Shown here piece after piece: positions 1-64,000 of a DNA stretch of 64,000 nucleotides (within the stretch, counting starts at the first letter, position 1; each line of letters begins with the position of its first letter). Where the stretch lies: contig CAWBOB010000003.1 of NCBI GenBank assembly GCA_963790335.1, positions 33,825 to 97,824 on the forward strand, given 5' to 3'. Under the pieces are notes generated by a model. The model had not been told where the DNA came from and searched no databases. It saw only the letters and a program-made list of their open reading frames with translations. The DNA comes from an uncultured Actinomycetes bacterium. Lineage in GTDB: Bacteria; Actinomycetota; UBA4738; HRBIN12. The position numbers and the translations under genes were made by a program.

Positions 1-2
1 TG

Positions 3-464
3 GGCGAGACGACCAAGACCGTCGACGTCACGGTGCAAGCCGACGCCGTCGATGAAGCCAACGAGACCTTCGACGTCGCGCTCGCCAACCCGGTGGGATC
101 GCTGATCGCCGACGGCACGGGTGTCGGCTCCATCGCCGACGACGACAAGACCGTCACGGGGCTGACGGCCAAGGCCAAGAAGACGACCCGCTCGGTCAAG
201 GTCTCCGGCCTGATCGAGACTGCCGCACCAGGCATGAAGGTCGCCGTCACGCTGCAGAGGAAGAAGGGCGCCAGGTACGTCAAGGTGTCGTCGGTGTCGG
301 CGAACGTCACGCGTCTCCTCGATCGCGACGCCGACGGGCTCATCGACGGGTCCTACGTCGCCTCGTTCAAGCGCCCGAAGCGGGGGGCCTACCGGGTGCT
401 GGTGCGGTACGTCGGCAACACCGACTACCTCCCGTGCGGCAAGAGGATCGCTCTTCGGATCTAG
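3..464 (+). CDS. Calx-beta domain-containing secreted protein, C-terminal part (5' truncated by window edge)
   Basis: Frame open from the window edge. GETTKTVDVTVQADAVDEANETFDVALANP...GVGSIADDD is a typical Calx-beta repeat, followed by a basic beta-rich tail. Confidence 0.75.
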   Translation, partial: GETTKTVDVTVQADAVDEANETFDVALANPVGSLIADGTGVGSIADDDKTVTGLTAKAKKTTRSVKVSGLIETAAPGMKVAVTLQRKKGARYVKVSSVSANVTRLLDRDADGLIDGSYVASFKRPKRGAYRVLVRYVGNTDYLPCGKRIALRI

Positions 465-518
465 CGGCTCACGTGCGAACGGGCCACGGCGGCGAGCACC
501 GCCGTGGCCCGTCGTTCG

Positions 519-902
519 TCACTCTCGCTCGACGACGCGGCATGGGTTCCCGTCGGGATCGCGGAACGTGAACATGGGCGGCACTCCCTCGCCCATGCGC
601 AGCAGCGCCGTGTCGGCGTCGACACCTGCGCCCAGCATCGCCCTGTGATCAGCGTCGGCGTCATCGGTGGCGAAGCTGATCTCGACGCCCGCGGACGCAC
701 CTCGTGGTACGAGCGCGATCGTCGTCGTGGCGCCCGCCGGCGCCACCTCGACCCACCGCTGCCCATCGCCGAAGGATCCGTCGATGCGCGTCTCGAACCC
801 CAGCGTGCCCACGTAGAACTCGAGCGCCCGGTCTTGATCGTCCACAGGAAGGATCACCGTGCCGACGCCCGTGATGCGTGTCGTGTTGTCCATGGCGTTC
901 AT
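519..902 (-). CDS. VOC/glyoxalase family protein
   Basis: Motifs VDDQDRALEFYVGTLGF and FRDPDGN; start overlaps the upstream stop. Confidence 0.9.
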   Translation of the reverse strand: MNAMDNTTRITGVGTVILPVDDQDRALEFYVGTLGFETRIDGSFGDGQRWVEVAPAGATTTIALVPRGASAGVEISFATDDADADHRAMLGAGVDADTALLRMGEGVPPMFTFRDPDGNPCRVVERE

Positions 903-1567
903 CGCTCCATCTCCTCCTTGAGCGCAGTGACCCGCTCACGCCAGTACGCCTTCATGCGGTCTCGCTCCTCGGCGTCGGCGAGGCGCTCATGCGACACCGT
1001 CGCCGTGCTCTTGCTCTCGTCCTTGGCCGTGAACGTCACGTGCACCCGGCTCCCATCGTCGTCCCAGTCGAAGTGAGCCGACGTGGGTCTCGTGACCTTC
1101 CTCGTGCGGAGCTTCCCGTCGGGAAGCCATCGCTCCTGGTTCGCTGTGTCGACGAACGCGTCGAAGAGGCGATCGACGGGCACCGCCACGGTCTTCGTGA
1201 CACTCACGCGGAAGCCGTCGGCGTGCTCGCCCACGGCACGCAGCCCGCGAGCGCGCTCGTAGCTGCCGGCCACGGCCTGCGCGTTCCACGCCAGTGGCTC
1301 GATGCCTTGCTGTTCGGCGATCCAGCGCGCGATCTCCCGGTGCGTTCGCTCGGCCGCGCCCCACTCGTCGAGCAGGTCGAACCATGCTTCCCATCCACGG
1401 CCGGTGCGCCGCAGGATCTCGGCGTCAGAGGTCGCGAGTGGTTGCTCCTCGGCGGGCTCGGGCTTCACCGACGCGTGCAGCAGCGACGTTCTCGCCGCCG
1501 TGTAGCTCTCGCCCGTCTTCTCCATGCGCGAGCGAACGAGGAGCTTGAAGGACTTTCGCCTGGTCAT
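899..1567 (-). CDS. DUF4287-like / SRPBCC-domain protein
   Basis: ATG at 1567 with GAGGGAG RBS. N-terminal KSFKLLVRSRMEKTGESYTAAR, central RTGRGWEAWFDLLD (DUF4287-like), C-terminal SRPBCC-like SVTKTVAVPVDRLFDAF...HERL...MKAYW. Confidence 0.75.
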   Translation of the reverse strand: MTRRKSFKLLVRSRMEKTGESYTAARTSLLHASVKPEPAEEQPLATSDAEILRRTGRGWEAWFDLLDEWGAAERTHREIARWIAEQQGIEPLAWNAQAVAGSYERARGLRAVGEHADGFRVSVTKTVAVPVDRLFDAFVDTANQERWLPDGKLRTRKVTRPTSAHFDWDDDGSRVHVTFTAKDESKSTATVSHERLADAEERDRMKAYWRERVTALKEEMER

Positions 1568-1586
1568 GTCGTGCTCCCTCATGGCG

Positions 1587-1731
1587 GCGGCACCGCGACT
1601 CACGCTCACGACGCCCCCACCGGATAGGGCAGCACGTCACCGGCGCCCCGACGGCTCGAAGCCCCCTTTGCCCCCGCTTCTGCCGGCGGCGTGAGCGCCG
1701 GAACCAGGGGTTCGGCGCAGGACGGCGCCGC
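1587..1731 (-). ncRNA. Candidate structured cis-regulatory leader RNA
   Basis: Nested inverted repeats 1587-1595/1723-1731, 1602-1615/1685-1698, 1626-1631/1669-1674 and hairpin 1653-1663, ending just upstream of the RBS of 899..1567. Confidence 0.5.
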
Positions 1732-1828
1732 ACCCCAACGCTAACGCCGGCCGCCGGTCCGCGCAACCGGGTTTCCGAACGAGCGCCGAGTGAGCAAGAT
1801 GGAGAGACCGACCGAGGGGGAGGAAGCC

Positions 1829-2015
1829 ATGTGCTTGACCTGCGGATGCATGCAGGCCCACCTGGAGATGGGCCAGCACAACATCAGGTACGAGGACGTG
1901 AAGGCAGCTGCAGACGAGAACGGCAAGACGGTCGCCGAGACGCTCGACATCATCGATCAGACGGTGCGCGATCGACCGCGGCGAGCACGCCGACGAGTAC
2001 ACGCCGAGCTCCTGA
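1829..2015 (+). CDS. Small CxxCxC protein (apparent frameshift near 1968)
   Basis: GGAGG RBS. MCLTCGCMQAHLEMG...; the shifted frame ends IDRGEHADEYTPSS*. Confidence 0.65.
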
Positions 2016-2043
2016 GGAGCGGCACGAGGAGGGAGCCATCACG

Positions 2044-2425
2044 ATGCTGACCGATTCCAGGGCTTTCAACGGGTTCGCCGTCGACGACCTGCAGAAGGCG
2101 CAGGTCGTTCTACGGCGAGACGCTCGGGTTGAAGACGGAGGTGCTGGACGAGACGAACGGCCTGCTGTCGCTCCACCACCCGGACGACCACGACACCTTG
2201 ATCTACCTGAAGCCCGACTTCGTCCCGGCCACCTACACCGTGCTCAATTTCCCGGTGAGCGATGTCGACCAGGCGGTCGATCAGCTGGTCGAGAAGGGTG
2301 TCAGCTTCGAGCGGTACGAGGGCTTCGACCAAGACGACAAGGGCATCGCGCGCGGCAACGGCCCGAACATCGCGTGGTTCAAGGATCCCGCGGGCAACAT
2401 CCTCTCGGTGCTCGAGCAGTCCTGA
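2044..2425 (+). CDS. VOC/glyoxalase family protein (frameshift near 2103)
   Basis: MLTDSRAFNGFAVDDLQKA joins FYGETLGL...YTVLNFPV...AWFKDPAGNILSV in another frame; GAGGGAG RBS. Confidence 0.85.
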
Positions 2426-2638
2426 GCCCAGCCGCCGAGCGGGCGTCGGAGCCCGCGTGTAGCATGACTCGTACATCGAGAGTGGTCCGGAATCAACCGG
2501 GCCCGGCAACCTGGGCGGACGACCCAAGGTGCCTGCTCGCGCGAGCGAGGATGCGGCTCCTCTCGAGGAGCAACCAAGCGTCCGGCGACCCGTCGGCTCC
2601 GCTCGGGTTCTGCGTCGTCCGCCGCGAGAGGACGACGC

Positions 2639-3144
2639 ATGCGGCTGAGGACTTCCGCCCGCGACATCATGTCCATGATCCGCCGAGCCCGCGGCCGGTC
2701 GGCCCGGGTCGACGAGCCCGTGCTGAAGCCGGTCTCGACCCCGACGCTCCGTCATCATCGGCTGTTCCGGATCGACGCGGATGACGAAACGTACGAAGCG
2801 TACGAGGTGCGCCGTGACGGGCGCGTCATCGTCGGCTCACACTCGGGCCCGCTGCGTGATCTCGTTCGCTTCTACGAGCGCCAAGAGCGGCGCGAGCAGG
2901 ACGTCCGCCGTGCTTTGGAGCGCGGGGACCCTTTCGGGCTTTGCCGTCTCGGCTGGCACCGTACGCCGTCAGGAGCTTGGTTCCGGATCGCGACGGCTGG
3001 ATACCGACGAAGCTCATCGTGTACCGCATCGGGAGCAGGCCATTCGAACATCGCTGCTCCACCGTGTGGAACCACAGCGGCAAGCCGATCATCTGCGCCG
3101 TGTGCCGGACCCGGGGGTTCGACAAGCCGACCGGGAAGCCGTGA
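2639..3144 (+). CDS. Hypothetical protein (probably frameshifted near 2985; C-terminal CxxC)
   Basis: AGAGGA RBS before the ATG. ORF 2639.. reads as protein up to GAWFR and continues plausibly as DRDGWIPTKLIVYRIG...CAVC in ORF 2941..3144. Confidence 0.4.
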
Positions 3145-3153
3145 CGACCGACT

Positions 3154-3387
3154 TCACCTGGCTCTCGCGCCGTCGGGTGTGATGTGCCCGATCGCTGCGG
3201 CGAGCCCCTCGATCGCGTAGGCGATGAGCTCCAGCGCTCCGCGCAGGCCGTCGACCTCGGCGCGGTCGTCGACGAGCAAGGCTAGCACGTCGAGCTGCCG
3301 TCGGGCGTTATCGACGTTGGCGAACGCGCCGCCGAGCGAGAGCTCGACCGCGTCACGCGTGTCCTGGAACCGGCGATCGTCGTGCAT
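3154..3387 (-). CDS. Hypothetical helical protein
   Basis: ATG at 3387 with GGGAGG RBS; 77 aa amphipathic helical sequence. Confidence 0.55.
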   Translation of the reverse strand: MHDDRRFQDTRDAVELSLGGAFANVDNARRQLDVLALLVDDRAEVDGLRGALELIAYAIEGLAAAIGHITPDGARAR

Positions 3388-3482
3388 GTGCGCCTCCCGT
3401 TGGGGTCCGGGAGAGGGAGTTACACGAGTGTGATTCAAGGGTCTGACATGGCCCAAGTTCCTGCCGAGAATCCTCGTCCGAT

Positions 3483-3498
3483 CGTGACGCAGGTCACA
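3483..3498. promoter_or_regulatory. CRP-family-like binding site
   Basis: CGTGA-CGCAGG-TCACA matches TGTGA-N6-TCACA with one mismatch, in a divergent intergenic region. Confidence 0.45.
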
Positions 3499-3554
3499 GT
3501 CGATCGGGTTCCGATCGGATCATCCTCGAGAGCGTCGCCGATCGAGGAGGGCGC

Positions 3555-3907
3555 ATGAGCAAGAAGGCGGAGTCACGGTGGGAGGTCAAGATCGTCCGCG
3601 ACACTCTGGACGAGGCCACGATCTATGTCAGTGGTCACACGCGCGACGAGGCCGAAGTCGCTGCCGACAAGGAATTCATGGATGGCGGCGTTCTCGACTT
3701 CGAGACGATCTGGTCGGAGTTCACGTTGGAGATCTCGAAAGTCGACCCCCGACACGAGGTGTACCCGGTTCATTGGTTCCCCGACCAAGGCATGATCTGC
3801 AAGATCTGCCTTCGAACGTGGTCTGGACCGGCATCGCCGCCGACGATCCTGAGAATCGGAGCGGCAAGACGATCCCCGGCCCGTGGGTCCACGCAGGCGT
3901 CGACTAG
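3555..3907 (+). CDS. Hypothetical acidic protein with Cys motif (probable frameshift near 3815)
   Basis: GAGGAGG RBS. WEVKIVRDTLDEATIYVSGHTRDEAE...CKIC; the alternative frame ends WTGIAADDP...WVHAGVD* before the convergent endonuclease stop. Confidence 0.55.
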
Positions 3908-3932
3908 CCAGCCATCGGGCCAAGGGTGGGCG

Positions 3933-5271
3933 TTACAGCGGGAGTTCTCGGGCGATGTCCGCCGGCCTTGCCCGCGCCGCGCCCATCAAGCGAATGTAGG
4001 CATCGTCCGCCCAGAGGAGCAATTCGCCCACGCTTCCATGGCCAAGTGAATCTCTGAGTTGCTCAGTCGCCTGCGCCAGCCGCCACCCGTGGATGAGAAC
4101 GATGGGGTACTCATCCAAAATGAGCTCCTTCTGAGCTGAATCGGTGTAGTAGGAAGTCGTGACGTAGGCTCCGATCCATCCGCGTCGTAGCCTCGCCACT
4201 ACCCTTGCTAGGTCTTCCGCTGTCACGCCCGACCCTCTCGGCCACGGCTTGCGACACTTCGCCTGCCCAAGGACAATGAGTTCGGTCGAGGCGAACCCCT
4301 GGCCCAAGTCGATGCGCTGAACGAAATCAACGCCCCCATCAGGACCAACGGGCGTGATCCACCCCGGGTAGTACGAAACTCCGGGGCTGTCCAGCACAAG
4401 CTGAGTGGCCAAGGACGCAAGGGCTTGGAATCCGTGCTTGTAGTTCCCCTCGTAATGTTCGTACACCTGAGCAAGAACCTTGCCCAGAGGACTGTCAGAC
4501 GGAGGTACCTGCTCCTCATACGGGAGAACGTCCTCGGGTATCAGGCTTCGGCGCACCGCTCCCGACTCTAGCGAGGGAGGGCCACCAGCCACCCACAGTC
4601 TCCACGAGCGCGGAGCATGGTCATCGGCCCTTGGATCGGTTATCTCGGGGTCTCTCCGTTCATCAAGCCAGTCAATGCTTAGATGCTCGACTCCATCGAC
4701 GGCCTCGTCCCCACGCAGTAGGACGCAGTCGAAGGCATAGTTGGAGAACGATCGGCCTTTGTGGAGCTGCGTCACCCGGTGGGCCTCTCTAATGACACCG
4801 AACCCCAAGAATTCAGTGAGCGGTTCACCTGCCCTGTTGCCCAAGTTGCGAAAGAACATGAGCGGTGCAGCCATCGACCGAACACTCGGGTCGTCCGACG
4901 AATAGCGATCCATCTCGTCCAGGAGGATTCGATTGCCGGGCGCATGTTCGGCGGGCCTTGAGAGCTCTGGCTTGTTGTCGCCAAAGTAGCGGATGAAGCC
5001 CGTCTCAAGGTCGACCTCATCAAGCCAGGGAAGGCTATGTCGTTCACCAGCCGGCGTTAGGAAGACGGCTACGGCGGGTCGTCGGCTCCGGTCTCTGGGT
5101 CGAGAAGATCGGATCGATCCCGGCGCTCTGCCGGACGTGAGTGCCGCTACGCGAATCCGTGACCAACCAGAAGTTTTCGAACCCGTTCCACTCGGGCGAG
5201 GTGATGTTCTCTCGGGGCTTCCAGTACTTGCGTCCGAACATGAGTCGGCGCTTCGGTAGGGGCGAGGGCAT
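3933..5271 (-). CDS. MspJI/AspBHI-like modification-dependent restriction endonuclease (SRA-like N domain + Mrr-type catalytic domain); frameshift near 5090
   Basis: PWLDEVDLETGFIRYFGDNK...PGN, PLMFF, FLGFGVI and FSNYAFD in the N domain; DGGVDFV...LGQAKC and ARVVARLRRGWIGAYVTTS in the catalytic domain. Visibly lower GC than the flanks. Confidence 0.8.
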
Positions 5272-5811
5272 TACCGCAAGAGCATGGCGTACGGTCAAGC
5301 GCCGGGGCAATAGTCCTACGCGGGTCGGCCGACCAGTCCCCGAGCATCAATTGGATCTAGGCCCTCATGCTAGTCCATGTCGGACTAGTAATTGCGCTAG
5401 GCGCAAGGCCCGGGCGGCTCCGGGCGCTTGATCTTGCTCGGAGGCCTCGATCATCTCGCCGTTCAGCAGTAGCTCACGCCCGCATGGAGCACGAGAGCCT
5501 CGGCGAGAACAATCTCACGTAGCCGAAGGTGTAACGACCTGCGTGAAACGAGATCGACTGGACGGCCGAAGGGACGGAAAGCTCATCGGCGAGTGCCTCG
5601 GTGCTCCAGCCGAGCCTGGCGTCGGGCGCCAGCCCATAAAGCCATCGACATCGCTGTCGGGCCGTGCCTCCCCTTGAGGCGGAAGAGAAGATCTCGAGAC
5701 GCGCTACACCGAAACGCCGGCAATCCCCCCGAGGCGCTCGAGGACGATATCAACCCGGCGATGCCAGCCTTCGACACCGCTCATGCTCGCCCAAGACCGT
5801 CCCTCGATCGA

Positions 5812-7233
5812 CTACACGTCGTAGTAGAGGCCGAACTCGTACGGGTGAGGACGCAGGGCCACCGCGTCGTGCTCCTCGATGCGCTTGTACTCGATCCAGG
5901 TGTCGATGACGTCCTGGGTGAACACGCCGCCTTCGAGCAGCCACTGGTGGTCACGCTCCAGCTCGCCGAGCACCTCGAGCAGTGAGCCCGGCACCTGCTT
6001 CACGGCGGCGTGCTCCTCGGGCGGAAGGTCGTACAGGTCCTTGTCGATCGGGTCGGGCGGCTCGAGCTTGTTCTTGATGCCGTCGATACCGGCCATGAGC
6101 ATCGCGCTGAACGCCAGGTACGGGTTGCACGACGGGTCGGGGGTGCGGAACTCCAGCCGCTTCGCGCCGGGACCCTTGCCCCCCAACGGGATGCGGACGC
6201 ACGCGCTGCGGTTCCGCTGCGAGTACACGAGCTTGATCGGCGCCTCGTAGCCCGGTACGAGCCGGCGGTACGAGTTCGTGGTCGGGTTCGTGAACGCGAG
6301 CAGCGAGGGCGCGTGGGCGATGAGACCGCCGATGTACCACCGGGCCATGTCGCTGATGCCGCCGTAGCCGACCTCGTCCCAGAAGAGGTTCTCGTCGCCT
6401 TCCCACAGCGACTGGTGCGTGTGCATGCCCGAGCCGTTGTCCATGAACAGCGGCTTCGGCATGAACGTGACGGTCTTGCCCGCCTGGTACGCCGTGTTCT
6501 TGACGACGTACTTGTACTTCATGACGTTGTCGGCGGTCGTGAGCAGCGTGTCGTAGCGCATGTCGATCTCGGCCTGGCCGGCGGTGCCGACCTCGTGGTG
6601 GTGCACCTCGATCGTGAGCCCGACCTTCTCCAGGTTCAGCACCATGTCGGTGCGCAGGTCCTGGTACTTGTCCATCGGAGGAAGCGCGAAGTACCCGCCC
6701 TTGTACCGGGGCTTGTAGCCGAGGTTGCCGCCTTCCTCGACGCGGCCGCTGGTCCATGCGCCGGCGACGGAGTCGACGTGGTAGTACCCCTCGAACTCGT
6801 TCTGGTCGTAGCGGATCGAGTCGAAGATGTAGAACTCGGCCTCCGGCCCCCAGTACGAGCGGTCGGCGATGCCCGTCTGCTTCAGGTAGAGCTCGGCCTT
6901 CTTCGCGATGTTGCGCGGGTCGCGCGAGTAGTCCTCGCCGGTCACCGGGTCCTTCACGAAGCACGTGATGTTCAGCGTCGCGTGCTTGGTGAACGGATCC
7001 ATGTATGCGGAATCGGGATCGGGCATCAGCAGCATGTCCGACTCCTGGATCTCCTGGAAGCCGCGCACGCTGGAGCCGTCGAAGGGCTGCCCCTCGGTGA
7101 GCTTCTGCTCGGTCAGCTCGTGCACCGGTACCGACAGGTGCTGCACCTGCCCGGGCAGATCCGTGAACCGGAAGTCGACGATCTCGGCTCCCTGCTCCTT
7201 GGCCATCGCGATGACGTCCTTCGGTGTTGCCAC
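5812..7233 (-). CDS. glnA: Glutamine synthetase type I (GSI-beta)
   Basis: [39 protein letters not shown], and adenylylation site DLYDLP. Confidence 0.98.
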
Positions 7234-7296
7234 GCGCGTCCCCCTTCGAGTCGATCGACCGATGCGCCAAGCCTACGAGCCGGTGGGGGCCCGCTC

Positions 7297-7323
7297 GTGA
7301 CCCCGCCGTTAACTCTGGGTTAC
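7297..7323 (-). promoter_or_regulatory. GlnR box array upstream of glnA
   Basis: Minus strand reads GTAAC-n6-TTAAC-n6-GTCAC, the 11-bp periodic GTNAC pattern of actinobacterial GlnR sites; glnR lies 1.7 kb away. Confidence 0.7.
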
Positions 7324-7388
7324 GGCGGACGGTTTGCGTGGGAACGCGGTCAGGGTAAGCCCCTCGCATTGACCGGAAGGAGGGCCAC

Positions 7389-7481
7389 ATGCTTGCAGCG
7401 CTCAACATGGGATTGGTCGGCACGATCATCCTCATCGCGATCATCGTCGCCGTGGTGCTGTTCTTCATGCGTCGCGCCTGA
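7389..7481 (+). CDS. 30-aa single-pass membrane microprotein
   Basis: AGGAGG RBS; MLAALNMGLVGTIILIAIIVAVVLFFMRRA*; high GC3 codon use; followed by a hairpin. Confidence 0.7.
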   Translation: MLAALNMGLVGTIILIAIIVAVVLFFMRRA

Positions 7482-7509
7482 CGGCGCCGCGCGGGCTTCG
7501 GCACACGAA

Positions 7510-7542
7510 GGCCCCGTCCGCGAGGGGGGAGCGGACGGGGCC
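7510..7542. terminator. Strong hairpin / probable terminator
   Basis: Perfect 12-bp stem GGCCCCGTCCGC/GCGGACGGGGCC between convergent genes. Confidence 0.65.
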
Positions 7543-7756
7543 CCGGTGAGGGTCGGCTCGCGTCGGCGCGGGCGCCCGAAGGCTGCCGCGGCGGTCGCCG
7601 GCGCGAGCCGGGAACGACGGTCGGTGCCGCGTGGCCGAGGGGAGTTCGTCCGGGGGGACGAGTGCGGCCCCGATGTCGCCGTTCACGAGGGTCATCGGCG
7701 CTACAGCGACCCGCGGCGCAGAGCCCCAACGAGTCATTTCGCGTGACGACGATGTG

Positions 7757-9022
7757 CTAGGCCATCGGTCCTCGGCCGCGGGGCGAGCTCGCACCGGCGA
7801 GATGGCGCACGACGCCTTCGGCCACGACCGCGGCATCTTCCCCGACGCCGCAGAGCAGCGAGGACTTCCGCTTCCGGAGGAAGTGCACGCCGACGAAGAA
7901 GAGTCCCGGCACGACCGTGCTGGCGCCGTCGTGCTGACGGGGGAAGCCGATCTCGTCGCACACGCCGGCGATCCGCATCCATCGATAGTCGGGACGGAAG
8001 CCGCCCGAGACGATCACGGCGCCGAGCGTCGCGACGTCGAGCCACTCGACCGCGCCGGCCGCATCGAAGGGCTCGGGCGTCGGCAGCGACGGATCCTTCA
8101 TCCCCCGCTCGGCACAGAGTTCCGAGACCGAGCGGGCGAAGTCGAGGTAGCGCTCATCCGACCACGCCACGCTCTCGCCCAGATCGCCGGCGAATCGGAT
8201 GCGAGAACCGTCGCAGCCGGCGAAGCGACCGGTGAGCCGCGCGCCCTGGTCGCCGGAGCGTGCGGACGTGCAGGTCGTGGCCGCCCCTGGTACCGCTGGC
8301 CGTCACGTTGGCGGCGAGCCTGGCCGCCGGGGATGGCAGCGTCTCGATGCCGCCCTCGAGGAATCCGGTCTCGAGGCCCCACCACAGCAGATCGTGGTCG
8401 CCGATCCGGCGCGGTGCCCACGATGCCTTGCCGCACGAGACGACGACCTCGCGCCCGGCCTCGCAGAGCTCCTCGGCGATCTGGCACCCGGACTGACCGT
8501 TGCCGACGACCAGCACGCGCGCCGTCGGGCAGCATCTCGGGGGAACGGTAGGAGCGTGTGTCGAAGGTCGGAAGGCCCCCGGGCAGACGATCGGCGCCCG
8601 GCGGACGGTGGGGTCGCTGGTATGCCCCCGTGCACGTCACCACCGAGCGGGCCGCGATCGGCCCGACCGACGTGTCGAGCAGGAAGCCGTCGTCCGCAGC
8701 CCGTGAGCGACCTGACCTCGACGCCTGTTCGGACCTCGCCGGCGCTCGCCGCGCGTACCGTTCGAGGTACGCGACGATGTCGCTCCTGGGCATGAAGCCG
8801 TCGGGGTCGTCACCGTCGTAGGCCATGCCCGGAAGACGCAGCCCCCAGTTCGGCGTGTTGACCCTGAAGCTCTCCCAGAGCCCTGCCCAGCTCGATCCGA
8901 CCCGATCGCGCTCGAGCACGACGTGCTCGATGCCCGCACGCGGCCAGCTCGTGGCTCGTGGCGAGGCCCGCCTGGCCCCCGCCGATCACGGCGACGTCGA
9001 TCGTCTCGGTCACCGCCGTCAT
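7757..9022 (-). CDS. FAD/NAD(P)-dependent oxidoreductase, flavin monooxygenase (CzcO-like) family; several frameshifts
   Basis: GGGQAG, W..LWESFRVNTPNW, VVGNGQSGCQIAEEL and PGLFFVG...SSLLCGVGEDA spread across frames. Confidence 0.85.
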
Positions 9023-9693
9023 CGGTCGGGGGCCTCCGGGGCGGCAGCACGGTAGCCGACGCCACGGACCGTCTCGATCAGGTGCTCGTGCTCGGGACCG
9101 AGCTTGGCTCGCAGCCGCCGCACGTGCACGTCGACGGTGCGCGTTCCCCCGTAGAAGTCATAGCCCCACACCTCGCGGAGCAGCGCAGGCCTGGTCGAGA
9201 CGCGGCCCGGCCGGGCCGCGAGGTACCGGAGCAGCTCGAACTCCTTGTACGTGAGGTCGAGCGGACGCCCCGCCGCCGTCGCGCGATAGCTGTCGGTGTC
9301 GAGCGAGAGGGGGCCGAGACGGGTCAGGGCTCCGTCGCCGCTTCCCGTGCGATGGCGGAGCATCGCGAGACGTGCTCGCAGCTCCGCCGCCGGCGCGCCG
9401 GGATAGATGAGCTCGTCTGCGACCTCATGCCATGGGAAGCGCTCGATCGCGTCGCGTTCCACGACGACGACGACCGGCAGGCGTGCCCCCCGCTCGTGCA
9501 GCGACCGGGACACGGACCACGCCTGGGCGGGATGCTCGGCTCCGTCGATGAACGCCGCCTGCGGCTCGAGCCGGATGAGGTGGTCGATCGACCGGATCGA
9601 GAGGGGCTCGAGCTTGAGGTCGGCGCCGATCTCCCCCAGGGCCGGAAGCACGACCTCGGGCGGACGATCCGAGAGCAACCCGAGCACCGTCAT
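9019..9693 (-). CDS. glnR: GlnR-type orphan OmpR-family response regulator
   Basis: LDLTYKEFELL, EVWGYDFYGGTRTVDVHVRRLRAKLGPEHEHLIETVRGVGY; atypical receiver domain; adjacent hydrolase-MoaD pair as at actinomycete glnR loci. Confidence 0.85.
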   Translation of the reverse strand: MTVLGLLSDRPPEVVLPALGEIGADLKLEPLSIRSIDHLIRLEPQAAFIDGAEHPAQAWSVSRSLHERGARLPVVVVVERDAIERFPWHEVADELIYPGAPAAELRARLAMLRHRTGSGDGALTRLGPLSLDTDSYRATAAGRPLDLTYKEFELLRYLAARPGRVSTRPALLREVWGYDFYGGTRTVDVHVRRLRAKLGPEHEHLIETVRGVGYRAAAPEAPDR

Positions 9694-9744
9694 GGCCGCT
9701 CCACGATATCGGCTCGATCCGGCGGCCGGTACCCTTGACCTGCG

Positions 9745-10533
9745 ATGACGACGCTGCAGGGCATCACCTCGCACCAATGGAGGGTGGCCGCGGAGACCTT
9801 CCGGGTGAGGACCGACGATGGGGTGAAGATCCACGGGTCCTGTCTCGGCGACCCCGACCCCGCTCGTCCCGCCCTGATCCTGGCGCACGGCATGATCGGG
9901 TGGCATCGCAAGCCCAAGTTCGCGGCCTTCGCCGAGCGGCTCACGCCGTGGTTCACCGTGTTCGCGATGGACCTGCGCGGTCACGGGCAGAGCGAGGGCG
10001 TCTGCGACTTCGGAGGCGACGAGATCCACGACGTCGAGGCGGTGCACCGGCTCGCCCGCGACCGGGGTCACGACATGGCGATCTCGTGCGGCACGTCGAT
10101 GGGCGCGATCGCGTCGATCCGCCACGGTGGCCTGATCGGCGGCATGCAGGCGGTGGTCGGCATCTCGTCGCTCGCCTACTGGGATTGGCACGACGACGCG
10201 CACCCGCGCGCCCGCCGGGACATGCACGCGCGCATCGGCACGCCGGCCGGGCGCGCGGCCCTGCGGGCGTTCGGCGTGCGCATGCCCGACCGGTGGGAAC
10301 CGCCGGAATCACCCGAGGAGGTCATCGGCAAGGCCGCCCCGACGCCGGTCGTGATCGTGCACGGCGCCGACGATCGGCTGTTCCCGCCCTCGCACGCCCA
10401 CCGCCTCTACGAGGCGGCGGGCGAACCCAAGCGGCTGCTGATCGGCGAGGGCTTCGGCCACGCGGAGGACGGTCTCACCCCCGCGTTCGCCCGCAAGCTC
10501 GTCGACGTGCTCGGGGAGATGGTGGGCCTGTGA
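9745..10533 (+). CDS. Alpha/beta hydrolase
   Basis: HG, DLRGHGQS, GTSMG nucleophile, HGADD, GFGHAE. Confidence 0.9.
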   Translation: MTTLQGITSHQWRVAAETFRVRTDDGVKIHGSCLGDPDPARPALILAHGMIGWHRKPKFAAFAERLTPWFTVFAMDLRGHGQSEGVCDFGGDEIHDVEAVHRLARDRGHDMAISCGTSMGAIASIRHGGLIGGMQAVVGISSLAYWDWHDDAHPRARRDMHARIGTPAGRAALRAFGVRMPDRWEPPESPEEVIGKAAPTPVVIVHGADDRLFPPSHAHRLYEAAGEPKRLLIGEGFGHAEDGLTPAFARKLVDVLGEMVGL

Positions 10534-10763
10534 AGGTGCGGCTCTTCGCGGCGCTTCGGGAGATCGCCGGTGATGCTTACGTCGATGCCAGCGGGCACAC
10601 GGCCGGGGAGGTCGTCGACGACCTGTCCGGTCGGTTCGGGGAGCGCTTCGCTCAGATCGCCGGGGTGGGCTCGATCGTCGTCAACGGCGAGCGGGCCGAT
10701 CGGAGCCTGGCGCTCGCCGAGGGCGACGAGGTCGCGCTGCTTCCCCCCGTCAGCGGAGGCTGA
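10530..10763 (+). CDS. MoaD/ThiS family sulfur carrier
   Basis: VKVRLFAALREIAG...GDEVALLPPVSGG with C-terminal GG; GTG overlaps the upstream stop. Confidence 0.9.
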   Translation: MKVRLFAALREIAGDAYVDASGHTAGEVVDDLSGRFGERFAQIAGVGSIVVNGERADRSLALAEGDEVALLPPVSGG

Positions 10764-10800
10764 GGCGCACGCGTCGCTTCCCTGCGATACTGGGCCACTC

Positions 10801-11715
10801 ATGCGCTTCCAACGAGTACTGCTGATCGTGAACCCCGTGGCGCGCACGGTCTCCAAACCGATGCTCGCCGTCATCGAGAAGGCGCTGTCGGCCGACTTCC
10901 GGCTCGAGGTGATCGAGACCAAGGAACGCGGGCACGCCAACGAGATCGCGACCCAAGCGGTGCACGAGGGCGCCGACATGGTCGTGGTGTTCTCCGGTGA
11001 CGGCACGATCAACGAGGTCGTGAACGCGCTCGCGGGAACCAGGACCGCGCTCGGGGTGCTGCCGGGTGGAGCGACGAACATCCTGGTGCGCGCGCTGGGA
11101 CTGCCGATCGAGCCGATCGATGCCACCGGCGTGTTGATCGGGAAGGCGCTCGACGACGAGGCGTTCAAGCTGCACCTCGGCAAGGCCGACGGGCGGTACT
11201 TCGCGGTGAACTGCGGGGCCGGCGTCGATGCGGCGGCGATGGCGCGCATGGACGCGAAGTACCCGAAGACCAAGGCGAAGTTCGACCGCGTGGCGTTCCG
11301 CAGCGTCGCCTGGGAGCTGCTCGTCAGCTACGCGGGCAAGCGTCCGGACCTCGAGGTCACGATCGACGGTGGCAAGGCCGAGCCCTCACTGTCGGTGATG
11401 GTGGGCCGCACCGATCCATACACCTACTACAAGGATCGCGGTCTGCGCATGACGCCCCAGGCGTCGCTCGACACCGGTCTCGACGTATTGAGCATGCGCA
11501 AGCTCGCCCGCCGGAACGTGCCCCGCATCGCAGCCCAGGTGTTCGGGTCGGCTCGCCACGTGCAGAGCCGAGACATCGACTACCGCCACGATGCATCGCA
11601 TGTGCTGGTCACCTCCGATAGCCCGTTCCCCGTGCAGGTCGACGGCGATTCGTTGGGTGATCACGAGCGGCTCGAGATCGAGCTGGCTCGGGAAGCGCTG
11701 TGGGTCGTGGCCTGA
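10801..11715 (+). CDS. Diacylglycerol/lipid kinase family protein
   Basis: IVNPVA, SGDGTINEVVN, LPGGATN, QVDGD. Confidence 0.9.
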   Translation: MRFQRVLLIVNPVARTVSKPMLAVIEKALSADFRLEVIETKERGHANEIATQAVHEGADMVVVFSGDGTINEVVNALAGTRTALGVLPGGATNILVRALGLPIEPIDATGVLIGKALDDEAFKLHLGKADGRYFAVNCGAGVDAAAMARMDAKYPKTKAKFDRVAFRSVAWELLVSYAGKRPDLEVTIDGGKAEPSLSVMVGRTDPYTYYKDRGLRMTPQASLDTGLDVLSMRKLARRNVPRIAAQVFGSARHVQSRDIDYRHDASHVLVTSDSPFPVQVDGDSLGDHERLEIELAREALWVVA

Positions 11716-11728
11716 GCCGAACCGTGCG

Positions 11729-13105
11729 GTGGGCCATCGTGCGCTGGCGGTGGCGGGGATCGCCGGCTCGCTCACGGTGGTCGCAGCACCCCGTGCGACC
11801 GCGGCTGGGCGTCAGCCACCCGACATCGTGCTCATCATCACCGATGACCAGCGAGCCGACACCTTCCAACACATGCCCCAGCTCGAACGGCGCCTGATCC
11901 GGCCGGGGGTGCGTTTCCGATCGGCGTTCGTGCCGAACCCCTCGTGCTGTCCCAGCCGGGCGAGCTTCTACACCGGCGACTACTCGCATACCACCGGCGT
12001 CTGGAAGAACACCGGACCCTACGGAGGCGTGCAGGCATTCGACGATTCCTCCACGCTCGCGACCTGGCTGCAGGACTCCGGCTACCGCACGGGTCTGTTC
12101 GGCAAGTACATGAACGGGTACAGGGATCCGGCCACCGAGCCGCCGGGGTGGAGCGAGTGGTTCGCCTTCATCTCCGGCGGCGGCCGTGCCTACTATGGCT
12201 TCAACGCCAGCCACAACGGCTCGCTGGAAACCTTCCCCGAGACCGTGTACTCGACCACCGAGACGTCGCAGCGGTTGGCGACCTTCATCAGATCGACACC
12301 CACGGCCAGGCCCCTGTTCGCCGTCTGGACGCCGGTCGCGCCGCATCGGCCGTTCGTCGCCGAGCAGCGCCATGCCGATGCCAGGATCGACGTTGCCCCG
12401 TGGCGCCCGCCCAACTACAACGAGCGCAACGTCTCGGACAAGCCCACCTGGGTCCGTCGCAACGATCGCCTCGATGCCGGGTCGCGGTCGGCGATCGACG
12501 GCGACCGCCTCGGGCAGTATCGAACGTTGCTGTCGGTCGACGATGGGGTCGCCCGGATCGTGCGGGCCCTTCGCCGCGCGGGCCGACTCTCGAACACGAT
12601 GCTCATCTTCACCTCGGACAACGGGCTCATGTGGGGGGAGCATCGCCTCACGCGCAAGGCCGTCCCGTACGAGGGAGCGTCGCACGTGCCGCTCATCGTC
12701 CGCTACGACCCCGTGACCAGGGATCGGCGCGGAGCAACGTCAGCAGCGCTCGTCAGCAACATCGATATCGCTCCCACGATCATGGAGATCGGTGGGCTGA
12801 GTCCGCCTTCCCCGGTCGACGGATCGAGTCTCGCACCGGTGCTCGACGGATCGGTGCGGACGATCCGCACGAAGCTCGTGATCGAGCACGCGGGCAGCGA
12901 CGCTCCCGCCTACTGCGGCGTCCGCACGAAGCGCGAGCTCTTCGTGCGCTACTCGACCGGTGAGGAGGAGTACTACCGGCTCGACCGCGACCCGTGGAGC
13001 CTCGTCAACCTCGCCGGGCGAGCGGCGGTGCGGTCCGAGATGGTTGAGCTGCGGAGCTACGCGCGGAGTGAGTGCCGGCCCCCTCCGCCGGGTTTCGGGT
13101 GGTAG
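11729..13105 (+). CDS. Secreted sulfatase (N-acetylglucosamine-6-sulfatase-like); start approximate
   Basis: Signal peptide, IITDDQ, CCPSRAS formylglycine motif, GKYMNGY, FTSDNG..GEH. Confidence 0.9.
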   Translation: MGHRALAVAGIAGSLTVVAAPRATAAGRQPPDIVLIITDDQRADTFQHMPQLERRLIRPGVRFRSAFVPNPSCCPSRASFYTGDYSHTTGVWKNTGPYGGVQAFDDSSTLATWLQDSGYRTGLFGKYMNGYRDPATEPPGWSEWFAFISGGGRAYYGFNASHNGSLETFPETVYSTTETSQRLATFIRSTPTARPLFAVWTPVAPHRPFVAEQRHADARIDVAPWRPPNYNERNVSDKPTWVRRNDRLDAGSRSAIDGDRLGQYRTLLSVDDGVARIVRALRRAGRLSNTMLIFTSDNGLMWGEHRLTRKAVPYEGASHVPLIVRYDPVTRDRRGATSAALVSNIDIAPTIMEIGGLSPPSPVDGSSLAPVLDGSVRTIRTKLVIEHAGSDAPAYCGVRTKRELFVRYSTGEEEYYRLDRDPWSLVNLAGRAAVRSEMVELRSYARSECRPPPPGFGW

Positions 13106-13144
13106 CCGACCGGAGCGGCTGATGCGTCACGTCAGCGATCAGGG

Positions 13145-13885
13145 CTAGCGAGGTCGGTCGCCGTCCACCTGGGCCTCGGACTCGTGGATGCCGCATTCCC
13201 ACTTCGACAACCCGGCCCATCTGCCCGCTCGTTCGGGTTCGCCCGCGAACCGGAGCCGTGTGCACGGTGCGCATCCGATCGAGGCGTACCCGAGGTCGTA
13301 GAGCGGGTTGTGCGGAAGGTCGTGATCGGCGAGGTAGGCCCACGTGTCGCGCCGGGTCCACGACGCGACGGGATTCACCTTGACCATCATGTGACCCGGC
13401 TCGAGCTCGTACTGCTCCACGAACGGCGCATCGGCCCGCGTCGGTGAGGAGTCACGCCGGAACGCCGTGACCCAAGCGTCGAGCCCGCGCAGCGCCTCGA
13501 ACATCGGGCGAACCTTGTTGAGGTCGCAGCATCGCTCGGGATCGCGCTCGTACAACCGTTCCCCGTATCGCTCGGCCTGCTGCTCGACGGTGAGCTCGCC
13601 GTGCAGCTCGATCACGTTCAGTCCGAGCCGCTCGGTGAGCTGCTGCTTGAACGCAAGGGTCTCCGCGAACTGGAACCCCGTCTCGAGGAACAGCACCGGA
13701 ACGTCGGATCGGATCGTCGAGGCCATGTGCATGATCGCCGTGCCTTCGGCTTGGAACGCCGACGCGATGGCGATGCGCTGGAGCCCCGAGGTCTCGAGAG
13801 CCCACCGCAGGATCGCTCGAGGATGCTCGTGCTCGAACGATGCGTTGAGCGCGTCGAGTTCGTCGTCGCGAAGAAGGGTTTCCAT
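13145..13885 (-). CDS. cysH: APS/PAPS reductase ([4Fe-4S] APS-reductase type)
   Basis: [35 protein letters not shown]. Confidence 0.92.
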
Positions 13886-14033
13886 GGCAGCAGCCCACCC
13901 CCGGGTGTGGGAAGCCCGGTCCGCGGAGCATACCTCGTATGCTGTGGCGGTCATCGGCCCGCCCGGGCGACGACGCCGTCCCGATCAACGCTTCGACCTC
14001 GACGTCGACCGACCATGTCAGGAGCCGGCACAC

Positions 14034-15209
14034 ATGGCAGACACGTATCCCATCGCACCCCACGGAGGTACCCTCGTGAATCTGCTCACGAGCGGAGACG
14101 CCGCCACGGCGCTCGCCGCCGAGGCGGCGAACCTTCCCGTCCTCGTGCCGAACGAGCGTGAGCTGAGCGATCTCGAGATGCTGGCCGTGGGCGCGTTGAG
14201 CCCCCTCACCGGCTTCCAGGGTGAGGCCGACTACCGCTCGGTGCTGGATTCGATGCATCTCGCGAACGGGCTCGCGTGGGCGATCCCGGTGGTGCTCGGG
14301 GTGACCGAGGAGCAGGCGCACCGGTTCGGCAGCGGCGGCGCGGTGGCGCTCGCATCCGCTGAAGGTGCGGCCCCGATCGCCGTGCTGCGGGTCAGCGAGT
14401 CCTTCTCGCGTGACAAGCAGAAGGAAGCCGTGAGCGTCTACCGGACCGACGAGGCCGAACACCCCGGTGTGAAGGCGGTCTACGACTCGGGTGACTACTG
14501 CCTCGCCGGCGAGCTCGAGGTGATCTCGCTCCCTGAGCACGACGACTTCCGAACGTATCGGCTGACCCCTTCCGAGACGCGCGCCGAGTTCGAGCGCCGA
14601 GGCTGGAAGACGGTGGTCGGCTTCCAGACGCGCAACCCGATCCACCGGGCGCACGAGTACATCCAGAAGTGCGCGCTCGAGATCGTGGACGGGCTGCTCG
14701 TGCATCCGCTGATGGGCGCCACCAAGAGCGACGACGTGCCGCCCGACGTGCGCATGCGGTGCTACGAGGCGCTCTTCGAGGGGTACTACCCGAAGGATCG
14801 CGCGATGGTGTCGATCTTCCCGGCGGCGATGCGCTACGCGGGCCCGCGCGAGGCGATCTGGCATGCGATCTGCCGCAAGAACTACGGATGCACGCACTTC
14901 ATCGTCGGCCGTGACCACGCCGGTGTCGGGAGCTACTACGGCACGTACGACGCGCAGCAGATCTTCGACGAGTTCGAGCCGGGCGAGCTCGGCATCACCA
15001 CGTTGAACTTCGAGCACTCGTTCTGGTGCGAAGCCTGCGAGGGCATGGCGTCGCCGAAGACCTGCCCCCACGGCGAGGAGACGCGCATCTCGTTGAGCGG
15101 CACCAAGGTTCGCGAGATGCTGCGCAACGGGGAGCGCCCACCCCAGGAGTTCTCCCGGCCCGAGGTCGCCGACATCCTCATCGACGCGATGCAGGGCGAG
15201 CAAGGCTGA
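14034..15209 (+). CDS. sat: Sulfate adenylyltransferase
   Basis: [46 protein letters not shown]. Confidence 0.97.
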
Positions 15210-15263
15210 ACGATCCGCCGAGCCAGGGCATCGACCCGGAGCGAGCCTGCCGCTGACCTGCGG

Positions 15264-15293
15264 TTGAGCCGTCGGCGGGCGCACTGGTAGCCT
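15264..15293 (+). promoter_or_regulatory. Putative housekeeping-sigma promoter of the M23 gene
   Basis: TTGAGC-18-TAGCCT, directly preceded by CTGACCTGCGG. Confidence 0.4.
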
Positions 15294-15350
15294 CGCTCGA
15301 GCGTCCTCCCGCCCGCCGTCACGAAGGAGTCGACGATCCGTCCCCGAGCC

Positions 15351-16382
15351 GTGTTCAGCACGATCGTTGCGTGTTCCCTCGTGGGTGTCGTGGTCTCCGC
15401 GCCGGCGAGCGCCGACACCGAGAGCGAACTCGTGGCCGCCGAGCAGCAGCTCGAGACGGCTCGTGCCGACCTGGACCGGGTGAACGAAGCGTGGCAACAG
15501 GCGGAAGCCGAGCTCGCCAGGTCGCAGGACGCGGCGCGCACGGCCCGCGCGCGCATCGAAACGCTCCAGGCCGATCTCGCCACGATCCAGCGTGCGCTCG
15601 AGCGGCGTGCCGCTGCGCTCTTCATCTCGGGAGGGAGCCCGCAAGCGCTCGCACTGCTCACGTCGGAGTCGGTCACCGACGCCGTCGACCGCATGGAGTT
15701 CGCGTCGGCGGTCGCCCAAGGTGACAGTGACCTCGCGACCCGGGTGAGCGTGCAGACCCAAGAGCTGTCGTGGCGGCGGGAGGAGCTCGCCTCGGCCATC
15801 GTCGCGCAGGCGCAGGCGACCGCCGATCTCGAAGCTCGTGAGCGGTCGGTGCAGGACGAGCTCGATCGCATCGCCGACCGGGTCAGCACCCTCGAGACAC
15901 AGCTCGCCGCCGAACGGTCGCCGTCACCGACCCCCGGGCCCGGGCCGGGGCCGGGGCCGAGCGGTCCGGACCTTCCGCCGGTCGGCACCGGATGGCTGCA
16001 GACCTGCCCGGTGAACGGGCCGAGCTCGTTCGTGGACTCCTTCGGAGATCCACGCCCCGGCGGACGCACGCATCAGGGCATCGACATGATCGCTGCTCGC
16101 GGCACGCCCGTGGCCGCCGTGCACGCGGGCACCGTGCACAAGACCGGCAGCTCGATCGGCGGGTACGGCATCGTCGTCTTCCACGACGGCAGCTCCGACT
16201 GGACCTTCTACACCCACTTCGACTCGTACGGCTCCTACGGCGAAGGTGCACGCGTTCCGGCGGGCGCCACGATCGGCTACGTCGGGAACACGGGAACGAC
16301 CGTGTACCACCTGCACTTCGAGTACCACCCAGGGGGCGGAGCCGCGCTCAATCCCTACAGCGCGCTGCTCGGCGTGTGTTGA
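15351..16382 (+). CDS. Coiled-coil M23 family peptidoglycan endopeptidase
   Basis: Signal peptide, long coiled coil, PGPGPGPGP linker, HQGID and HLH motifs. Confidence 0.9.
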   Translation: MFSTIVACSLVGVVVSAPASADTESELVAAEQQLETARADLDRVNEAWQQAEAELARSQDAARTARARIETLQADLATIQRALERRAAALFISGGSPQALALLTSESVTDAVDRMEFASAVAQGDSDLATRVSVQTQELSWRREELASAIVAQAQATADLEARERSVQDELDRIADRVSTLETQLAAERSPSPTPGPGPGPGPSGPDLPPVGTGWLQTCPVNGPSSFVDSFGDPRPGGRTHQGIDMIAARGTPVAAVHAGTVHKTGSSIGGYGIVVFHDGSSDWTFYTHFDSYGSYGEGARVPAGATIGYVGNTGTTVYHLHFEYHPGGGAALNPYSALLGVC

Positions 16383-16448
16383 CGTGTCGTGCGGTCGACA
16401 TGTGGTGAGCCCCCTGCCGGCGCGTGGCAGCGGCCGTAGGATGGCGGA

Positions 16449-16994
16449 GTGAACGACGAGCAGAGTCACGCCGCCGGCCGGCGCATCGACCGCATCCGCG
16501 ACGCGGGGTTCATCGACGGTTTGGGCGAGCTGAGCCTCGACGGCCTTCGGGAACGGCGCGACGAGTGCCTCGCCGAGCGTGAGTACCTGTCGCTCCTGCG
16601 ACGGCTGGTGCAGGGGCGTGCCGAGATCCTGCAAGCCGAGCTCGAGACCCGCGGCACCGACGAAGGCGATCGGGCCTGGTTGATCGAGCGCCTCGCCACG
16701 ATCCTGACGGCCGATGAGCATCACGAGGCTTCTCGCGGAGAGGCGGTGAAGGTGGGGGTGCCCGAGGACGAGCTGTTGCTGGCACGCCGGCGCATCGAAC
16801 GCCTCGTCGCGGATGCGGGCATCTCCGATCCGACCACGCTCGACGACGAGCGACTCGCGGCGGCCGTTGGGTTGCTCTCCGACGAAGAACAGGAAGTCTC
16901 GGCAGCCCGGCAGGGCGTGATCAACGTGCTCGACATCGTGCAGGACGAGCTCAAGCGCCGCTACAAGCAGGATCCGTCGCTCGCGCTGCGCTAG
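16449..16994 (+). CDS. RsiG/AmfC-family anti-sigma factor homolog
   Basis: Two helices resembling the E-x3-S-x2-R-x3-Q-x3-D motif (REYLSLLRRLVQGRAE; EQEVSAARQGVINVLD), ending ELKRRY. Confidence 0.75.
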   Translation: MNDEQSHAAGRRIDRIRDAGFIDGLGELSLDGLRERRDECLAEREYLSLLRRLVQGRAEILQAELETRGTDEGDRAWLIERLATILTADEHHEASRGEAVKVGVPEDELLLARRRIERLVADAGISDPTTLDDERLAAAVGLLSDEEQEVSAARQGVINVLDIVQDELKRRYKQDPSLALR

Positions 16995-17204
16995 CAGGCG
17001 TCGGCCGGGTGAGCCCGACGCCGCCGGCGGGCATGGCATGTCCCCCGTCCGGGGGAGACCCCCCAACCTTCCGACACCACGCCGAGGGGCCGACACCGAG
17101 GTCGGCCGGCCCGGCGACCAGAACCCCGCGCCCGGCCGATGGCGGCCTCTCCGCCGCGGCGCGACAGTGGGCACCACCGACGACCCGAGGAGATCCGAAC
17201 GCGC

Positions 17205-17975
17205 ATGCAGTCAACCGAGAACGGGGAACCGGCGCACGGGGCCGTGCGCATCGACGGCGAGCAGCTCGCCCTGCACGCCCAGCTCGTCGTCTTCGCCCGC
17301 GAGATCGGCGCCCTGTATCAGGCCGAGCGGGCTCGTACGCGTGAGCTCGAGCAGGCGCACGCAGGGTTGGGTGAGATGGTCGCGGCGACCATGACCTCGC
17401 TCGCTGAGGTCGTCGAGGCCAAGGACATCACCACCCGAGGCCACCTGGATCGCACGCATCGATACGGCCTCGCGCTCGCCGAGCGCATCGATCCCGAGCT
17501 CGCCGCCCGGCCGGAGGTCGGCTACGGATTCTTCCTGCACGACATCGGCAAGGTCGGTGTGCCCGAGTCGGTGCTCTGCAAGCCGGGACCGCTCGACGAC
17601 GACGAGTGGGCGGTGATGCGGAGCCATCCCGTGATCGGCGCGCAGATCGTGTCTCCGATGCGGTTCCTGCAGGGAGCGGTCGAGATCGTGCGCACCCACC
17701 ACGAGCGCTGGGACGGCCGCGGCTACCCCCACGGGCTGCGAGGTGAGCAGATCCCACTCGCGGCTCGCATCTTCGCGATCGCCGACTCGTTCGATGCCAT
17801 GACGAGCGACCGGCCGTACCGGGCGGCGATGGGGCGCGAACGCGCGCTCGCCGAGATCCTCGACGGTGCGGGCACGCAGTTCGATCCCGACGTCGCGCGT
17901 ACCTTCATGCAGCTCGCCGAGGAAGATGGCCTTCCGCTCGTCGAGCCCGGCGTGGCCATCGCGCGCGCCATCTGA
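17205..17975 (+). CDS. HD-GYP cyclic-dinucleotide phosphodiesterase
   Basis: EAKD..TRGH, LHDIGK, HHERWDGRGYP, ADSFDAMTSDRPYR. Confidence 0.93.
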   Translation: MQSTENGEPAHGAVRIDGEQLALHAQLVVFAREIGALYQAERARTRELEQAHAGLGEMVAATMTSLAEVVEAKDITTRGHLDRTHRYGLALAERIDPELAARPEVGYGFFLHDIGKVGVPESVLCKPGPLDDDEWAVMRSHPVIGAQIVSPMRFLQGAVEIVRTHHERWDGRGYPHGLRGEQIPLAARIFAIADSFDAMTSDRPYRAAMGRERALAEILDGAGTQFDPDVARTFMQLAEEDGLPLVEPGVAIARAI

Positions 17976-18015
17976 GCCGGCGCGGCCGCGTGCGGCTGGG
18001 TAGGCTGGCGCTCGT

Positions 18016-18996
18016 ATGGCTGCCCCCGTGCCGATCGCTCGTGTGGTGCGCTCCGGCCTCGAGGAGTCCGTACATACGGGGCACGTGGCCGTCTGCGACA
18101 CCGACGGGAAACTCGTCGCACGCGCCGGCGACGCTGACCGCGACGTGTTCATCCGCTCGTGCGCCAAGCCGCTGCAGGCCGCCGTCTCGCTCGCGGCCAT
18201 CGGCGACGAGGCCATCCCCGACCGGGAGATCGCGGTGATGTGCGCCTCACACAACGCGGAGCCGGTGCACCTCGGTGCGGTGCGGGCCCTGCTGGCCCGC
18301 GCGGACGTCGGATCCGACGCCTTGCTGACCCCGCCATCGTTCCCGCTCGATCCCGACGAGATGGCTCGGTCGCAGCATCGCCATCCGCTGTTCAGCGACT
18401 GCTCGGGCAAGCATGCGGGGATGCTGCTGGCATGCGTGCGATCTGGCTGGGACCTGGCCACATACACGAAGCGGTCGCATCCGCTGCAGCGGCGCGTGCG
18501 CCGTGCCGTCGAACGTGCGACCGGTGTTCCCGACCCGCGGGTCGGAGTCGACGGATGTGGCGTGCCGGTGCAGGGCGTGCCCCTGCGGGCGGTCGCGATG
18601 CTCTACGCGAGGCTGGGTGAGCCGGATCGACTCGAGGACCTGGGACCCTCGGCGGCGCGCGCCGTGGAGGCCATGCTCGCCGAGCCCTATCTCGTCGGGG
18701 GCAGGGGTCGGATCGATACGACGATCATGCGGTCCGCGCCGGGCCTCGTGGTCAAGGAAGGCGCCGAGGCGCTCGTCTGCGCGAGCCTTCCGGGGTCCGG
18801 CCTGGGCGTCGCCCTGAAGGTCGCCGACGGCGGGTTCCGGGCTGCGGGGCCCGCGATGGTCGAGGTGCTGAGCCAGCTCGATGCGCTCGACCCCGCCGAG
18901 CGGCACGCCTTGGCATCGCTCGGCGACCCCGCCGTGCTCGGCGGCGGACGACCGGTCGGCACGATCGAACCGGTCGTGCGGCTCCGCCGGCGCTGA
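18016..18996 (+). CDS. L-asparaginase II family protein
   Basis: RSGLEESVH, RSCAKPLQA, ASHNAE, CSGKHAG, GVDGCG, KEGAE. Confidence 0.9.
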   Translation: MAAPVPIARVVRSGLEESVHTGHVAVCDTDGKLVARAGDADRDVFIRSCAKPLQAAVSLAAIGDEAIPDREIAVMCASHNAEPVHLGAVRALLARADVGSDALLTPPSFPLDPDEMARSQHRHPLFSDCSGKHAGMLLACVRSGWDLATYTKRSHPLQRRVRRAVERATGVPDPRVGVDGCGVPVQGVPLRAVAMLYARLGEPDRLEDLGPSAARAVEAMLAEPYLVGGRGRIDTTIMRSAPGLVVKEGAEALVCASLPGSGLGVALKVADGGFRAAGPAMVEVLSQLDALDPAERHALASLGDPAVLGGGRPVGTIEPVVRLRRR

Positions 18997-19023
18997 GACT
19001 CGGTTGCCGTGGGCTGACCTACC

Positions 19024-20298
19024 ATGCCTCGGATGGACGATGGTGCCCGCGTCGCCGTGCTGAGCGTGCACACCTCGCCCATGGATCAGCCGGGGGCGGG
19101 TGATTCCGGCGGCATGAACGTGTACGTGCGGGCCGTCGCCGAGCGATTCGCCAGTCGCGGCGTGGCGGTCGACGTCTTCACGAGGTGTCGTGGGGGAGCA
19201 GATCACGAGGTGAAGACGCTCGCGCCCGGTATCCGCGTGGTGAGCGTCAAGGCCGGCCCGTGTGCCCGGGTGCCGAAGGCGGAGCTGCCGCGCTTCCTGC
19301 CGGAGTTCCTCGGCGGTGTGCTGCGGATCGCCCACGAGGACGGACGTGGGTACGACATCGTGCATAGCCACTACTGGCTCTCCGGTTGGGTCGGTCGGGC
19401 GATGAAGGCGGCCCTCTCCGCGCCGCTCGTCGCCTCGTTCCACACGCTCGGCAAGGTCAAGAACTACTCCCTGGCGCGCGGCGAGGAGCCTGAACCAGAC
19501 CTGCGTCTGGCGGCCGAGCAGGCGGTGATCGACGATGCAGACCGGATCCTCGCGCCGACGCCGACCGAGGCCGCGCAGCTCGTGGGGCTCTACGGGGCCG
19601 ACCCGAGCTGCGTGCGACTCGTGCCACCCGGGGTCGATCATCAGCTGTTCGTGCCGGGTGATCGTTCGGCCGCGCGTGAGCGGCTCCACCTGTCGGGTCT
19701 GCGCCTCGCGCTGTACGTGGGGAGGCTGCAGCCGCACAAGGGCCCCGATGTGGCGGTGCGCACGCTCGCCGAGGCGGTCGCGCGCGAGCCCGCCGTTGCC
19801 GAGCACCTGGTGCTCGCGATCGTCGGTGGGCCGAGCGGCCACGAGAAGGGCGCCGAGGTCGCGCGGCTGCTCGAGCTCGCCTCGGCCTTGGGTGTGAGCG
19901 ACCGCGTCATGCTCTTCCCGCCCCAGCCGCAGCGGAACCTCGTCGACTTCTACTCGGCGGCCGACGTCGTGCTGGTGCCATCCCGTTCGGAGTCGTTCGG
20001 GTTGGTGGCGCTCGAGGCGCAGGCGTGCGGCACGCCCGTCGTCGCGGCCGACGTGGGAGGGCTTCCGTACGTGGTGCGGGACGGCCTGAGCGGGTTCCTC
20101 GTCGACGATCATGATCCCGCCGATCACGCCGAGCGGATGCTCGAGATCCTGCGTGACCCCGGGCTGCAGGCGTCGTTCGGTGCGGAGGCGGCCCGCCATG
20201 CCCTGCGCTTCACGTGGGACGCGACGACCGACCAGATGATGGCCGTCTACGACGAGATCTTGAAACGAGCCGCGAGGTCGGCGTCGCGACACCGCTGA
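19024..20298 (+). CDS. mshA: D-inositol-3-phosphate glycosyltransferase
   Basis: SVHTSP..QPG.GDSGGMNVYV, HSHYWLSG, ESFGLVALEAQACGTPVVA. Confidence 0.85.
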   Translation: MPRMDDGARVAVLSVHTSPMDQPGAGDSGGMNVYVRAVAERFASRGVAVDVFTRCRGGADHEVKTLAPGIRVVSVKAGPCARVPKAELPRFLPEFLGGVLRIAHEDGRGYDIVHSHYWLSGWVGRAMKAALSAPLVASFHTLGKVKNYSLARGEEPEPDLRLAAEQAVIDDADRILAPTPTEAAQLVGLYGADPSCVRLVPPGVDHQLFVPGDRSAARERLHLSGLRLALYVGRLQPHKGPDVAVRTLAEAVAREPAVAEHLVLAIVGGPSGHEKGAEVARLLELASALGVSDRVMLFPPQPQRNLVDFYSAADVVLVPSRSESFGLVALEAQACGTPVVAADVGGLPYVVRDGLSGFLVDDHDPADHAERMLEILRDPGLQASFGAEAARHALRFTWDATTDQMMAVYDEILKRAARSASRHR

Positions 20299-20409
20299 CG
20301 GACGCACCCGACGGTGCCGTGCGCCGCGTCACATCCGGGGCCGAATTGTCACTCTTCTTCGCACGCCCCTGACCAGCACGTTCATACTCTGACCTGCGGA
20401 AACGTCGGG

Positions 20410-20438
20410 TTGACCCGGGTCGGGGTCGCCCGTATCGT
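20410..20438 (+). promoter_or_regulatory. Housekeeping-sigma promoter for the ncRNA
   Basis: TTGACC-17 bp-TATCGT; the predicted +1 at G20446 coincides with the first base of the terminal helix. Confidence 0.75.
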
Positions 20439-20445
20439 GCGCCTC

Positions 20446-20793
20446 GCTCCAAGCAGTCGAAGCATCGACGCGAGGAGATCGACGAGGTCGCGGAGCAGCC
20501 GCAAGGAGGCTCCGGGACCGGGAGAACCGACGAAGGCCGCAAGGCCAGACGCGGAACTCCGGGGTCGCAGTCGAAGGCCGCGAGGCCGGAAGCTGCACCT
20601 CCCGAGCTTGGCCGACGCTGCAAGGCCGAAGCCGGTTCGGCCCTCGGCGGAACGTCTTCGGGCGGGCCGCAGGGGAACGGTCGGTCACCACCGCGACGAG
20701 CGCCCAGGTTGCTTGGAGCACCTGAGCCCGAGAGGCTGAGGGTGGTTGAGCGCTTCGGCGCTCGGCGAGCCCGAAGGTCTCTCGGGCTCTTTG
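20446..20793 (+). ncRNA. Unidentified large structured non-coding RNA (core 20446-20719)
   Basis: 13-bp closing helix GCTCCAAGCAGTC (20446-58)/GGTTGCTTGGAGC (20707-19), nested stems, GCAA/GCAA/GCGA and two C-UUCG-G tetraloops; own promoter and terminator; no credible ORF. Confidence 0.8.
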
Positions 20794-20796
20794 CTT
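20767..20796 (+). terminator. Intrinsic terminator
   Basis: GAGCCCGA/TCGGGCTC stem followed by TTTGCTT. Confidence 0.75.
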
Positions 20797-20827
20797 CCCG
20801 CTGCCCATCGCGGCTACGGTTCCGGCC

Positions 20828-21484
20828 ATGGGCGCGGAGGCTGAGGGTGGGTCGCGGCGCGGCGACGCAGCGGCGCGGCGTGATCGCATCATCGACGCAG
20901 CCATGCGTCACTTCGCCGAGCACGGATACCGCGGCGGCAAGGTCGAAGACATCGCCGTCGAGGTCGGGGTGGCCAAGGGCACGGTCTTCCTCGACTTCGG
21001 GTCCAAGGACGGCCTGTTCCTGGCGGCGTACGAACGCGCCGTCTCGATGTTGCCGGCCTGGCTCGATGCCCCCGAGGCGATCATCGCCGATGGGTTCTGG
21101 GCGACGCTCGACTGGTGGCTCGAGCACACCGAGGACTTCGTCGAACGCGACCCGGTGCCCAACCGGCTCGCGGTCATCGGTCGGTACGACGCAGGCATGG
21201 GCGTGCGGCTTCCGATCGATCGGTTCATGCGGAGCGAAGACCCCTACGGCACCCTGGAGTTCGTCGAGTTCGGAGTGGGGACCGGCGAGGTTCGCGACGA
21301 CGTCGACGCGGAGATGCTCGCCTCGATGCTCGACTGGGTCGCCGAGCGCTTCCAGGAGGCCCTCGTGTCGGCCGAGCTCGACCCGGGTTTGATCCATCGC
21401 CGGCCCGAGCGTCGTGGCATGCGCATCAAGGAGTTCGTCGAGATCCTGCGCCACGGCATCGAGTCACACGATGCCGAGGCATGA
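20828..21484 (+). CDS. TetR/AcrR family regulator
   Basis: RDRIIDAAMRHFAEHGY...DIAVEVGVAKGTVF..FGSKDGLF HTH. Confidence 0.9.
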   Translation: MGAEAEGGSRRGDAAARRDRIIDAAMRHFAEHGYRGGKVEDIAVEVGVAKGTVFLDFGSKDGLFLAAYERAVSMLPAWLDAPEAIIADGFWATLDWWLEHTEDFVERDPVPNRLAVIGRYDAGMGVRLPIDRFMRSEDPYGTLEFVEFGVGTGEVRDDVDAEMLASMLDWVAERFQEALVSAELDPGLIHRRPERRGMRIKEFVEILRHGIESHDAEA

Positions 21485-21508
21485 GCCGCGTGCGGTAGGT
21501 TGTGCCGC

Positions 21509-22345
21509 ATGAGCAGCGACGATGCACGCCGGGTGGCGTTCCTCGGTGGCGGGAAGATGGCCGAAGCCTTGATCTCGGGCCTCATCCGCTCGGGAGGGCG
21601 CACCGCCGACGAGATCATGGTCACCAACCGCCGCGAGGAACGCGCCCGCGAGCTCGCGGGCAAGTACGGGGTCACGGCGACCCTCGACAACGCCGAGGCG
21701 GTGCGCTGGGCCGACGTGCTCGTGCTGATGACGAAGCCCCAGGACATCGAGTCGCTGCTGCACCAGATCCGCGAGCACGTGCAGCCGCGCGACCGCGTGA
21801 TCAGCTTCGCGGCCGGCGTGCGCACGTCGTTCGTCGAGAAGCAGCTTCCCGACGACGTGCCGGTCGTGCGCGTGATGTCCAACGTGCCGGTCATGGTCGA
21901 CGAGGCCATGTCGGTCATCTCGGCGGGGCGATCGGCAGGCGATGAGCACCTCGCGATCGCCGAAGAGCTGCTCGGCACCGTGGGCAAGGTGCTCCGGCTT
22001 CCCGAGCAGCACCTCGACGCCGTGACGGCCACCTCGGGAAGCGGACCGGCCTACTTCTTCCTGCTCGCCGAGGCGATGATCGAGGCCTGCATCCTGCTCG
22101 GGCTCTCGCGCGACGTTGCGACCGAGCTGATCATCCAGACGATGCTCGGATCGGCCAAGATGCTGCGTGACACCGGCACGCACCCGGTGGAGCTCCGCGA
22201 GATGGTGACCTCGCCAGGCGGCACCACGATCGCCGCGATCCGCCATCTCGAGGAAGCCGGCGTGCGTGCCGCGTTCCTGAACGCGATCGACGCAGCGCGC
22301 CACCGCTCGCTCGAGCTGGCGCAGGGCGGCGACGACGACGAGTAG
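21509..22345 (+). CDS. proC: Pyrroline-5-carboxylate reductase
   Basis: GGGKMAEA, VVRVMSN, TATSGSGPAY, VTSPGGTT. Confidence 0.96.
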   Translation: MSSDDARRVAFLGGGKMAEALISGLIRSGGRTADEIMVTNRREERARELAGKYGVTATLDNAEAVRWADVLVLMTKPQDIESLLHQIREHVQPRDRVISFAAGVRTSFVEKQLPDDVPVVRVMSNVPVMVDEAMSVISAGRSAGDEHLAIAEELLGTVGKVLRLPEQHLDAVTATSGSGPAYFFLLAEAMIEACILLGLSRDVATELIIQTMLGSAKMLRDTGTHPVELREMVTSPGGTTIAAIRHLEEAGVRAAFLNAIDAARHRSLELAQGGDDDE

Positions 22346-22362
22346 AGGAGCGGAACGACCGC

Positions 22363-22485
22363 ATGGGCAGAGGAGATCTCGCGAAGGTGCGCTCGGCGAA
22401 GGACCGCCAGCGAAAGAAGAAGTCACGCGACGCGCGCAAGGCCGTCGAGGCAGGAGCCGCGCGCAAGGCCGCCAAGAAGCGGTGA
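22363..22485 (+). CDS. 40-aa Lys/Arg-rich small protein
   Basis: GAGGAG RBS; MGRGDLAKVRSAKDRQRKKKSRDARKAVEAGAARKAAKKR*; stop overlaps the next GTG (GTGA). Confidence 0.7.
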   Translation: MGRGDLAKVRSAKDRQRKKKSRDARKAVEAGAARKAAKKR

Positions 22486-23427
22486 CCGAGGCGCCGCAGC
22501 TGCGGCGTTACCGAGGGTTCATGGCGGACAGCGACCGCTGGCGGCGATTCAGATTCAGGGACGACGACGTGGTCATCACGACGCCGTCGAAGTGCGGCAC
22601 CTCGTGGATGCAGACGATCGTCGGCATGCTCATCCTCGGCCGTCCCCGACCTGGACGAACCCATCAGCCGGCTCTCGCCGTGGCTCGACATGCAGATCCA
22701 CACCGATGAGGAAGTCTTCGGTCGTCTCGAGCGTCAGAGCCACCGACGGTTCATCAAGACCCATACGCCGCTGGACGGCATCCCGCGCCACCCATCGGCG
22801 ACCTACATCTGCCTGATCCGTCATCCGCTCGACGTGGCGCTGTCCGACCGCGATCACGACGAGAACCAGCGGACCGACGTCGCGGTCGCACTCCGGGTCG
22901 CCGCGTCGGGCGAGCCCGATCCCGAGGTCGGCCTCCCGGAACGAGGTCCCGACGACCCTGGTGACTACCTCCGCTGGTTCATCGACAACGACAACCAGCC
23001 GACCGGCAGCGGTCCGTACGGATTGGCCGACTACTGCCAGCAGGTCCTGACGTATTGGCACGCCCGTGCATCGCCCAACGTGCACCTGTTCCACTACGCC
23101 GACCTGTGGACCTCCCTGGATGATGAGATGCGCCGGGTGGCGGCGGCGCTCGACATCGCCGTCGCGGAAGAGCGCTGGCAGGAGTTCGTCGATGCCGCCC
23201 GGCTGGACTCGATGCGATCCCGCGCCGGCGTCACGGCCCCCGACGCCCATCTCGGCATCTGGCGTTCGGCCGAGGGGTTCTTCCGGGTGGGTGGCACCAG
23301 GGACTGGGCCTCGCTCCTCACCGAGAGCGATCTCGTCCACTTCCACGGGCGGCTGCGCGATCTCACCGGTGATGCCGCGGCCTGGATCCTGCGAGGGCGG
23401 GCCGGGTTCGGGGACAGGACTCCCTGA
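22482..23427 (+). CDS. PAPS-dependent sulfotransferase (frameshift near 22645)
   Basis: DDVVITTPSKCGTSWMQ (5'-PSB loop), RFIKTHTPLD, RHPLDVALS, FFRVGG. Confidence 0.88.
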
Positions 23428-23464
23428 GGATCCGGCGTGCGTCGCCTCAAGATGCCGCTCAACG

Positions 23465-23990
23465 ATGCCGATTCCACCCAGGATGCTGTCCGCCCGGCGC
23501 TTGCTCTCCTCGCTCGGCCTCGCCCTGATCGTCATCGGCCTGACGCCGCTCGACGTCGCCGGGCGCACCTGGGATGGCGAGCGTGGATGCGTGGATCGTC
23601 TCGGGGCGCAAGGGCCCGATCGGCGCCACGGTGCACAGCTCTGACGGTGACGGACAGACACTCACACGCCGCATCGTGGCCGGGCGCAAGGTCACGTTCA
23701 CGATCTCCGCGAAGCGCACGGGAACCGGGCGGAGCTCCGTGACGTTCCTCGGTTGCGCCGGAGCGCCGGGGTTCGCGGTGACCTACCGGCTTCCCGACGG
23801 CACCGTGGTCACGCTCGACGTGACCGGGAGGGGCTACGCCTACCGCCAGGTCGACGTCGGGCAGATCGTGCGCATGCGACTGACGGTCGACACGGCGCCG
23901 AGCAGGGCGGGTGACGAGGCGTTCTGCGGGGTGGGCGCCTATACGCCCGACCGCGGTGACGTGGTCGGTGCCCGCATCGTCGCGGTGTAG
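23465..23990 (+). CDS. Secreted hypothetical beta-rich protein (frameshift near 23562)
   Basis: Signal-like LLSSLGLALIVIGL in one frame joins ORF 23574..23990. Confidence 0.5.
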
Positions 23991-24025
23991 TCGTCCGTCT
24001 TCCGACGCGTCGATACGGCGGGTGG

Positions 24026-24816
24026 TCAGCGTGTCGCGATGCGGTTCCGCAGCGTGCCGATGCCCTCGGCGGCCAGCTCCACGAGCGCTCCCGGCCACAG
24101 GCGGCGCGACGGGTCGGCGTCATCGTCGATCGCCGGGAACGGTCCGAGCGCGAACGCATCGCCGCGCTCGAGCACGGCGTGTTCGCGACACCGACGCGAT
24201 CAGCTCGAACAGCGAGGTCGCGGTGCCGTTGAGGTTCCCCTTCATCACGTCGCGCTCGTCGACCTTCACCTGCACGAACGTCGTCTGCGGGATCCAGCTC
24301 GTCCGCGGTGACGACGCACGGTCCGACCGAGATGGGCACGCCATCGGCCGACTCGACCGGCGCGCCGTCGGCGGAGCGAGCCCTCCAGTCGTTCACGAGC
24401 GTGTAGCCGAACACCTCGGCGCGAACCTCGTCGGGGGTGATCCTCGACGCCTCGTTGCCGATGATCGCTGCGACCAGCGGCTCGTAGTCGAGCCATGCCG
24501 CTCCGTCGGGCCAGGGCACGGCCTGCTCGGGACCCACGATGCGCCGATCGACGTCCATGGCCCGCGGCGAGAGGAGCGACGCTGGGAACAGCGGGGTCAG
24601 GATGCGAGGGGTCGGCACACGCCAGTTCCACGCATCGTCGCGTTCCAGGGCGGCACGGGCGGCATCCATGACGCTGCCTCGGCTGCTCGAGACCAGATCC
24701 TCGAGGGTGGCGGGGAAGGCCGGATGCCCGACAACGTCGGGAAGGTCGACCACCTCGCCCTCGATGATCGCTCCCAGTCGCCGGTGCCCCCCCCGGTCGT
24801 AGGTCACGAGCCTCAT
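24026..24816 (-). CDS. Fumarylacetoacetate-hydrolase-family protein (frameshifted)
   Basis: MRLVTY, LDYE, VFGYTLVNDW, GPCVVTADEL, and C-terminal EGIGTLRNRI. Confidence 0.8.
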
Positions 24817-24879
24817 CAGGGAGCCGAAGCATACGCCCGTCGGGTCGCGATTTCCGGCTTTTCGGGCTACCGGATCCGA

Positions 24880-26173
24880 TCATCGTTCGACGGCGAAGAG
24901 GGCCCACGTGCCGGGGACGCCCTTGAGGGTGTGCTCCCCCCGAGGCACGAAGGTGTTGCCGGATCCGGCCACGAGATCGGTCACGGTGCGGGACACGAGT
25001 ACCTCTCCAGGCTCGGCTTGGCTCATCACCCTCGCGCCGATCACGACGGCGATCCCGGCCGGCTTCGGGCCCAGCAACTCGCACTCTCCGGTGTGCAGAC
25101 CGGCGCGGACCTGCAGCCCTCGATCGGCGGCCTCCGCGACGATCGCCTTCGCACACTCGATCGCCCGCGCAGGACCGTCGAACCGGCAGAAGAAGCCGTC
25201 GCCCGCGCTGTCGACCTCGGTGCCCCTGAAGCGCGTCAGAGCCCGGCGCACGTCGTCATGGTGCTGCCCGAGCACGTCCTTCCACGCCCGGTCGCCGATC
25301 GCAGCCGCCATCGAGGTCGAATCGGTGAGGTCGGTGAACAGCAAGGTCGCGAGCACGGATTCCGGCACGACCGGCACCGTCCCCTCCTTCACGGCCCCGA
25401 TGATCAGCTCGGCGAGCTGTTCGCCGTCGACGTACGGGTCGACGCCGGAGCTCGGGAGGGCGACGGACTGACGCCCCTGGGATGCGCTCCGCCACCGCCA
25501 GCGCTGCCTCGCTGCTGTCGGCCGGATACGCGACGAGCGTCGGAACCCGGATCGTCGGAAGCACGTCGCTCATGTCGGTCTCCAACTGCATCCGCGTGAA
25601 TGCCGCGGCTCCGCTCGGGCTCACGGCTGCGCGCTGCATCCAGACGAACCAATCCAAGAGGTCGGGGTCGTGGCTGTAGTTGGGGCTGATCTCCCTCGCG
25701 AAGTCCTCCATCCAGGTCCGTTCTCCCCAATGCTCGCGAGCCTCGCGCACCAAGGCATTCTTCGTCTCTTCGTCCTCGTCGAAGGTCGTGTACGGCCAGT
25801 GCAGGATGAGGTTGCGGCAACGTTCGGGATGCGTCGAGGCGAACAGCGCGCAGACGTTGGCGCTCTCGGCGACCCCGAACAACGACGTCTGGTCCAGCCC
25901 CGTCGCGTCGAGGACCGCGTTGATGTCATCCATCCGTGACTCGAGCGTCACGATGCGCGGGCGGTCCGACAGACCGGTCCCGCGAGGGTTGTAGACGATC
26001 AGGTGGAGATGTTCCGAGAGGCGGTCGAGGAACGCACGGGTGTGTGGCGCCGTCCAGAGCGCCTCGATCGTGCAGAGGTGCGGCGCGTAGATGAGGGGAG
26101 GACCGTCGCCGACCGACTGGTAGGCGATCGCGACGCTTCCCGAGCGGGCGTAGCGAACGTCCGGGATATCCAC
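24880..26173 (-). CDS. Alpha/beta hydrolase-class III adenylate cyclase fusion (Rv1900c/LipJ-like); frameshift near 25455
   Basis: RYARSG..IAYQ, RGTGLSDR; LATLLFTD, AGDGFF, RAGLHTGECE, GEVLVSRTV, LKGVPGTW. Confidence 0.88.
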
Positions 26174-26301
26174 CGGAGCATCCTGCCACAGCCCGCGATG
26201 CCGACCTGCGGATGGGCGGGCCGATGGACGCTCGGCTAGCATGGCGCCCTCGCGCCGATCCGCCGTTCCGCGTGTCGCGCACGATCGAAGGAGGTTCCGC
26301 G

Positions 26302-27872
26302 ATGACCGAGAAGTTCCGGATCACCTACGCGACCATGTCGGCCGACAACGAGGAGCTGCAGGCGACCTACGACGACGCCGCCGAGCGCGCCCGAGCCGAG
26401 CTCGGCAAGGACTATCCGGTGATCGTGAACGGCGAGGAGCGCTGGCGCGACGAGAAGTACGAGGAACCGTCGCCGATCGACTCCGACATCATCATCGGGC
26501 GTTTCTCCCAGGCCACGACCGAAGACGTCGACGACGCCGTGGCGGCCGCGAAGGGCTTCCAGCTCGAGTGGGACCGCATGGGCTGGCAGGAGCGGGTGCG
26601 TATCCTGCGCAACGTCGCCGACATCATGGAAGACCGCGTCTTCGACCTCGCCGCGCTCATGGCCTACGAGGTCGGCAAGAGCCGGCTCGAGGCGCTCGGC
26701 GACGTGCAGGAGACGGCGGAGCTGATCCGCTGGAACTGCGACGAGATGGAGAGCCACGACGGCTTCCGCGTGCCGATGAGCGGCATGGGGGCCGCGGGGG
26801 ACTACTACGACGTGCTCCGGCCGCACGGCGTGTGGGCCGTCATCAGTCCCTTCAACTTCCCGATGGCCCTGTCGGGCGGCCCGTCGAGCGGGGCCCTGGT
26901 GGCGGGCAACACCGTCGTGCTGAAGCCCTCGAACCAGGGCGCGCTGCTCGGCTACAAGCTCTACGAGTGCTACCGCGACGGTGGCGTGCCGCCGGGAGCG
27001 TTCCACCTGGTGACGGGGCGGGGCGCCGTGGCCGGCGACCACCTGTGGCACCACCCCGACGTGAACGGCATCACGTTCACCGGGTCCTACCCGGTGGGCA
27101 TGGACATCTACAAGCACTTCTCCACCGACGTGCCCAAGCCGGTGATCTGCGAGATGGGCGGCAAGAACCCCACGATCGTCACGAAGAACGCCGACCTCGA
27201 CAAGGCGACCGACGGTGTGCATGCGCAGCGCCTTCGGCTTCGGCGGGCAGAAGTGCTCGGCGAACTGCAGCGCGTCTACGTCGAGCGCGAGGTCTACGAC
27301 GACTTCCTGTCACAGCTCAAGACGAAGGCCGAGGCGATCAAGGTCGGCAACCCGATCGAGCGCGACGTCTACATGGGTCCGATCATCAACGAGCCCGCGC
27401 TGGAGACCTACGAGGAGGCCGCCGAGGAAGCCCGCAAGAACGGCACGATCGTCACCGGCGGGCAGCGCATCACCGAGGGCGACTTCGGCCGCGGCCTGTT
27501 CGTCGAGCCCACGATCGTCGAGGTACCCGAGGACAGCTGGATCTGGCGCAAGGAGCTGTTCGTGCCGTTCGTGGCGGTGGCGCCGTTACGAGGAGCTCGA
27601 CGAGGCGATCGAGAAGGCCAACGACACCGAGTACGGCCTCACCGCGGGCCTGTTCAGCGAGGACCGCAGCGAGATCGACGAGTGGCTCGACCGCATCCAG
27701 GCCGGCGTCGTCTACGTGAACCGCCGCGCCGGGCTCGACCACGGGAGCCTGGCCGGGCGTGCAGCCCTTCGGAGGCTGGAAGGGCTCGGGCACGACCGGC
27801 AAGGCCGGCGGCGGTCCCTACTACGTGCTGCAGTACCTGCGCGAGCAGTCGCGGACGGTGATCGAGGAGTGA
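26302..27872 (+). CDS. Aldehyde dehydrogenase (P5C-dehydrogenase-like); several frameshifts
   Basis: ISPFNFP, FTGS, EMGGKN, FGGQKCSA, ELFVP, YGLTAG, QPFGGWKGSG. Confidence 0.9.
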
Positions 27873-29174
27873 GCCTGGAGGACATGGAGCTCGAGGGGCT
27901 CGCCGCGCACGCGCAGGCCCAAGCTCATCACGGAGGTTCCCGGCCCGGAGGCGATGGCGCGTATCGAGCGCGACCGCAGGGTCACGTCGCCGTCGCTCCC
28001 TCGCGCGTACCCGTTCGTGCCCCGCCGCGGGGCGGGTTCCATCGTCGAGGACGTCGACGGCAACATCTTCCTCGACCTCAACGCCGGCATCGCGGTCACC
28101 AGCACCGGCCATTGCCACCCGCGGGTCGTCGAGGCCGTGCAGCGTCAGGCGACCCAGCTGCTGCACTACTCGGCGAGCGACTTCTTCCTGCCGATCTACT
28201 CCGACGTGTGCGAGCGGCTCGACGCGATGGCGCCGTTCGGAGGGGCCCGGGCGCGGAGCTTCCTCACGAACTCCGGGACCGAGGCGGTCGAAGCCGCGAT
28301 CAAGCTCGCGCGGTTCTCGACGGGTCGCCAGTACCTGATCGGCTTCTACCAGTCGTTCCACGGCCGCTCGATGGGGTCGGTCACGCTCACCGCGTCGAAG
28401 GCGCGGTACCGCACGAACTTCGGGCCGTTGATGCCGAGCGTCTACCACTCGTTCTACGGTGACTTCGACTACCTCGAGCAGGTGCTGTTCAAGCGCATCG
28501 TCTCACCGACCGAGGTCGCCGCGATCGTCGTCGAGTCATGGCTCGGCGAGGGCGGGTACGTGCTGCCCCCCGAGGGATGGTTCACGTACCTGCGCGAGCT
28601 CTGTGACCGGCACGGCATCCTGCTCGTCTGCGACGAGGTGCAGTCGGGCATGGGGCGCAGCGGCACGATGTGGGCGATCGAGCAGGAAGGCGTGACGCCC
28701 GACATCGTCACCGCCGGCAAGGGCATCGCGAGCGGGCTTCCGCTCGGCGCGATGATCGCGCGCGACGACCTGATGACATGGGAGCTCGGCGCGCACGGTT
28801 CGACCTACGGCGGCTCGCCACTCTCGTGCGCCGCAGCCCTCGCGACGTTCGACGTCATCGACGAGGAAGGGCTGATGGCCAACGCGTCGGCGGTGGGCGA
28901 GGTGCTGCTCGACGGTCTCCGCGAGATCGCCGGGCGACACCCGGTCGTCACCGACGTGCGCGGACGGGCGCTGTGGATCGGGGTGTCGTTCGACGACCAC
29001 GATCGGAGCGCCGCGGTCGAGCAGGCCGCGTTCCGGCGCGGGCTGTTGGTGCTCGGATGCGGCGACGACGCCATCCGCATCTCGCCCGCACTCGTGTTCC
29101 GCGAGGACCAAGCGCGGGTCGCCCTCGAGATCTTCGAGGAAGCGGTCGCCGAGGTCGAAGCCGTCGGAACGTAG
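27869..29174 (+). CDS. Class III aminotransferase (4-aminobutyrate aminotransferase-like); frameshift near 27910
   Basis: DVDGNIFLD, NSGTEAVEAA, FHGRS, DEVQSGMGR, GKGIASG, HGSTYGG. Confidence 0.92.
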
Positions 29175-29202
29175 GCTGCCGACCACCGTGCAGACCGCGT
29201 TC

Positions 29203-29319
29203 ATGGAGGCGCCCGGTTGGGGCGGCCCGAGCATGTGGTCGCAGGACTCCATGATCGTGATGGCCGACCCTGAGGGCAACGAGTTCTGCGTGGAACGCGG
29301 CCCGGGCGACGAGCCATGA
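29203..29319 (+). pseudogene. C-terminal fragment of a VOC protein
   Basis: ...IVMADPEGNEFCV..., similar at DNA level to 29619-29654 of the next gene. Confidence 0.5.
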
Positions 29320-29705
29320 GCTCGACGATCGACACACTCACGGTCGACTGCACCGACCCCGGAGTGGTCGGACGATTCTGGGCTGAGGCCCTGGGTTGGC
29401 GGATCGTCGACCAAGGCGATGGCGAGCTCGAGATCGTCGACCCCGCGGGCCTCGACCGTCCGATGCTGTTCCAGGTCGTGCCGGAGCCGAAGTCGGCCAA
29501 GAACCGCTGGCACCTCGACCTCCGTCCGCGAACATCGATGGCGGACGAGGTCACCCGGCTCGTGCACACAGGTGCGAGTGTCCTCGAACGCATCGACGAA
29601 CGTGACGGTTCCTGGACGGTGATGCTCGATCCTGAGGGCAACGAGTTCTGCGTGCTGCTGGGTTCCGAGGATGGCTGGTCGCCCGATGAGCGAGGGAGCG
29701 TGTGA
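29316..29705 (+). CDS. VOC (glyoxalase-like) family protein
   Basis: VDCTDP..FWAEALGW, VPEPKSAKNRWHLDL, DPEGNEFC. Confidence 0.9.
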   Translation: MSSTIDTLTVDCTDPGVVGRFWAEALGWRIVDQGDGELEIVDPAGLDRPMLFQVVPEPKSAKNRWHLDLRPRTSMADEVTRLVHTGASVLERIDERDGSWTVMLDPEGNEFCVLLGSEDGWSPDERGSV

Positions 29706-30625
29706 CGGCGTCGAAGCTCACCACGATGCAGGACGCTGTACGCGAGCTCGTGCGCGACGGCGACACCGTGGCGATCGAAGGCTTCACCCACCTGATCTGC
29801 TTCGCGGCGGGGCACGAGATCATCCGTCAGCGGCGCCGAGACCTCACGCTCGCCCGCATGACGCCCGATGTCGTCTACGACCAGATGATCGGGGCGGGCG
29901 TCGCGACGAAGCTCATCTTCAGCTGGATGGGCAACCCCGGGGTCGGCAACCTGCACGCGGTGCGCAGGCGCATCGAGCATGCCGACCCCGCCCCGCTCGA
30001 GATCGAGGAGTACTCGCACTTCGGCATGGTCTGCCGGTACATGGCTGGCGCGGCGAACCTGCCGTTCTTCCCGATCCGGAGCTACTACGAGTCCGACATC
30101 CCCACGGTCAATCCCAAGATCGTGCCCATGACCTCGCCGTACGACGACGCCGACGAGGTCTACGTCGTGCCGCCGCTGCGCCCCGATGTCGCGATCGTGC
30201 ATGCCCAGCGGGCCGACGACGCCGGGGACACGCAGATCTGGGGGCTGCTCGGGTGTCAGAAGGAAGTCGCGTTCGCCGCCGACAGGGTGATCGTCGTGGT
30301 GGAAGAGGTCGTCGACGAGTCGGTGATCAGGCGTGACCCGAACCGAACGGTGATCCCCGGCGCCGTCGTCGACGCCGTCGTGGAGGAGCCGTTCGCGTGT
30401 CATCCCTCGTTCGCACAGGGCTACTACGACCGCGACAACCGCTTCTACCTGGAGTGGGATCGCATCGCCAAGGAGCAGGACGGGCTTGACTCCTGGCTCG
30501 ACGAGTGGGTCTACGGGCTCGCGAACCACCGGGAGTACGTGGAGAAGTTCGGCGCCGCGCACTGGGATTCGCTTCGTCCGGGCTCCGCGCCGAGTGGTGA
30601 GGTCGACTACGGCAGGTACGCATGA
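29702..30625 (+). CDS. CoA-transferase subunit A (glutaconate/3-oxoadipate type)
   Basis: EGFTHLICFAAGHEIIRQ, GNPGVG, HAQRAD, HPSFAQGYYDRDN. Confidence 0.92.
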   Translation: MTASKLTTMQDAVRELVRDGDTVAIEGFTHLICFAAGHEIIRQRRRDLTLARMTPDVVYDQMIGAGVATKLIFSWMGNPGVGNLHAVRRRIEHADPAPLEIEEYSHFGMVCRYMAGAANLPFFPIRSYYESDIPTVNPKIVPMTSPYDDADEVYVVPPLRPDVAIVHAQRADDAGDTQIWGLLGCQKEVAFAADRVIVVVEEVVDESVIRRDPNRTVIPGAVVDAVVEEPFACHPSFAQGYYDRDNRFYLEWDRIAKEQDGLDSWLDEWVYGLANHREYVEKFGAAHWDSLRPGSAPSGEVDYGRYA

Positions 30626-31405
30626 GTGGGCGTGCCGGCGACCTCGGCTACTCCAAGTCGGAGCTCATGATCGCAGCCAGCGCGCGCCTGCTGGGAGGCG
30701 TCTCGAACTGCTTCGTGGGCGTCGGCCTGCCGAACATCGTGTGCAACCTCGCCCAGCGGACGGTGGCGCCGCGCCTCCAGCTCGTCTACGAGTCAGGGGC
30801 ATACGGGGCGCGGCCCGAGCGGCTTCCGCTGTCGATCGGCGACCCGACGCTCGCGACCGGCTCGACGGCGGTGACGAGCATGTTCGAGCTGTTCGCGTTC
30901 TACCTGCAGGCGGGGCTGATCGACGCGGCCTTCCTGGGCGGCGCGCAGATCGACCGGCACGGCAACCTCAACACGACCGTGATCGGCGGGTACGAGCAGC
31001 CGAAGGTGCGGCTGCCCGGGTCGGGCGGGGCCTGCGAGATCGCGATCCACGCGAGGCAGGTGCTGGTGATCATGCGCCAAGCCCGACGATCGTTCGTGGA
31101 GCGGCTCGACTTCCGCACGAGTCCGGGACACAGCGGCGACCCGGCGCACGACGCGGCCCGGGGTTGGCACGGGAGCGGTCCGACGAGCGTCGTCACCGAT
31201 CTCGCGACCTACTCGTTCGACGACGGCGACGGGTGAGATGACGCTGCGCACCACCCACCCGGGGATCACGGTCGACGAGGTGCGCGACAACATGGGCTGG
31301 CATCCGATGATCGCCGACGATCTCGGGGAGACACCTCCTCCGAGCGACGAGGAGCTGCGCTTGATCCGCGAGGAGCTGGATCCGGGAGGGGTCTACACGT
31401 CATGA
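30622..31405 (+). CDS. CoA-transferase subunit B (frameshift near 31232)
   Basis: FVGVGLP, YESG, AQIDRHGNLNTT, RLPGSGGA; continues HPGITVDEVRDNMGW...LDPGGVYTS*. Confidence 0.92.
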
Positions 31406-32319
31406 CCACGGCCGCCGGTGCGTTCGACGTGATCGAGCCTCCTGTGTGGTTCGGCCCGCTCCGGGAGCCGTCATGGCTCGTGCCGCGCGTGCGCGACGAC
31501 GCGCCCCGGGTCGTGGTCTGCGCCGAGACGTGGGGCGACCAGCCGGTCGATGGTCACGGCCGGGATCTGCGCCTCGGCCTGCCGATGTATCTCGCGGAGG
31601 CGATCCGATTCGGCACCGACGCCCGAGCCGCCTCGCTGGCGGGGGCGATGGGCAGAGCGGACCCCACCCCCGACGCTGACATCGTCGTGCGGACCGCGGT
31701 CGCGCCCGACGGTGACGCGTCGGTCCGGGTACGCGTGCTCGACGGCTCGGGCGCCGCGCTCGACGAGGTCGTCCGCGAGGCGCGTGACGCGGCCACGCTC
31801 GGCGATGCGCTCGCCGGTCTGCCGCGCGCCTGCACCGATACGATCGCTCGCGCGGGGGTGCGGCCCATCTGGAACTCGCTCTACACGCTGCCCCAGGGGG
31901 CGTCGCTCGTCGCCTACGTTCGGGGACTACGGGCGTGCCGACGCATCACCGAGGAAGCCTTGCCGTCGACGGCCGATGCCGCCGCCGTGGCCGAGCGCCG
32001 CGACGACGTGCACTCGACCCTCACGGCGCTCGGATCCCTCGCGACCAGCACCACGGAAGCCTTCCCGGCGTTGCTGTTCTTCGGTGGGGTGCTCGCCGCG
32101 CACGACGTCGGAGCTCCGATGGTCGGTGAGTTCCGGCTGCCCGTGAACTCGCGATCGACGACGGCCACGCAGCCGTTCGACCCGGTCTTCGCCATGAGCG
32201 CGTTGGCGCTGCGCATCTTCGGGGACCGCGCGACGAGCGATCGGCGTCTCGGCGCGTTGCAGACAGCCGACGGTGATGGCATGCGCGCATGGATCGATGT
32301 CGTGCGCACGGTCGCATGA
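31402..32319 (+). CDS. Hypothetical protein
   Basis: 305-aa ORF with ATGA overlaps to both neighbours; no recognised motif. Confidence 0.7.
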   Translation: MTTAAGAFDVIEPPVWFGPLREPSWLVPRVRDDAPRVVVCAETWGDQPVDGHGRDLRLGLPMYLAEAIRFGTDARAASLAGAMGRADPTPDADIVVRTAVAPDGDASVRVRVLDGSGAALDEVVREARDAATLGDALAGLPRACTDTIARAGVRPIWNSLYTLPQGASLVAYVRGLRACRRITEEALPSTADAAAVAERRDDVHSTLTALGSLATSTTEAFPALLFFGGVLAAHDVGAPMVGEFRLPVNSRSTTATQPFDPVFAMSALALRIFGDRATSDRRLGALQTADGDGMRAWIDVVRTVA

Positions 32320-33626
32320 GCCACGTCTTCCCACGGGTGCTGGACCGTGAGCTCCCGGTTGCCGTCGGCGCGACGGGAGCGTGGATCACGACCGCCGACG
32401 GGGCTCGGTACCTCGACGCCGCGGGAGGTGCCATCGTCGTGAACGTCGGGCACGGCGAACGACGCGTGATCGACGCGATCGGGACACAGCTCGAGCGGAC
32501 CCAGTACGTGCACGGCACGATGTTCACGACCGGTGCCGTCGAGGCGTACGCCGATGCGCTCTCACCGCTGCTTCCCGTGGACGATCCGCGCGTGTACCCG
32601 GTCTCAGGCGGGAGCGAGGCGGTCGAGACGGCCTTGAAGCTGGCGCGGAGCTACCACCTGGCTCGGGGTGAGGGCACGAGGTTCGTCGTGATCGGTCGGC
32701 GCAGCTCGTACCACGGGAACACGCTCGGGGCGCTCGATGCGAGCGGCAAGGAACCTCTCCGCAAGCCGTACACGCCGTGGCTCGGCCGGTTCCTGCATGC
32801 CCCGGCTGCCTACGAGTACCGCTGTGAGAATCCGCACCACCCGTCGGCGTGCGGGGCGTGGCACGCCGCTGAGCTCGAGCGCATGATCGTGCAGGCGCCG
32901 CCGAACGCCGTCGCCGCGTTCATCGCCGAGCCGGTGGCCGGCGCGACGCTCGCGGCGGCGGTGCCGTGCGAGGACTACTGGCCGGCGATCGTCGACGTCT
33001 GCCGGCGACACGGCGTGCTCGTGATCGCCGACGAGGTCATGACCGGCATGGGGCGCACGGGCGCGTGGTTCGGCATCGAGCGGTGGGGGGTACGGCCCGA
33101 CATCATCACCGCCGGAAAAGGCACGACGAGCGGGTACGTTCCGTTCGGTTTCGCCGCCGCCAGCCGTGAGGTGTTCGAGGCGGTGTCGACGACCGGCTTC
33201 GTGCACGGCTTCACGTGGTCGCACAACGGCCTGGGCGCTGCCGCGGCCGGCGCGGTGTTGCAGGTGCTGCGCGACGACGACCTGGTGGCGCGAGCCGCGT
33301 CGACGGGCGAGCGACTGCGGGCGGGGCTCGCCGACGCCCTGGCTGACCTGCCGATGGTGGGCGACGTGCGGGGGCTCGGCATGATGATCGGCATCGAACT
33401 CGTGCGCGACGCCGCTACCAAGGAGCCCTTCGACCGCAAGGATCGGGTCACCGAACGTGTCATGCAGGCAGCGCGGGAGAGCGGCCTGCTGCTCTACTCC
33501 TCGACGGCGCACGTCGACGGGCGCGACGGCGACCTCCTCATGCTGGGTCCGCCGTTCACGATCTCCGACGACGACGCCGACGCGATCGTGGAGCGCACCG
33601 CCGCCGCGGTGCGGTCGGTTGCATGA
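32316..33626 (+). CDS. Class III aminotransferase (BioA-like / omega-amine type)
   Basis: YLDAAGGA, SGGSEAVE, SYHGNTLG, DEVMTGMGRTG, GKG, HGFTW. Confidence 0.92.
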   Translation: MSHVFPRVLDRELPVAVGATGAWITTADGARYLDAAGGAIVVNVGHGERRVIDAIGTQLERTQYVHGTMFTTGAVEAYADALSPLLPVDDPRVYPVSGGSEAVETALKLARSYHLARGEGTRFVVIGRRSSYHGNTLGALDASGKEPLRKPYTPWLGRFLHAPAAYEYRCENPHHPSACGAWHAAELERMIVQAPPNAVAAFIAEPVAGATLAAAVPCEDYWPAIVDVCRRHGVLVIADEVMTGMGRTGAWFGIERWGVRPDIITAGKGTTSGYVPFGFAAASREVFEAVSTTGFVHGFTWSHNGLGAAAAGAVLQVLRDDDLVARAASTGERLRAGLADALADLPMVGDVRGLGMMIGIELVRDAATKEPFDRKDRVTERVMQAARESGLLLYSSTAHVDGRDGDLLMLGPPFTISDDDADAIVERTAAAVRSVA

Positions 33627-33645
33627 CCGAAGGTTGCGGCAGCCG

Positions 33646-34719
33646 ATGAGCGGCACCGCCGGCCTCGTGGTCGCGCCCGGCGCCGGGGCCTACGACCACG
33701 GGCCGGGTCACCCGTTGCGCCCCGCCCGGGTGTTGCTCACCTGGGAGCTCATCGAGGCCTACGGCATGCTCGAGCACGACACGGTCGCCCGGCTCGGTGC
33801 CGATCCGGCCGACGACGCGACGCTCGGGCTCGTGCACACCCCAGGATTCATCGATGCCACACGTCGCGCGGGACACGGGCTGGAGGGGCCGTGGGGCCGG
33901 TTCGGCTACGGACCGGGCGACAACCCCATCTTCGATCGGATGCACGAGGCGGCTGCGATCGTGGCGGGCGCGTCGCTCGAGGCCGCCCGCGCCGTGCTCT
34001 CGGGCGACGTCGCGCATGCGTTCAACGCGCCCGGCGGCCTGCACCACGCCATGCCCGATCGCGCCTCGGGGTTCTGCGTCTACGACGACCCGGCCATCGC
34101 GATCGCGTGGCTCCTGACGCAGGGCGTGGAGCGTGTCGCCTACGTCGACGTCGACGTCCACCATGGCGACGGCCCGCAGGCGATCTTCTGGGACGAGCCA
34201 CGCGTGCTCACGGTCTCGATCCACGAGCACGCTCCGGAGCTGGGATTCTTCCCCGGCACCGGCGGCAGGAGCGAACGCGGCGGCCCCCAGGCTCCCGACT
34301 CGGCGCGCAACGTGCCGCTCTCGCCGGGCACCGCCGACTCGGGGTGGCTCGCCGCGTTCCGCGAGGAGGTGTTGCCCACCGTGCGGTCGTTCGGCCCTGA
34401 CGTGCTGGTCACCCAGCTCGGCTGCGACACGCACGAGAGCGATCCGCTCGCGCACCTGCGCCTCACGACGGACACGTACCGGGCGACCGCGGAGCTGCTG
34501 CACGAGCTCGCGCACGGTGCTGCCGCAGGAAGGTGGATCGCCACCGGTGGCGGTGGCTATCAGTGGGCGCGGGTCGTGCCGAGAGCGTGGACGATCTACT
34601 TCTCCGAGATGGCCGGGGTCTCCGTGCCCGACGAGCTTCCGGCGGCCTGGATCGAGCGAGCGGAAGCCGCGCTCGGCGATGCCGTGCCGCCGACCCTGTC
34701 CGACACGAGGCCGGCATGA
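33646..34719 (+). CDS. acuC: AcuC / histone-deacetylase-family amidohydrolase
   Basis: HPLRPAR, GGLHHA, SGFCVYDD, DVDVHHGDG, FPGTG, GGGGY. Confidence 0.85.
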   Translation: MSGTAGLVVAPGAGAYDHGPGHPLRPARVLLTWELIEAYGMLEHDTVARLGADPADDATLGLVHTPGFIDATRRAGHGLEGPWGRFGYGPGDNPIFDRMHEAAAIVAGASLEAARAVLSGDVAHAFNAPGGLHHAMPDRASGFCVYDDPAIAIAWLLTQGVERVAYVDVDVHHGDGPQAIFWDEPRVLTVSIHEHAPELGFFPGTGGRSERGGPQAPDSARNVPLSPGTADSGWLAAFREEVLPTVRSFGPDVLVTQLGCDTHESDPLAHLRLTTDTYRATAELLHELAHGAAAGRWIATGGGGYQWARVVPRAWTIYFSEMAGVSVPDELPAAWIERAEAALGDAVPPTLSDTRPA

Positions 34720-36155
34720 GCGAGGGAACGGCCCAGACGCGCGCACCGAGCACCAAGCTCGTCTGTACGCTCGGCCCTTCGACGAACACACCCGCGTTCG
34801 TGCGTGGGCTCGTCGCGGCCGGCGCGTCGGTGTTCCGGGTGAACTTCTCACACGGCTCCCCCGACGATCACGAGCGAGCCGTTGGACTCGTGCGGCAGGC
34901 CGAGGCCGAAGGCGACCGTGCGCTCTCGGTGCTCGCCGATCTGCCGGGCCCGAAGGTCAGGCTCGCCACGATGGAACCCGACCCGTTCCGCTTCCTGCCG
35001 GGTCAACCGTTCGAGCTCCGGCGTGAGGGGCCCGGCGACGAGGGTGGCACATCGACGACCTACCCGGATCTCGCGAACGATCTTCGTCCGGGGGATCGCG
35101 TCCTGCTCGCCGATGGCGCGGTCGAGCTGGTGGTGCGAACGATCGACGGTGGAACCGTGGGGACCGAGTGCGTCCGCGGTGGCATCGCGCGAACCGGTCA
35201 GGGGGTGAACGTGCCGGCCGAGCGGCTGAGCCTTCCGGCCGTCACCGATCGCGATCGGGAATGTCTGGCCCGGGCGCTCGATCTCGCGGTCGACATGGTC
35301 GCCCAGTCGTTCGTGCGGGCCTCCGGTGACCTGCTCGAGCTGCGCGCGATCATGGGCGAGCGTGCCGTGCCGGTCGTGGCCAAGATCGAGACGAAGCCCG
35401 CGATCGAGAACGTCGACGCGATCCTCGAGGTGGCCGACGCCATCATGGTGGCCCGGGGCGACCTCGGGGTCGAGCTTCCGATGGAACAGATCCCGCTGCT
35501 GCAGAAGGACCTGCTGCGCCGGGCGCGCGATGCCGGCTGTCCCGTCGTGGTCGCGACGCAGATGCTCGAATCGATGACGCGTGCTCCGAGGCCGACGCGT
35601 GCCGAGGCGTCCGACGTGGCCAACGCCGTGCTCGACGGCGCCGACGCGATCATGCTCTCGGGAGAGACCGCGATCGGTGACTACCCGTTCGAGGCAGCCG
35701 CAGCCGCGACGAGGATCGCCGCCGCCGTCGAATCACGCGCCGCCGACTACCGGGCCGCCCAACCAGCCTGCCGGCACCGGGGCGAAGCAGCCGCGGTCGC
35801 GCATGCCGTCGCTGCCGTCGCCACCTCCGAATCCGACGTCGTGGCGATCACCTGCTACACCGAGACCGGTCGCACCGCGCGGCTGCTCTCGGCCGAACGC
35901 CCGTCGAGCCCGATCTACGCCTTCATGCCCGATCCGCTCGTGCGCAGGGTCTCCACGTTGCACTGGGGCGTGGTGCCGCTTCCGTCCGATCGTCCGCACG
36001 ACACCGATGCCATGATCGCGCTCATGGACGCAGGCGTGCGCGACCGTGGCCTGGTGGCTCCCGGCGAGTTGGTGGTCATGGCGGCGTCCTCGCCGGTGGG
36101 GCGGACCAGGACGAACATGCTCAAACTGCACCAGGTGGGCTCACCCGTCCGCTGA
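34716..36155 (+). CDS. pyk: Pyruvate kinase
   Basis: TKLVCTLGP, RVNFSHG, AKIE, MVARGDLG, ATQMLESM, MLSGETA. Confidence 0.97.
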   Translation: MSEGTAQTRAPSTKLVCTLGPSTNTPAFVRGLVAAGASVFRVNFSHGSPDDHERAVGLVRQAEAEGDRALSVLADLPGPKVRLATMEPDPFRFLPGQPFELRREGPGDEGGTSTTYPDLANDLRPGDRVLLADGAVELVVRTIDGGTVGTECVRGGIARTGQGVNVPAERLSLPAVTDRDRECLARALDLAVDMVAQSFVRASGDLLELRAIMGERAVPVVAKIETKPAIENVDAILEVADAIMVARGDLGVELPMEQIPLLQKDLLRRARDAGCPVVVATQMLESMTRAPRPTRAEASDVANAVLDGADAIMLSGETAIGDYPFEAAAAATRIAAAVESRAADYRAAQPACRHRGEAAAVAHAVAAVATSESDVVAITCYTETGRTARLLSAERPSSPIYAFMPDPLVRRVSTLHWGVVPLPSDRPHDTDAMIALMDAGVRDRGLVAPGELVVMAASSPVGRTRTNMLKLHQVGSPVR

Positions 36156-36638
36156 GGCATCCTCGTCGAGCGCATCGATCGTCCAGCCTTCGAGCCAGGT
36201 GAGGTACACGTAGAGCGAGAACATCTGGGCAGCCTCGTCGTCGCCCTCGAAGTCGGCCTCGACCGAGTCCTCGGTCACGCCGATCCGGGTGCCGATCACG
36301 AGTCGGATCGAGTTCAGCGAGCCGAGCCATGCGAGCAGCTCGTCCTCGGTCAGCTCGTCGGCGCCGAGCGTGCGTTCCACGGTGTCGAGCGCCTCCAGCT
36401 TGCCGAGGAGCAGGTCGCCGCCGTGGCGATGCTCGTACTCCAGGTTGCCCAGCACGTCGTCGGGCAGCGCGGGCGGGAACATCCGCGCCACCGCTTCGTC
36501 GCTCGAGGGGTGCTCGGAGGTGAGCAAGGTCCTCAGCTGCTCGCTGAAGGTGCCCACGGCGTCTCGTTCCCGCGCCGAGAGCCGCAGGCCGAACCGATCG
36601 GGTTCCAGGCGATGAACCGGGCCCTTCCTGAGGCGCAT
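36141..36638 (-). CDS. DUF2017 family protein
   Basis: RMFPPA, WLGSLNSIRLVIGTRIG, Y.YLTWL; downstream of clpS as in actinomycetes. Confidence 0.8.
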   Translation of the reverse strand: MRLRKGPVHRLEPDRFGLRLSARERDAVGTFSEQLRTLLTSEHPSSDEAVARMFPPALPDDVLGNLEYEHRHGGDLLLGKLEALDTVERTLGADELTEDELLAWLGSLNSIRLVIGTRIGVTEDSVEADFEGDDEAAQMFSLYVYLTWLEGWTIDALDEDASADG

Positions 36639-36967
36639 CAGCGGTCCTTCTGCATCGTCGCCCACAAGCCGTAGGCGTGCAGGCGGGCGACGTCGCGCTC
36701 GGCCTCGTCCTTCGTGCCGTTCGACACGACCGCCTTGCCCTTGGTGTGCACGTCCCACATCAGCTTCTCGGCCTTCGCCCTGGGGAAGCCGAACAGCTTC
36801 TGGAAGACCCAGGTCACGTAGTTCATCAGGTTGATGGGGTCGTTCCACACGAGCACGATCCACGGCACGTCGGGCTCGATGTGCTCGACGACATCCGGCC
36901 GGCCGATCTCCACGGGCGCCGTGCTCGCGGCCGACGGGGACGGGGGTTCCGCTCTGCGATGCTGCAC
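36638..36967 (-). CDS. clpS: ATP-dependent Clp protease adaptor (start uncertain)
   Basis: [35 protein letters not shown]. Confidence 0.93.
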
Positions 36968-36969
36968 CC

Positions 36970-37795
36970 ATGGACGTTATCGAACGCCACGTTCGGCGCC
37001 TTCCCGCGCTCGACGGCCGGTGGAACCCCGGGCCGCATGAGCGAGCCCAGCTGCTCGAAGCGCTGTGCGACGGCGACGTGGCCGGCACCGCCACCCATCC
37101 GCTCGACAACGTGCGCGCGAACGCGCTCATGCTGATCGACGGAGACCCCGACAAGCTGTTCGGCCTGTCGGGCCTGCCCGGCACGTTCGACCTCGACGGC
37201 ATCCTCGACCTGGTGGCCCTCGAGGCGGGCGCAGCCTATCGATCGGGAGGCCCTGGACGGCCCGGTCGAGATCACCCCCGAGCCGATCCTCGAAGCGTGC
37301 GAGGCGATGGGTGACCGGCTGTCTCGCGCCGCCCGCGGTGGCGAGCGCGTCGCGCTCGCCACCGGGCACCCGGTGGGGCTCTCGCTGCTCTACCACGCGC
37401 TCGATCGGCTCTTGGTCGACCATGGTGCCCGGGTGACGCGGCTCGCGAACGGTGAACGGTGGCGCGATCCGCATCTCGCCCACGACTGGTTCGTCGACCA
37501 CTGGGGCCACGTGGGCATGCTCACCGATGGCGAACGCCCGCGTCACACGCACCTTCCCGATCCGATGCAGCGCATGCTGGCCGAGGGACATCCCGACCTG
37601 GTGGTGGCCGATCACGGGTTCGCCGGCGCGGCGATCGAGGCGGGGGTCGAGACCCTCTCGATCGCCGATGTGAACGACCCCGCCTTGATCGTGGCGAAGG
37701 CGCAGGGACGAACCGACATCGTCGTGGTCATGGACGATCATGTGGAACCGGGCGCGTACTGGCCCTGCTTCCAGGCCATCGCATCGAGGTTCTGA
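36970..37795 (+). CDS. Actinobacterial 'phosphatase' family protein (frameshift near 37250)
   Basis: [37 protein letters not shown]. Confidence 0.75.
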
Positions 37796-37884
37796 GCTAT
37801 CGGGCTGCGCGCGAGCGGCCAAGACTCGGGCCTCGACCGAGGGGGTATCCAGCGCGGGCCTCGAACGCCTACAATCCGGCCATC

Positions 37885-38082
37885 GTGAAGCGAGAACCCT
37901 TCACCGAGGCTCGGCTGAAGACCGTCAACGAGGTCGCAGACCTGTTGCGCGTATCCAGGATGACCGTCTACCGCATGATCAAGACAGGAGAGATGCCCGC
38001 CGTGAGGGTGGGCCGGAGCTATCGGCTCCGATCCGAGGACGTCGACACCTACCTGACGGAGCGGTACACCGAAGCCGGCTGA
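37885..38082 (+). CDS. Excisionase-like HTH DNA-binding protein (Rv0500A-like)
   Basis: LKTVNEVADLLRVSRMTVYRMI..GEMPAVRVGRSYR; TACAAT -10 at 37870. Confidence 0.9.
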   Translation: MKREPFTEARLKTVNEVADLLRVSRMTVYRMIKTGEMPAVRVGRSYRLRSEDVDTYLTERYTEAG

Positions 38083-38150
38083 GGGCCCGGCTTTCCACCG
38101 CTCCCGCGCGACCCGCGCTCAGCCGACCTCCGTGGAGCACGGAGGGGCGC

Positions 38151-39041
38151 ATGAACGAGCACGAACGGCTCGTCGATCGAGCTGCTCGCGAAGCAGGCAC
38201 CGTCATGTTCGTGGGCGGGCTCGACGCCGGGAAGAGCACCCTGGCGCGGGCGACCGCGGCCTTCGCGCTGCGGCGCGGGCGGACCGTCGCCTACCTCGAC
38301 GCCGACGTGGCCCAGAAGACCGTCGGGCCGCCCGCCACCGTCGGGATGAAGCACGTGCGCGAGCCCGACGATCTCACGCTCGATCGGCTCTCCCATGCCG
38401 ATGCGCTCGGGTTCGTCGGGGCGACCAGCCCCCAGGGCCACGTGCTCTCCCTCGTGGGCGCGCTCGCCCGACTGCGCGACCGGGCCCGCAGCGAGGGCGC
38501 CGATCTGATCGTGGTCGACACGAGCGCCATGGTGAGCGGCATCTGGGGTCAGCTCGTGAAGTACTACAAGGTCGACGCCCTCGAGCCCGACCTCGTCGTC
38601 GGGCTGCAGCGTGGCGAGGAGCTGGAGCCCGTGCTCGGCGTCATCCAACGGTTCTTCGGCGTCGAGCTGGTCACGCTTCCGGTGCATGCCGGCGTCGTGT
38701 CGACGAGCGTCGAGGAGCGATCCGGTCAGCGCGAACGATCGATGGCGGCCTACTTCGGGCACGAGCTGCAGCGGTTCCGGGTGAAGCCGACCGTGTTCAT
38801 GCCATCGTTGCCGCCGCTGTTCGACCTGGGCGAGCTCGACCGGCTCCTGGTGGGCCTCTCCGATGGACACGGGGGATTCACCGGACTCGGCTACCTCGAG
38901 TACGTGCCCGAGGATCAGGGGCTGCGTTTGATCTCTCCTGTGGCAGAGCCGCCGAAAGCGCTTAGACTGGGCTCCGTTCGTCTGGAGGACAGCTTCCGGG
39001 TGAAGCGCGTCGACCTCCGGAATCTCTTCGGAACCGAGTGA
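38151..39041 (+). CDS. Clp1/Grc3-family polynucleotide 5'-hydroxyl kinase
   Basis: Walker A GGLDAGKST, DADVAQ..GPP, FVGATSP, VDTS, lid-like R...R. Confidence 0.8.
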   Translation: MNEHERLVDRAAREAGTVMFVGGLDAGKSTLARATAAFALRRGRTVAYLDADVAQKTVGPPATVGMKHVREPDDLTLDRLSHADALGFVGATSPQGHVLSLVGALARLRDRARSEGADLIVVDTSAMVSGIWGQLVKYYKVDALEPDLVVGLQRGEELEPVLGVIQRFFGVELVTLPVHAGVVSTSVEERSGQRERSMAAYFGHELQRFRVKPTVFMPSLPPLFDLGELDRLLVGLSDGHGGFTGLGYLEYVPEDQGLRLISPVAEPPKALRLGSVRLEDSFRVKRVDLRNLFGTE

Positions 39042-39051
39042 AAGGGCTCCC

Positions 39052-39153
39052 TTGCCGTCGCTGATCAAGAAGCGCCGCAAGAAGATGCGCAAGAAGAAGC
39101 ACAAGAAGCTCTTGAAGCGCACACGGCACCAGCGCATGAAGCTGGGCAAGTAG
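39052..39153 (+). CDS. 30S ribosomal protein bS22 (AURKAIP1/COX24 domain)
   Basis: TTG start; MPSLIKKRRKKMRKKKHKKLLKRTRHQRMKLGK*. Confidence 0.92.
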   Translation: MPSLIKKRRKKMRKKKHKKLLKRTRHQRMKLGK

Positions 39154-39167
39154 CTCCGGCTTCGCTC

Positions 39168-39944
39168 GTGCGCGCCTTCGGGAAGCGTTGTGCCCCCGTC
39201 TCCGCCGCGCTGGTGGTGTCGGTGCTCACCCTCGTGGCGTGCGGTCCGTCGTCGCCCTCTCCGTCGCCGGGCTCGCGTGCCGTGCGCTTCACCTCCACCG
39301 GAGGAACCGAGCTGGCCGGGCGCCTGTTCGAGGCCGACGGCGCCACGGCGGGGGTCGTGCTCGCCCACATGCGCCTGGGCGACCAGTCGTCGTGGTTCGG
39401 CTACGCCGAGACCCTCGCCGACGACGGTTACCGGGTGCTGACGTTCAACTTCCGCGGATACTGCCCCGAAGGCGGCGCGGGTTGCTCCGGCGGCCGGACC
39501 GACCTGCCGCTGCTCTGGCGCGACGTGCTCGCCGCCGTGCGCTTCCTGCGCTCGACGGGCGTCGGCCGCGTGGGCGTGATCGGCGCGAGCATGGGGGGAA
39601 CCGCGGCGCTGGTCGCATCGGCGCAGCCCGCCTCGCGCATCGGGGCCGTGGCCACGCTGTCGGCGCCGACGTCGATCGAAGGCCTGGCGGTCTCGTCGGA
39701 GACGCTCGTGGCGGTGCCGTCCGCGAAGCTGTATGTCGCCGGCACCGGCGACGCGGCCGCGGCGGCCGATGCCCAGTCGCTGTACGCCCTCAGCGTGCCA
39801 CCGAAACGGGTCGAGATCGTGCCGTCGGAGGACCACGGCACCGACCTGCTCGACGGCAACCAGGGGCCGAACGTGCGCCAGATCCTGCAGGGCTGGCTCG
39901 CCCGGTTCCTACCGGTTCAGGAGCCCGCCCGCGAGGAGACCTGA
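39168..39944 (+). CDS. Alpha/beta hydrolase lipoprotein
   Basis: LVAC lipobox, FNFRG, GASMGG, HGTDL. Confidence 0.85.
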   Translation: MRAFGKRCAPVSAALVVSVLTLVACGPSSPSPSPGSRAVRFTSTGGTELAGRLFEADGATAGVVLAHMRLGDQSSWFGYAETLADDGYRVLTFNFRGYCPEGGAGCSGGRTDLPLLWRDVLAAVRFLRSTGVGRVGVIGASMGGTAALVASAQPASRIGAVATLSAPTSIEGLAVSSETLVAVPSAKLYVAGTGDAAAAADAQSLYALSVPPKRVEIVPSEDHGTDLLDGNQGPNVRQILQGWLARFLPVQEPAREET

Positions 39945-39959
39945 GCCGGGGCGTCGCGG

Positions 39960-40133
39960 TCAGCCTGAGCCCGGCGTGACGCCGACGCTCGAACTCGGGC
40001 TGGGCATCTGCCCGGGGCTGGAGGGGCCGGGGAGCGGATCGCCGCTGCCGCCGGCGATGATCAGCTGCGCCACGCCGGCCGCGCCGATGAGCGCGAAGAG
40101 CACGATGATCATGATCAAGGTCGGACGCCGCAT
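39960..40133 (-). CDS. Small membrane-anchored protein
   Basis: MRRPTLIMIIVLFALIGAAGVAQLII plus a Pro/Ser/Gly tail. Confidence 0.6.
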   Translation of the reverse strand: MRRPTLIMIIVLFALIGAAGVAQLIIAGGSGDPLPGPSSPGQMPSPSSSVGVTPGSG

Positions 40134-40147
40134 GAGCGGAGCCGAGG

Positions 40148-41014
40148 CTAGCAGGCCGCGTCGTCGCGACCGCCCGCCGCGTCGCCGGAGCCGTGGCCGC
40201 GGCGCGACGCGACGTCGCTCGCGACCGGGGTGAGTCCCAGGGCGCGCTCGCTCCATGTGCGCATGCGCACCATGACCTCGCGCAGGCGTTCCGGGTCGGT
40301 CAGGTACGTCCGCAGGTCGACCTCGAGGGAGACGGAGGCTTCGTAGTCGGACGCCCTGAGATCGCGGCAGAAGGCGTCGAGATCGAGCACGCCGTCTCCG
40401 GGAGGAAGGTGCGAATCCCACCCCTTGCCGGCGTTGTCCGACAGGTGCACATGGCGCAGCCGGTCGCCGAAGCGCCGTCGCACGTCGACAGGATCGTGCT
40501 GCGCGACAGCGGCGTGGCTCGTATCGAGCACGAGATGCGGCAGCCCCTCGAGCTCGTCGAGATCCTGGTTCGCGTGGAAGGTCACGCTCCGTCTGCCCAT
40601 GCGGACGGGGAACATGTTCTCGATCGCGACCGTCACGCCCGTGCGCTGCTCGAGCACCGGCAGCGTCTCGTCGAGCCATCGCCGGTACGGCCGCTGCCAT
40701 CGGAACGGTGGATGCATCACCACCACCGGCACCTCGGCCTGCTCCGCCACGTGGATGGCGCGATCGATCTTCCCGATCGGGTCGGTGCCCCAGACCTTCC
40801 TCGTCATGAGCAGCGACGGAGCGTGGATCGCGCCGATCTCGAGGCCATGCTCGCCGGCGAGGGAGCGCATGCGGATGGGGTCCTGGCTCGCCGGATCCTT
40901 GGTGACCATGACCTCCACGCCGGTGTACCCGGTCTCGGACACGATGCGGAAGGTCTGCTCGAGCGGCCGGGCGAAGAACGCGGCGGAGGAGAAGAGCAGC
41001 TGGAGTGAGCCCAC
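40148..41014 (-). CDS. Sugar phosphate isomerase/epimerase TIM-barrel protein
   Basis: GVEVMV, IHAP, HPPFRWQ, ENMFP, LDTSH, HVHLSD, HLPPG. Confidence 0.88.
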   Translation of the reverse strand: MGSLQLLFSSAAFFARPLEQTFRIVSETGYTGVEVMVTKDPASQDPIRMRSLAGEHGLEIGAIHAPSLLMTRKVWGTDPIGKIDRAIHVAEQAEVPVVVMHPPFRWQRPYRRWLDETLPVLEQRTGVTVAIENMFPVRMGRRSVTFHANQDLDELEGLPHLVLDTSHAAVAQHDPVDVRRRFGDRLRHVHLSDNAGKGWDSHLPPGDGVLDLDAFCRDLRASDYEASVSLEVDLRTYLTDPERLREVMVRMRTWSERALGLTPVASDVASRRGHGSGDAAGGRDDAAC

Positions 41015-41051
41015 GTCTCTATCGTAGGCACCCGGAGCCTATGCTGAGGCG

Positions 41052-41780
41052 ATGTGGGTGTTTCCCCTGGTCGCGGCCGTGCTCGCTGCGGCGTTCTCGG
41101 GGCTCGTCGCCAGGCGCTACGTCGCGCGCCGCCGCCCGTACCACCTCGCCTGGGCGCTCGCGCTCGCGATGTACGCGGCCGCATCCATCGTCGTGGCGGT
41201 CGGCATGGCGGGCAGCTGGACCCAGCGGGGGTTCCAGCTCTACTGGGCCCTCGGCGCCGTGCTCAACGTGCCGTTCCTCGCGGCGGGCGAGCTGATGCTG
41301 CTCGTGCGCAACCAGCGCGTGCAGATCCTGTGTTGGCTGGTGCTCGTCTTCATCACGGCGTACACCGTCTCGGTGCTCCGTGGAGCCTCGATCGACGCCG
41401 CCGGCCTCGCGAGCGATCTGCCGTCGGGCCGTGCGGTACTCGGCGCCGGGTCGGCGGCCCAACGACTTCCCCAGCGCATCTCGACGCCGTCCTACCTCGT
41501 GCTCGTCGCGGGTGCGCTCTGGTCGGCGTTCCGGGTGCGCGGGCGCCCCGAGCTACGGGACCGGTTCGTCGGCACCCTGCTGATCGCCGTCGGCGCCACC
41601 GTGATCGCTGGGCTCGGGTCGTACTTCGCGTTCCACGGCCGAGCGGTGGCGTTCTCCGGCGCCCTCGCGATCGGCATCGGCGTGATGTTCGGGGGGTTCC
41701 TGCGAGCGAGCCGAGCGACGCCTGCGCCCTCGGGAGAGGCGCCGGGGGTGCGCCAGATGCCAGCCCGATCCGAGCTCTGA
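41052..41780 (+). CDS. Multi-pass membrane protein
   Basis: About 7 hydrophobic segments. Confidence 0.75.
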   Translation: MWVFPLVAAVLAAAFSGLVARRYVARRRPYHLAWALALAMYAAASIVVAVGMAGSWTQRGFQLYWALGAVLNVPFLAAGELMLLVRNQRVQILCWLVLVFITAYTVSVLRGASIDAAGLASDLPSGRAVLGAGSAAQRLPQRISTPSYLVLVAGALWSAFRVRGRPELRDRFVGTLLIAVGATVIAGLGSYFAFHGRAVAFSGALAIGIGVMFGGFLRASRATPAPSGEAPGVRQMPARSEL

Positions 41781-41796
41781 CGAGCCGCTCTCGTTG

Positions 41797-42504
41797 TCAG
41801 GCCGCGGCGCTCTCGCTCGCCGACCACCAGTCCTGGCTCGACGGGGCGGAGGTCGGAGCCCCGGCCGGCTCGATCGCGATCCAGAGGTCGTCGTAGCGAG
41901 CCGGGTCGAACGGGATCGTGAGGAACACCCTGCCTCCGTCGGGCAGGAAGTCGCGCACGAACGTCGGCTCGCCGCCGGAGACGAGCCACACGCGGTAGAC
42001 GGAGCCAGCGGGCGGGGTTGGCACGTCCTCTCCGGCCACGTAGACCTGGTCCTCGCCGGGCGCGGAGATCTCCTGCACCGGTCCGACGTCGACCATGCGC
42101 GTTCCGTCGCGGGTCACGAGGCCGACGGCGTGTGCGAGCTCGGAGGCTCGTCCGGCGGCGTCGTCGGCCCTCATGCTCTGGCTCACGCTCAGCCCCGCGA
42201 GCCCCACCACGGCCGCGACGCCCGCGGCGACGGCGAACACCTGCATCGGCCGGCGCCGGGTCGCCCGGGGTTCGAGCTCACGGTGCAGACGGGGGAGCAT
42301 CGTCTCGGGCGGCGACACGGGTTGGGCCGCGAACGCGAGGTCGGCCGCCACATGCTGGTAGGCGTCGAGGGAATCCCGGCACGCCCGGCACTCCGGCACG
42401 TGATCGGAGAGCAGCAGGTCGGCCTCGTGGGCGTCGGGCCCCGACAGGCTCCGCAGCACGTAGCCGGCCAACAACTCCTCGATGCGCTCGTGGTCGTCGA
42501 TCAC
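41797..42504 (-). CDS. RskA-like zinc-finger anti-sigma factor
   Basis: HVPECRAC (HxxxCxxC), TM helix, YRVWL...IEPAG. Confidence 0.85.
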   Translation of the reverse strand: MIDDHERIEELLAGYVLRSLSGPDAHEADLLLSDHVPECRACRDSLDAYQHVAADLAFAAQPVSPPETMLPRLHRELEPRATRRRPMQVFAVAAGVAAVVGLAGLSVSQSMRADDAAGRASELAHAVGLVTRDGTRMVDVGPVQEISAPGEDQVYVAGEDVPTPPAGSVYRVWLVSGGEPTFVRDFLPDGGRVFLTIPFDPARYDDLWIAIEPAGAPTSAPSSQDWWSASESAAA

Positions 42505-43085
42505 GGGGCCTCCTGGATGGCGTGGGCCTCGTCGAGCACCGATCGCAGCTTGCGCATCGCCGCGAACGTTCGTGTCTTCACGGTGCCGAGAGGGATGCCG
42601 AGCTCCTCGGCGATCTGCACCTGCGTCCTGCCACCGAAGTAGGCCATCTCGAGCACCTGTCGTTGATCGGGGGAGAGCGTCTCGAGCGCCGCGCGGACCT
42701 CGATGCGACGGGCGGCCACGTCGGCCGCGTCGATCACGCCCTCCGCAGGGTCTTCGACCGCCGCGGGCTCGAGGTTCGCCGCCCGCTGCTGCCGGGCCCG
42801 GAGGCGCTCCTCGCGGCGCACCGTGTCGACCGCCCGATGATGCACCAGCGAGAGGAAGAACGAGCGGAAGGCTCCCCGGACGGGATCGAAGGCCTCGGGT
42901 GCGCGCCACAGGGCCATGAACGCGTCGTGCACGACGTCTTGTGCCAGGAGCTGCTGGCCGGTGATCCGGTAGGCGAGCCCGTACGCCGAGCCTGCATAGC
43001 GTCGGTACAGGGCGTCGAAGGCACCCCGGTCGCCGGCCGAGAGCTGACGATGCAGCTCCAGGTCGTCGCGGTCCCCCTCGCGCAT
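42501..43085 (-). CDS. ECF sigma factor (SigK-like)
   Basis: AFDALYRRY, DVVHDAF, HHRAVD, MAYFGG.TQ.QIAE.LGIPLGTVKTR. Confidence 0.92.
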   Translation of the reverse strand: MREGDRDDLELHRQLSAGDRGAFDALYRRYAGSAYGLAYRITGQQLLAQDVVHDAFMALWRAPEAFDPVRGAFRSFFLSLVHHRAVDTVRREERLRARQQRAANLEPAAVEDPAEGVIDAADVAARRIEVRAALETLSPDQRQVLEMAYFGGRTQVQIAEELGIPLGTVKTRTFAAMRKLRSVLDEAHAIQEAP

Positions 43086-43142
43086 GCGGCGTATCCTCCC
43101 AGACCCGTGAGGCGCCCCCGGCCGCCGGGTAGTGTCGCGTCG

Positions 43143-43376
43143 ATGAAGGTCGAGTTCTTCACCCGACCCGGCTGTCACCTCTGCGACGAGGCCAGATCGG
43201 TGCTCCTCGCCGAGCGCGAACGCGCGCCGTTCGAGCTCGACGAGATCGACATCGAGACCGACGGATCGCTCGTGCGGGAGTACGGGCTGCGCATCCCGGT
43301 CGTCGTCATCGACGGCGAGGAAGCCTTCGAATACGCCGTCGACCCTGCCGAGCTCGCGGCGCGCCTGCGCCCCTGA
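43143..43376 (+). CDS. Glutaredoxin-like protein
   Basis: RPGCHLC, IPVVVIDG; upstream of rex. Confidence 0.9.
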   Translation: MKVEFFTRPGCHLCDEARSVLLAERERAPFELDEIDIETDGSLVREYGLRIPVVVIDGEEAFEYAVDPAELAARLRP

Positions 43377-43455
43377 ACGGGCTGACGCTTGTGAGCTTGT
43401 GAACGGCCCATTCGAGCGTCTACCCTGAACCCATGCACCGGAGCCTGTCCGCGCG

Positions 43456-44142
43456 TTGAGGGAACGTTCGATCCCCGAGGCCACGGTCGGGCGTCTGCCC
43501 GTCTACCTCCGCGTGCTCGTGGATCTGGCGGAGGCGGGTTCGAGCACGGTCTCGAGCGACGAGCTGGCCGAGATGGCCGGTGTGAACTCGGCCAAGGTTC
43601 GCAAGGATCTCTCCCACCTGGGCACGTACGGCACCCGCGGCGTGGGGTACGACGTCGCCTACCTCATCCACCAGATCCGCCGCGAGCTCGGGCTCACGCA
43701 GCATTGGGCGATCGTGATCGTAGGCGTCGGGAACCTCGGTCAGGCGCTCGCGAACTACGCCGGTTTCGCCGAGCGAGGCTTCCGCGTGGCAGCCCTGGTC
43801 GACTCCGACGCCGCGCGGGTCGGACGGTCGATCGGTGGCCTCGAGATCCACCACGACGACGACCTTCCCGAGCTCGTGGCAGAGCTCGACATCGCGATCG
43901 GGGTGATCGCGACCCCTGCCTCCGCGGCTCAGGACGTGGCCGATCGATTGGTCGATGCCGGTGTGCGGTCGGTGCTGAACTTCGCCCCGGCGGTCATCAC
44001 GGTGCCGCCCGGCGTCTCCGTGCGCAAGGTCGACCTCGCGGTCGAGCTGCAGATCCTCGCCTTCTACGAGCAGCGGAAGGCGACGCTGGCAGAGGTGAAA
44101 CGTCGAGGCCGCGCCGTCGCCGATCTCGACGGCGCCGGGTGA
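43456..44142 (+). CDS. rex: Redox-sensing repressor Rex
   Basis: IPEATVGRLPVY, VRKDLS.LG.YGTRGVGY, GVGNLGQAL, LNFAP. Confidence 0.96.
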   Translation: MRERSIPEATVGRLPVYLRVLVDLAEAGSSTVSSDELAEMAGVNSAKVRKDLSHLGTYGTRGVGYDVAYLIHQIRRELGLTQHWAIVIVGVGNLGQALANYAGFAERGFRVAALVDSDAARVGRSIGGLEIHHDDDLPELVAELDIAIGVIATPASAAQDVADRLVDAGVRSVLNFAPAVITVPPGVSVRKVDLAVELQILAFYEQRKATLAEVKRRGRAVADLDGAG

Positions 44143-44145
44143 TCG

Positions 44146-44262
44146 CTACTTGGAGATGGTGACCCAGAGGGCGGCGAGGACCGCGAGGATCATGATGCCC
44201 ATCAGGATGAACTGCACGCTTCCCTGCTCGAGGAGGGGAAGCTCTAGGTTCGCGATCATCAT
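44146..44262 (-). CDS. 38-aa single-TM protein, last gene of the Rieske/cyt b operon
   Basis: AGGAG RBS; MMIANLELPLLEQGSVQFILMGIMILAVLAALWVTISK*. Confidence 0.65.
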   Translation of the reverse strand: MMIANLELPLLEQGSVQFILMGIMILAVLAALWVTISK

Positions 44263-44279
44263 CGTCTCCTCGTGATCGG

Positions 44280-45014
44280 CTAGGCGGGGCCGTACCAGGC
44301 GGGCGCGCCGCCACCCGTCAGGAACTCCTTGCGCTTCCGCTCGGCGCGGTCGAGCAGCGGCAGGAACGCCACGAACAGCACGATCGAGCCGCCCAGGAAC
44401 ATGTACGAGTAGCGCGGCACGCTGCCGGTGTCGTAGTAGAGCGAGACGGTCCACAGCGGCCCGCCGCCGGTGTAGTGCGATTGGATCACGGCGAGCTTCG
44501 TGTCGCCGTCGTTGGCGAAGCTGATGGAGTCGATCGCGAACTGGCTCCCCAGGATCGCGGTGGGGGCCGTCTCCTCGATGCCGAGCTCCTCGTTGGTCTT
44601 CTCGGCCAGGAACGTCGTCACCGCGCCGCCGGCGCTCTGCACGTCGGCGTTCGACGACTCCGCCTCTTCCCATGGTGCTTCGGGCCAGCTGGCGAACGCT
44701 TCGTACCGTTCCGAGGTCTCGTCGACCGCAGCTTCGAGGGCGATCCACGCCGGTTCGGCGCCGCGCGGTCCGAGGTTGGTGGGCGTCTCGAGACCTTGCG
44801 ACCAGAAGCCGAAGAGCCAGAGTGCGGACTGCAGGATCATCCAGCCCGAGAGCGAGACCATGAGCACCAGGAAGCCGAGCCACCGGCCGAAGATCGCCGA
44901 GAGCATCAGCATCGTGCTGAAGATGAAGAGGATGAAGCCCATGATCGTGACGCCGGCACCCTTCCACAGGGTGGCGCACTCGATCGTGAATCCCAGACAG
45001 CTGTGCTGCTCCAT
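44280..45014 (-). CDS. Membrane protein of unknown function in the Rieske/cyt b operon
   Basis: Two N-terminal TMs, acidic extracytoplasmic domain, C-terminal TM; abuts the cytochrome c stop. Confidence 0.8.
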   Translation of the reverse strand: MEQHSCLGFTIECATLWKGAGVTIMGFILFIFSTMLMLSAIFGRWLGFLVLMVSLSGWMILQSALWLFGFWSQGLETPTNLGPRGAEPAWIALEAAVDETSERYEAFASWPEAPWEEAESSNADVQSAGGAVTTFLAEKTNEELGIEETAPTAILGSQFAIDSISFANDGDTKLAVIQSHYTGGGPLWTVSLYYDTGSVPRYSYMFLGGSIVLFVAFLPLLDRAERKRKEFLTGGGAPAWYGPA

Positions 45015-45732
45015 CTACGGGTCCCTCGGGTTCACGGTCGATTCCTCGAGCGCTCTCGTCGAGGCTTCCTCGTTCAGGCACACGTTGTCCTCGAACGGCA
45101 CGTTCTCCGAGCTCATCTGCACGAGGTAGACGACGAGGTCGTTGATCTGCTGATCGTTGAGCGCGCCCTGGTAGCGGATGCTCCACGACGGCATGGCGCC
45201 GCGGCCCTCCTCGATCACCTGGTAGATGTCGTCCTGCGACATGATCGCGGGGTGGGGCGGATCGCCGAACGGTCCTGCGCAGATGTTCGTGAGGTTGGCC
45301 GATTGCACGACCGTCGCGCCCGCCTGGATCGCCTGACCGCGGAGCTCGGGGCCGTGGCAGCGCATGCATCCCACGCCGAGCTGGTTCTCCTCGGTGAAGG
45401 CCTGCACGGCGAGCTCACCGCGATCGGTGCCGATGGCGAGCAGCTCGTCTTCCTGACGCTGGTTCTCCGACGGCTCACGGAGCCAGTTGTAGGGGATGAA
45501 GATCGCGAAGAAGACCACGAGCACGATGCCCCAGCCCTGGAGCTTCTGGAGCAGTGGGGTCTCGAGGGCGGCGTCGGCCGGACCGGGCCGCATGCCGCTC
45601 GGGATGTCGAGCGCCTGCTCGGTCTGCCGGCTGCGGAAGTACAGGGCCATAGCCGGCCACCGCCACGAAGATCAGGCCGAGCACCAGCAGGATCACGCCT
45701 GCGATGCTCGTCGCCGCCACGATCCCACCCAT
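45015..45732 (-). CDS. Membrane-anchored cytochrome c (frameshift near 45652)
   Basis: CMRCH heme motif, AMP Met ligand; N-terminal TM in ORF 45475..45732. Confidence 0.85.
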
Positions 45733-45753
45733 CGTCGTCGCTCGCTCCTTCGG

Positions 45754-46473
45754 CTATCCGGTCGCCACGCAGAACGGACCCTGCGGGGGCTGGGAGACGG
45801 TGTCGGTGCCGCGCGGGGGTCCGAGGATGACCTCCGACGTGTCGACCACGACGTTGCCGTCGGTGATCTCGAGCTTGAACCGGTCCATGCCGCGGGGCGC
45901 AGGCCCGAGTTGGTACTCGCCGGCGCCGTTGTACTTGGAGCCGTGGCACGGACATTCGAACCACTTCGAAGAGCCGCAGTAGGGCACGCGGCACCCCAGG
46001 TGCACGCACCGCTGATACAGGGGCATGATGCCCTCTCCCGCGACGCCCTCGGCCGTGTAATCGACGCCACCGCTCGCCGCCCCGTTGTAGCCCACCACGT
46101 AGAAGCGCCCGGTGCCGTTGTACGCCACGCCGGCCGGTGTGTTGATCTCGGCCTTCAGGTCGTCGATGCTGCCGGCGTCGACGAGCGAGCCGAACCCGCC
46201 CTTCAGGTTGGGCCAGAGGAACGCGATCGAGGCGCCGCCGAACACGGCGCCGAACAGCATCAGCGAGTTCAACCACGAGCGGCGGAAGAAGTCACGGCGC
46301 GAGACCGCTGCGACCGGCTTGTCGGCGACCTCGATCTGGCCATCGGCCGTTGCCCGGGCGGCGCGGTTCGCTCGCACGAACGACAGGCCGAACACGATCG
46401 CGAAGATGTCGAGCACGACGAACGCGACGATCGCGGCGACGAGCGGCGCGGAGACTCCCACCAGGCTGCTCAC
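45754..46473 (-). CDS. Rieske iron-sulfur subunit
   Basis: Tat motif SRRDFF, CVHLGC, CPCHGSKY, GPAPR. Confidence 0.95.
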   Translation of the reverse strand: MSSLVGVSAPLVAAIVAFVVLDIFAIVFGLSFVRANRAARATADGQIEVADKPVAAVSRRDFFRRSWLNSLMLFGAVFGGASIAFLWPNLKGGFGSLVDAGSIDDLKAEINTPAGVAYNGTGRFYVVGYNGAASGGVDYTAEGVAGEGIMPLYQRCVHLGCRVPYCGSSKWFECPCHGSKYNGAGEYQLGPAPRGMDRFKLEITDGNVVVDTSEVILGPPRGTDTVSQPPQGPFCVATG

Positions 46474-47318
46474 AGCTCGAAGAACACCCCCTGCGCCCAC
46501 GGCCAGGTCCAGTTGTAACCGGGGCCGCGGAAGAAGGATCCGATGATCGTGAGGATGCCGCCGAACATGAACAGGATCGTGAACATGGTGATCGCGATCT
46601 TGCGGTCGCCTGGCTTGTTGCTCGGGTTGCGGTCGACGTAGGGCACCGCCGCCAGTCCGATGAGGATGAACGTCGGGATCGTGATGCCCGCCACCATCGG
46701 GTGGAAGTACCGCAGCAACTCCTGCAGGCCGAGGAAGTACCACGGTGCCTTCGACGGGTTCGGCGTGAGGTTCGGGTTCGCGAGCTCGCGCAGCGGCGCG
46801 TTGATGAAGGTCGAGAACAACGTCAGACCGGCCATGAGGATGAACATGGCCACGAACTCCTCGATCAGCAGGTGTGGCCAGACGTTCACCCGGTCGCCCT
46901 GCTCACGTTCGACCCGCTGGATGCCCTCGGGCGGCACCAACGCGAGGAGCCGGTGCTTGTCATCGGCGCCCTTCTTCGGTGTCGGAAGGTTCCCGGTCGG
47001 CAGCGGGGCCTCACGGACCGGGGTGGTGACCGAGGCGGCGACGGCCGCCGGAGCTCCGGCGGTGGCAGCCGCGGCGGGAGCGGCTGCTGGCGCTGCGGCG
47101 CCTCCGTTCCCTCCCGCGGCAGCGGCCGCTGCGGCCGCCGGCTTGGCCCCGGCGGCCTCGTGCTTGGCGGCTTCCTCGGGGTTGGCGACGCGGAACGCGC
47201 GCACGGCCGCCGAGCGCGCGCGCCCTTCGGCCACGCGGCGGTCGGTGCCCTTTGCGAGCTCGGCCTCGAGCGTGGAGTCGAAGACTCCTTGGTCGAGCGG
47301 GGTGTCTTCCTTCGCCAT
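46470..47318 (-). CDS. Cytochrome b6 subunit IV-like protein with Ala-rich N-terminal extension
   Basis: VWPHLL, ANPNLTPNPSKAPWYF (PEWY equivalent), PYVDRNP. Confidence 0.88.
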   Translation of the reverse strand: MAKEDTPLDQGVFDSTLEAELAKGTDRRVAEGRARSAAVRAFRVANPEEAAKHEAAGAKPAAAAAAAAGGNGGAAAPAAAPAAAATAGAPAAVAASVTTPVREAPLPTGNLPTPKKGADDKHRLLALVPPEGIQRVEREQGDRVNVWPHLLIEEFVAMFILMAGLTLFSTFINAPLRELANPNLTPNPSKAPWYFLGLQELLRYFHPMVAGITIPTFILIGLAAVPYVDRNPSNKPGDRKIAITMFTILFMFGGILTIIGSFFRGPGYNWTWPWAQGVFFEL

Positions 47319-47342
47319 GACCTCGTTCTTCCCCTGAGCCTG

Positions 47343-48113
47343 TTAGAGCGGTCCCGAGATGCCGCCGTCCTTGCGGATACGCCAGAAGTGCACCGCGAGG
47401 AAGATCACCAACACGAACGGCAGCGCGATCACGTGCAACGTGTACCAACGAAGCAGCGTCTCCGGCCCGACGACCACCCCACCGAGCAGCAGGAAGTTCG
47501 CCTGCTTCGCGATGAGCGGGGAGTATCCGGCCAGGGACGTGCCGACGGTGACGGCCCAGATCGCGAGCTGGTCCCACGGCAGCAGGTAGCCGGTGAACGA
47601 CAGCCCGAGCGTGAGGAACAGCAGGATCACGCCGACCACCCAGTTGAACTCGCGTGGCGGCTTGTACGCCCCGGTGTAGAACACGCGCGCCATGTGCAGG
47701 GTGACGCTGAACACCATGAGGTGCGCGCCCCATCGATGCAGGTTGCGCACCAGGTCGCCGAAGAACACCGACGTGCGGATGGCCTGCATGTCGCTGAACG
47801 CCTGCGCGCCGCCGATGTCGGCGGTCGGCCGGTAGAAGAACATGAGGAAGATGCCGGTGACGGTGAGCAGGATGAACAGGAAGAACGACAGCCCGCCCAG
47901 GCAGAACGTGTAGGTGAGCTTCAGCCCGTGGCGCTTCACCTTGACCGGGTGCAGATGGTACAGCACGTTGTTCATCGTCGCGAGGGCACGGTCGCGCGAG
48001 GTGTCCTTGTAGCCCTTGCGGAAGATCGACCCCGGCCGGAAGATCGACTTCCAGACCTCGGTGTCGCGCAGGCGCTCGCCGAGATCGCCCGGTGACGGCG
48101 GCTTCAGCTTCAC
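47343..48113 (-). CDS. Cytochrome b6-like (split cytochrome b, N-terminal part)
   Basis: YTFCLGGL (heme ci Cys), HRWGAH, HMARVF, REFNW, GYLLPWDQ, RKDGGISGPL. Confidence 0.93.
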   Translation of the reverse strand: MKLKPPSPGDLGERLRDTEVWKSIFRPGSIFRKGYKDTSRDRALATMNNVLYHLHPVKVKRHGLKLTYTFCLGGLSFFLFILLTVTGIFLMFFYRPTADIGGAQAFSDMQAIRTSVFFGDLVRNLHRWGAHLMVFSVTLHMARVFYTGAYKPPREFNWVVGVILLFLTLGLSFTGYLLPWDQLAIWAVTVGTSLAGYSPLIAKQANFLLLGGVVVGPETLLRWYTLHVIALPFVLVIFLAVHFWRIRKDGGISGPL

Positions 48114-48511
48114 TCGTCGACCTCCGCTTGCGATGTCGGAACCTCGGCCATCGTTCGCGTGCCGCCCTTGGAACCCTCGGGCAGTCGCGCATAGTACAGG
48201 GTGTCGGTCGGGCATCGGTCGACGCACACGGAGCAGCGCGTGCAGGCGAGGTCGTCGACCACGAAGATCGCGTTCGAGCCGCCGACCTCGTCACCGACCG
48301 CTTCCTGCTCGGCGCCGTCGACGATGTCGGGCGACAGCATGTAGATGCAGTTCCACGGGCAGACGTCTTCGCATGCCCGGCACAGGATGCAGTTGTCGGG
48401 GTCGAGCATCAGGTGCTTCGGCGACTTGACCCCCTGTGCGAGCCATGCGGGATCGACGGACTCCACGACGTAGTCATCGTGGATGTCGACCTCGGTCTTG
48501 GTGTACGCCAT
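48110..48511 (-). CDS. 2[4Fe-4S] dicluster ferredoxin
   Basis: CILCRACEDVCP and CTRCSVCVDRCP; stop overlaps the cyt b start. Confidence 0.92.
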   Translation of the reverse strand: MAYTKTEVDIHDDYVVESVDPAWLAQGVKSPKHLMLDPDNCILCRACEDVCPWNCIYMLSPDIVDGAEQEAVGDEVGGSNAIFVVDDLACTRCSVCVDRCPTDTLYYARLPEGSKGGTRTMAEVPTSQAEVDE

Positions 48512-48518
48512 CGCGCTC

Positions 48519-48944
48519 CTACCGGTATCCGCCGGTCGGACGGTTGTCGGATTGACCGCGGAGCTTGCGACGCCAGTTCTGCATGATCGCCCCGGCCACC
48601 ATCAGCGTGATGATCGGACCCGTCGACAGGCCCATCGCGATCGCGTCGCGCACCTGCAGCAACAGCTCGTCGTACACGGCCGGATCACCGCCGGGCAGCA
48701 GGGTCGGCACCTCGAGCAGCGCAGCCTCGATGTCGGTCGGTCCCTGCCAGCCGAACTTCTGCTCCGCCACGTACAGGAAGAACGACGGGAGCACCGAGGT
48801 CGAGATCAGCAGGAAGAACACCAGCCCGAGCGAGAAGACGACCGCGGTGGTCCAGGTCCACTCGAAGTCCTTCAAGAACGCCTCGACGCGCTCCCGTCGG
48901 GTCCGCGTGGAGTTGGATCGCGTCGTGGTCTCGACCTGGCTCAT
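48519..48944 (-). CDS. Two-TM membrane protein, first gene of the operon
   Basis: GGGAG RBS; two hydrophobic segments; ends GGYR. Confidence 0.75.
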   Translation of the reverse strand: MSQVETTTRSNSTRTRRERVEAFLKDFEWTWTTAVVFSLGLVFFLLISTSVLPSFFLYVAEQKFGWQGPTDIEAALLEVPTLLPGGDPAVYDELLLQVRDAIAMGLSTGPIITLMVAGAIMQNWRRKLRGQSDNRPTGGYR

Positions 48945-49027
48945 ACGCTCCCTGTGTCTGCTGAGGCGGGGGGATTATAGACACGTGCTCAGCGAAGCCG
49001 ACCTATGCGTCGACGGCGGGATCGAAC

Positions 49028-49045
49028 TCGTGAATCATTTCACAA
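49028..49045. promoter_or_regulatory. Rex operator
   Basis: TCGTGAA-TCAT-TTCACAA versus consensus TTGTGAA-N4-TTCACAA, in the divergent promoter region. Confidence 0.85.
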
Positions 49046-49121
49046 GCGCGCCGATACCATCTCTGCAGATGCTCGGGCAGATGCTCGGTCCACGGGGCGT
49101 GTTCGGCTGGGAAGCGGCCCC

Positions 49122-49856
49122 ATGGCACTGATCGCCGACGTGGTGCAGAGCGGCATCTCCTCGTGGTGGGCGCCTGCGCTGGCGTTCGCCGCGGGTCTGG
49201 TCTCATGCCTCAGCCCGTGTGTGTGGCCGCTGCTGCCGGGCTACGTCTCGTTCGTGGCGGGCGACCGCATCACCGACGAGGATCGCCGCCCGATCGTGCC
49301 GATGCTGCTGTTCATCGCCGGCTTCACGATCGTGTTCGTGCTGCTCGGCGCGTTCGCTGCACGCTTCGTGCAGGTCTTCCGTGGAACCGCCGGACAGCGC
49401 GTCGGCGGCGCGATCGTGATCGCGTTCGGCGTGCTGATGATCGGCTACGCGCTCGGACGCGGCTCGCTCGTGTTCTACGCCGAGCGCCGCCCGTTCCTCG
49501 AGCGCCTGCGTCCGGGCAGCGTCGGGGCGATGCCGCTCGGTATGGCGTTCGCCGCCGGATGGACACCGTGCATCGGTCCGGTCCTGGGCTCGATCCTCGC
49601 GATCGCCGCGGCGGGCAGCACCCCCCGGGCGGTGCTGCTGCTCGTGAGCTACTCGGCGGGCCTGGGTGTGCCGTTCCTGCTCGTCGGCCTCGGGGTCACG
49701 AGGTTCATGGGCGCCTTCGGCTGGATCAAGCGGCGATACACGGCGATCGCGATCACCTCGGGCGCGCTCATGGTGGGCATGGGTGTGCTGGTCTTCACGG
49801 GGCAGTTCACCCGACTCGTCGCGCCGCTCGCCCAGCGATTCACCCTCGGCCTCTAG
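49122..49856 (+). CDS. ccdA: Cytochrome c biogenesis protein CcdA
   Basis: LSPCVWPLLPGY, FAAGWTPCIGP. Confidence 0.93.
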   Translation: MALIADVVQSGISSWWAPALAFAAGLVSCLSPCVWPLLPGYVSFVAGDRITDEDRRPIVPMLLFIAGFTIVFVLLGAFAARFVQVFRGTAGQRVGGAIVIAFGVLMIGYALGRGSLVFYAERRPFLERLRPGSVGAMPLGMAFAAGWTPCIGPVLGSILAIAAAGSTPRAVLLLVSYSAGLGVPFLLVGLGVTRFMGAFGWIKRRYTAIAITSGALMVGMGVLVFTGQFTRLVAPLAQRFTLGL

Positions 49857-49857
49857 G

Positions 49858-51520
49858 ATGGGTGACACCCCGATGTCATCTCCGCGACCTCTCTCTCCCG
49901 GCCGGTCGGTCGCCGTCGTCTGGCGAACCCTGCGCTCGATGCGCACCGCCCTCATCCTGCTGCTGCTGATCTCGCTCGCATCGGTCGCGGGGTCGCTGCT
50001 GCCCCAGCGGCCGAACAGCCCCGAGCGGGTGCTCGAGTACCGAGCGACGCACCCGTTCTGGGGAACGTTCTTCGACCGTGCCGGGTTGTTCGATGTCTTC
50101 GGGTCGTGGTGGTTCGTGCTCATCACGACGCTGCTGTTCGTGTCGCTCGTCGCGTGCCTCGTGCCTCGGACGCGCGCGCTCTGGCGGGCGCTGCGGACCC
50201 CGCCGGTGCAGGCTCGCGAGATCGACGCATTGCCCCGCTACGCCGAGGTGCGGGTCGCGTCGGCGCCCGAGGAAGCGATCGAGGCGGCCCGGCGGGTGCT
50301 GCGACGCATGCGCTTCCGCGTCGCGCGGGACCCGGCGGGCTCCGCGCTCGCCGCCGAGAAGGGGGTGTCGCGCGAGGTCGGAAGCCTCGCGTTCCATTGG
50401 GCGCTCATCCTGCTGCTCGCCGGCGTGCTGTACGGCAAGGGCACCGGGTTCAGCGGGCTCGTGGCCGTGGTGGAAGGTCAGACCTGGGTCGACGCCGAGG
50501 CGAACTACGACGGCACGATCCAGGCGGGCCGGTTCTTCGACGGGTTCACGGGCATCGGGATGCATCTGCGCGACTTCGAGAGCGAGTTCCGCGAGACGGG
50601 GCAGGCGATGGACTTCGTCTCGAGCGTGGACCTGCAGGCCCCCGACGGATCGATGCTCCGCCGCCAGGACATCCGCGTGAACGAGCCGGCGACGATCGAG
50701 GGGCTGTGGATCTACCAGTCGGGGTTCGGCTGGGCGCCCGTGATCGAGGTGACCGACGACGGTGAGGTCGTCTCGTCGGGACCGGTGGTGATGGATCGCG
50801 ACCCCGCGCCCGAAGGCGTCGTCGAGTTCGCGATGCCGTGGCGCGGGGTGGTGAAGCTACCGGGGGGTGGGGCCGACGGCACCGACCGCGCCATCGAGCT
50901 GGAGCTCTGGCCCGACAGCCGGGCGTTCGCGGCGCTGCTCGATCCCGCCGCCGAGCCGCAGGCGATGCTCGTGGAGTTCGATCCGATCGTGCGGTTCACC
51001 GTCTGGGAAGGCCCGCTCACCGATCTCGCCACGAACCGGCTCGACACCGCCGCCATGCGCCAGGTCTCGACCGGCATCGTGGGCGGCGGGCGGTCGGCGG
51101 ACCTCGACACCGGCGCCTCGCTCGACGCGTCCGGACGATGGGCCCGACTCCGGCTCGACGATCACCTTCAGCGAGCTGCGGCAGTACTCCGTCTTCCAGG
51201 TGGCGCGAGACGCCGGACTTCCGCTCGTGCTGGCCGCCGCTATCCTCATCCTCGTGGGACTGCTCCCGGCCCTCTATAGCTCGCGGCGCAAGGTGTGGGT
51301 GCGCGCCGACCCCCACGGCTCGGGGTCGTTGCTGCGCATGGGCGGACTCGCGATGCAGCGCAAACCGCAGTTCGAGGAAGCGTTCGCGCGCCTCGTCACG
51401 GCCGTCGCCACGGCGGCGGGAGGGCCGGCGGCGCCGACGGACCACCCGGGCGATGAACACCAGCCGGGTGACGATGGCGCGCCGCGAGCCCGCGAGGACG
51501 AGAGGGTGCAGACGCCGTGA
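49858..51520 (+). CDS. resB: Cytochrome c biogenesis protein ResB (frameshift near 51135)
   Basis: LRSMRTALILL, PQRP, SWWF, FHW, IRVNEP; C-terminal TM and RRKVWVR in the second frame. Confidence 0.9.
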
Positions 51521-52491
51521 CCGACCTGCAATGGGCCCGCGTCTCCAACGACGCGTTCAACGTGGCGCTGTTCGCCTACATCGCCGCCATGGTCGGGTAC
51601 TTCGTGCACATGTCCTTCCGGCGCGGCACGGTCTACACGATCGCTCGCGCCGTGGCGGTCGTGGGTGTCGCGGCGAACCTCGTCTCGGTGCTGGCACGGG
51701 GATTCGCCGCCGATCGGGTGCCCTGGGGCAACATGTACGAGTACTCGTCGGTGCTGGCGTTGCTCGTGGTCATGGGTGCTCTCGTCGTGATCGAAGGCGT
51801 CTACGGCGTGCGATCGCTCACCGGGTTCGCCCTCATGTTCAGCGTGCTCACGATGGCGGTCGCGGTGTCGTTCCTCTACGTCGGGCCCGGACCGCTCGTG
51901 CCCGCGCTCGATTCCTACTGGATCAAGATCCACGTGCAGGCCGCGATCTGGGGGTCGTCGCTGTTCGCGCTCGGTGGCATCGCGACGATCGCCTACCTCG
52001 TCGTCGAGCGTTCCGAGCGCCGGAAGCTCGCAAGGCTCGCCACGCAGACCCCGCCGCCGATCATGGGCGGCTCGATCGACCTCGGCGACGCCGATGCCCG
52101 CGCCGCGGCCGCGCCTGCCGACCTCGTGCCCGACCCTGCCGAGGACGTGCAGACGCTCGTCGCCCGTCGCCGGCTGGTGCCGTCGGCCGCCGGGCTCGAC
52201 CGGTTGGCCTACCGCCTCATCGCGCTCGCCTTCCCGATCTGGACGTTCGCGGTGATCGCGGGCGCCATCTGGGCTCAGAACGCGTGGGGCCGCTACTGGG
52301 GCTGGGACCCCAAGGAGACCTGGTCGTTCATCACGTGGGTGATCTTCGCGGGCTACCTGCATGCGCGCGCCACCAGCGGCTGGAAGGGTCGCCGCGCGGC
52401 CGTGATCGCGCTCGTCGGGTTCGCGTCACTGCTGGTCACGTACTACGCGGTGAACCTGTTCATCGTGGGGCTGCACAGCTATGCGAAGTGA
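51517..52491 (+). CDS. ccsB: Cytochrome c biogenesis heme lyase CcsB/ResC
   Basis: PWGNMYE, WIKIHV, WGRYWGWDPKETW, GLHSYA. Confidence 0.95.
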   Translation: MTDLQWARVSNDAFNVALFAYIAAMVGYFVHMSFRRGTVYTIARAVAVVGVAANLVSVLARGFAADRVPWGNMYEYSSVLALLVVMGALVVIEGVYGVRSLTGFALMFSVLTMAVAVSFLYVGPGPLVPALDSYWIKIHVQAAIWGSSLFALGGIATIAYLVVERSERRKLARLATQTPPPIMGGSIDLGDADARAAAAPADLVPDPAEDVQTLVARRRLVPSAAGLDRLAYRLIALAFPIWTFAVIAGAIWAQNAWGRYWGWDPKETWSFITWVIFAGYLHARATSGWKGRRAAVIALVGFASLLVTYYAVNLFIVGLHSYAK

Positions 52492-52588
52492 CGCCGGTGG
52501 GGGATCGGGCGGCGCAGAGCCCGGTGATACAGTGCGCGCGTTCCGGCACGTGAACGGCCGAGTCGGCGGGGGTAAGGAGCAGGCGATC

Positions 52589-53680
52589 GTGCGGAAGAAG
52601 GCGCTGTGCACCCTCGGCCTGGTTGCCGTGGGATCGCTGCTCGCGGCATGCGCGCCCAATGCCACCCAGGACACGCTGAAACCAGTCGGCGAGGTCGCGA
52701 AGCAGCAGAAGGCGCTCTTCGTGCCGGTGTTCTGGGTGGCCGTCGGTGTCTTCGTGGTCGTGCAGGGAGGCATCTTGTTCATCGCGATGCGGTACCGGCA
52801 CCGCAAGGGTCACGAACGCATGCCGAAGCAGACCCACGGCAACACGCGGCTCGAGATCGGTTGGACCATCGCCCCGGCGGTCGTGCTCGCGGTCGTCACG
52901 GTGCCCACGATCTCGCTGCTATGGGAACTCGCTCGGCCGCCCGCCGACGACGCGCTGAACATCACCGTCGAGGGCTACCAGTGGTGGTGGGGGTTCGTCT
53001 ACCCCGACGACGAGATGACGACCGAGTGGGACGCTCCGATCACCACCGCCGACACCCTCGTGGTGCCCACCGGGCGTGAGATCTATCTCTCGCTCGAGGC
53101 GAAGGGTGGCGCCGCCAAGGATGCGAACGGCGACCCCGACTTCCAGGTGATCCACTCCTTCTGGGTGCCGGAGCTCTTCGGCAAGCAGGACGTCATGCCC
53201 GGGCAGACCAATCACATCCTGTTCAGCGTCGACACGCCCGGGCTCTACACGGGGCAGTGCGCGGAGTTCTGCGGGTTGCAGCACGGCCTCATGAAGCTCG
53301 AGGTCGTGGCGCTCGAGCCCGCCGACTGGGAAGCCTGGGTCGCGAACCAGAAGACCGAGGCGCCCGCCCCGACCGACCCCCTGGCTCAGCGGGGCCGGGA
53401 GCTCTTCCTGAACCCGTTGAGCGAAGGCCGCGGAAGCTGCACCGCGTGTCACGCGATCGGGTCGGAGCCGGGCGGAGCGGCGGCGCCGAACCTGACGCAC
53501 TTCGCCGACCCGTCGCACACGTGCTTCGCCGGCTGCAACTGGAGGACGACCGATCGTGAGGCGCTGGCGGCGTGGATCGAGAACCCCGACGCCGTGAAGC
53601 TCGGCGCCAAGATGCCCGACTACGGTCTCGAGCCCGATGAGATCGATGCGATCGTGGCCTACCTGTACACGCTGACGTGA
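52589..53680 (+). CDS. ctaC: Cytochrome c oxidase subunit II with fused cytochrome c (caa3)
   Basis: LAAC lipobox, LEIGWT, HSFWVP, CAEFCGLQHGLM (CuA), CTACH, KMP. Confidence 0.95.
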   Translation: MRKKALCTLGLVAVGSLLAACAPNATQDTLKPVGEVAKQQKALFVPVFWVAVGVFVVVQGGILFIAMRYRHRKGHERMPKQTHGNTRLEIGWTIAPAVVLAVVTVPTISLLWELARPPADDALNITVEGYQWWWGFVYPDDEMTTEWDAPITTADTLVVPTGREIYLSLEAKGGAAKDANGDPDFQVIHSFWVPELFGKQDVMPGQTNHILFSVDTPGLYTGQCAEFCGLQHGLMKLEVVALEPADWEAWVANQKTEAPAPTDPLAQRGRELFLNPLSEGRGSCTACHAIGSEPGGAAAPNLTHFADPSHTCFAGCNWRTTDREALAAWIENPDAVKLGAKMPDYGLEPDEIDAIVAYLYTLT

Positions 53681-53699
53681 TGGAGGAGACCACCCGACC

Positions 53700-55580
53700 A
53701 TGGCCAGTGTGAGCGTCGCCTCGGGCGGTCGTCTGTCGGCCCGCCGACCCATGAAGCTCACCGGCTTCTGGAGCTGGTTCACGACGGTGGACCACAAGAA
53801 GATCGGCATCATGTACGGGGTCTCGGCGTTCGTGTTCTTCATCGTCGGCGGCCTCGAGGCCCTGCTGATCCGGGCGCAGCTCGCCCAGCCCGACGGCACG
53901 CTGCTCAACGCCGATCAGTACAACCAGATCTTCACGATGCACGGCATCACGATGATCTTCCTGTTCGTCATGCCGATGTCGGCGGCGTTCTTCAACTACA
54001 TGATCCCGCTGATGGTTGGGGCGCGCGATGTCGCATTCCCGCGACTGAACGCCTACAGCTTCTGGGTGTTCCTGGCCGGCGGCCTCTTCCTGTACTCGAG
54101 CCCGTTCCTCGGCGGCGCGCCCAACGGCGGATGGTTCGGGTACGCGCCGAACTCCACCACCGACCCGTCGATCGGCATGACGTTCTACGCCCTCGGGCTG
54201 CTGATCACGGGCATCGCGTCGACCGCCGGCGCGGTGAACCTCGCGGTCACGGTCGTGAACATGCGCGCGCCGGGCATGACGTTGTTCCGCATGCCGCCGT
54301 TCGTCTGGATGGGCCTCGTGGTGCAGTTCTTGCTCGTGTTCTCGCTGCCGATCATCACGGTTGCGCTGTTCCAGCTGCTGTTCGACCGACGCTGGGACAC
54401 CGCGTTCTTCGACCCGACGCGGGGTGGTCAGCCGATCCTCTGGCAGCACCTGTTCTGGCTCTTCGGCCATCCCGAGGTCTACATCCTGATCCTGCCGGCG
54501 TTCGGCATCATCAGCGAGATCCTGCCGGTCTTCAGCCGTAAGCCCCTGTTCGGGTATCAGTTCGTGGTCTTCTCCGGCATCGCGATCGGGTTCATCGGGT
54601 TCGGCGTGTGGGCCCACCACATGTTCGCGGCCGGGCTCGGGCCGGTGGCCAACACGGCGTTCGGTGTCTCGACCGCGATCATCGCGATCCCCACCGGGGT
54701 GAAGATCTTCAACTGGATGGGCACGATGTACGGGGGTGACATCAAGTTCGCCTCGCCCATGCTCTACGCCGTCGGCGCGGTGATGATGTTCGTGATCGGC
54801 GGTCTGTCGGGGGTCACCCATGCCATCGTGCCGAGCGACTACCAGCAGACCGACACGTACTACATCGTCGCGCACTTCCACTACGTGATCTTCGGCGGCG
54901 GGGTCTTCGGCATCTTCGCCGGCCTCTTCTACTGGTGGCCCAAGATCTTCGGTCGCGCGCTCGGCGAGGCGTTGGGCAAGGTGCAGTTCTGGCTCATGAT
55001 CGTCGGGTTCAACCTGGCGTTCGGTCCGATGCACGTCCTCGGGCTCCAGGGCATGATCCGCCGCGAGTACACCTACCCGGAGTCGCTCGGACTCACGTTC
55101 TGGAACCAGATCTCGACGGTCGGCGCGTTCCTGATCGCGCTGTCGGTGGCCATGTTCCTCGTGAACGTGGTCCGGACGCATCTGAAGCCCCGAAGCGAGG
55201 TCGTCGAGGATCCCTGGGATGCGCGCACGCTCGAGTGGATGACATCGAGCCCGCCCCCCGTGCACAACTTCGACGAGATCCCGACCGTGCACGCGCTCGA
55301 CGAGTTCTGGCACCGCAAGTACGTGGAGGACGAACGCAGCGGCAGACTCGTGCCCGCGCAGGCGGGCGCGTCGGACGATCCTCACGCCGATCACGAAGGC
55401 GGCGGTCACGGGGCGATCCACCTTCCGAGCCCGTCGTACTGGCCGCTCGTCTCGGGCCTCGGCCTGCCGATCATGGCCTACGGCGTGCTGTACTCGTGGT
55501 GGCTCATCGGGGCAGGGGCGCTCGTCGCGCTGATCGGGTTCTACGGCTGGGCGCTCGAGCCGTCGGTGGCGGAGGAGTAG
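53700..55580 (+). CDS. ctaD: Cytochrome c oxidase subunit I (A1 type)
   Basis: DHKKIG, FGHPEVY, WAHHM, AHFHY. Confidence 0.98.
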   Translation: MASVSVASGGRLSARRPMKLTGFWSWFTTVDHKKIGIMYGVSAFVFFIVGGLEALLIRAQLAQPDGTLLNADQYNQIFTMHGITMIFLFVMPMSAAFFNYMIPLMVGARDVAFPRLNAYSFWVFLAGGLFLYSSPFLGGAPNGGWFGYAPNSTTDPSIGMTFYALGLLITGIASTAGAVNLAVTVVNMRAPGMTLFRMPPFVWMGLVVQFLLVFSLPIITVALFQLLFDRRWDTAFFDPTRGGQPILWQHLFWLFGHPEVYILILPAFGIISEILPVFSRKPLFGYQFVVFSGIAIGFIGFGVWAHHMFAAGLGPVANTAFGVSTAIIAIPTGVKIFNWMGTMYGGDIKFASPMLYAVGAVMMFVIGGLSGVTHAIVPSDYQQTDTYYIVAHFHYVIFGGGVFGIFAGLFYWWPKIFGRALGEALGKVQFWLMIVGFNLAFGPMHVLGLQGMIRREYTYPESLGLTFWNQISTVGAFLIALSVAMFLVNVVRTHLKPRSEVVEDPWDARTLEWMTSSPPPVHNFDEIPTVHALDEFWHRKYVEDERSGRLVPAQAGASDDPHADHEGGGHGAIHLPSPSYWPLVSGLGLPIMAYGVLYSWWLIGAGALVALIGFYGWALEPSVAEE

Positions 55581-55586
55581 GAGACC

Positions 55587-56225
55587 GTGAGCGACCTCGC
55601 CATCACCTCCGGCCACGACGGCGCCGCAGCGCACGACGAGCACGCGACCACCACGGGCCTGCCCAACACCAAGCTCGCGATGTGGATGTTCCTCTCGTCG
55701 GAATGCATGTTGTTCGGCGCGCTCATCAGCACGTACGTGCTCTACCGGGGGTCGAGCATGACGGGCCCGTACCCGGCCGACGTCTTCGACATCCCGTACA
55801 CGTCGGTCTCGTCGTTCGTGCTGCTTGCGTCGTCGCTCACGATGGTGCTGGCGCTCGCGTCGGCGCAGAAGCGCGACGTCGTGCGCATGCGACTGTGGCT
55901 GCTCGCGACCGCGATGCTCGGCCTCACGTTCGTCGGCGGCCAGGTCTACGAGTTCACGACCTTCTACGACGAGGGCTTGTCGATCACCACGAACCTGTTC
56001 GGCACGACGTTCTACGTGCTGACCGGCTTCCACGGGGTACACGTGACGGTCGGCATCCTCATGCTGCTGTCGCTCGTGGGCATGTCGACCGCCGACCGCC
56101 TGCCCGACGACGCCGCGTTCCCGGTCGAGATGGTGGGCCTGTACTGGCACTTCGTCGACATCGTGTGGATCATCATCTTCACGGTCGTGTACCTGATCCC
56201 GACGCCCGCGCCGGCAGGGACCTGA
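55587..56225 (+). CDS. ctaE: Cytochrome c oxidase subunit III
   Basis: FLSSE, TGFHGVHV, YWHFVDIVW. Confidence 0.95.
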   Translation: MSDLAITSGHDGAAAHDEHATTTGLPNTKLAMWMFLSSECMLFGALISTYVLYRGSSMTGPYPADVFDIPYTSVSSFVLLASSLTMVLALASAQKRDVVRMRLWLLATAMLGLTFVGGQVYEFTTFYDEGLSITTNLFGTTFYVLTGFHGVHVTVGILMLLSLVGMSTADRLPDDAAFPVEMVGLYWHFVDIVWIIIFTVVYLIPTPAPAGT

Positions 56226-56235
56226 GGAGGCGAGG

Positions 56236-56569
56236 GTGACCGACATCGAGACCGACGCGCACGCGGGGCACCCGGCGGCCGCGTCAGCACGCCTCGCACC
56301 CCAGCCCCAAGGAGTACGTGCGCATCGGCTTGATCCTCGGCGTGCTGACGGCGCTCGAGGTCGCCACCTACTACGTCGACGTCGGCGCGCTGCTCGTTCC
56401 CACGTTGTTCGGGCTCGCGATCGTGAAGTTCGCGCTCGTCGTGATGTGGTTCATGCACCTGAAGTTCGACAGCCCCACCTACGCGCGGTACTTCCTGATG
56501 GGGCTCGCCGGCGCGGCCACCCTGTACCTCGTGGTGCTGATCCTGTTCCGGGTCTTCGCGGTGGAGTAG
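56236..56569 (+). CDS. ctaF: Cytochrome c oxidase subunit IV (frameshift near 56285)
   Basis: HPSPKEYVRIG, LTALEV, KFALVVMWFMHLKFD. Confidence 0.88.
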
Positions 56570-56575
56570 GCGAGC

Positions 56576-57406
56576 GTGCGTCTTCCTCCCTGGCACCTGC
56601 ATCCCGACGTCTGGCTGTTGTTCGGTTCGATCGTCGCCGCGTACCTCATCGCCGCTCGCAGGCATCTGGCGGCGACCGGCGAGCCGACGCCCAGGCGCAA
56701 GAAGGGATTGTTCCTCGGGGGCATGGCCGTGCTCTGGATCGGTGCCGACTGGCCCGTGCACGACCTGGCCGAGGGCTACCTGTACCTCATGCACATGACC
56801 CAGCACCTGCTGTTCACGCTGATCGCGGCTCCGCTGCTGATCGCCGGCATGCCCGCCTTCATGCTCCGGGCGCTGCTGTCACCGAGGCCGGTGCGGCGGG
56901 TGTTCCGGTTCTTCACGCGTCCGCTCGTGGCGCTGCTGCTGTTCAACGGCGTGCTGCTGTTCACGCACTGGCCCGCGGTGGTGGAAGCGTCGGTGGGCTC
57001 GGAGCCGGTGCACCTGGCGCTGCACGTGCTGATCGTGACGTCGGCCCTCGTGATGTGGTGGCCGGTGATGTCGCCGCTTCCGGAGATGCCGTCGCTGTCG
57101 GCACCGGGGCAGATGATCTACCTGTTCCTGCAGTCGCTCGCGCCGACGATCCCGGCGTCGTTCCTGACGTTCGGGCACACGCCGCTGTATCCGGTGTACG
57201 CCACGTTCCCTCGCATCTGGGGCGTGCCGGCGCTCGAGGACCAGCTCATCGCCGGACTGATCATGAAGCTCGGCGGCGGCCTGCTGCTGTGGGGCGTGAT
57301 CGCGGTGATCTTCTTCCGGTGGTTCGAGCGGGAGCAGCGCGACGGTCTCGATACGTCGGCCTATCAGAACCTGCAGCGGGAGATCGGCGCGGAGATGGGC
57401 CGATGA
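56576..57406 (+). CDS. ctaG: caa3-type oxidase assembly factor CtaG
   Basis: HMTQHLL, HWP, DQLIAGLIMK. Confidence 0.9.
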   Translation: MRLPPWHLHPDVWLLFGSIVAAYLIAARRHLAATGEPTPRRKKGLFLGGMAVLWIGADWPVHDLAEGYLYLMHMTQHLLFTLIAAPLLIAGMPAFMLRALLSPRPVRRVFRFFTRPLVALLLFNGVLLFTHWPAVVEASVGSEPVHLALHVLIVTSALVMWWPVMSPLPEMPSLSAPGQMIYLFLQSLAPTIPASFLTFGHTPLYPVYATFPRIWGVPALEDQLIAGLIMKLGGGLLLWGVIAVIFFRWFEREQRDGLDTSAYQNLQREIGAEMGR

Positions 57407-57449
57407 GGGCTTCGACCTGTCCCCCGAGCACGAGGAGTGAGCGAGTCGC

Positions 57450-58740
57450 ATGAGTGACGGCAAGAACCGGCAGAGCCTGCTGCTGCCGATCCTGATCCCC
57501 GTCGGCGCGCTGGCGCTGATCGCGCTGGTGCTCATCGGGTTCTCGCGCGTGCTGCTCGCGATCTCACACAACGCCGCGACCGTCGTGGCCCTGGTCGCCG
57601 CCGCGGGCATCGTGGGCGTCGCCGCGTGGGTGGCGTCACGCAAGCGCGTCACCGGCTCCACGTTGTTCTCGATGGTCGCCGCCATGACCGGCATCGCGAT
57701 GGTCGCAGGAGGGCTCGCGGTGGTCGCCGCGCCGCTGCAGCACGGAGGCGAGGAAGAGCCGGGAGTCGTCGTGGCGCCTGGCGGCGCCCGAGGGCGCGGC
57801 CGCCGAGGGCTTCTCGCCCGATGCGCTCGACGTGCCGAGCGACGAGGCGTTCACGATCGAGTTCGACAACGCCGACCCCGCCGTCCAGCACAACGTCGTG
57901 ATCTTCGACGGCCCCGATGCCGAGTCGCCGTCGCTGTTCGCCGGTGCCGTGGTGACCGGCCCGGCGAAGCCCGAGTACGCGATCGAGCCGCTCGCCGAGG
58001 GCGAGTACTTCTTCAACTGCGAGATCCACCCGACCACGATGACCGGCACCATGACGGCCGCGCCCGGCGGCGGGGAAGGTGGCGGCGAAGGTGTGACCGT
58101 CGCCGCCGCCGCGTTGGAGTTCGACACCGACACGATCGAGCTGCCGGCCGAGACGCCAACGACGATCACGTTCGACAATCAGGAAGCCGGGGTCCCGCAC
58201 AACATCGCGATCTACGCAGACGACTCGCTCGCCGAGGTGCTGTTCCAGGGCGAGGTCGTGACCGGACCGATCACCGCTCCGTACGACGTGCCCGCGCTGC
58301 CCGAGGGCGAGTACTTCTTCCAGTGCGACGTGCATCCCACGATGACCGGCACCGTCGTCGTGGCCGCGGGAGGAGGCGGGGGCGGGGAGGAGCCACCACC
58401 CGACGAGGGCGGTGGAGGCGAGGAGCCACCGCCCGATGAAGGCGGCGGAGGGGCCACGGCAACGGCCTCGGTCGCCGCCGAGAACACGGCGTTCAACCCG
58501 ACCACCCTGTCGTGGGCCGCCGATACCCAGGTCGCCCTGACGTTCGACAACCGTGATCCGGCCGACGTCGCCGGTCAGCACAACGTGTCGATCTACGACG
58601 GCGACACGGCGGTGTTCCAGGGCGAGCTGGTCTCCGGTCCGACCAGCGTCGAGTACACGATCCCACCCATGCAAGCGGGCACCTTCGAGTTCCGGTGCGA
58701 CGTGCATCCCGAGATGATCGGAACGGTCGAGGTCACGTGA
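57450..58740 (+). CDS. Membrane-anchored triple cupredoxin-domain protein (frameshift near 57775)
   Basis: Three N-terminal TMs, then three HN...C-x2-HP-x1-2-M domains (CEIHPTTM, CDVHPTM, CDVHPEM). Confidence 0.85.
58381..58450 (+). repeat. Coding tandem repeat (GGEEPPPDEGG x2, 33-bp unit)
   Basis: Linker between cupredoxin domains 2 and 3. Confidence 0.7.
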
Positions 58741-59362
58741 GCACGCCGGTCGGCGCACCGGCGACGGGCGCCGACACGCCCTCGGAGCCACCGCCGCGCC
58801 GCCGGTACGGGAAGGCCATGCTCCTCGTCGTGTTCGTGGTGGTCGCCGCAGGGATCGCCGCCTACGTGTCTCGCCCCGCTTCCGACCCCCGTCGGGAGGG
58901 TGGCGTCGCGGTGCTCGACACACCGTTCCCGGGCCTTCAGGGCGAGGCCGTCGTCGGACCCGACGTCGACACCGCCTCGATGGATTGGTCGGTGCTCGTC
59001 GTCAACGTCTGGGCGACCTGGTGCCTGCCGTGCCGGGAAGAGCAGCCCGCGCTGCTGGCACGTGCAGCAGGAATACGCCGACAGCGGCGTGGACGTTCGT
59101 CGGCATCGACTACCGTGACGACCGTGCGGCGGCCGAGCGCTGGGTCGAGGATTTCGACGTGAGCTATCCGAGCCTCTTCGACCCCGACGGGCGCACGGCC
59201 GTCACGCTCGACTACCCGTTCGTTCCAGACACGTTCCTCGTGGACGCGGCGGGCACGACGCGCTACGCCATCTACGGCGAAACGAGCGCCGAGGAACTGT
59301 CGCGCCTGATCGACGACCTCCTCAGGGAGCAGGGGAACGCGGTCGATACTCCCGGCGGATGA
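58737..59362 (+). CDS. TlpA/ResA-like thiol-disulfide oxidoreductase (frameshifted)
   Basis: TM anchor, VVNVWATWCLPCREE, YPSLFDP, VPDTFLVD. Confidence 0.88.
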
Positions 59363-59811
59363 GCTCCCTGGCCGACGTGCTCTCGACGATCTCGGATCTG
59401 CTGTGGGCTCCCGCCGACTACCTGTTGCACCGTCCGCCGAAACCAGATCCGCGTGAGTGGCTGGCCGACTTCCTCGACGACGTGGCAACCAGGTTCGCGG
59501 ATGAAGGGGTCCGCCGCACGACGGACCCGACGGTCATCATGCTTGACGATTCATCGTTGACCGGCCGGATGGTCGATGACATCCCCTCGCAGGACGAGAC
59601 GCAGGGTTCCGCCACGGGAGGGGTCGAACGGATCGCATCCGGTCCCGGTTGGGCGTTCACGATCGAGTCTGGTTCGTGGACAACCGTCGAGAGGCTCACC
59701 CAGATACTCGACGCAGAGCTGGAAGAAATGGGACAGCAGGCGAGCGAATCCAGTGCGCGTGGCTACCAGATCGCGTCGAGGGCGACGGCTCCGAACAGCG
59801 TCGCCAAGTAG
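59359..59811 (+). CDS. Hypothetical protein
   Basis: ATGA overlap with the upstream gene; 3' end overlaps the convergent ctaB part by 49 bp. Confidence 0.45.
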   Translation: MSSLADVLSTISDLLWAPADYLLHRPPKPDPREWLADFLDDVATRFADEGVRRTTDPTVIMLDDSSLTGRMVDDIPSQDETQGSATGGVERIASGPGWAFTIESGSWTTVERLTQILDAELEEMGQQASESSARGYQIASRATAPNSVAK

Positions 59812-61612
59812 AGGATCGAGTACGTGAACAGACGCCATGAGCGATCCGAGCCGGTGCTCTCGGTACCGGAGTCGGAGTCGGTTCGCCGCCACAGGAGCAG
59901 CGCCCGGTAGACGAACACGCCGCCGAGCACGACTGCGGTCACGGTGTAGATGGGTCCCATGTTGGCGACCGGCGCGAGCAGCAACGTCGTCGCGAACAGC
60001 ACGAGCGCGTAGAGGAAGATCTGCCGCTTCGTCTCCTGGCTGCCCTTGACCACAGGCAGCATCGGCACGCCCGCGGCCGCGTAGTCACCGCTGAATCGGA
60101 GCGAGAGCGCCCAGAAGTGCGGCGGCGTCCAGACGAACACGATCGCGAACAGGATCCACGCCGGAAGCGCGAGCGAGCCGGTGACCGCGGCCCAGCCGAT
60201 GAGCGCGGGAGCGGCGCCGGCGGCACCACCGATCACGATGTTCTGCGTCGTCGATCGCTTCAGCCACATCGTGTAGATCACGACGTAGAACGCGATCGCG
60301 GCGAGCGCGAGGGTGGCAGCCAGCATGTTGACCGTCACCGTCAGGAACAGGAACGAGAACGCTCCCAGCCAGAATCCGAACGCGAGCGCTCGCTCCGGGG
60401 CCACCTGATGCGCCGGCAGGGGGCGGCCGCGGGTGCGTCGCATCACCTCGTCGATGTCGCGGTCGAGGTACATGTTGATCGCGTTGGCCGCCCCGGCCGC
60501 GAGCGTTCCGCCGACGAGGGTCGCGAGCATGAGCCAGAGCGATGGCACGCCTCGCTCGGCGAGCATCATCGCGGGCACGGTCGTGATCAGCAGCAGCACG
60601 ATGATGCGTGGCTTCGTGAGCCGGTAGTACGCCGTGATCGTGTCACGTATCGCGACCGGTTCCTCCTCAACACCCTCGTGGGCCGCCTCCGAGAGGTCCC
60701 CGCGCTCGGTCGAGACCGGTTCCCGACGGGCGACCACGGCGAGCGCCACCACCACCGCCCAGATCGCCGCCGACATGCCGACGTGCAGGGCGCGGGGCCA
60801 GACGGCGAGGTCGGTGATGACGTTGATGCCCCCGACCAGGATCTGCGAGACGAACAGGATCCCTGCGGCGGACGACAGGCGGATCACCCCGGTCGACCGC
60901 TGGGCCATCGTGCGGGCCCGCACGACCATCCAGAGCACCAGGGCGGCCACCGCGATCGCGAGGAGCCGGTGGGCGAACATCTCCGCCGCGCCGGGCGAGT
61001 CGAAGCTCGGAACGAGGCGTCCTTCCATGAGCGGCCAGTCGCGGAACGCGAGGCCGGCCCCCTCGGCTCGTACGTAGGTGCCGACCAGCAGCAAGGCGAA
61101 CGTGGCGAACGCGGTCGTGAGCGCGAGCCACGCGTAGGCCCTCTCGCCCGCGGGTCGGGCCGGCAGGAAGCTCAACGCCGTGACGGCGACGACCACGCCG
61201 AGCACGATCATCGCGAGGCCGAAGTGCAGGGTGATCACGGCCGGGTCGAGCGCGCTGTTCACGACTGCACCGCCGAGCGCGCCCTGCACGCCGAACAGCG
61301 GCACGAGCCAGATCGCGAGCACGACCGCTGTGTGTGGCGTCGCGCTCGGGCCGGCCACGGCGGACGTGCACGAAGCTCGATGATCCCGACCACGGCGAGC
61401 GCGACGGCGAGCAGCCCCGAGACCACTCCGAGCGCCCGGTGCACGTACTCGATGAGGGTGTGGTACTCCCAGCGCGGGATCCAGCGTCCGAAGCAGGTGG
61501 GCCAGTCGGGACACCCATCGCCCGATCCCGTCGCACGCACGACGCCGCCCCACACGATCAGCGTGAGCGTCGAGACCGTCGTGGAAACCGCCAGCTTCTG
61601 GAACCGGGTCAT
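59763..61612 (-). CDS. Heme A synthase-heme O synthase fusion (CtaA-CtaB); frameshift near 61340-61380
   Basis: GSGDGCPDWPTC, EYVHR, HF, HR (CtaA), continuing in frame into LTKPRII, DRDID..MRRT..RPL, NIVIGGAAG, WTPPHFWAL (CtaB). Confidence 0.9.
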
Positions 61613-61740
61613 CGAATCCTCGTGAGGGGTCGGCCGCCGATGAGACCGAGCGCGGCCCGTCCATGATAGTGGCGGCCTGCCGAGTCGGAGCCGCCGCGGT
61701 CCATGCGAGCGACCAGGTCGGCTGCGAGATACTTCCGGGC

Positions 61741-62649
61741 ATGACGGTGGATCGAGCCCTCGACGCCGATGCACTCGAGGCGGTGAAGATCGATGTCGAC
61801 GCCGTGCTGGTCGACTACCTCGAGGGTTGCGCGAGCGACCTCGGCCGTATCGACGAGCGGGCCCCGCTCCTGGTCCACGAGATCTCGCGGCTCGTTGCCG
61901 CCGGCGGCAAGCGACTGCGGCCCGCCTTCTGCATCTGGGCCTACCGCGCCGCCGGCTCACGTGGGGCGCCGGGCGACCCACGGCAGCCGATCGTGCGTGC
62001 TGGCGCGGCGCTCGAACTCTTGCACACGATGGCGTTGATCCACGACGACCTCATGGACTCGGCGACCGAGCGGCGGGGCGTCTCGGCCAGCTCGCCGCAC
62101 CTCGCCGGTGAGGCACTCGTGCACGGACTTCGGATCGATCCGGCCCGGTTCGGGGACGACGCAGCGCTGCTCACGGGGGACCTCGCCGCCGTGCTCGCCG
62201 ACCGACTCTTCCTGACGAGCGGGTTCGACCCGGCCGCGATCGTGCGGGCGCTCGGGCCGTATCACGAGATGCGGATCGACATGGCGGCCGGTCAGCTGCT
62301 CGACGTCGCCGGGCTCGCGAGCGAGCCCGACCTGGCCCGGCACGCCGCGCGCCTGAAGGGAGGCAGCTACACGGTCGAAGGGCCGCTGCTGGTGGGTGCT
62401 GCGCTCGCGGGCGATAACCCCGACCTCCGACAGGCATTCCGGGCGTTCGGTGGCCCGCTGGGCGAGGCCTTCCAGCTGCGTGACGACCTGACCGACGCGG
62501 ACGCGGCCCCCGGCTCGACCCGCGAAGCGGTGAACGAGCTGGTCGCGACGGCTCGTGCTGCGCTGAGGGCGGCGGCACGGCAGATCACCGTCGAAGCCGG
62601 GGCGGCGAGAGCGCTCGACACGCTTGCCGCTCAGGTGGCCATGACGTGA
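61741..62649 (+). CDS. Polyprenyl diphosphate synthase
   Basis: GGKRLRP, LIHDDLMD...RRG, GQLLD, FQLRDD. Confidence 0.9.
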   Translation: MTVDRALDADALEAVKIDVDAVLVDYLEGCASDLGRIDERAPLLVHEISRLVAAGGKRLRPAFCIWAYRAAGSRGAPGDPRQPIVRAGAALELLHTMALIHDDLMDSATERRGVSASSPHLAGEALVHGLRIDPARFGDDAALLTGDLAAVLADRLFLTSGFDPAAIVRALGPYHEMRIDMAAGQLLDVAGLASEPDLARHAARLKGGSYTVEGPLLVGAALAGDNPDLRQAFRAFGGPLGEAFQLRDDLTDADAAPGSTREAVNELVATARAALRAAARQITVEAGAARALDTLAAQVAMT

Positions 62650-62672
62650 GCTCGGCGCCAAGGGAGGGGGCC

Positions 62673-63104
62673 ATGAGCGACGACCTCGAAGGCCTGCGCC
62701 GAGCCTTCGCCGATGCGACCACCTGCCGCGTCGCCACCGTTCGTCCCGACGGCGGTCCCCACGTCGCCGCCAGGTGGTTCGTCTGGCGTGACGACGGCGT
62801 CTGGGTCTCGACGACGGTCGGCGATACCACCTGGACGTACGCGGGCCGCGACCCTCGGATCTCGGTGCTGATCGATCTCGGCCGAGACTGGACCGAGCTC
62901 GCAGGGGTGCGCATCGAGGGCGTCGCGGAGGCCTTCCCGGCCGAACACCCCGACCTTCGGGCGCCCATGTCGACCTGGCACGAGAAGTACCGGCAGATGT
63001 TCGCGCGCGACGGCTTCGAGCGGTTCACGCGCGACGTGCCGGCGCTCGGTTTCCTGCGGATCGTGCCCTCGCGTATCGACGCGTGGGACCACCGCTCGAG
63101 CTGA
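62673..63104 (+). CDS. Pyridoxamine 5'-phosphate oxidase family (split-barrel) protein
   Basis: VATVRPDGGPHV..WF, RDPRISVLID, GVRIEG, AWDH. Confidence 0.85.
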   Translation: MSDDLEGLRRAFADATTCRVATVRPDGGPHVAARWFVWRDDGVWVSTTVGDTTWTYAGRDPRISVLIDLGRDWTELAGVRIEGVAEAFPAEHPDLRAPMSTWHEKYRQMFARDGFERFTRDVPALGFLRIVPSRIDAWDHRSS

Positions 63105-63117
63105 TGTAGCCTGAGGA

Positions 63118-63135
63118 TTGTGAAAGTTTTCACAA
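63118..63135. promoter_or_regulatory. Rex operator (perfect consensus)
   Basis: TTGTGAA-AGTT-TTCACAA upstream of the geranylgeranyl reductase gene. Confidence 0.9.
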
Positions 63136-63190
63136 GCCTCGCCCGGTCGGCGTCACCCGATCCTCGGTCCGCGACGCGAGGCGACGCGAC

Positions 63191-64000
63191 GTGAAGGCCT
63201 CACCGACCGAGACCGATGTGCTCGTCGTGGGCGGCGGCCCCGGGGGCGCCGCCGCCGCCTACTACCTGGCTCGTCAGGGCATCGACGTCACCGTCGTGGA
63301 ACGGTCGTCGTTCCCCAGGGAGAAGGTCTGCGGAGACGGGCTGACCCCGCGAAGCGTCGCCTCCTTGCTGCGCATGGGCATCGACACCGACGACCCCGGT
63401 TTCGAGCGGGTCGTGGGCCTGCGCGTGCACTCCCGGAGCGCGACGATCGACCTTCCGTGGCCCGAGCTTTCCAGCTGGCCCGGATATGGGCTCGTGATGC
63501 CGCGGGCGGGGTTCGACCACCTGCTGATCCAGCGGGCGCAGAAGGCAGGGGCTCACGTGCTCGAGCGAACCGAGGCCGTCGAGCCGATCCTCGACGGCAA
63601 TTGGGTCACCGGCGCGCAGGTGCGCCCGGCCGACCAGCGTGATGCGGAGCCGACCGAGATCCGGGCTCGGTTCACGATCGCGGCCGACGGGGCGGCGAGC
63701 CGGTTCGCCAAGCCGGCGGGGGTCCGGCGCGATGACTCCCGTCCGCTCGGCATCGCGGCGCGCCGCTACTACCGCACGTCCTATCACCCCGGTCCCTGGT
63801 TCGAGTCGTGGCTCGACCTGTGGGAAGGCGACCTGCTCCTTCCGGGATACGGCTGGCTCTTCCCGGTGGCGGGAGGTCGGATCAACCTCGGTGCGGGGCT
63901 GCTCAACACGTTCAAGGATTTCAAGCAGATCTCGGCGCAACGGCTCTTCACGGCGTTCTCGAGCATGCTGCCCGCCGAGTGGGAGATCGCCGAGGACACG
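63191..64000 (+). CDS. Geranylgeranyl reductase family protein (MenJ-like), 3' truncated by window edge
   Basis: DVLVVGGGPGG, FPREKVCGDGLTPR, AADG, PGYGWLFP, NLGAG. Confidence 0.9.
   Translation, partial: MKASPTETDVLVVGGGPGGAAAAYYLARQGIDVTVVERSSFPREKVCGDGLTPRSVASLLRMGIDTDDPGFERVVGLRVHSRSATIDLPWPELSSWPGYGLVMPRAGFDHLLIQRAQKAGAHVLERTEAVEPILDGNWVTGAQVRPADQRDAEPTEIRARFTIAADGAASRFAKPAGVRRDDSRPLGIAARRYYRTSYHPGPWFESWLDLWEGDLLLPGYGWLFPVAGGRINLGAGLLNTFKDFKQISAQRLFTAFSSMLPAEWEIAEDT

What the first reader, a model, noticed from the sequence alone, without database searches (positions are those of the whole stretch)
20410..20796. Stand-alone, highly structured approximately 350-nt non-coding RNA gene between mshA and tetR-proC
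Seen in sequence: a complete protein-free transcription unit. The promoter TTGACC-17-TATCGT (20410-38) puts +1 at G20446, exactly the first base of a 13-bp helix with 20707-19 (two G-U pairs). Nested stems inside are GTCGC 20487-91/GCGAC 20693-97, GACCG 20516-20/CGGTC 20682-86, ACCG 20526-29/CGGT 20678-81 and GCGG 20551-54/CCGC 20667-70. Side hairpins carry GCAA (20501-04, 20539-42), GCGA (20580-83) and C-UUCG-G (20657-60) loops, plus 20606-32 and 20636-52. After the core come two more hairpins (one GAGCGC-UUCG-GCGCTC, 20748-63) and a U-tailed terminator. Established: dense GNRA/UUCG loops and G-U pairs are typical of stable functional RNAs. It lacks the hallmarks of RNase P (GGAAAGUCC), tmRNA (tRNA-like ends) and SRP (CC-GGAA-GG loop). 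Inference: a new large ncRNA, or a very divergent RNA-polymerase-binding RNA of the Ms1/6S kind in a non-canonical locus.
Basis: partly seen in the sequence, partly recalled or inferred. Interest (0 to 1): 0.9.

Follow-up and report, generated by a model that had tools for sequence, protein, structure and literature searches.

The report
New structured RNA gene in soil Actinomycetota
This is a real, separately transcribed, protein-free gene for a highly folded RNA of about 350 bases; it belongs to a previously undescribed RNA family found in almost every genome of an uncultured group of soil actinobacteria, and its job is still unknown.

Summary
The finding holds as an observation. Window 20446-20792 (+) is a non-coding, independently transcribed, strongly structured RNA gene: fold z = -7.0 and no codon periodicity. 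It has its own sigma-70-type promoter and a hairpin terminator. It lies in conserved synteny in 23 of 24 other genomes of the genus, and base-pair covariation supports the fold. Metatranscriptome contigs from four studies match it.

No Rfam 15 family matches. RNase P RNA, SRP RNA and tmRNA lie elsewhere in the genome, and a different conserved RNA occupies the locus where Ms1 normally lies.

New here: the RNA is a remodelled "type A" member of a wider family.
- All members share upstream promoter motifs, a 13-bp closing helix and an ornate, covarying 3' hairpin.
- Relatives ("type B", about 275 nt) carry a sequence-conserved unbranched rod.
- The window's clade has replaced that rod with 5-10 tetraloop-capped hairpins of near-identical design.

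The 3' module is found in 144 of 151 genomes of the class. Type B also occurs in other actinobacterial lineages.

Function is inferred only: most likely a trans-acting protein-binding decoy or scaffold. RNA polymerase is one candidate partner, but the least supported part of the reading.

The parts
20346..20356 (+). Upstream element TTGTCACTCTT, about 100 nt before the RNA start
   Evidence: Conserved in the relatives' intergenic regions and in other families. It occurs only 3 times in the 3.07-Mb genome. The other two copies also sit just upstream of promoter-like sites.
20369..20399 (+). Two phased CTGACC(A/T)GC repeats. TGACC starts at 20370 and 20390, and the -35 TGACC at 20411, so the spacing is 20-21 nt.
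   Evidence: Read from the sequence. Conserved across the genus and other families, including f18 loci. Their role as regulator sites is inference.
20410..20438 (+). Sigma-70-type promoter TTGACC-17-TATCGT
   Evidence: The only promoter-like site in 20200-21000. TTGACC-N17/18-TAnnnT is found in 23 of 23 extracted intergenic regions.
20446..20792 (+). The RNA gene itself (about 347 nt, type A form)
   Evidence: Fold z = -7.03. No codon periodicity between window about 20266 and 20866. 122-pair fold with 90.4% of cells paired in 13 relatives. RNA-library contigs lie within 20499-20814.
20446..20458 (+). P1, 5' strand of the 13-bp closing helix
   Evidence: Pairs with 20707-20719. 12 of its 13 pairs never vary and one varies on one side only (U-A to U-G), and all 13 pair in 13 of 13 relatives, including the two G.U pairs. 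It is also the closing helix of type B.
20462..20483 (+). 5' strand of the interrupted extension of the closing stem
   Evidence: Helices 2-3: 97.4% and 90.4% of cells paired, and 4 pairs with changes on both sides.
20486..20519 (+). Hairpin 1, GCAA loop at 20501-04
   Evidence: MFE fold. Helix 5 is 75.8% paired with 3 compensatory pairs; its register shifts in some relatives.
20521..20560 (+). Hairpin 2, GCAA loop at 20539-42; the most conserved interior element (GGGAGAACCGACGAAGGCC...)
   Evidence: Helices 6-7 are 100% paired and nearly invariant. The GGGA(G)AACCGA motif is shared with types B and C. This part has the highest depth in RNA-library contigs.
20561..20601 (+). Hairpin 3, GCGA loop at 20580-83
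   Evidence: Helices 8-9 (80.5% and 100% paired).
20602..20635 (+). Hairpin 4 (10-nt loop in the MFE; a GCAA-capped alternative is possible)
   Evidence: Helix 10 is only 67.8% paired. This is the least certain part of the fold.
20638..20679 (+). Hairpin 5, UUCG loop at 20657-60
   Evidence: Helix 11: 91.2% paired, 4 compensatory pairs.
20680..20703 (+). 3' strand of the closing-stem extension. At about 20679-80, eleven of the twelve aligned relatives carry about 87 extra nt (two more hairpins).
   Evidence: Alignment A2; pair counts.
20707..20719 (+). P1, 3' strand
   Evidence: See P1 5' strand. It is part of the pattern that found 117 stretches in genome contigs.
20724..20789 (+). 3' module: a composite hairpin. 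It has a 14-bp outer stem, a tandem-GA internal loop, a 4-bp stem, and an inner hairpin with a UUCG loop at 20754-57. It also serves as the terminator.
   Evidence: Model R1 scores 90.7 bits here. On 83 distinct sequences, 98.9% of cells pair and 11 of 27 pairs show compensatory change against 5.6 +/- 1.1 in shuffles (0 of 500). A G.U pair is invariant in 83 of 83.
20790..20796 (+). U-rich tail (TTTGCTT)
   Evidence: Terminator scan. A T-run follows the hairpin in relatives.
20815..20830 (+). Not part of the RNA: a -10-like TACGGT lies 7 nt before the ATG of the TetR gene (20828), suggesting a leaderless promoter.
   Evidence: Read from the sequence. The motif GCTAC(C/G)GT just before the start codon is conserved while the spacer after the terminator varies in length and sequence. 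TetR_N domain found. Promoter function is inferred.

Best explanation
Window 20446-20792 is an independently transcribed, stable, trans-acting non-coding RNA. It is a clade-specific remodelled form (type A) of a previously undescribed RNA family of uncultured Actinomycetota.

Shown:
- It has its own promoter and terminator.
- It is non-coding.
- Its fold is supported by covariation.
- It is near-universal and mostly single-copy in the lineage.
- Matching sequence occurs in RNA libraries.

Inferred mechanism: it works as a protein-binding RNA, a decoy or scaffold.
- The invariant closing helix and the ornate 3' hairpin form a fixed handle. Their conserved G.U pairs, tandem-GA loop and invariant GGUGG/CGAGCC bases point to specific recognition.
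- The interior presents one conserved element (GGGAGAACCGA...) plus a variable number (5-10) of near-identical GG-RR-n-GCC-GCRA-GGC tetraloop hairpins.
- This suggests either a multivalent binding platform or a very stable spacer array.

The partner is unknown. RNA polymerase is one candidate and is treated as a separate rival.
For: INDEPENDENT UNIT
- The only promoter-like and the only terminator-like site of 20200-21000 flank the RNA.
- There is no codon periodicity across window about 20266-20866, while both flanks are strongly periodic. The overlapping ORFs have no Pfam match.
- The TetR gene has its own -10 directly before its ATG.

STRUCTURE
- Fold z = -7.03 on the + strand against -3.27 on the - strand.
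- On 13 relatives, 90.4% of cells pair (slid controls 31-46%). 19 pairs show changes on both sides against 7.4 +/- 1.7 in shuffles (0 of 500).
- 3' module: 98.9% paired, 11 of 27 pairs compensatory (0 of 500 shuffles), invariant wobble pairs.

CONSERVATION
- BLAST hits in 23 of 24 other genomes of the genus. GT4-RNA-TetR synteny in 22 loci.
- Model R1 hits 144 of 151 genomes of the class draw, 98 of 100 high-quality genomes, 55 of 56 genera.

MODULARITY
- 54 type-A RNAs have 5-10 hairpins (median 7). Of 388 MFE hairpin loops, 286 are GNRA and 86 are UUCG or CUCG.
- 284 GNRA units share the consensus GG-R-R-n-GCC-GCRA-GGC.
- The window copy and L089 lack two hairpins that the 11 other aligned relatives carry.
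- A second small RNA candidate in the same genome (G000:C2:290645-290718) carries the same 3' module: R1 44.2 bits, E 1.2e-10. It also has the same TTGTCACTCTT upstream element.

EXPRESSION
- RNA-library contigs from 4 studies match. X15: 152 nt, depth 82.8, no mismatch, 20557-20707. X16: 172 nt, 20535-20707, 0 mismatches and 1 gap. X17: 151 nt, 1 mismatch. X20: 275 nt, 20538-20814, 11 mismatches.
Against: - No partner protein is identified. No RNA-binding protein gene is consistently adjacent: the neighbours are GT4, TetR, ProC, Pro_dh, GNAT and various enzymes.
- C-GCRA-G hairpins are also simply the most stable caps in a 69% G+C genome. The hairpin array could therefore be selected for stability or spacing rather than for binding.
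- Contigs cannot show the strand, ends or level of the RNA, and DNA can contaminate RNA libraries (warnings).
- The homology of type A to type B rests on promoter motifs, P1, the 3' module and synteny. The type-B core model does not recognise the window RNA: the best score, 22 bits, is an artefactual placement of R2's P1 on the window's 3' stem.
- Covariation counts are from related sequences and are not formal probabilities.
Confidence: 0.55

Rival explanations
1. It is specifically an RNA-polymerase-binding RNA: a functional analogue of 6S, Ms1 or CoRP that sequesters RNAP core or holoenzyme. This is a special case of the protein-binding reading.
For: - No 6S match in the genome (the genome is 86% complete).
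- It is stand-alone, has a sigma-70-type promoter, and is single-copy and near-universal in the lineage.
- The type-B relatives are unbranched rods of about 200 nt closed by the 5' and 3' ends, with a sequence-conserved, poorly paired central region. This is the general 6S/Ms1 architecture described in PMC4191392 (passages).
- RNAP-binding RNAs of Actinobacteria are lineage-specific and unrelated in sequence (Ms1, CoRP of 516 nt, scr0792). The authors propose that each species has one abundant such RNA (PMC11077062, passages).
Against: - The window RNA (type A) is branched and has no central bubble. Its closing region is a covarying paired rod.
- No sub-threshold 6S or Ms1 hit.
- The HAD-IB hydrolase neighbourhood that defines Ms1 loci (PMC9130861, passages) holds another structured RNA candidate in this genome: a 13-bp closing helix and z = -4.76. 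That candidate is conserved in 20 of 25 genomes, counting G000. It is the more likely Ms1 counterpart.
Confidence: 0.2
2. It is a cis-acting leader (riboswitch or attenuator) controlling the downstream tetR-proC operon or proline-metabolism genes by termination.
For: - Downstream genes on the same strand are often proline genes: proC after TetR in the genus, proC directly in f2, and Pro_dh then proC in L028.
- The RNA ends in a terminator just upstream of them.
Against: - P1 and the 3' hairpin are separated by 4 nt and do not overlap. The composite hairpin itself covaries, so no antiterminator alternative is evident.
- The downstream gene has its own -10 directly at its start codon, and the spacer after the terminator is variable.
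- The interior, the would-be ligand pocket, is not conserved between type A and type B.
- In other lineages the downstream gene is on the opposite strand or unrelated: malic enzyme, ABC-F, prephenate dehydratase, isochorismatase, YbjN.
Confidence: 0.07
3. It is an architectural, self-assembling RNA. The many GNRA loops would mediate tetraloop-receptor or loop-helix contacts that build a compact fold or a homo-oligomer, as reported (recalled, not checked here) for ROOL, GOLLD, OLE and raiA RNAs.
For: - 286 of 388 hairpin loops in 54 type-A RNAs are GNRA.
- The hairpins radiate from one multi-branch junction closed by a rod of about 35 bp.
Against: - I saw no recognisable tetraloop receptor (for example the 11-nt receptor) in the sequence. 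This was by eye only, not a formal scan.
- The number of hairpins varies from 5 to 10 between close relatives. That fits poorly with a precise tertiary architecture.
- No Rfam match to any of the large ornate RNA families.
Confidence: 0.08
4. It is not a functional RNA: a chance-structured GC-rich spacer, a decaying mobile-element remnant or a misassembled region.
For: - GC-rich intergenic DNA folds well in silico. The - strand also gives z = -3.27.
Against: - It is single-copy in the genome apart from a 31-nt chance-level match.
- It is syntenic across genus, family and class.
- Covariation is far above controls.
- Promoter and upstream motifs are conserved.
- It is held by 14 DNA runs and matched by RNA-library contigs.
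Confidence: 0.02

Closest known systems
Ms1 RNA (Mycobacterium, Streptomyces; binds RNAP core)
   Same: - An actinobacterial, stand-alone RNA of about 300 nt with a sigma-A-type promoter and an intrinsic terminator.
- 5' and 3' ends paired in a long closing stem, with an extra 3' hairpin.
- The type-B relatives are rods with a conserved, poorly paired middle (PMC4191392, passages).
   Different: - No sequence or covariance-model similarity.
- Different neighbourhood: GT4/mshA-like and TetR/ProC, not HAD-IB hydrolase.
- The HAD-IB locus of this genome has its own conserved RNA candidate.
- The window RNA is branched, without a bubble.
6S RNA (RF00013)
   Same: - A housekeeping-type, single-copy, abundant structured RNA closed by its ends.
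- No canonical 6S was found in this genome.
   Different: - No match to the 6S model.
- About 350 nt and multi-branched rather than a rod of about 185 nt with a central bubble.
- No evidence on pRNA templating.
CoRP RNA of Corynebacterium (516 nt, binds RNAP core and holoenzyme)
   Same: - A precedent for a long, lineage-restricted actinobacterial RNA with no similarity to 6S or Ms1, found only within one taxon (PMC11077062, passages).
   Different: - CoRP lies between tRNA genes and is confined to one genus.
CsrB/RsmZ-type sponge RNAs
   Same: - A variable number of near-identical short hairpin units in one RNA, with unit number changing between relatives.
- This is the architecture of a multivalent protein sponge.
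   Different: - The units here are C-GCRA-G tetraloop hairpins, not GGA-loop hairpins.
- CsrA is, to my recollection (not checked here), not known in Actinomycetota.
- The units sit inside a closed multi-branch domain with a fixed handle.
Large ornate bacterial ncRNAs of unknown or partly known function (OLE, GOLLD, ROOL, HEARO, raiA)
   Same: - A large, highly structured, conserved RNA found by comparative analysis, rich in GNRA loops and restricted to particular lineages.
   Different: - No match to any of their Rfam models.
- Smaller, with a different context (not phage- or transposon-associated).

Membership tests
6S RNA (RF00013) | Match to the 6S covariance model | tested here: not met
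   No hit at gathering threshold in the window. No hit at E<=10 in 20250-20900. No hit at E<=0.001 in the whole genome, which is 86% complete.
6S RNA (RF00013) | Unbranched rod with a large central bubble flanked by closing and terminal stems | tested here: not met
   The window RNA is a closing rod carrying five hairpins on a multi-branch junction. The type-B relatives are unbranched rods, so for them the feature is inconclusive.
6S RNA (RF00013) | Binds the sigma-A/sigma-70 holoenzyme and templates pRNA | not testable with these tools
   Needs RIP-seq, pull-down or in-vitro transcription.
Ms1 RNA | Gene lies beside the HAD-IB hydrolase ('inhibition of morphological differentiation') gene (PMC9130861, passages) | tested here: not met
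   The flanks here are a GT4 glycosyltransferase and TetR/ProC. The HAD-IB gene (TIGR01490, 179 bits) is at G000:C8:167879-168742. It has its own adjacent structured RNA candidate, conserved in 20 of 25 genomes, counting G000.
Ms1 RNA | Similarity to the Rfam model built from mycobacterial Ms1 | tested here: not met
   No Ms1 row among matches at E<=10. The Rfam model is said to reach only close relatives of mycobacteria (PMC9130861, passage), so this is a weak test.
Ms1 RNA | Long hairpin with a central bubble plus two short end hairpins; binds RNAP core | tested here: inconclusive
   There is one 3' hairpin and a closing stem, but the window RNA has no bubble. Binding is not testable here.
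Riboswitch or transcription-attenuator leader | Expression platform: a terminator that competes with an alternative pairing involving the aptamer's closing helix | tested here: not met
   P1 (ends at 20719) and the 3' hairpin (starts at 20724) do not overlap. The composite hairpin is 98.9% paired with 11 compensatory pairs.
Riboswitch or transcription-attenuator leader | Conserved ligand-binding core and a consistent regulated gene | tested here: not met
   The core differs between type A and type B. Downstream genes vary in identity and strand. The downstream gene has its own -10 at its start codon.
RNase P RNA, SRP RNA, tmRNA | Being the genome's copy of that universal RNA | tested here: not met
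   All three are found elsewhere above their cut-offs: RNase P RNA at C2:59902-60294 (206 bits), SRP RNA at C8:325919-326018 (73 bits), tmRNA at C1:316233-316581 (135 bits).
Any other Rfam 15 family (OLE, GOLLD, ROOL, HEARO, raiA, Y RNA and the rest) | Covariance-model match at or near the gathering score | tested here: not met
   - Window: the only match at gathering threshold is SAM-I/IV at 2468-2587.
- 20250-20900 at E<=10: four matches of 13.9-16.6 bits against cut-offs of 37-80.
- No gathering-threshold hit in 8 relatives' loci or in 5 loci of other lineages.
The new family proposed here (P1 + core + 3' module) | Shared 13-bp closing helix, 3' module (model R1), upstream promoter motifs and a position downstream of the GT4 gene | tested here: met
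   R1 scores 90.7 bits at the window locus. P1 and the promoter motifs are shared with type B. The GT4 gene lies upstream in f1, f2, f6, f7, f8, f18 and f52 loci.

The most novel reading that the evidence does not exclude
A modular RNA system new to bacteria. An ancestral rod-shaped RNA, conserved across several deep actinobacterial lineages, has had its apical domain replaced in one clade by a copy-number-variable array of near-identical GCC-GCRA-GGC tetraloop hairpins. This makes a multivalent sponge for an unknown tetraloop-hairpin-binding protein.

Its ornate 3' hairpin, with tandem GA and invariant wobble pairs, is a dedicated handle shared with at least one other small RNA of the same genome. 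It would mark the clients of an actinobacterial sRNA-binding protein that fills the place of Hfq or ProQ; as far as I recall (not checked here), Actinomycetota lack both.
Probability: 0.15. Interest if true: 0.9.

Novelty: new variant of a known kind. Interest (0 to 1): 0.72.

Why it matters
- Large, conserved, highly structured bacterial RNAs without a known function are rare, and past examples have led to new biochemistry.
- This one is near-universal in a class-level, uncultured soil lineage of Actinomycetota and is matched by contigs from soil and sediment metatranscriptomes.
- It shows an unusual evolutionary pattern. The handle (promoter, closing helix, 3' hairpin) is frozen, while the core was swapped from a sequence-conserved rod to a variable array of tetraloop hairpins.
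- That natural domain swap tells an experimenter which parts to mutate first.
- No global sRNA chaperone or CsrA-type sponge system is, to my recollection (not checked here), known in Actinomycetota. The only abundant regulatory RNAs I found described there (Ms1, CoRP) bind RNA polymerase.
- A new abundant RNA with a 3' module shared between two genes offers a direct handle for finding its protein partner.

Tried and rejected
TRIED AND REJECTED OR UNINFORMATIVE
1. Divergent RNase P, SRP or tmRNA: rejected. All three lie elsewhere in the genome.
2. Ms1 orthologue: rejected on synteny.
3. Small protein: rejected. No codon periodicity, and the ORFs 20314-20739 and 20709-21392 have no Pfam match.
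4. Repeat or mobile element: rejected. Single copy in the genome.
6. Alternative short terminator. GAGCCCGA at 20767-74 can pair with 20782-89, but covariation at the inner 4-bp stem favours the composite hairpin.
7. Idea that the type-A hairpin array arose by amplification of the invariant GCC-GUAA-GGC of type B. In type B the GGCC there pairs long-range, with compensatory changes, so a local hairpin is not supported. The idea remains speculation.
8. Scan of the genome for 13-mers complementary to the RNA, to find base-pairing targets: 476 short matches of GC-rich, codon-like words and nothing standing out. Uninformative.
9. Meaning of the upstream motifs. CTGACCTGCGG occurs 12 times in the genome, in mixed contexts. 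No regulon could be defined.
10. Taxonomy finer than phylum. The Atlas look-up with ProC gave nothing useful. Record titles say only Actinomycetota or Actinomycetes MAGs.
11. Literature. Searches (terms as printed there) found no description of this RNA.
12. Coverage. In one search no RNA-library contig covered 20100-20498 or 20815-21100, apart from one 34-nt piece at 20965-20998. X15 and X16 contigs both stop at 20707, where sequence shared with many relatives begins. I read that as an assembly break, not an RNA end.
Full report
OBSERVATION

The sequence at 20410-20796 is as described in its main features.
- The scan of 20200-21000 finds exactly one sigma-70-type promoter-like site, TTGACC-17-TATCGT at 20410-20438 (none in 50 shuffles). 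It also finds one terminator-like hairpin with a T-run at 20767-20792.
- The + strand from 20446 to 20796 folds at -211.1 kcal/mol. 100 dinucleotide shuffles average -168.2 +/- 6.1, giving z = -7.03, and none is as good. The - strand reaches only z = -3.27.
It also contains the GCAA, GCAA, GCGA and UUCG loops at the stated places, and the inner GAGCGC-UUCG-GCGCTC hairpin.

NON-CODING AND INDEPENDENT

- A third-position G+C frame plot shows strong codon periodicity in the GT4 (mshA-like) gene and in the TetR gene. There is none across window about 20266-20866.
- The two long ORFs that overlap the region have no Pfam match. The flanks are GT4 (19024-20298), TetR_N (20828-21484) and pyrroline-5-carboxylate reductase (21500-22345).
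- Directly before the TetR ATG lies a -10-like TACGGT. This motif is conserved in relatives, whereas the spacer behind the RNA terminator varies in length and sequence.
- The downstream operon therefore appears to have its own, leaderless promoter. This last step is inference.

CONSERVATION AND COVARIATION

- BLAST finds the region in 23 of 24 other genomes of the genus. In 22 fetched loci it sits in the same GT4-RNA-TetR arrangement, and proC follows in most of them.
- The promoter and the RNA could be delimited in 23 of 23 intergenic regions. RNA lengths were 347-436 nt.
- I laid the window's MFE structure on an alignment with its 12 closest relatives (61-87% identity).
  - 90.4% of 1567 cells form standard pairs, against 31-46% when partners are slid by 1-3 columns.
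  - 19 pairs change on both sides, against 7.4 +/- 1.7 in shuffles (0 of 500 reach it).
  - The weakest parts are hairpins 1 and 4.
They show 1 compensatory pair against 1.6 expected.
- The supported anatomy is:
  - P1;
  - an interrupted extension of the closing stem (20462-83 with 20680-703);
  - five hairpins on one junction;
  - a 4-nt spacer;
  - one composite 3' hairpin (20724-20789).

A WIDER FAMILY WITH TWO FORMS

All 80 titles shown are metagenome-assembled genomes.
- Nearly all are labelled Actinomycetota or Actinomycetes. The exceptions are 'uncultured bacterium', 'bacterium', 'Solirubrobacterales bacterium' and one 'Candidatus Velamenicoccus archaeovorus'.
- From the loci then held I could delimit 139 RNAs. 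66 carry a very conserved core (type B, about 270-285 nt). The rest, including the window's genus, do not (type A, about 300-460 nt).
- Both forms share four things:
  - the upstream elements (TTGTCACTCTT and the phased CTGACC repeats);
  - the promoter;
  - the 13-bp P1;
  - the 3' hairpin.
- Type B (60 distinct sequences) folds into an unbranched rod with 86 predicted pairs, 33 of them with compensatory changes. It has invariant internal-loop strands (GAAAGCCGUAAG, CCAAAG, AACGAAA).
- A model of the type-B core (R2) does not recognise the window RNA. Its best score there, 22 bits, is R2's P1 laid on the window's 3' stem, because both helices contain CCGAG/CUCGG.
- So in the window's clade the core has been replaced or remodelled beyond recognition, while the frame was kept.

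DISTRIBUTION

- The 3'-module model R1 hits 144 of 151 genomes (G000 included) drawn from the window's class. That is 98 of 100 high-quality genomes and 55 of 56 genera. All drawn genomes were labelled as the same order.
- In a phylum-wide draw, R1 hits 1 of 94 genomes outside that order. That one hit (G167) is a clear type-B RNA.
- R2 hits 9 of 140 genomes outside the order: f11 1 of 1, f18 7 of 10, and f52 once. The f52 hit rests on an unpublished genome.
- The GT4 gene lies upstream of the RNA in these lineages too. The other neighbours vary.

NOT A KNOWN FAMILY

- Rfam 15 gives nothing at gathering threshold here. At E<=10 it gives four matches of 13.9-16.6 bits against cut-offs of 37-80.
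- It gives nothing in 8 relatives' loci, in 5 loci of other lineages, or in a type-B RNA at E<=10 apart from a 13-bit P26 match.
- RNase P RNA, SRP RNA and tmRNA are found elsewhere in the genome. 6S is not found (the genome is 86% complete).
- Ms1 is defined largely by its HAD-IB hydrolase neighbour (PMC9130861, passages).
  - That gene is at G000:C8:167879-168742.
  - Next to it lies another structured RNA candidate with its own 13-bp closing helix and z = -4.76.
  - It has no Rfam match and is conserved in 20 of 25 genomes, counting G000.
  - The window RNA is therefore a second, distinct conserved RNA.
- Three literature searches found no description of it. Supplements were closed.

EXPRESSION

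- 14 DNA runs from soil or sediment hold 0.28-0.65 of the sampled words. Six metatranscriptome runs hold small shares.
- Contigs of four RNA libraries from four studies lie on the RNA:
  - an exact 152-nt contig at depth 82.8 (20557-20707);
  - a 172-nt contig with no mismatch and one gap (20535-20707);
  - a 151-nt contig with one mismatch;
  - a 275-nt contig of a relative running to 20814.
- Contigs show presence in RNA libraries. They do not show strand, ends or level.

HOW IT MAY WORK

The frozen parts look like recognition surfaces.
- In P1, 12 of 13 pairs never vary and one changes only U-A to U-G; its wobble pairs are kept throughout.
- The 3' hairpin keeps a tandem-GA loop, invariant GGUGG and CGAGCC bases, a G.U pair in 83 of 83 sequences and a U.G pair in 81 of 83. 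Meanwhile 11 of its 27 pairs covary.
- The same module (44.2 bits, E 1.2e-10) closes a second small RNA candidate at G000:C2:290645-290718. That candidate also carries the TTGTCACTCTT upstream element. The whole-genome search had missed it.
- Several relatives show second R1 hits of 40-46 bits, which I did not inspect.

The type-A interior is a bouquet.
- 54 RNAs have 5-10 hairpins. 286 of 388 loops are GNRA and 86 are UUCG or CUCG.
- 284 GNRA units share the design GG-R-R-n-GCC-GCRA-GGC.
- The unit number changes even between close relatives: the window copy and L089 lack two units.

A fixed handle plus a variable number of near-identical units is the architecture of a multivalent protein decoy or scaffold. 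That is my preferred reading (0.55, function inferred). It has one caveat: such hairpins are also simply the most stable ones available.
- RNA polymerase as the partner gets 0.2. Type B looks like a 6S/Ms1-style rod, and lineage-specific RNAP-binding RNAs have precedent (PMC11077062, passages). But type A has no bubble, and the Ms1-type locus is occupied by another RNA.
- A cis-acting leader gets 0.07.
- A self-assembling architectural RNA gets 0.08.
- A non-functional sequence gets 0.02.

CAVEATS

- E-values of my models are rough, because calibration was shortened.
- Covariation counts come from related sequences and are not probabilities.
- The full-length type-A RNA could not be modelled.
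- Counts include unpublished genomes, listed under Tried and rejected.
- The TSS, the 3' end and any partner are inferred.

Noticed in passing
window 2468-2587 (+): SAM-I/IV riboswitch aptamer, Rfam RF01725, 48.9 bits (cut-off 41.1). It is the only Rfam match at gathering threshold in the window.
   Followed up: no
G000:C8:167663-167863 (-), locus L162:1075-1275: A structured RNA candidate lies directly downstream of the HAD-IB hydrolase gene, the neighbourhood typical of Ms1. It has a 13-bp closing helix and z = -4.76, and no Rfam match. It is conserved in 20 of 25 genomes, counting G000, at 85-93% identity within the genus. It is probably this lineage's Ms1 counterpart.
   Followed up: partly
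G000:C2:290558-290718 (+), locus L149:1059-1219: A second small RNA candidate. It has the TTGTCACTCTT element, a TTGACC-17-TAGCGT promoter-like site, a short UUCG hairpin, and then a hairpin that fits the 3'-module model R1 at 44.2 bits. No Rfam match. It was missed by the whole-genome R1 search.
   Followed up: partly
G000:C1:338476 (-), locus L150: The third genomic copy of TTGTCACTCTT. It lies about 25 nt upstream of a promoter-like CTTGCC-17-TAGGGT site and a hairpin-forming leader of unknown kind. No Rfam match at E<=1.
   Followed up: no
window 20369-20415: TGACC starts at 20370, 20390 and 20411 (the last is the -35), a spacing of 20-21 nt or about two helical turns. The repeats are conserved from the genus to family f18. 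They may be sites for an activator or for extra RNAP contacts.
   Followed up: partly
G000:C8:348700-349700: A non-coding stretch of about 1 kb holds many iteron-like CCCGTCCC repeats and two CTGACCTGCGG copies. One copy shares 19 identical bases (ACTCTGACCTGCGGAAACG) with the RNA's promoter-upstream region. It may be the regulatory or origin region of an integrated element.
   Followed up: no
window 20679-20680 versus relatives (alignment A2, columns 243-329): The window RNA and its closest relative L089 lack an insert of about 87 nt (two tetraloop hairpins) that the 11 other aligned relatives carry. This shows recent gain or loss of whole hairpin units.
   Followed up: yes
window 20446-58/20707-19 and 20724-37/20776-89: The closing helix P1 and the outer stem of the 3' hairpin share the core CCGAG/CUCGG. 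The type-B model therefore places its P1 on the 3' stem. In principle this allows strand-swapped alternative pairings. The significance is unknown.
   Followed up: partly
loci L028 (1632-2624 +) and L193 (453-1370 -): Proline dehydrogenase genes lie next to the RNA in two other families, in addition to proC in several. Proline-metabolism genes recur around this RNA, possibly only through inherited synteny.
   Followed up: partly
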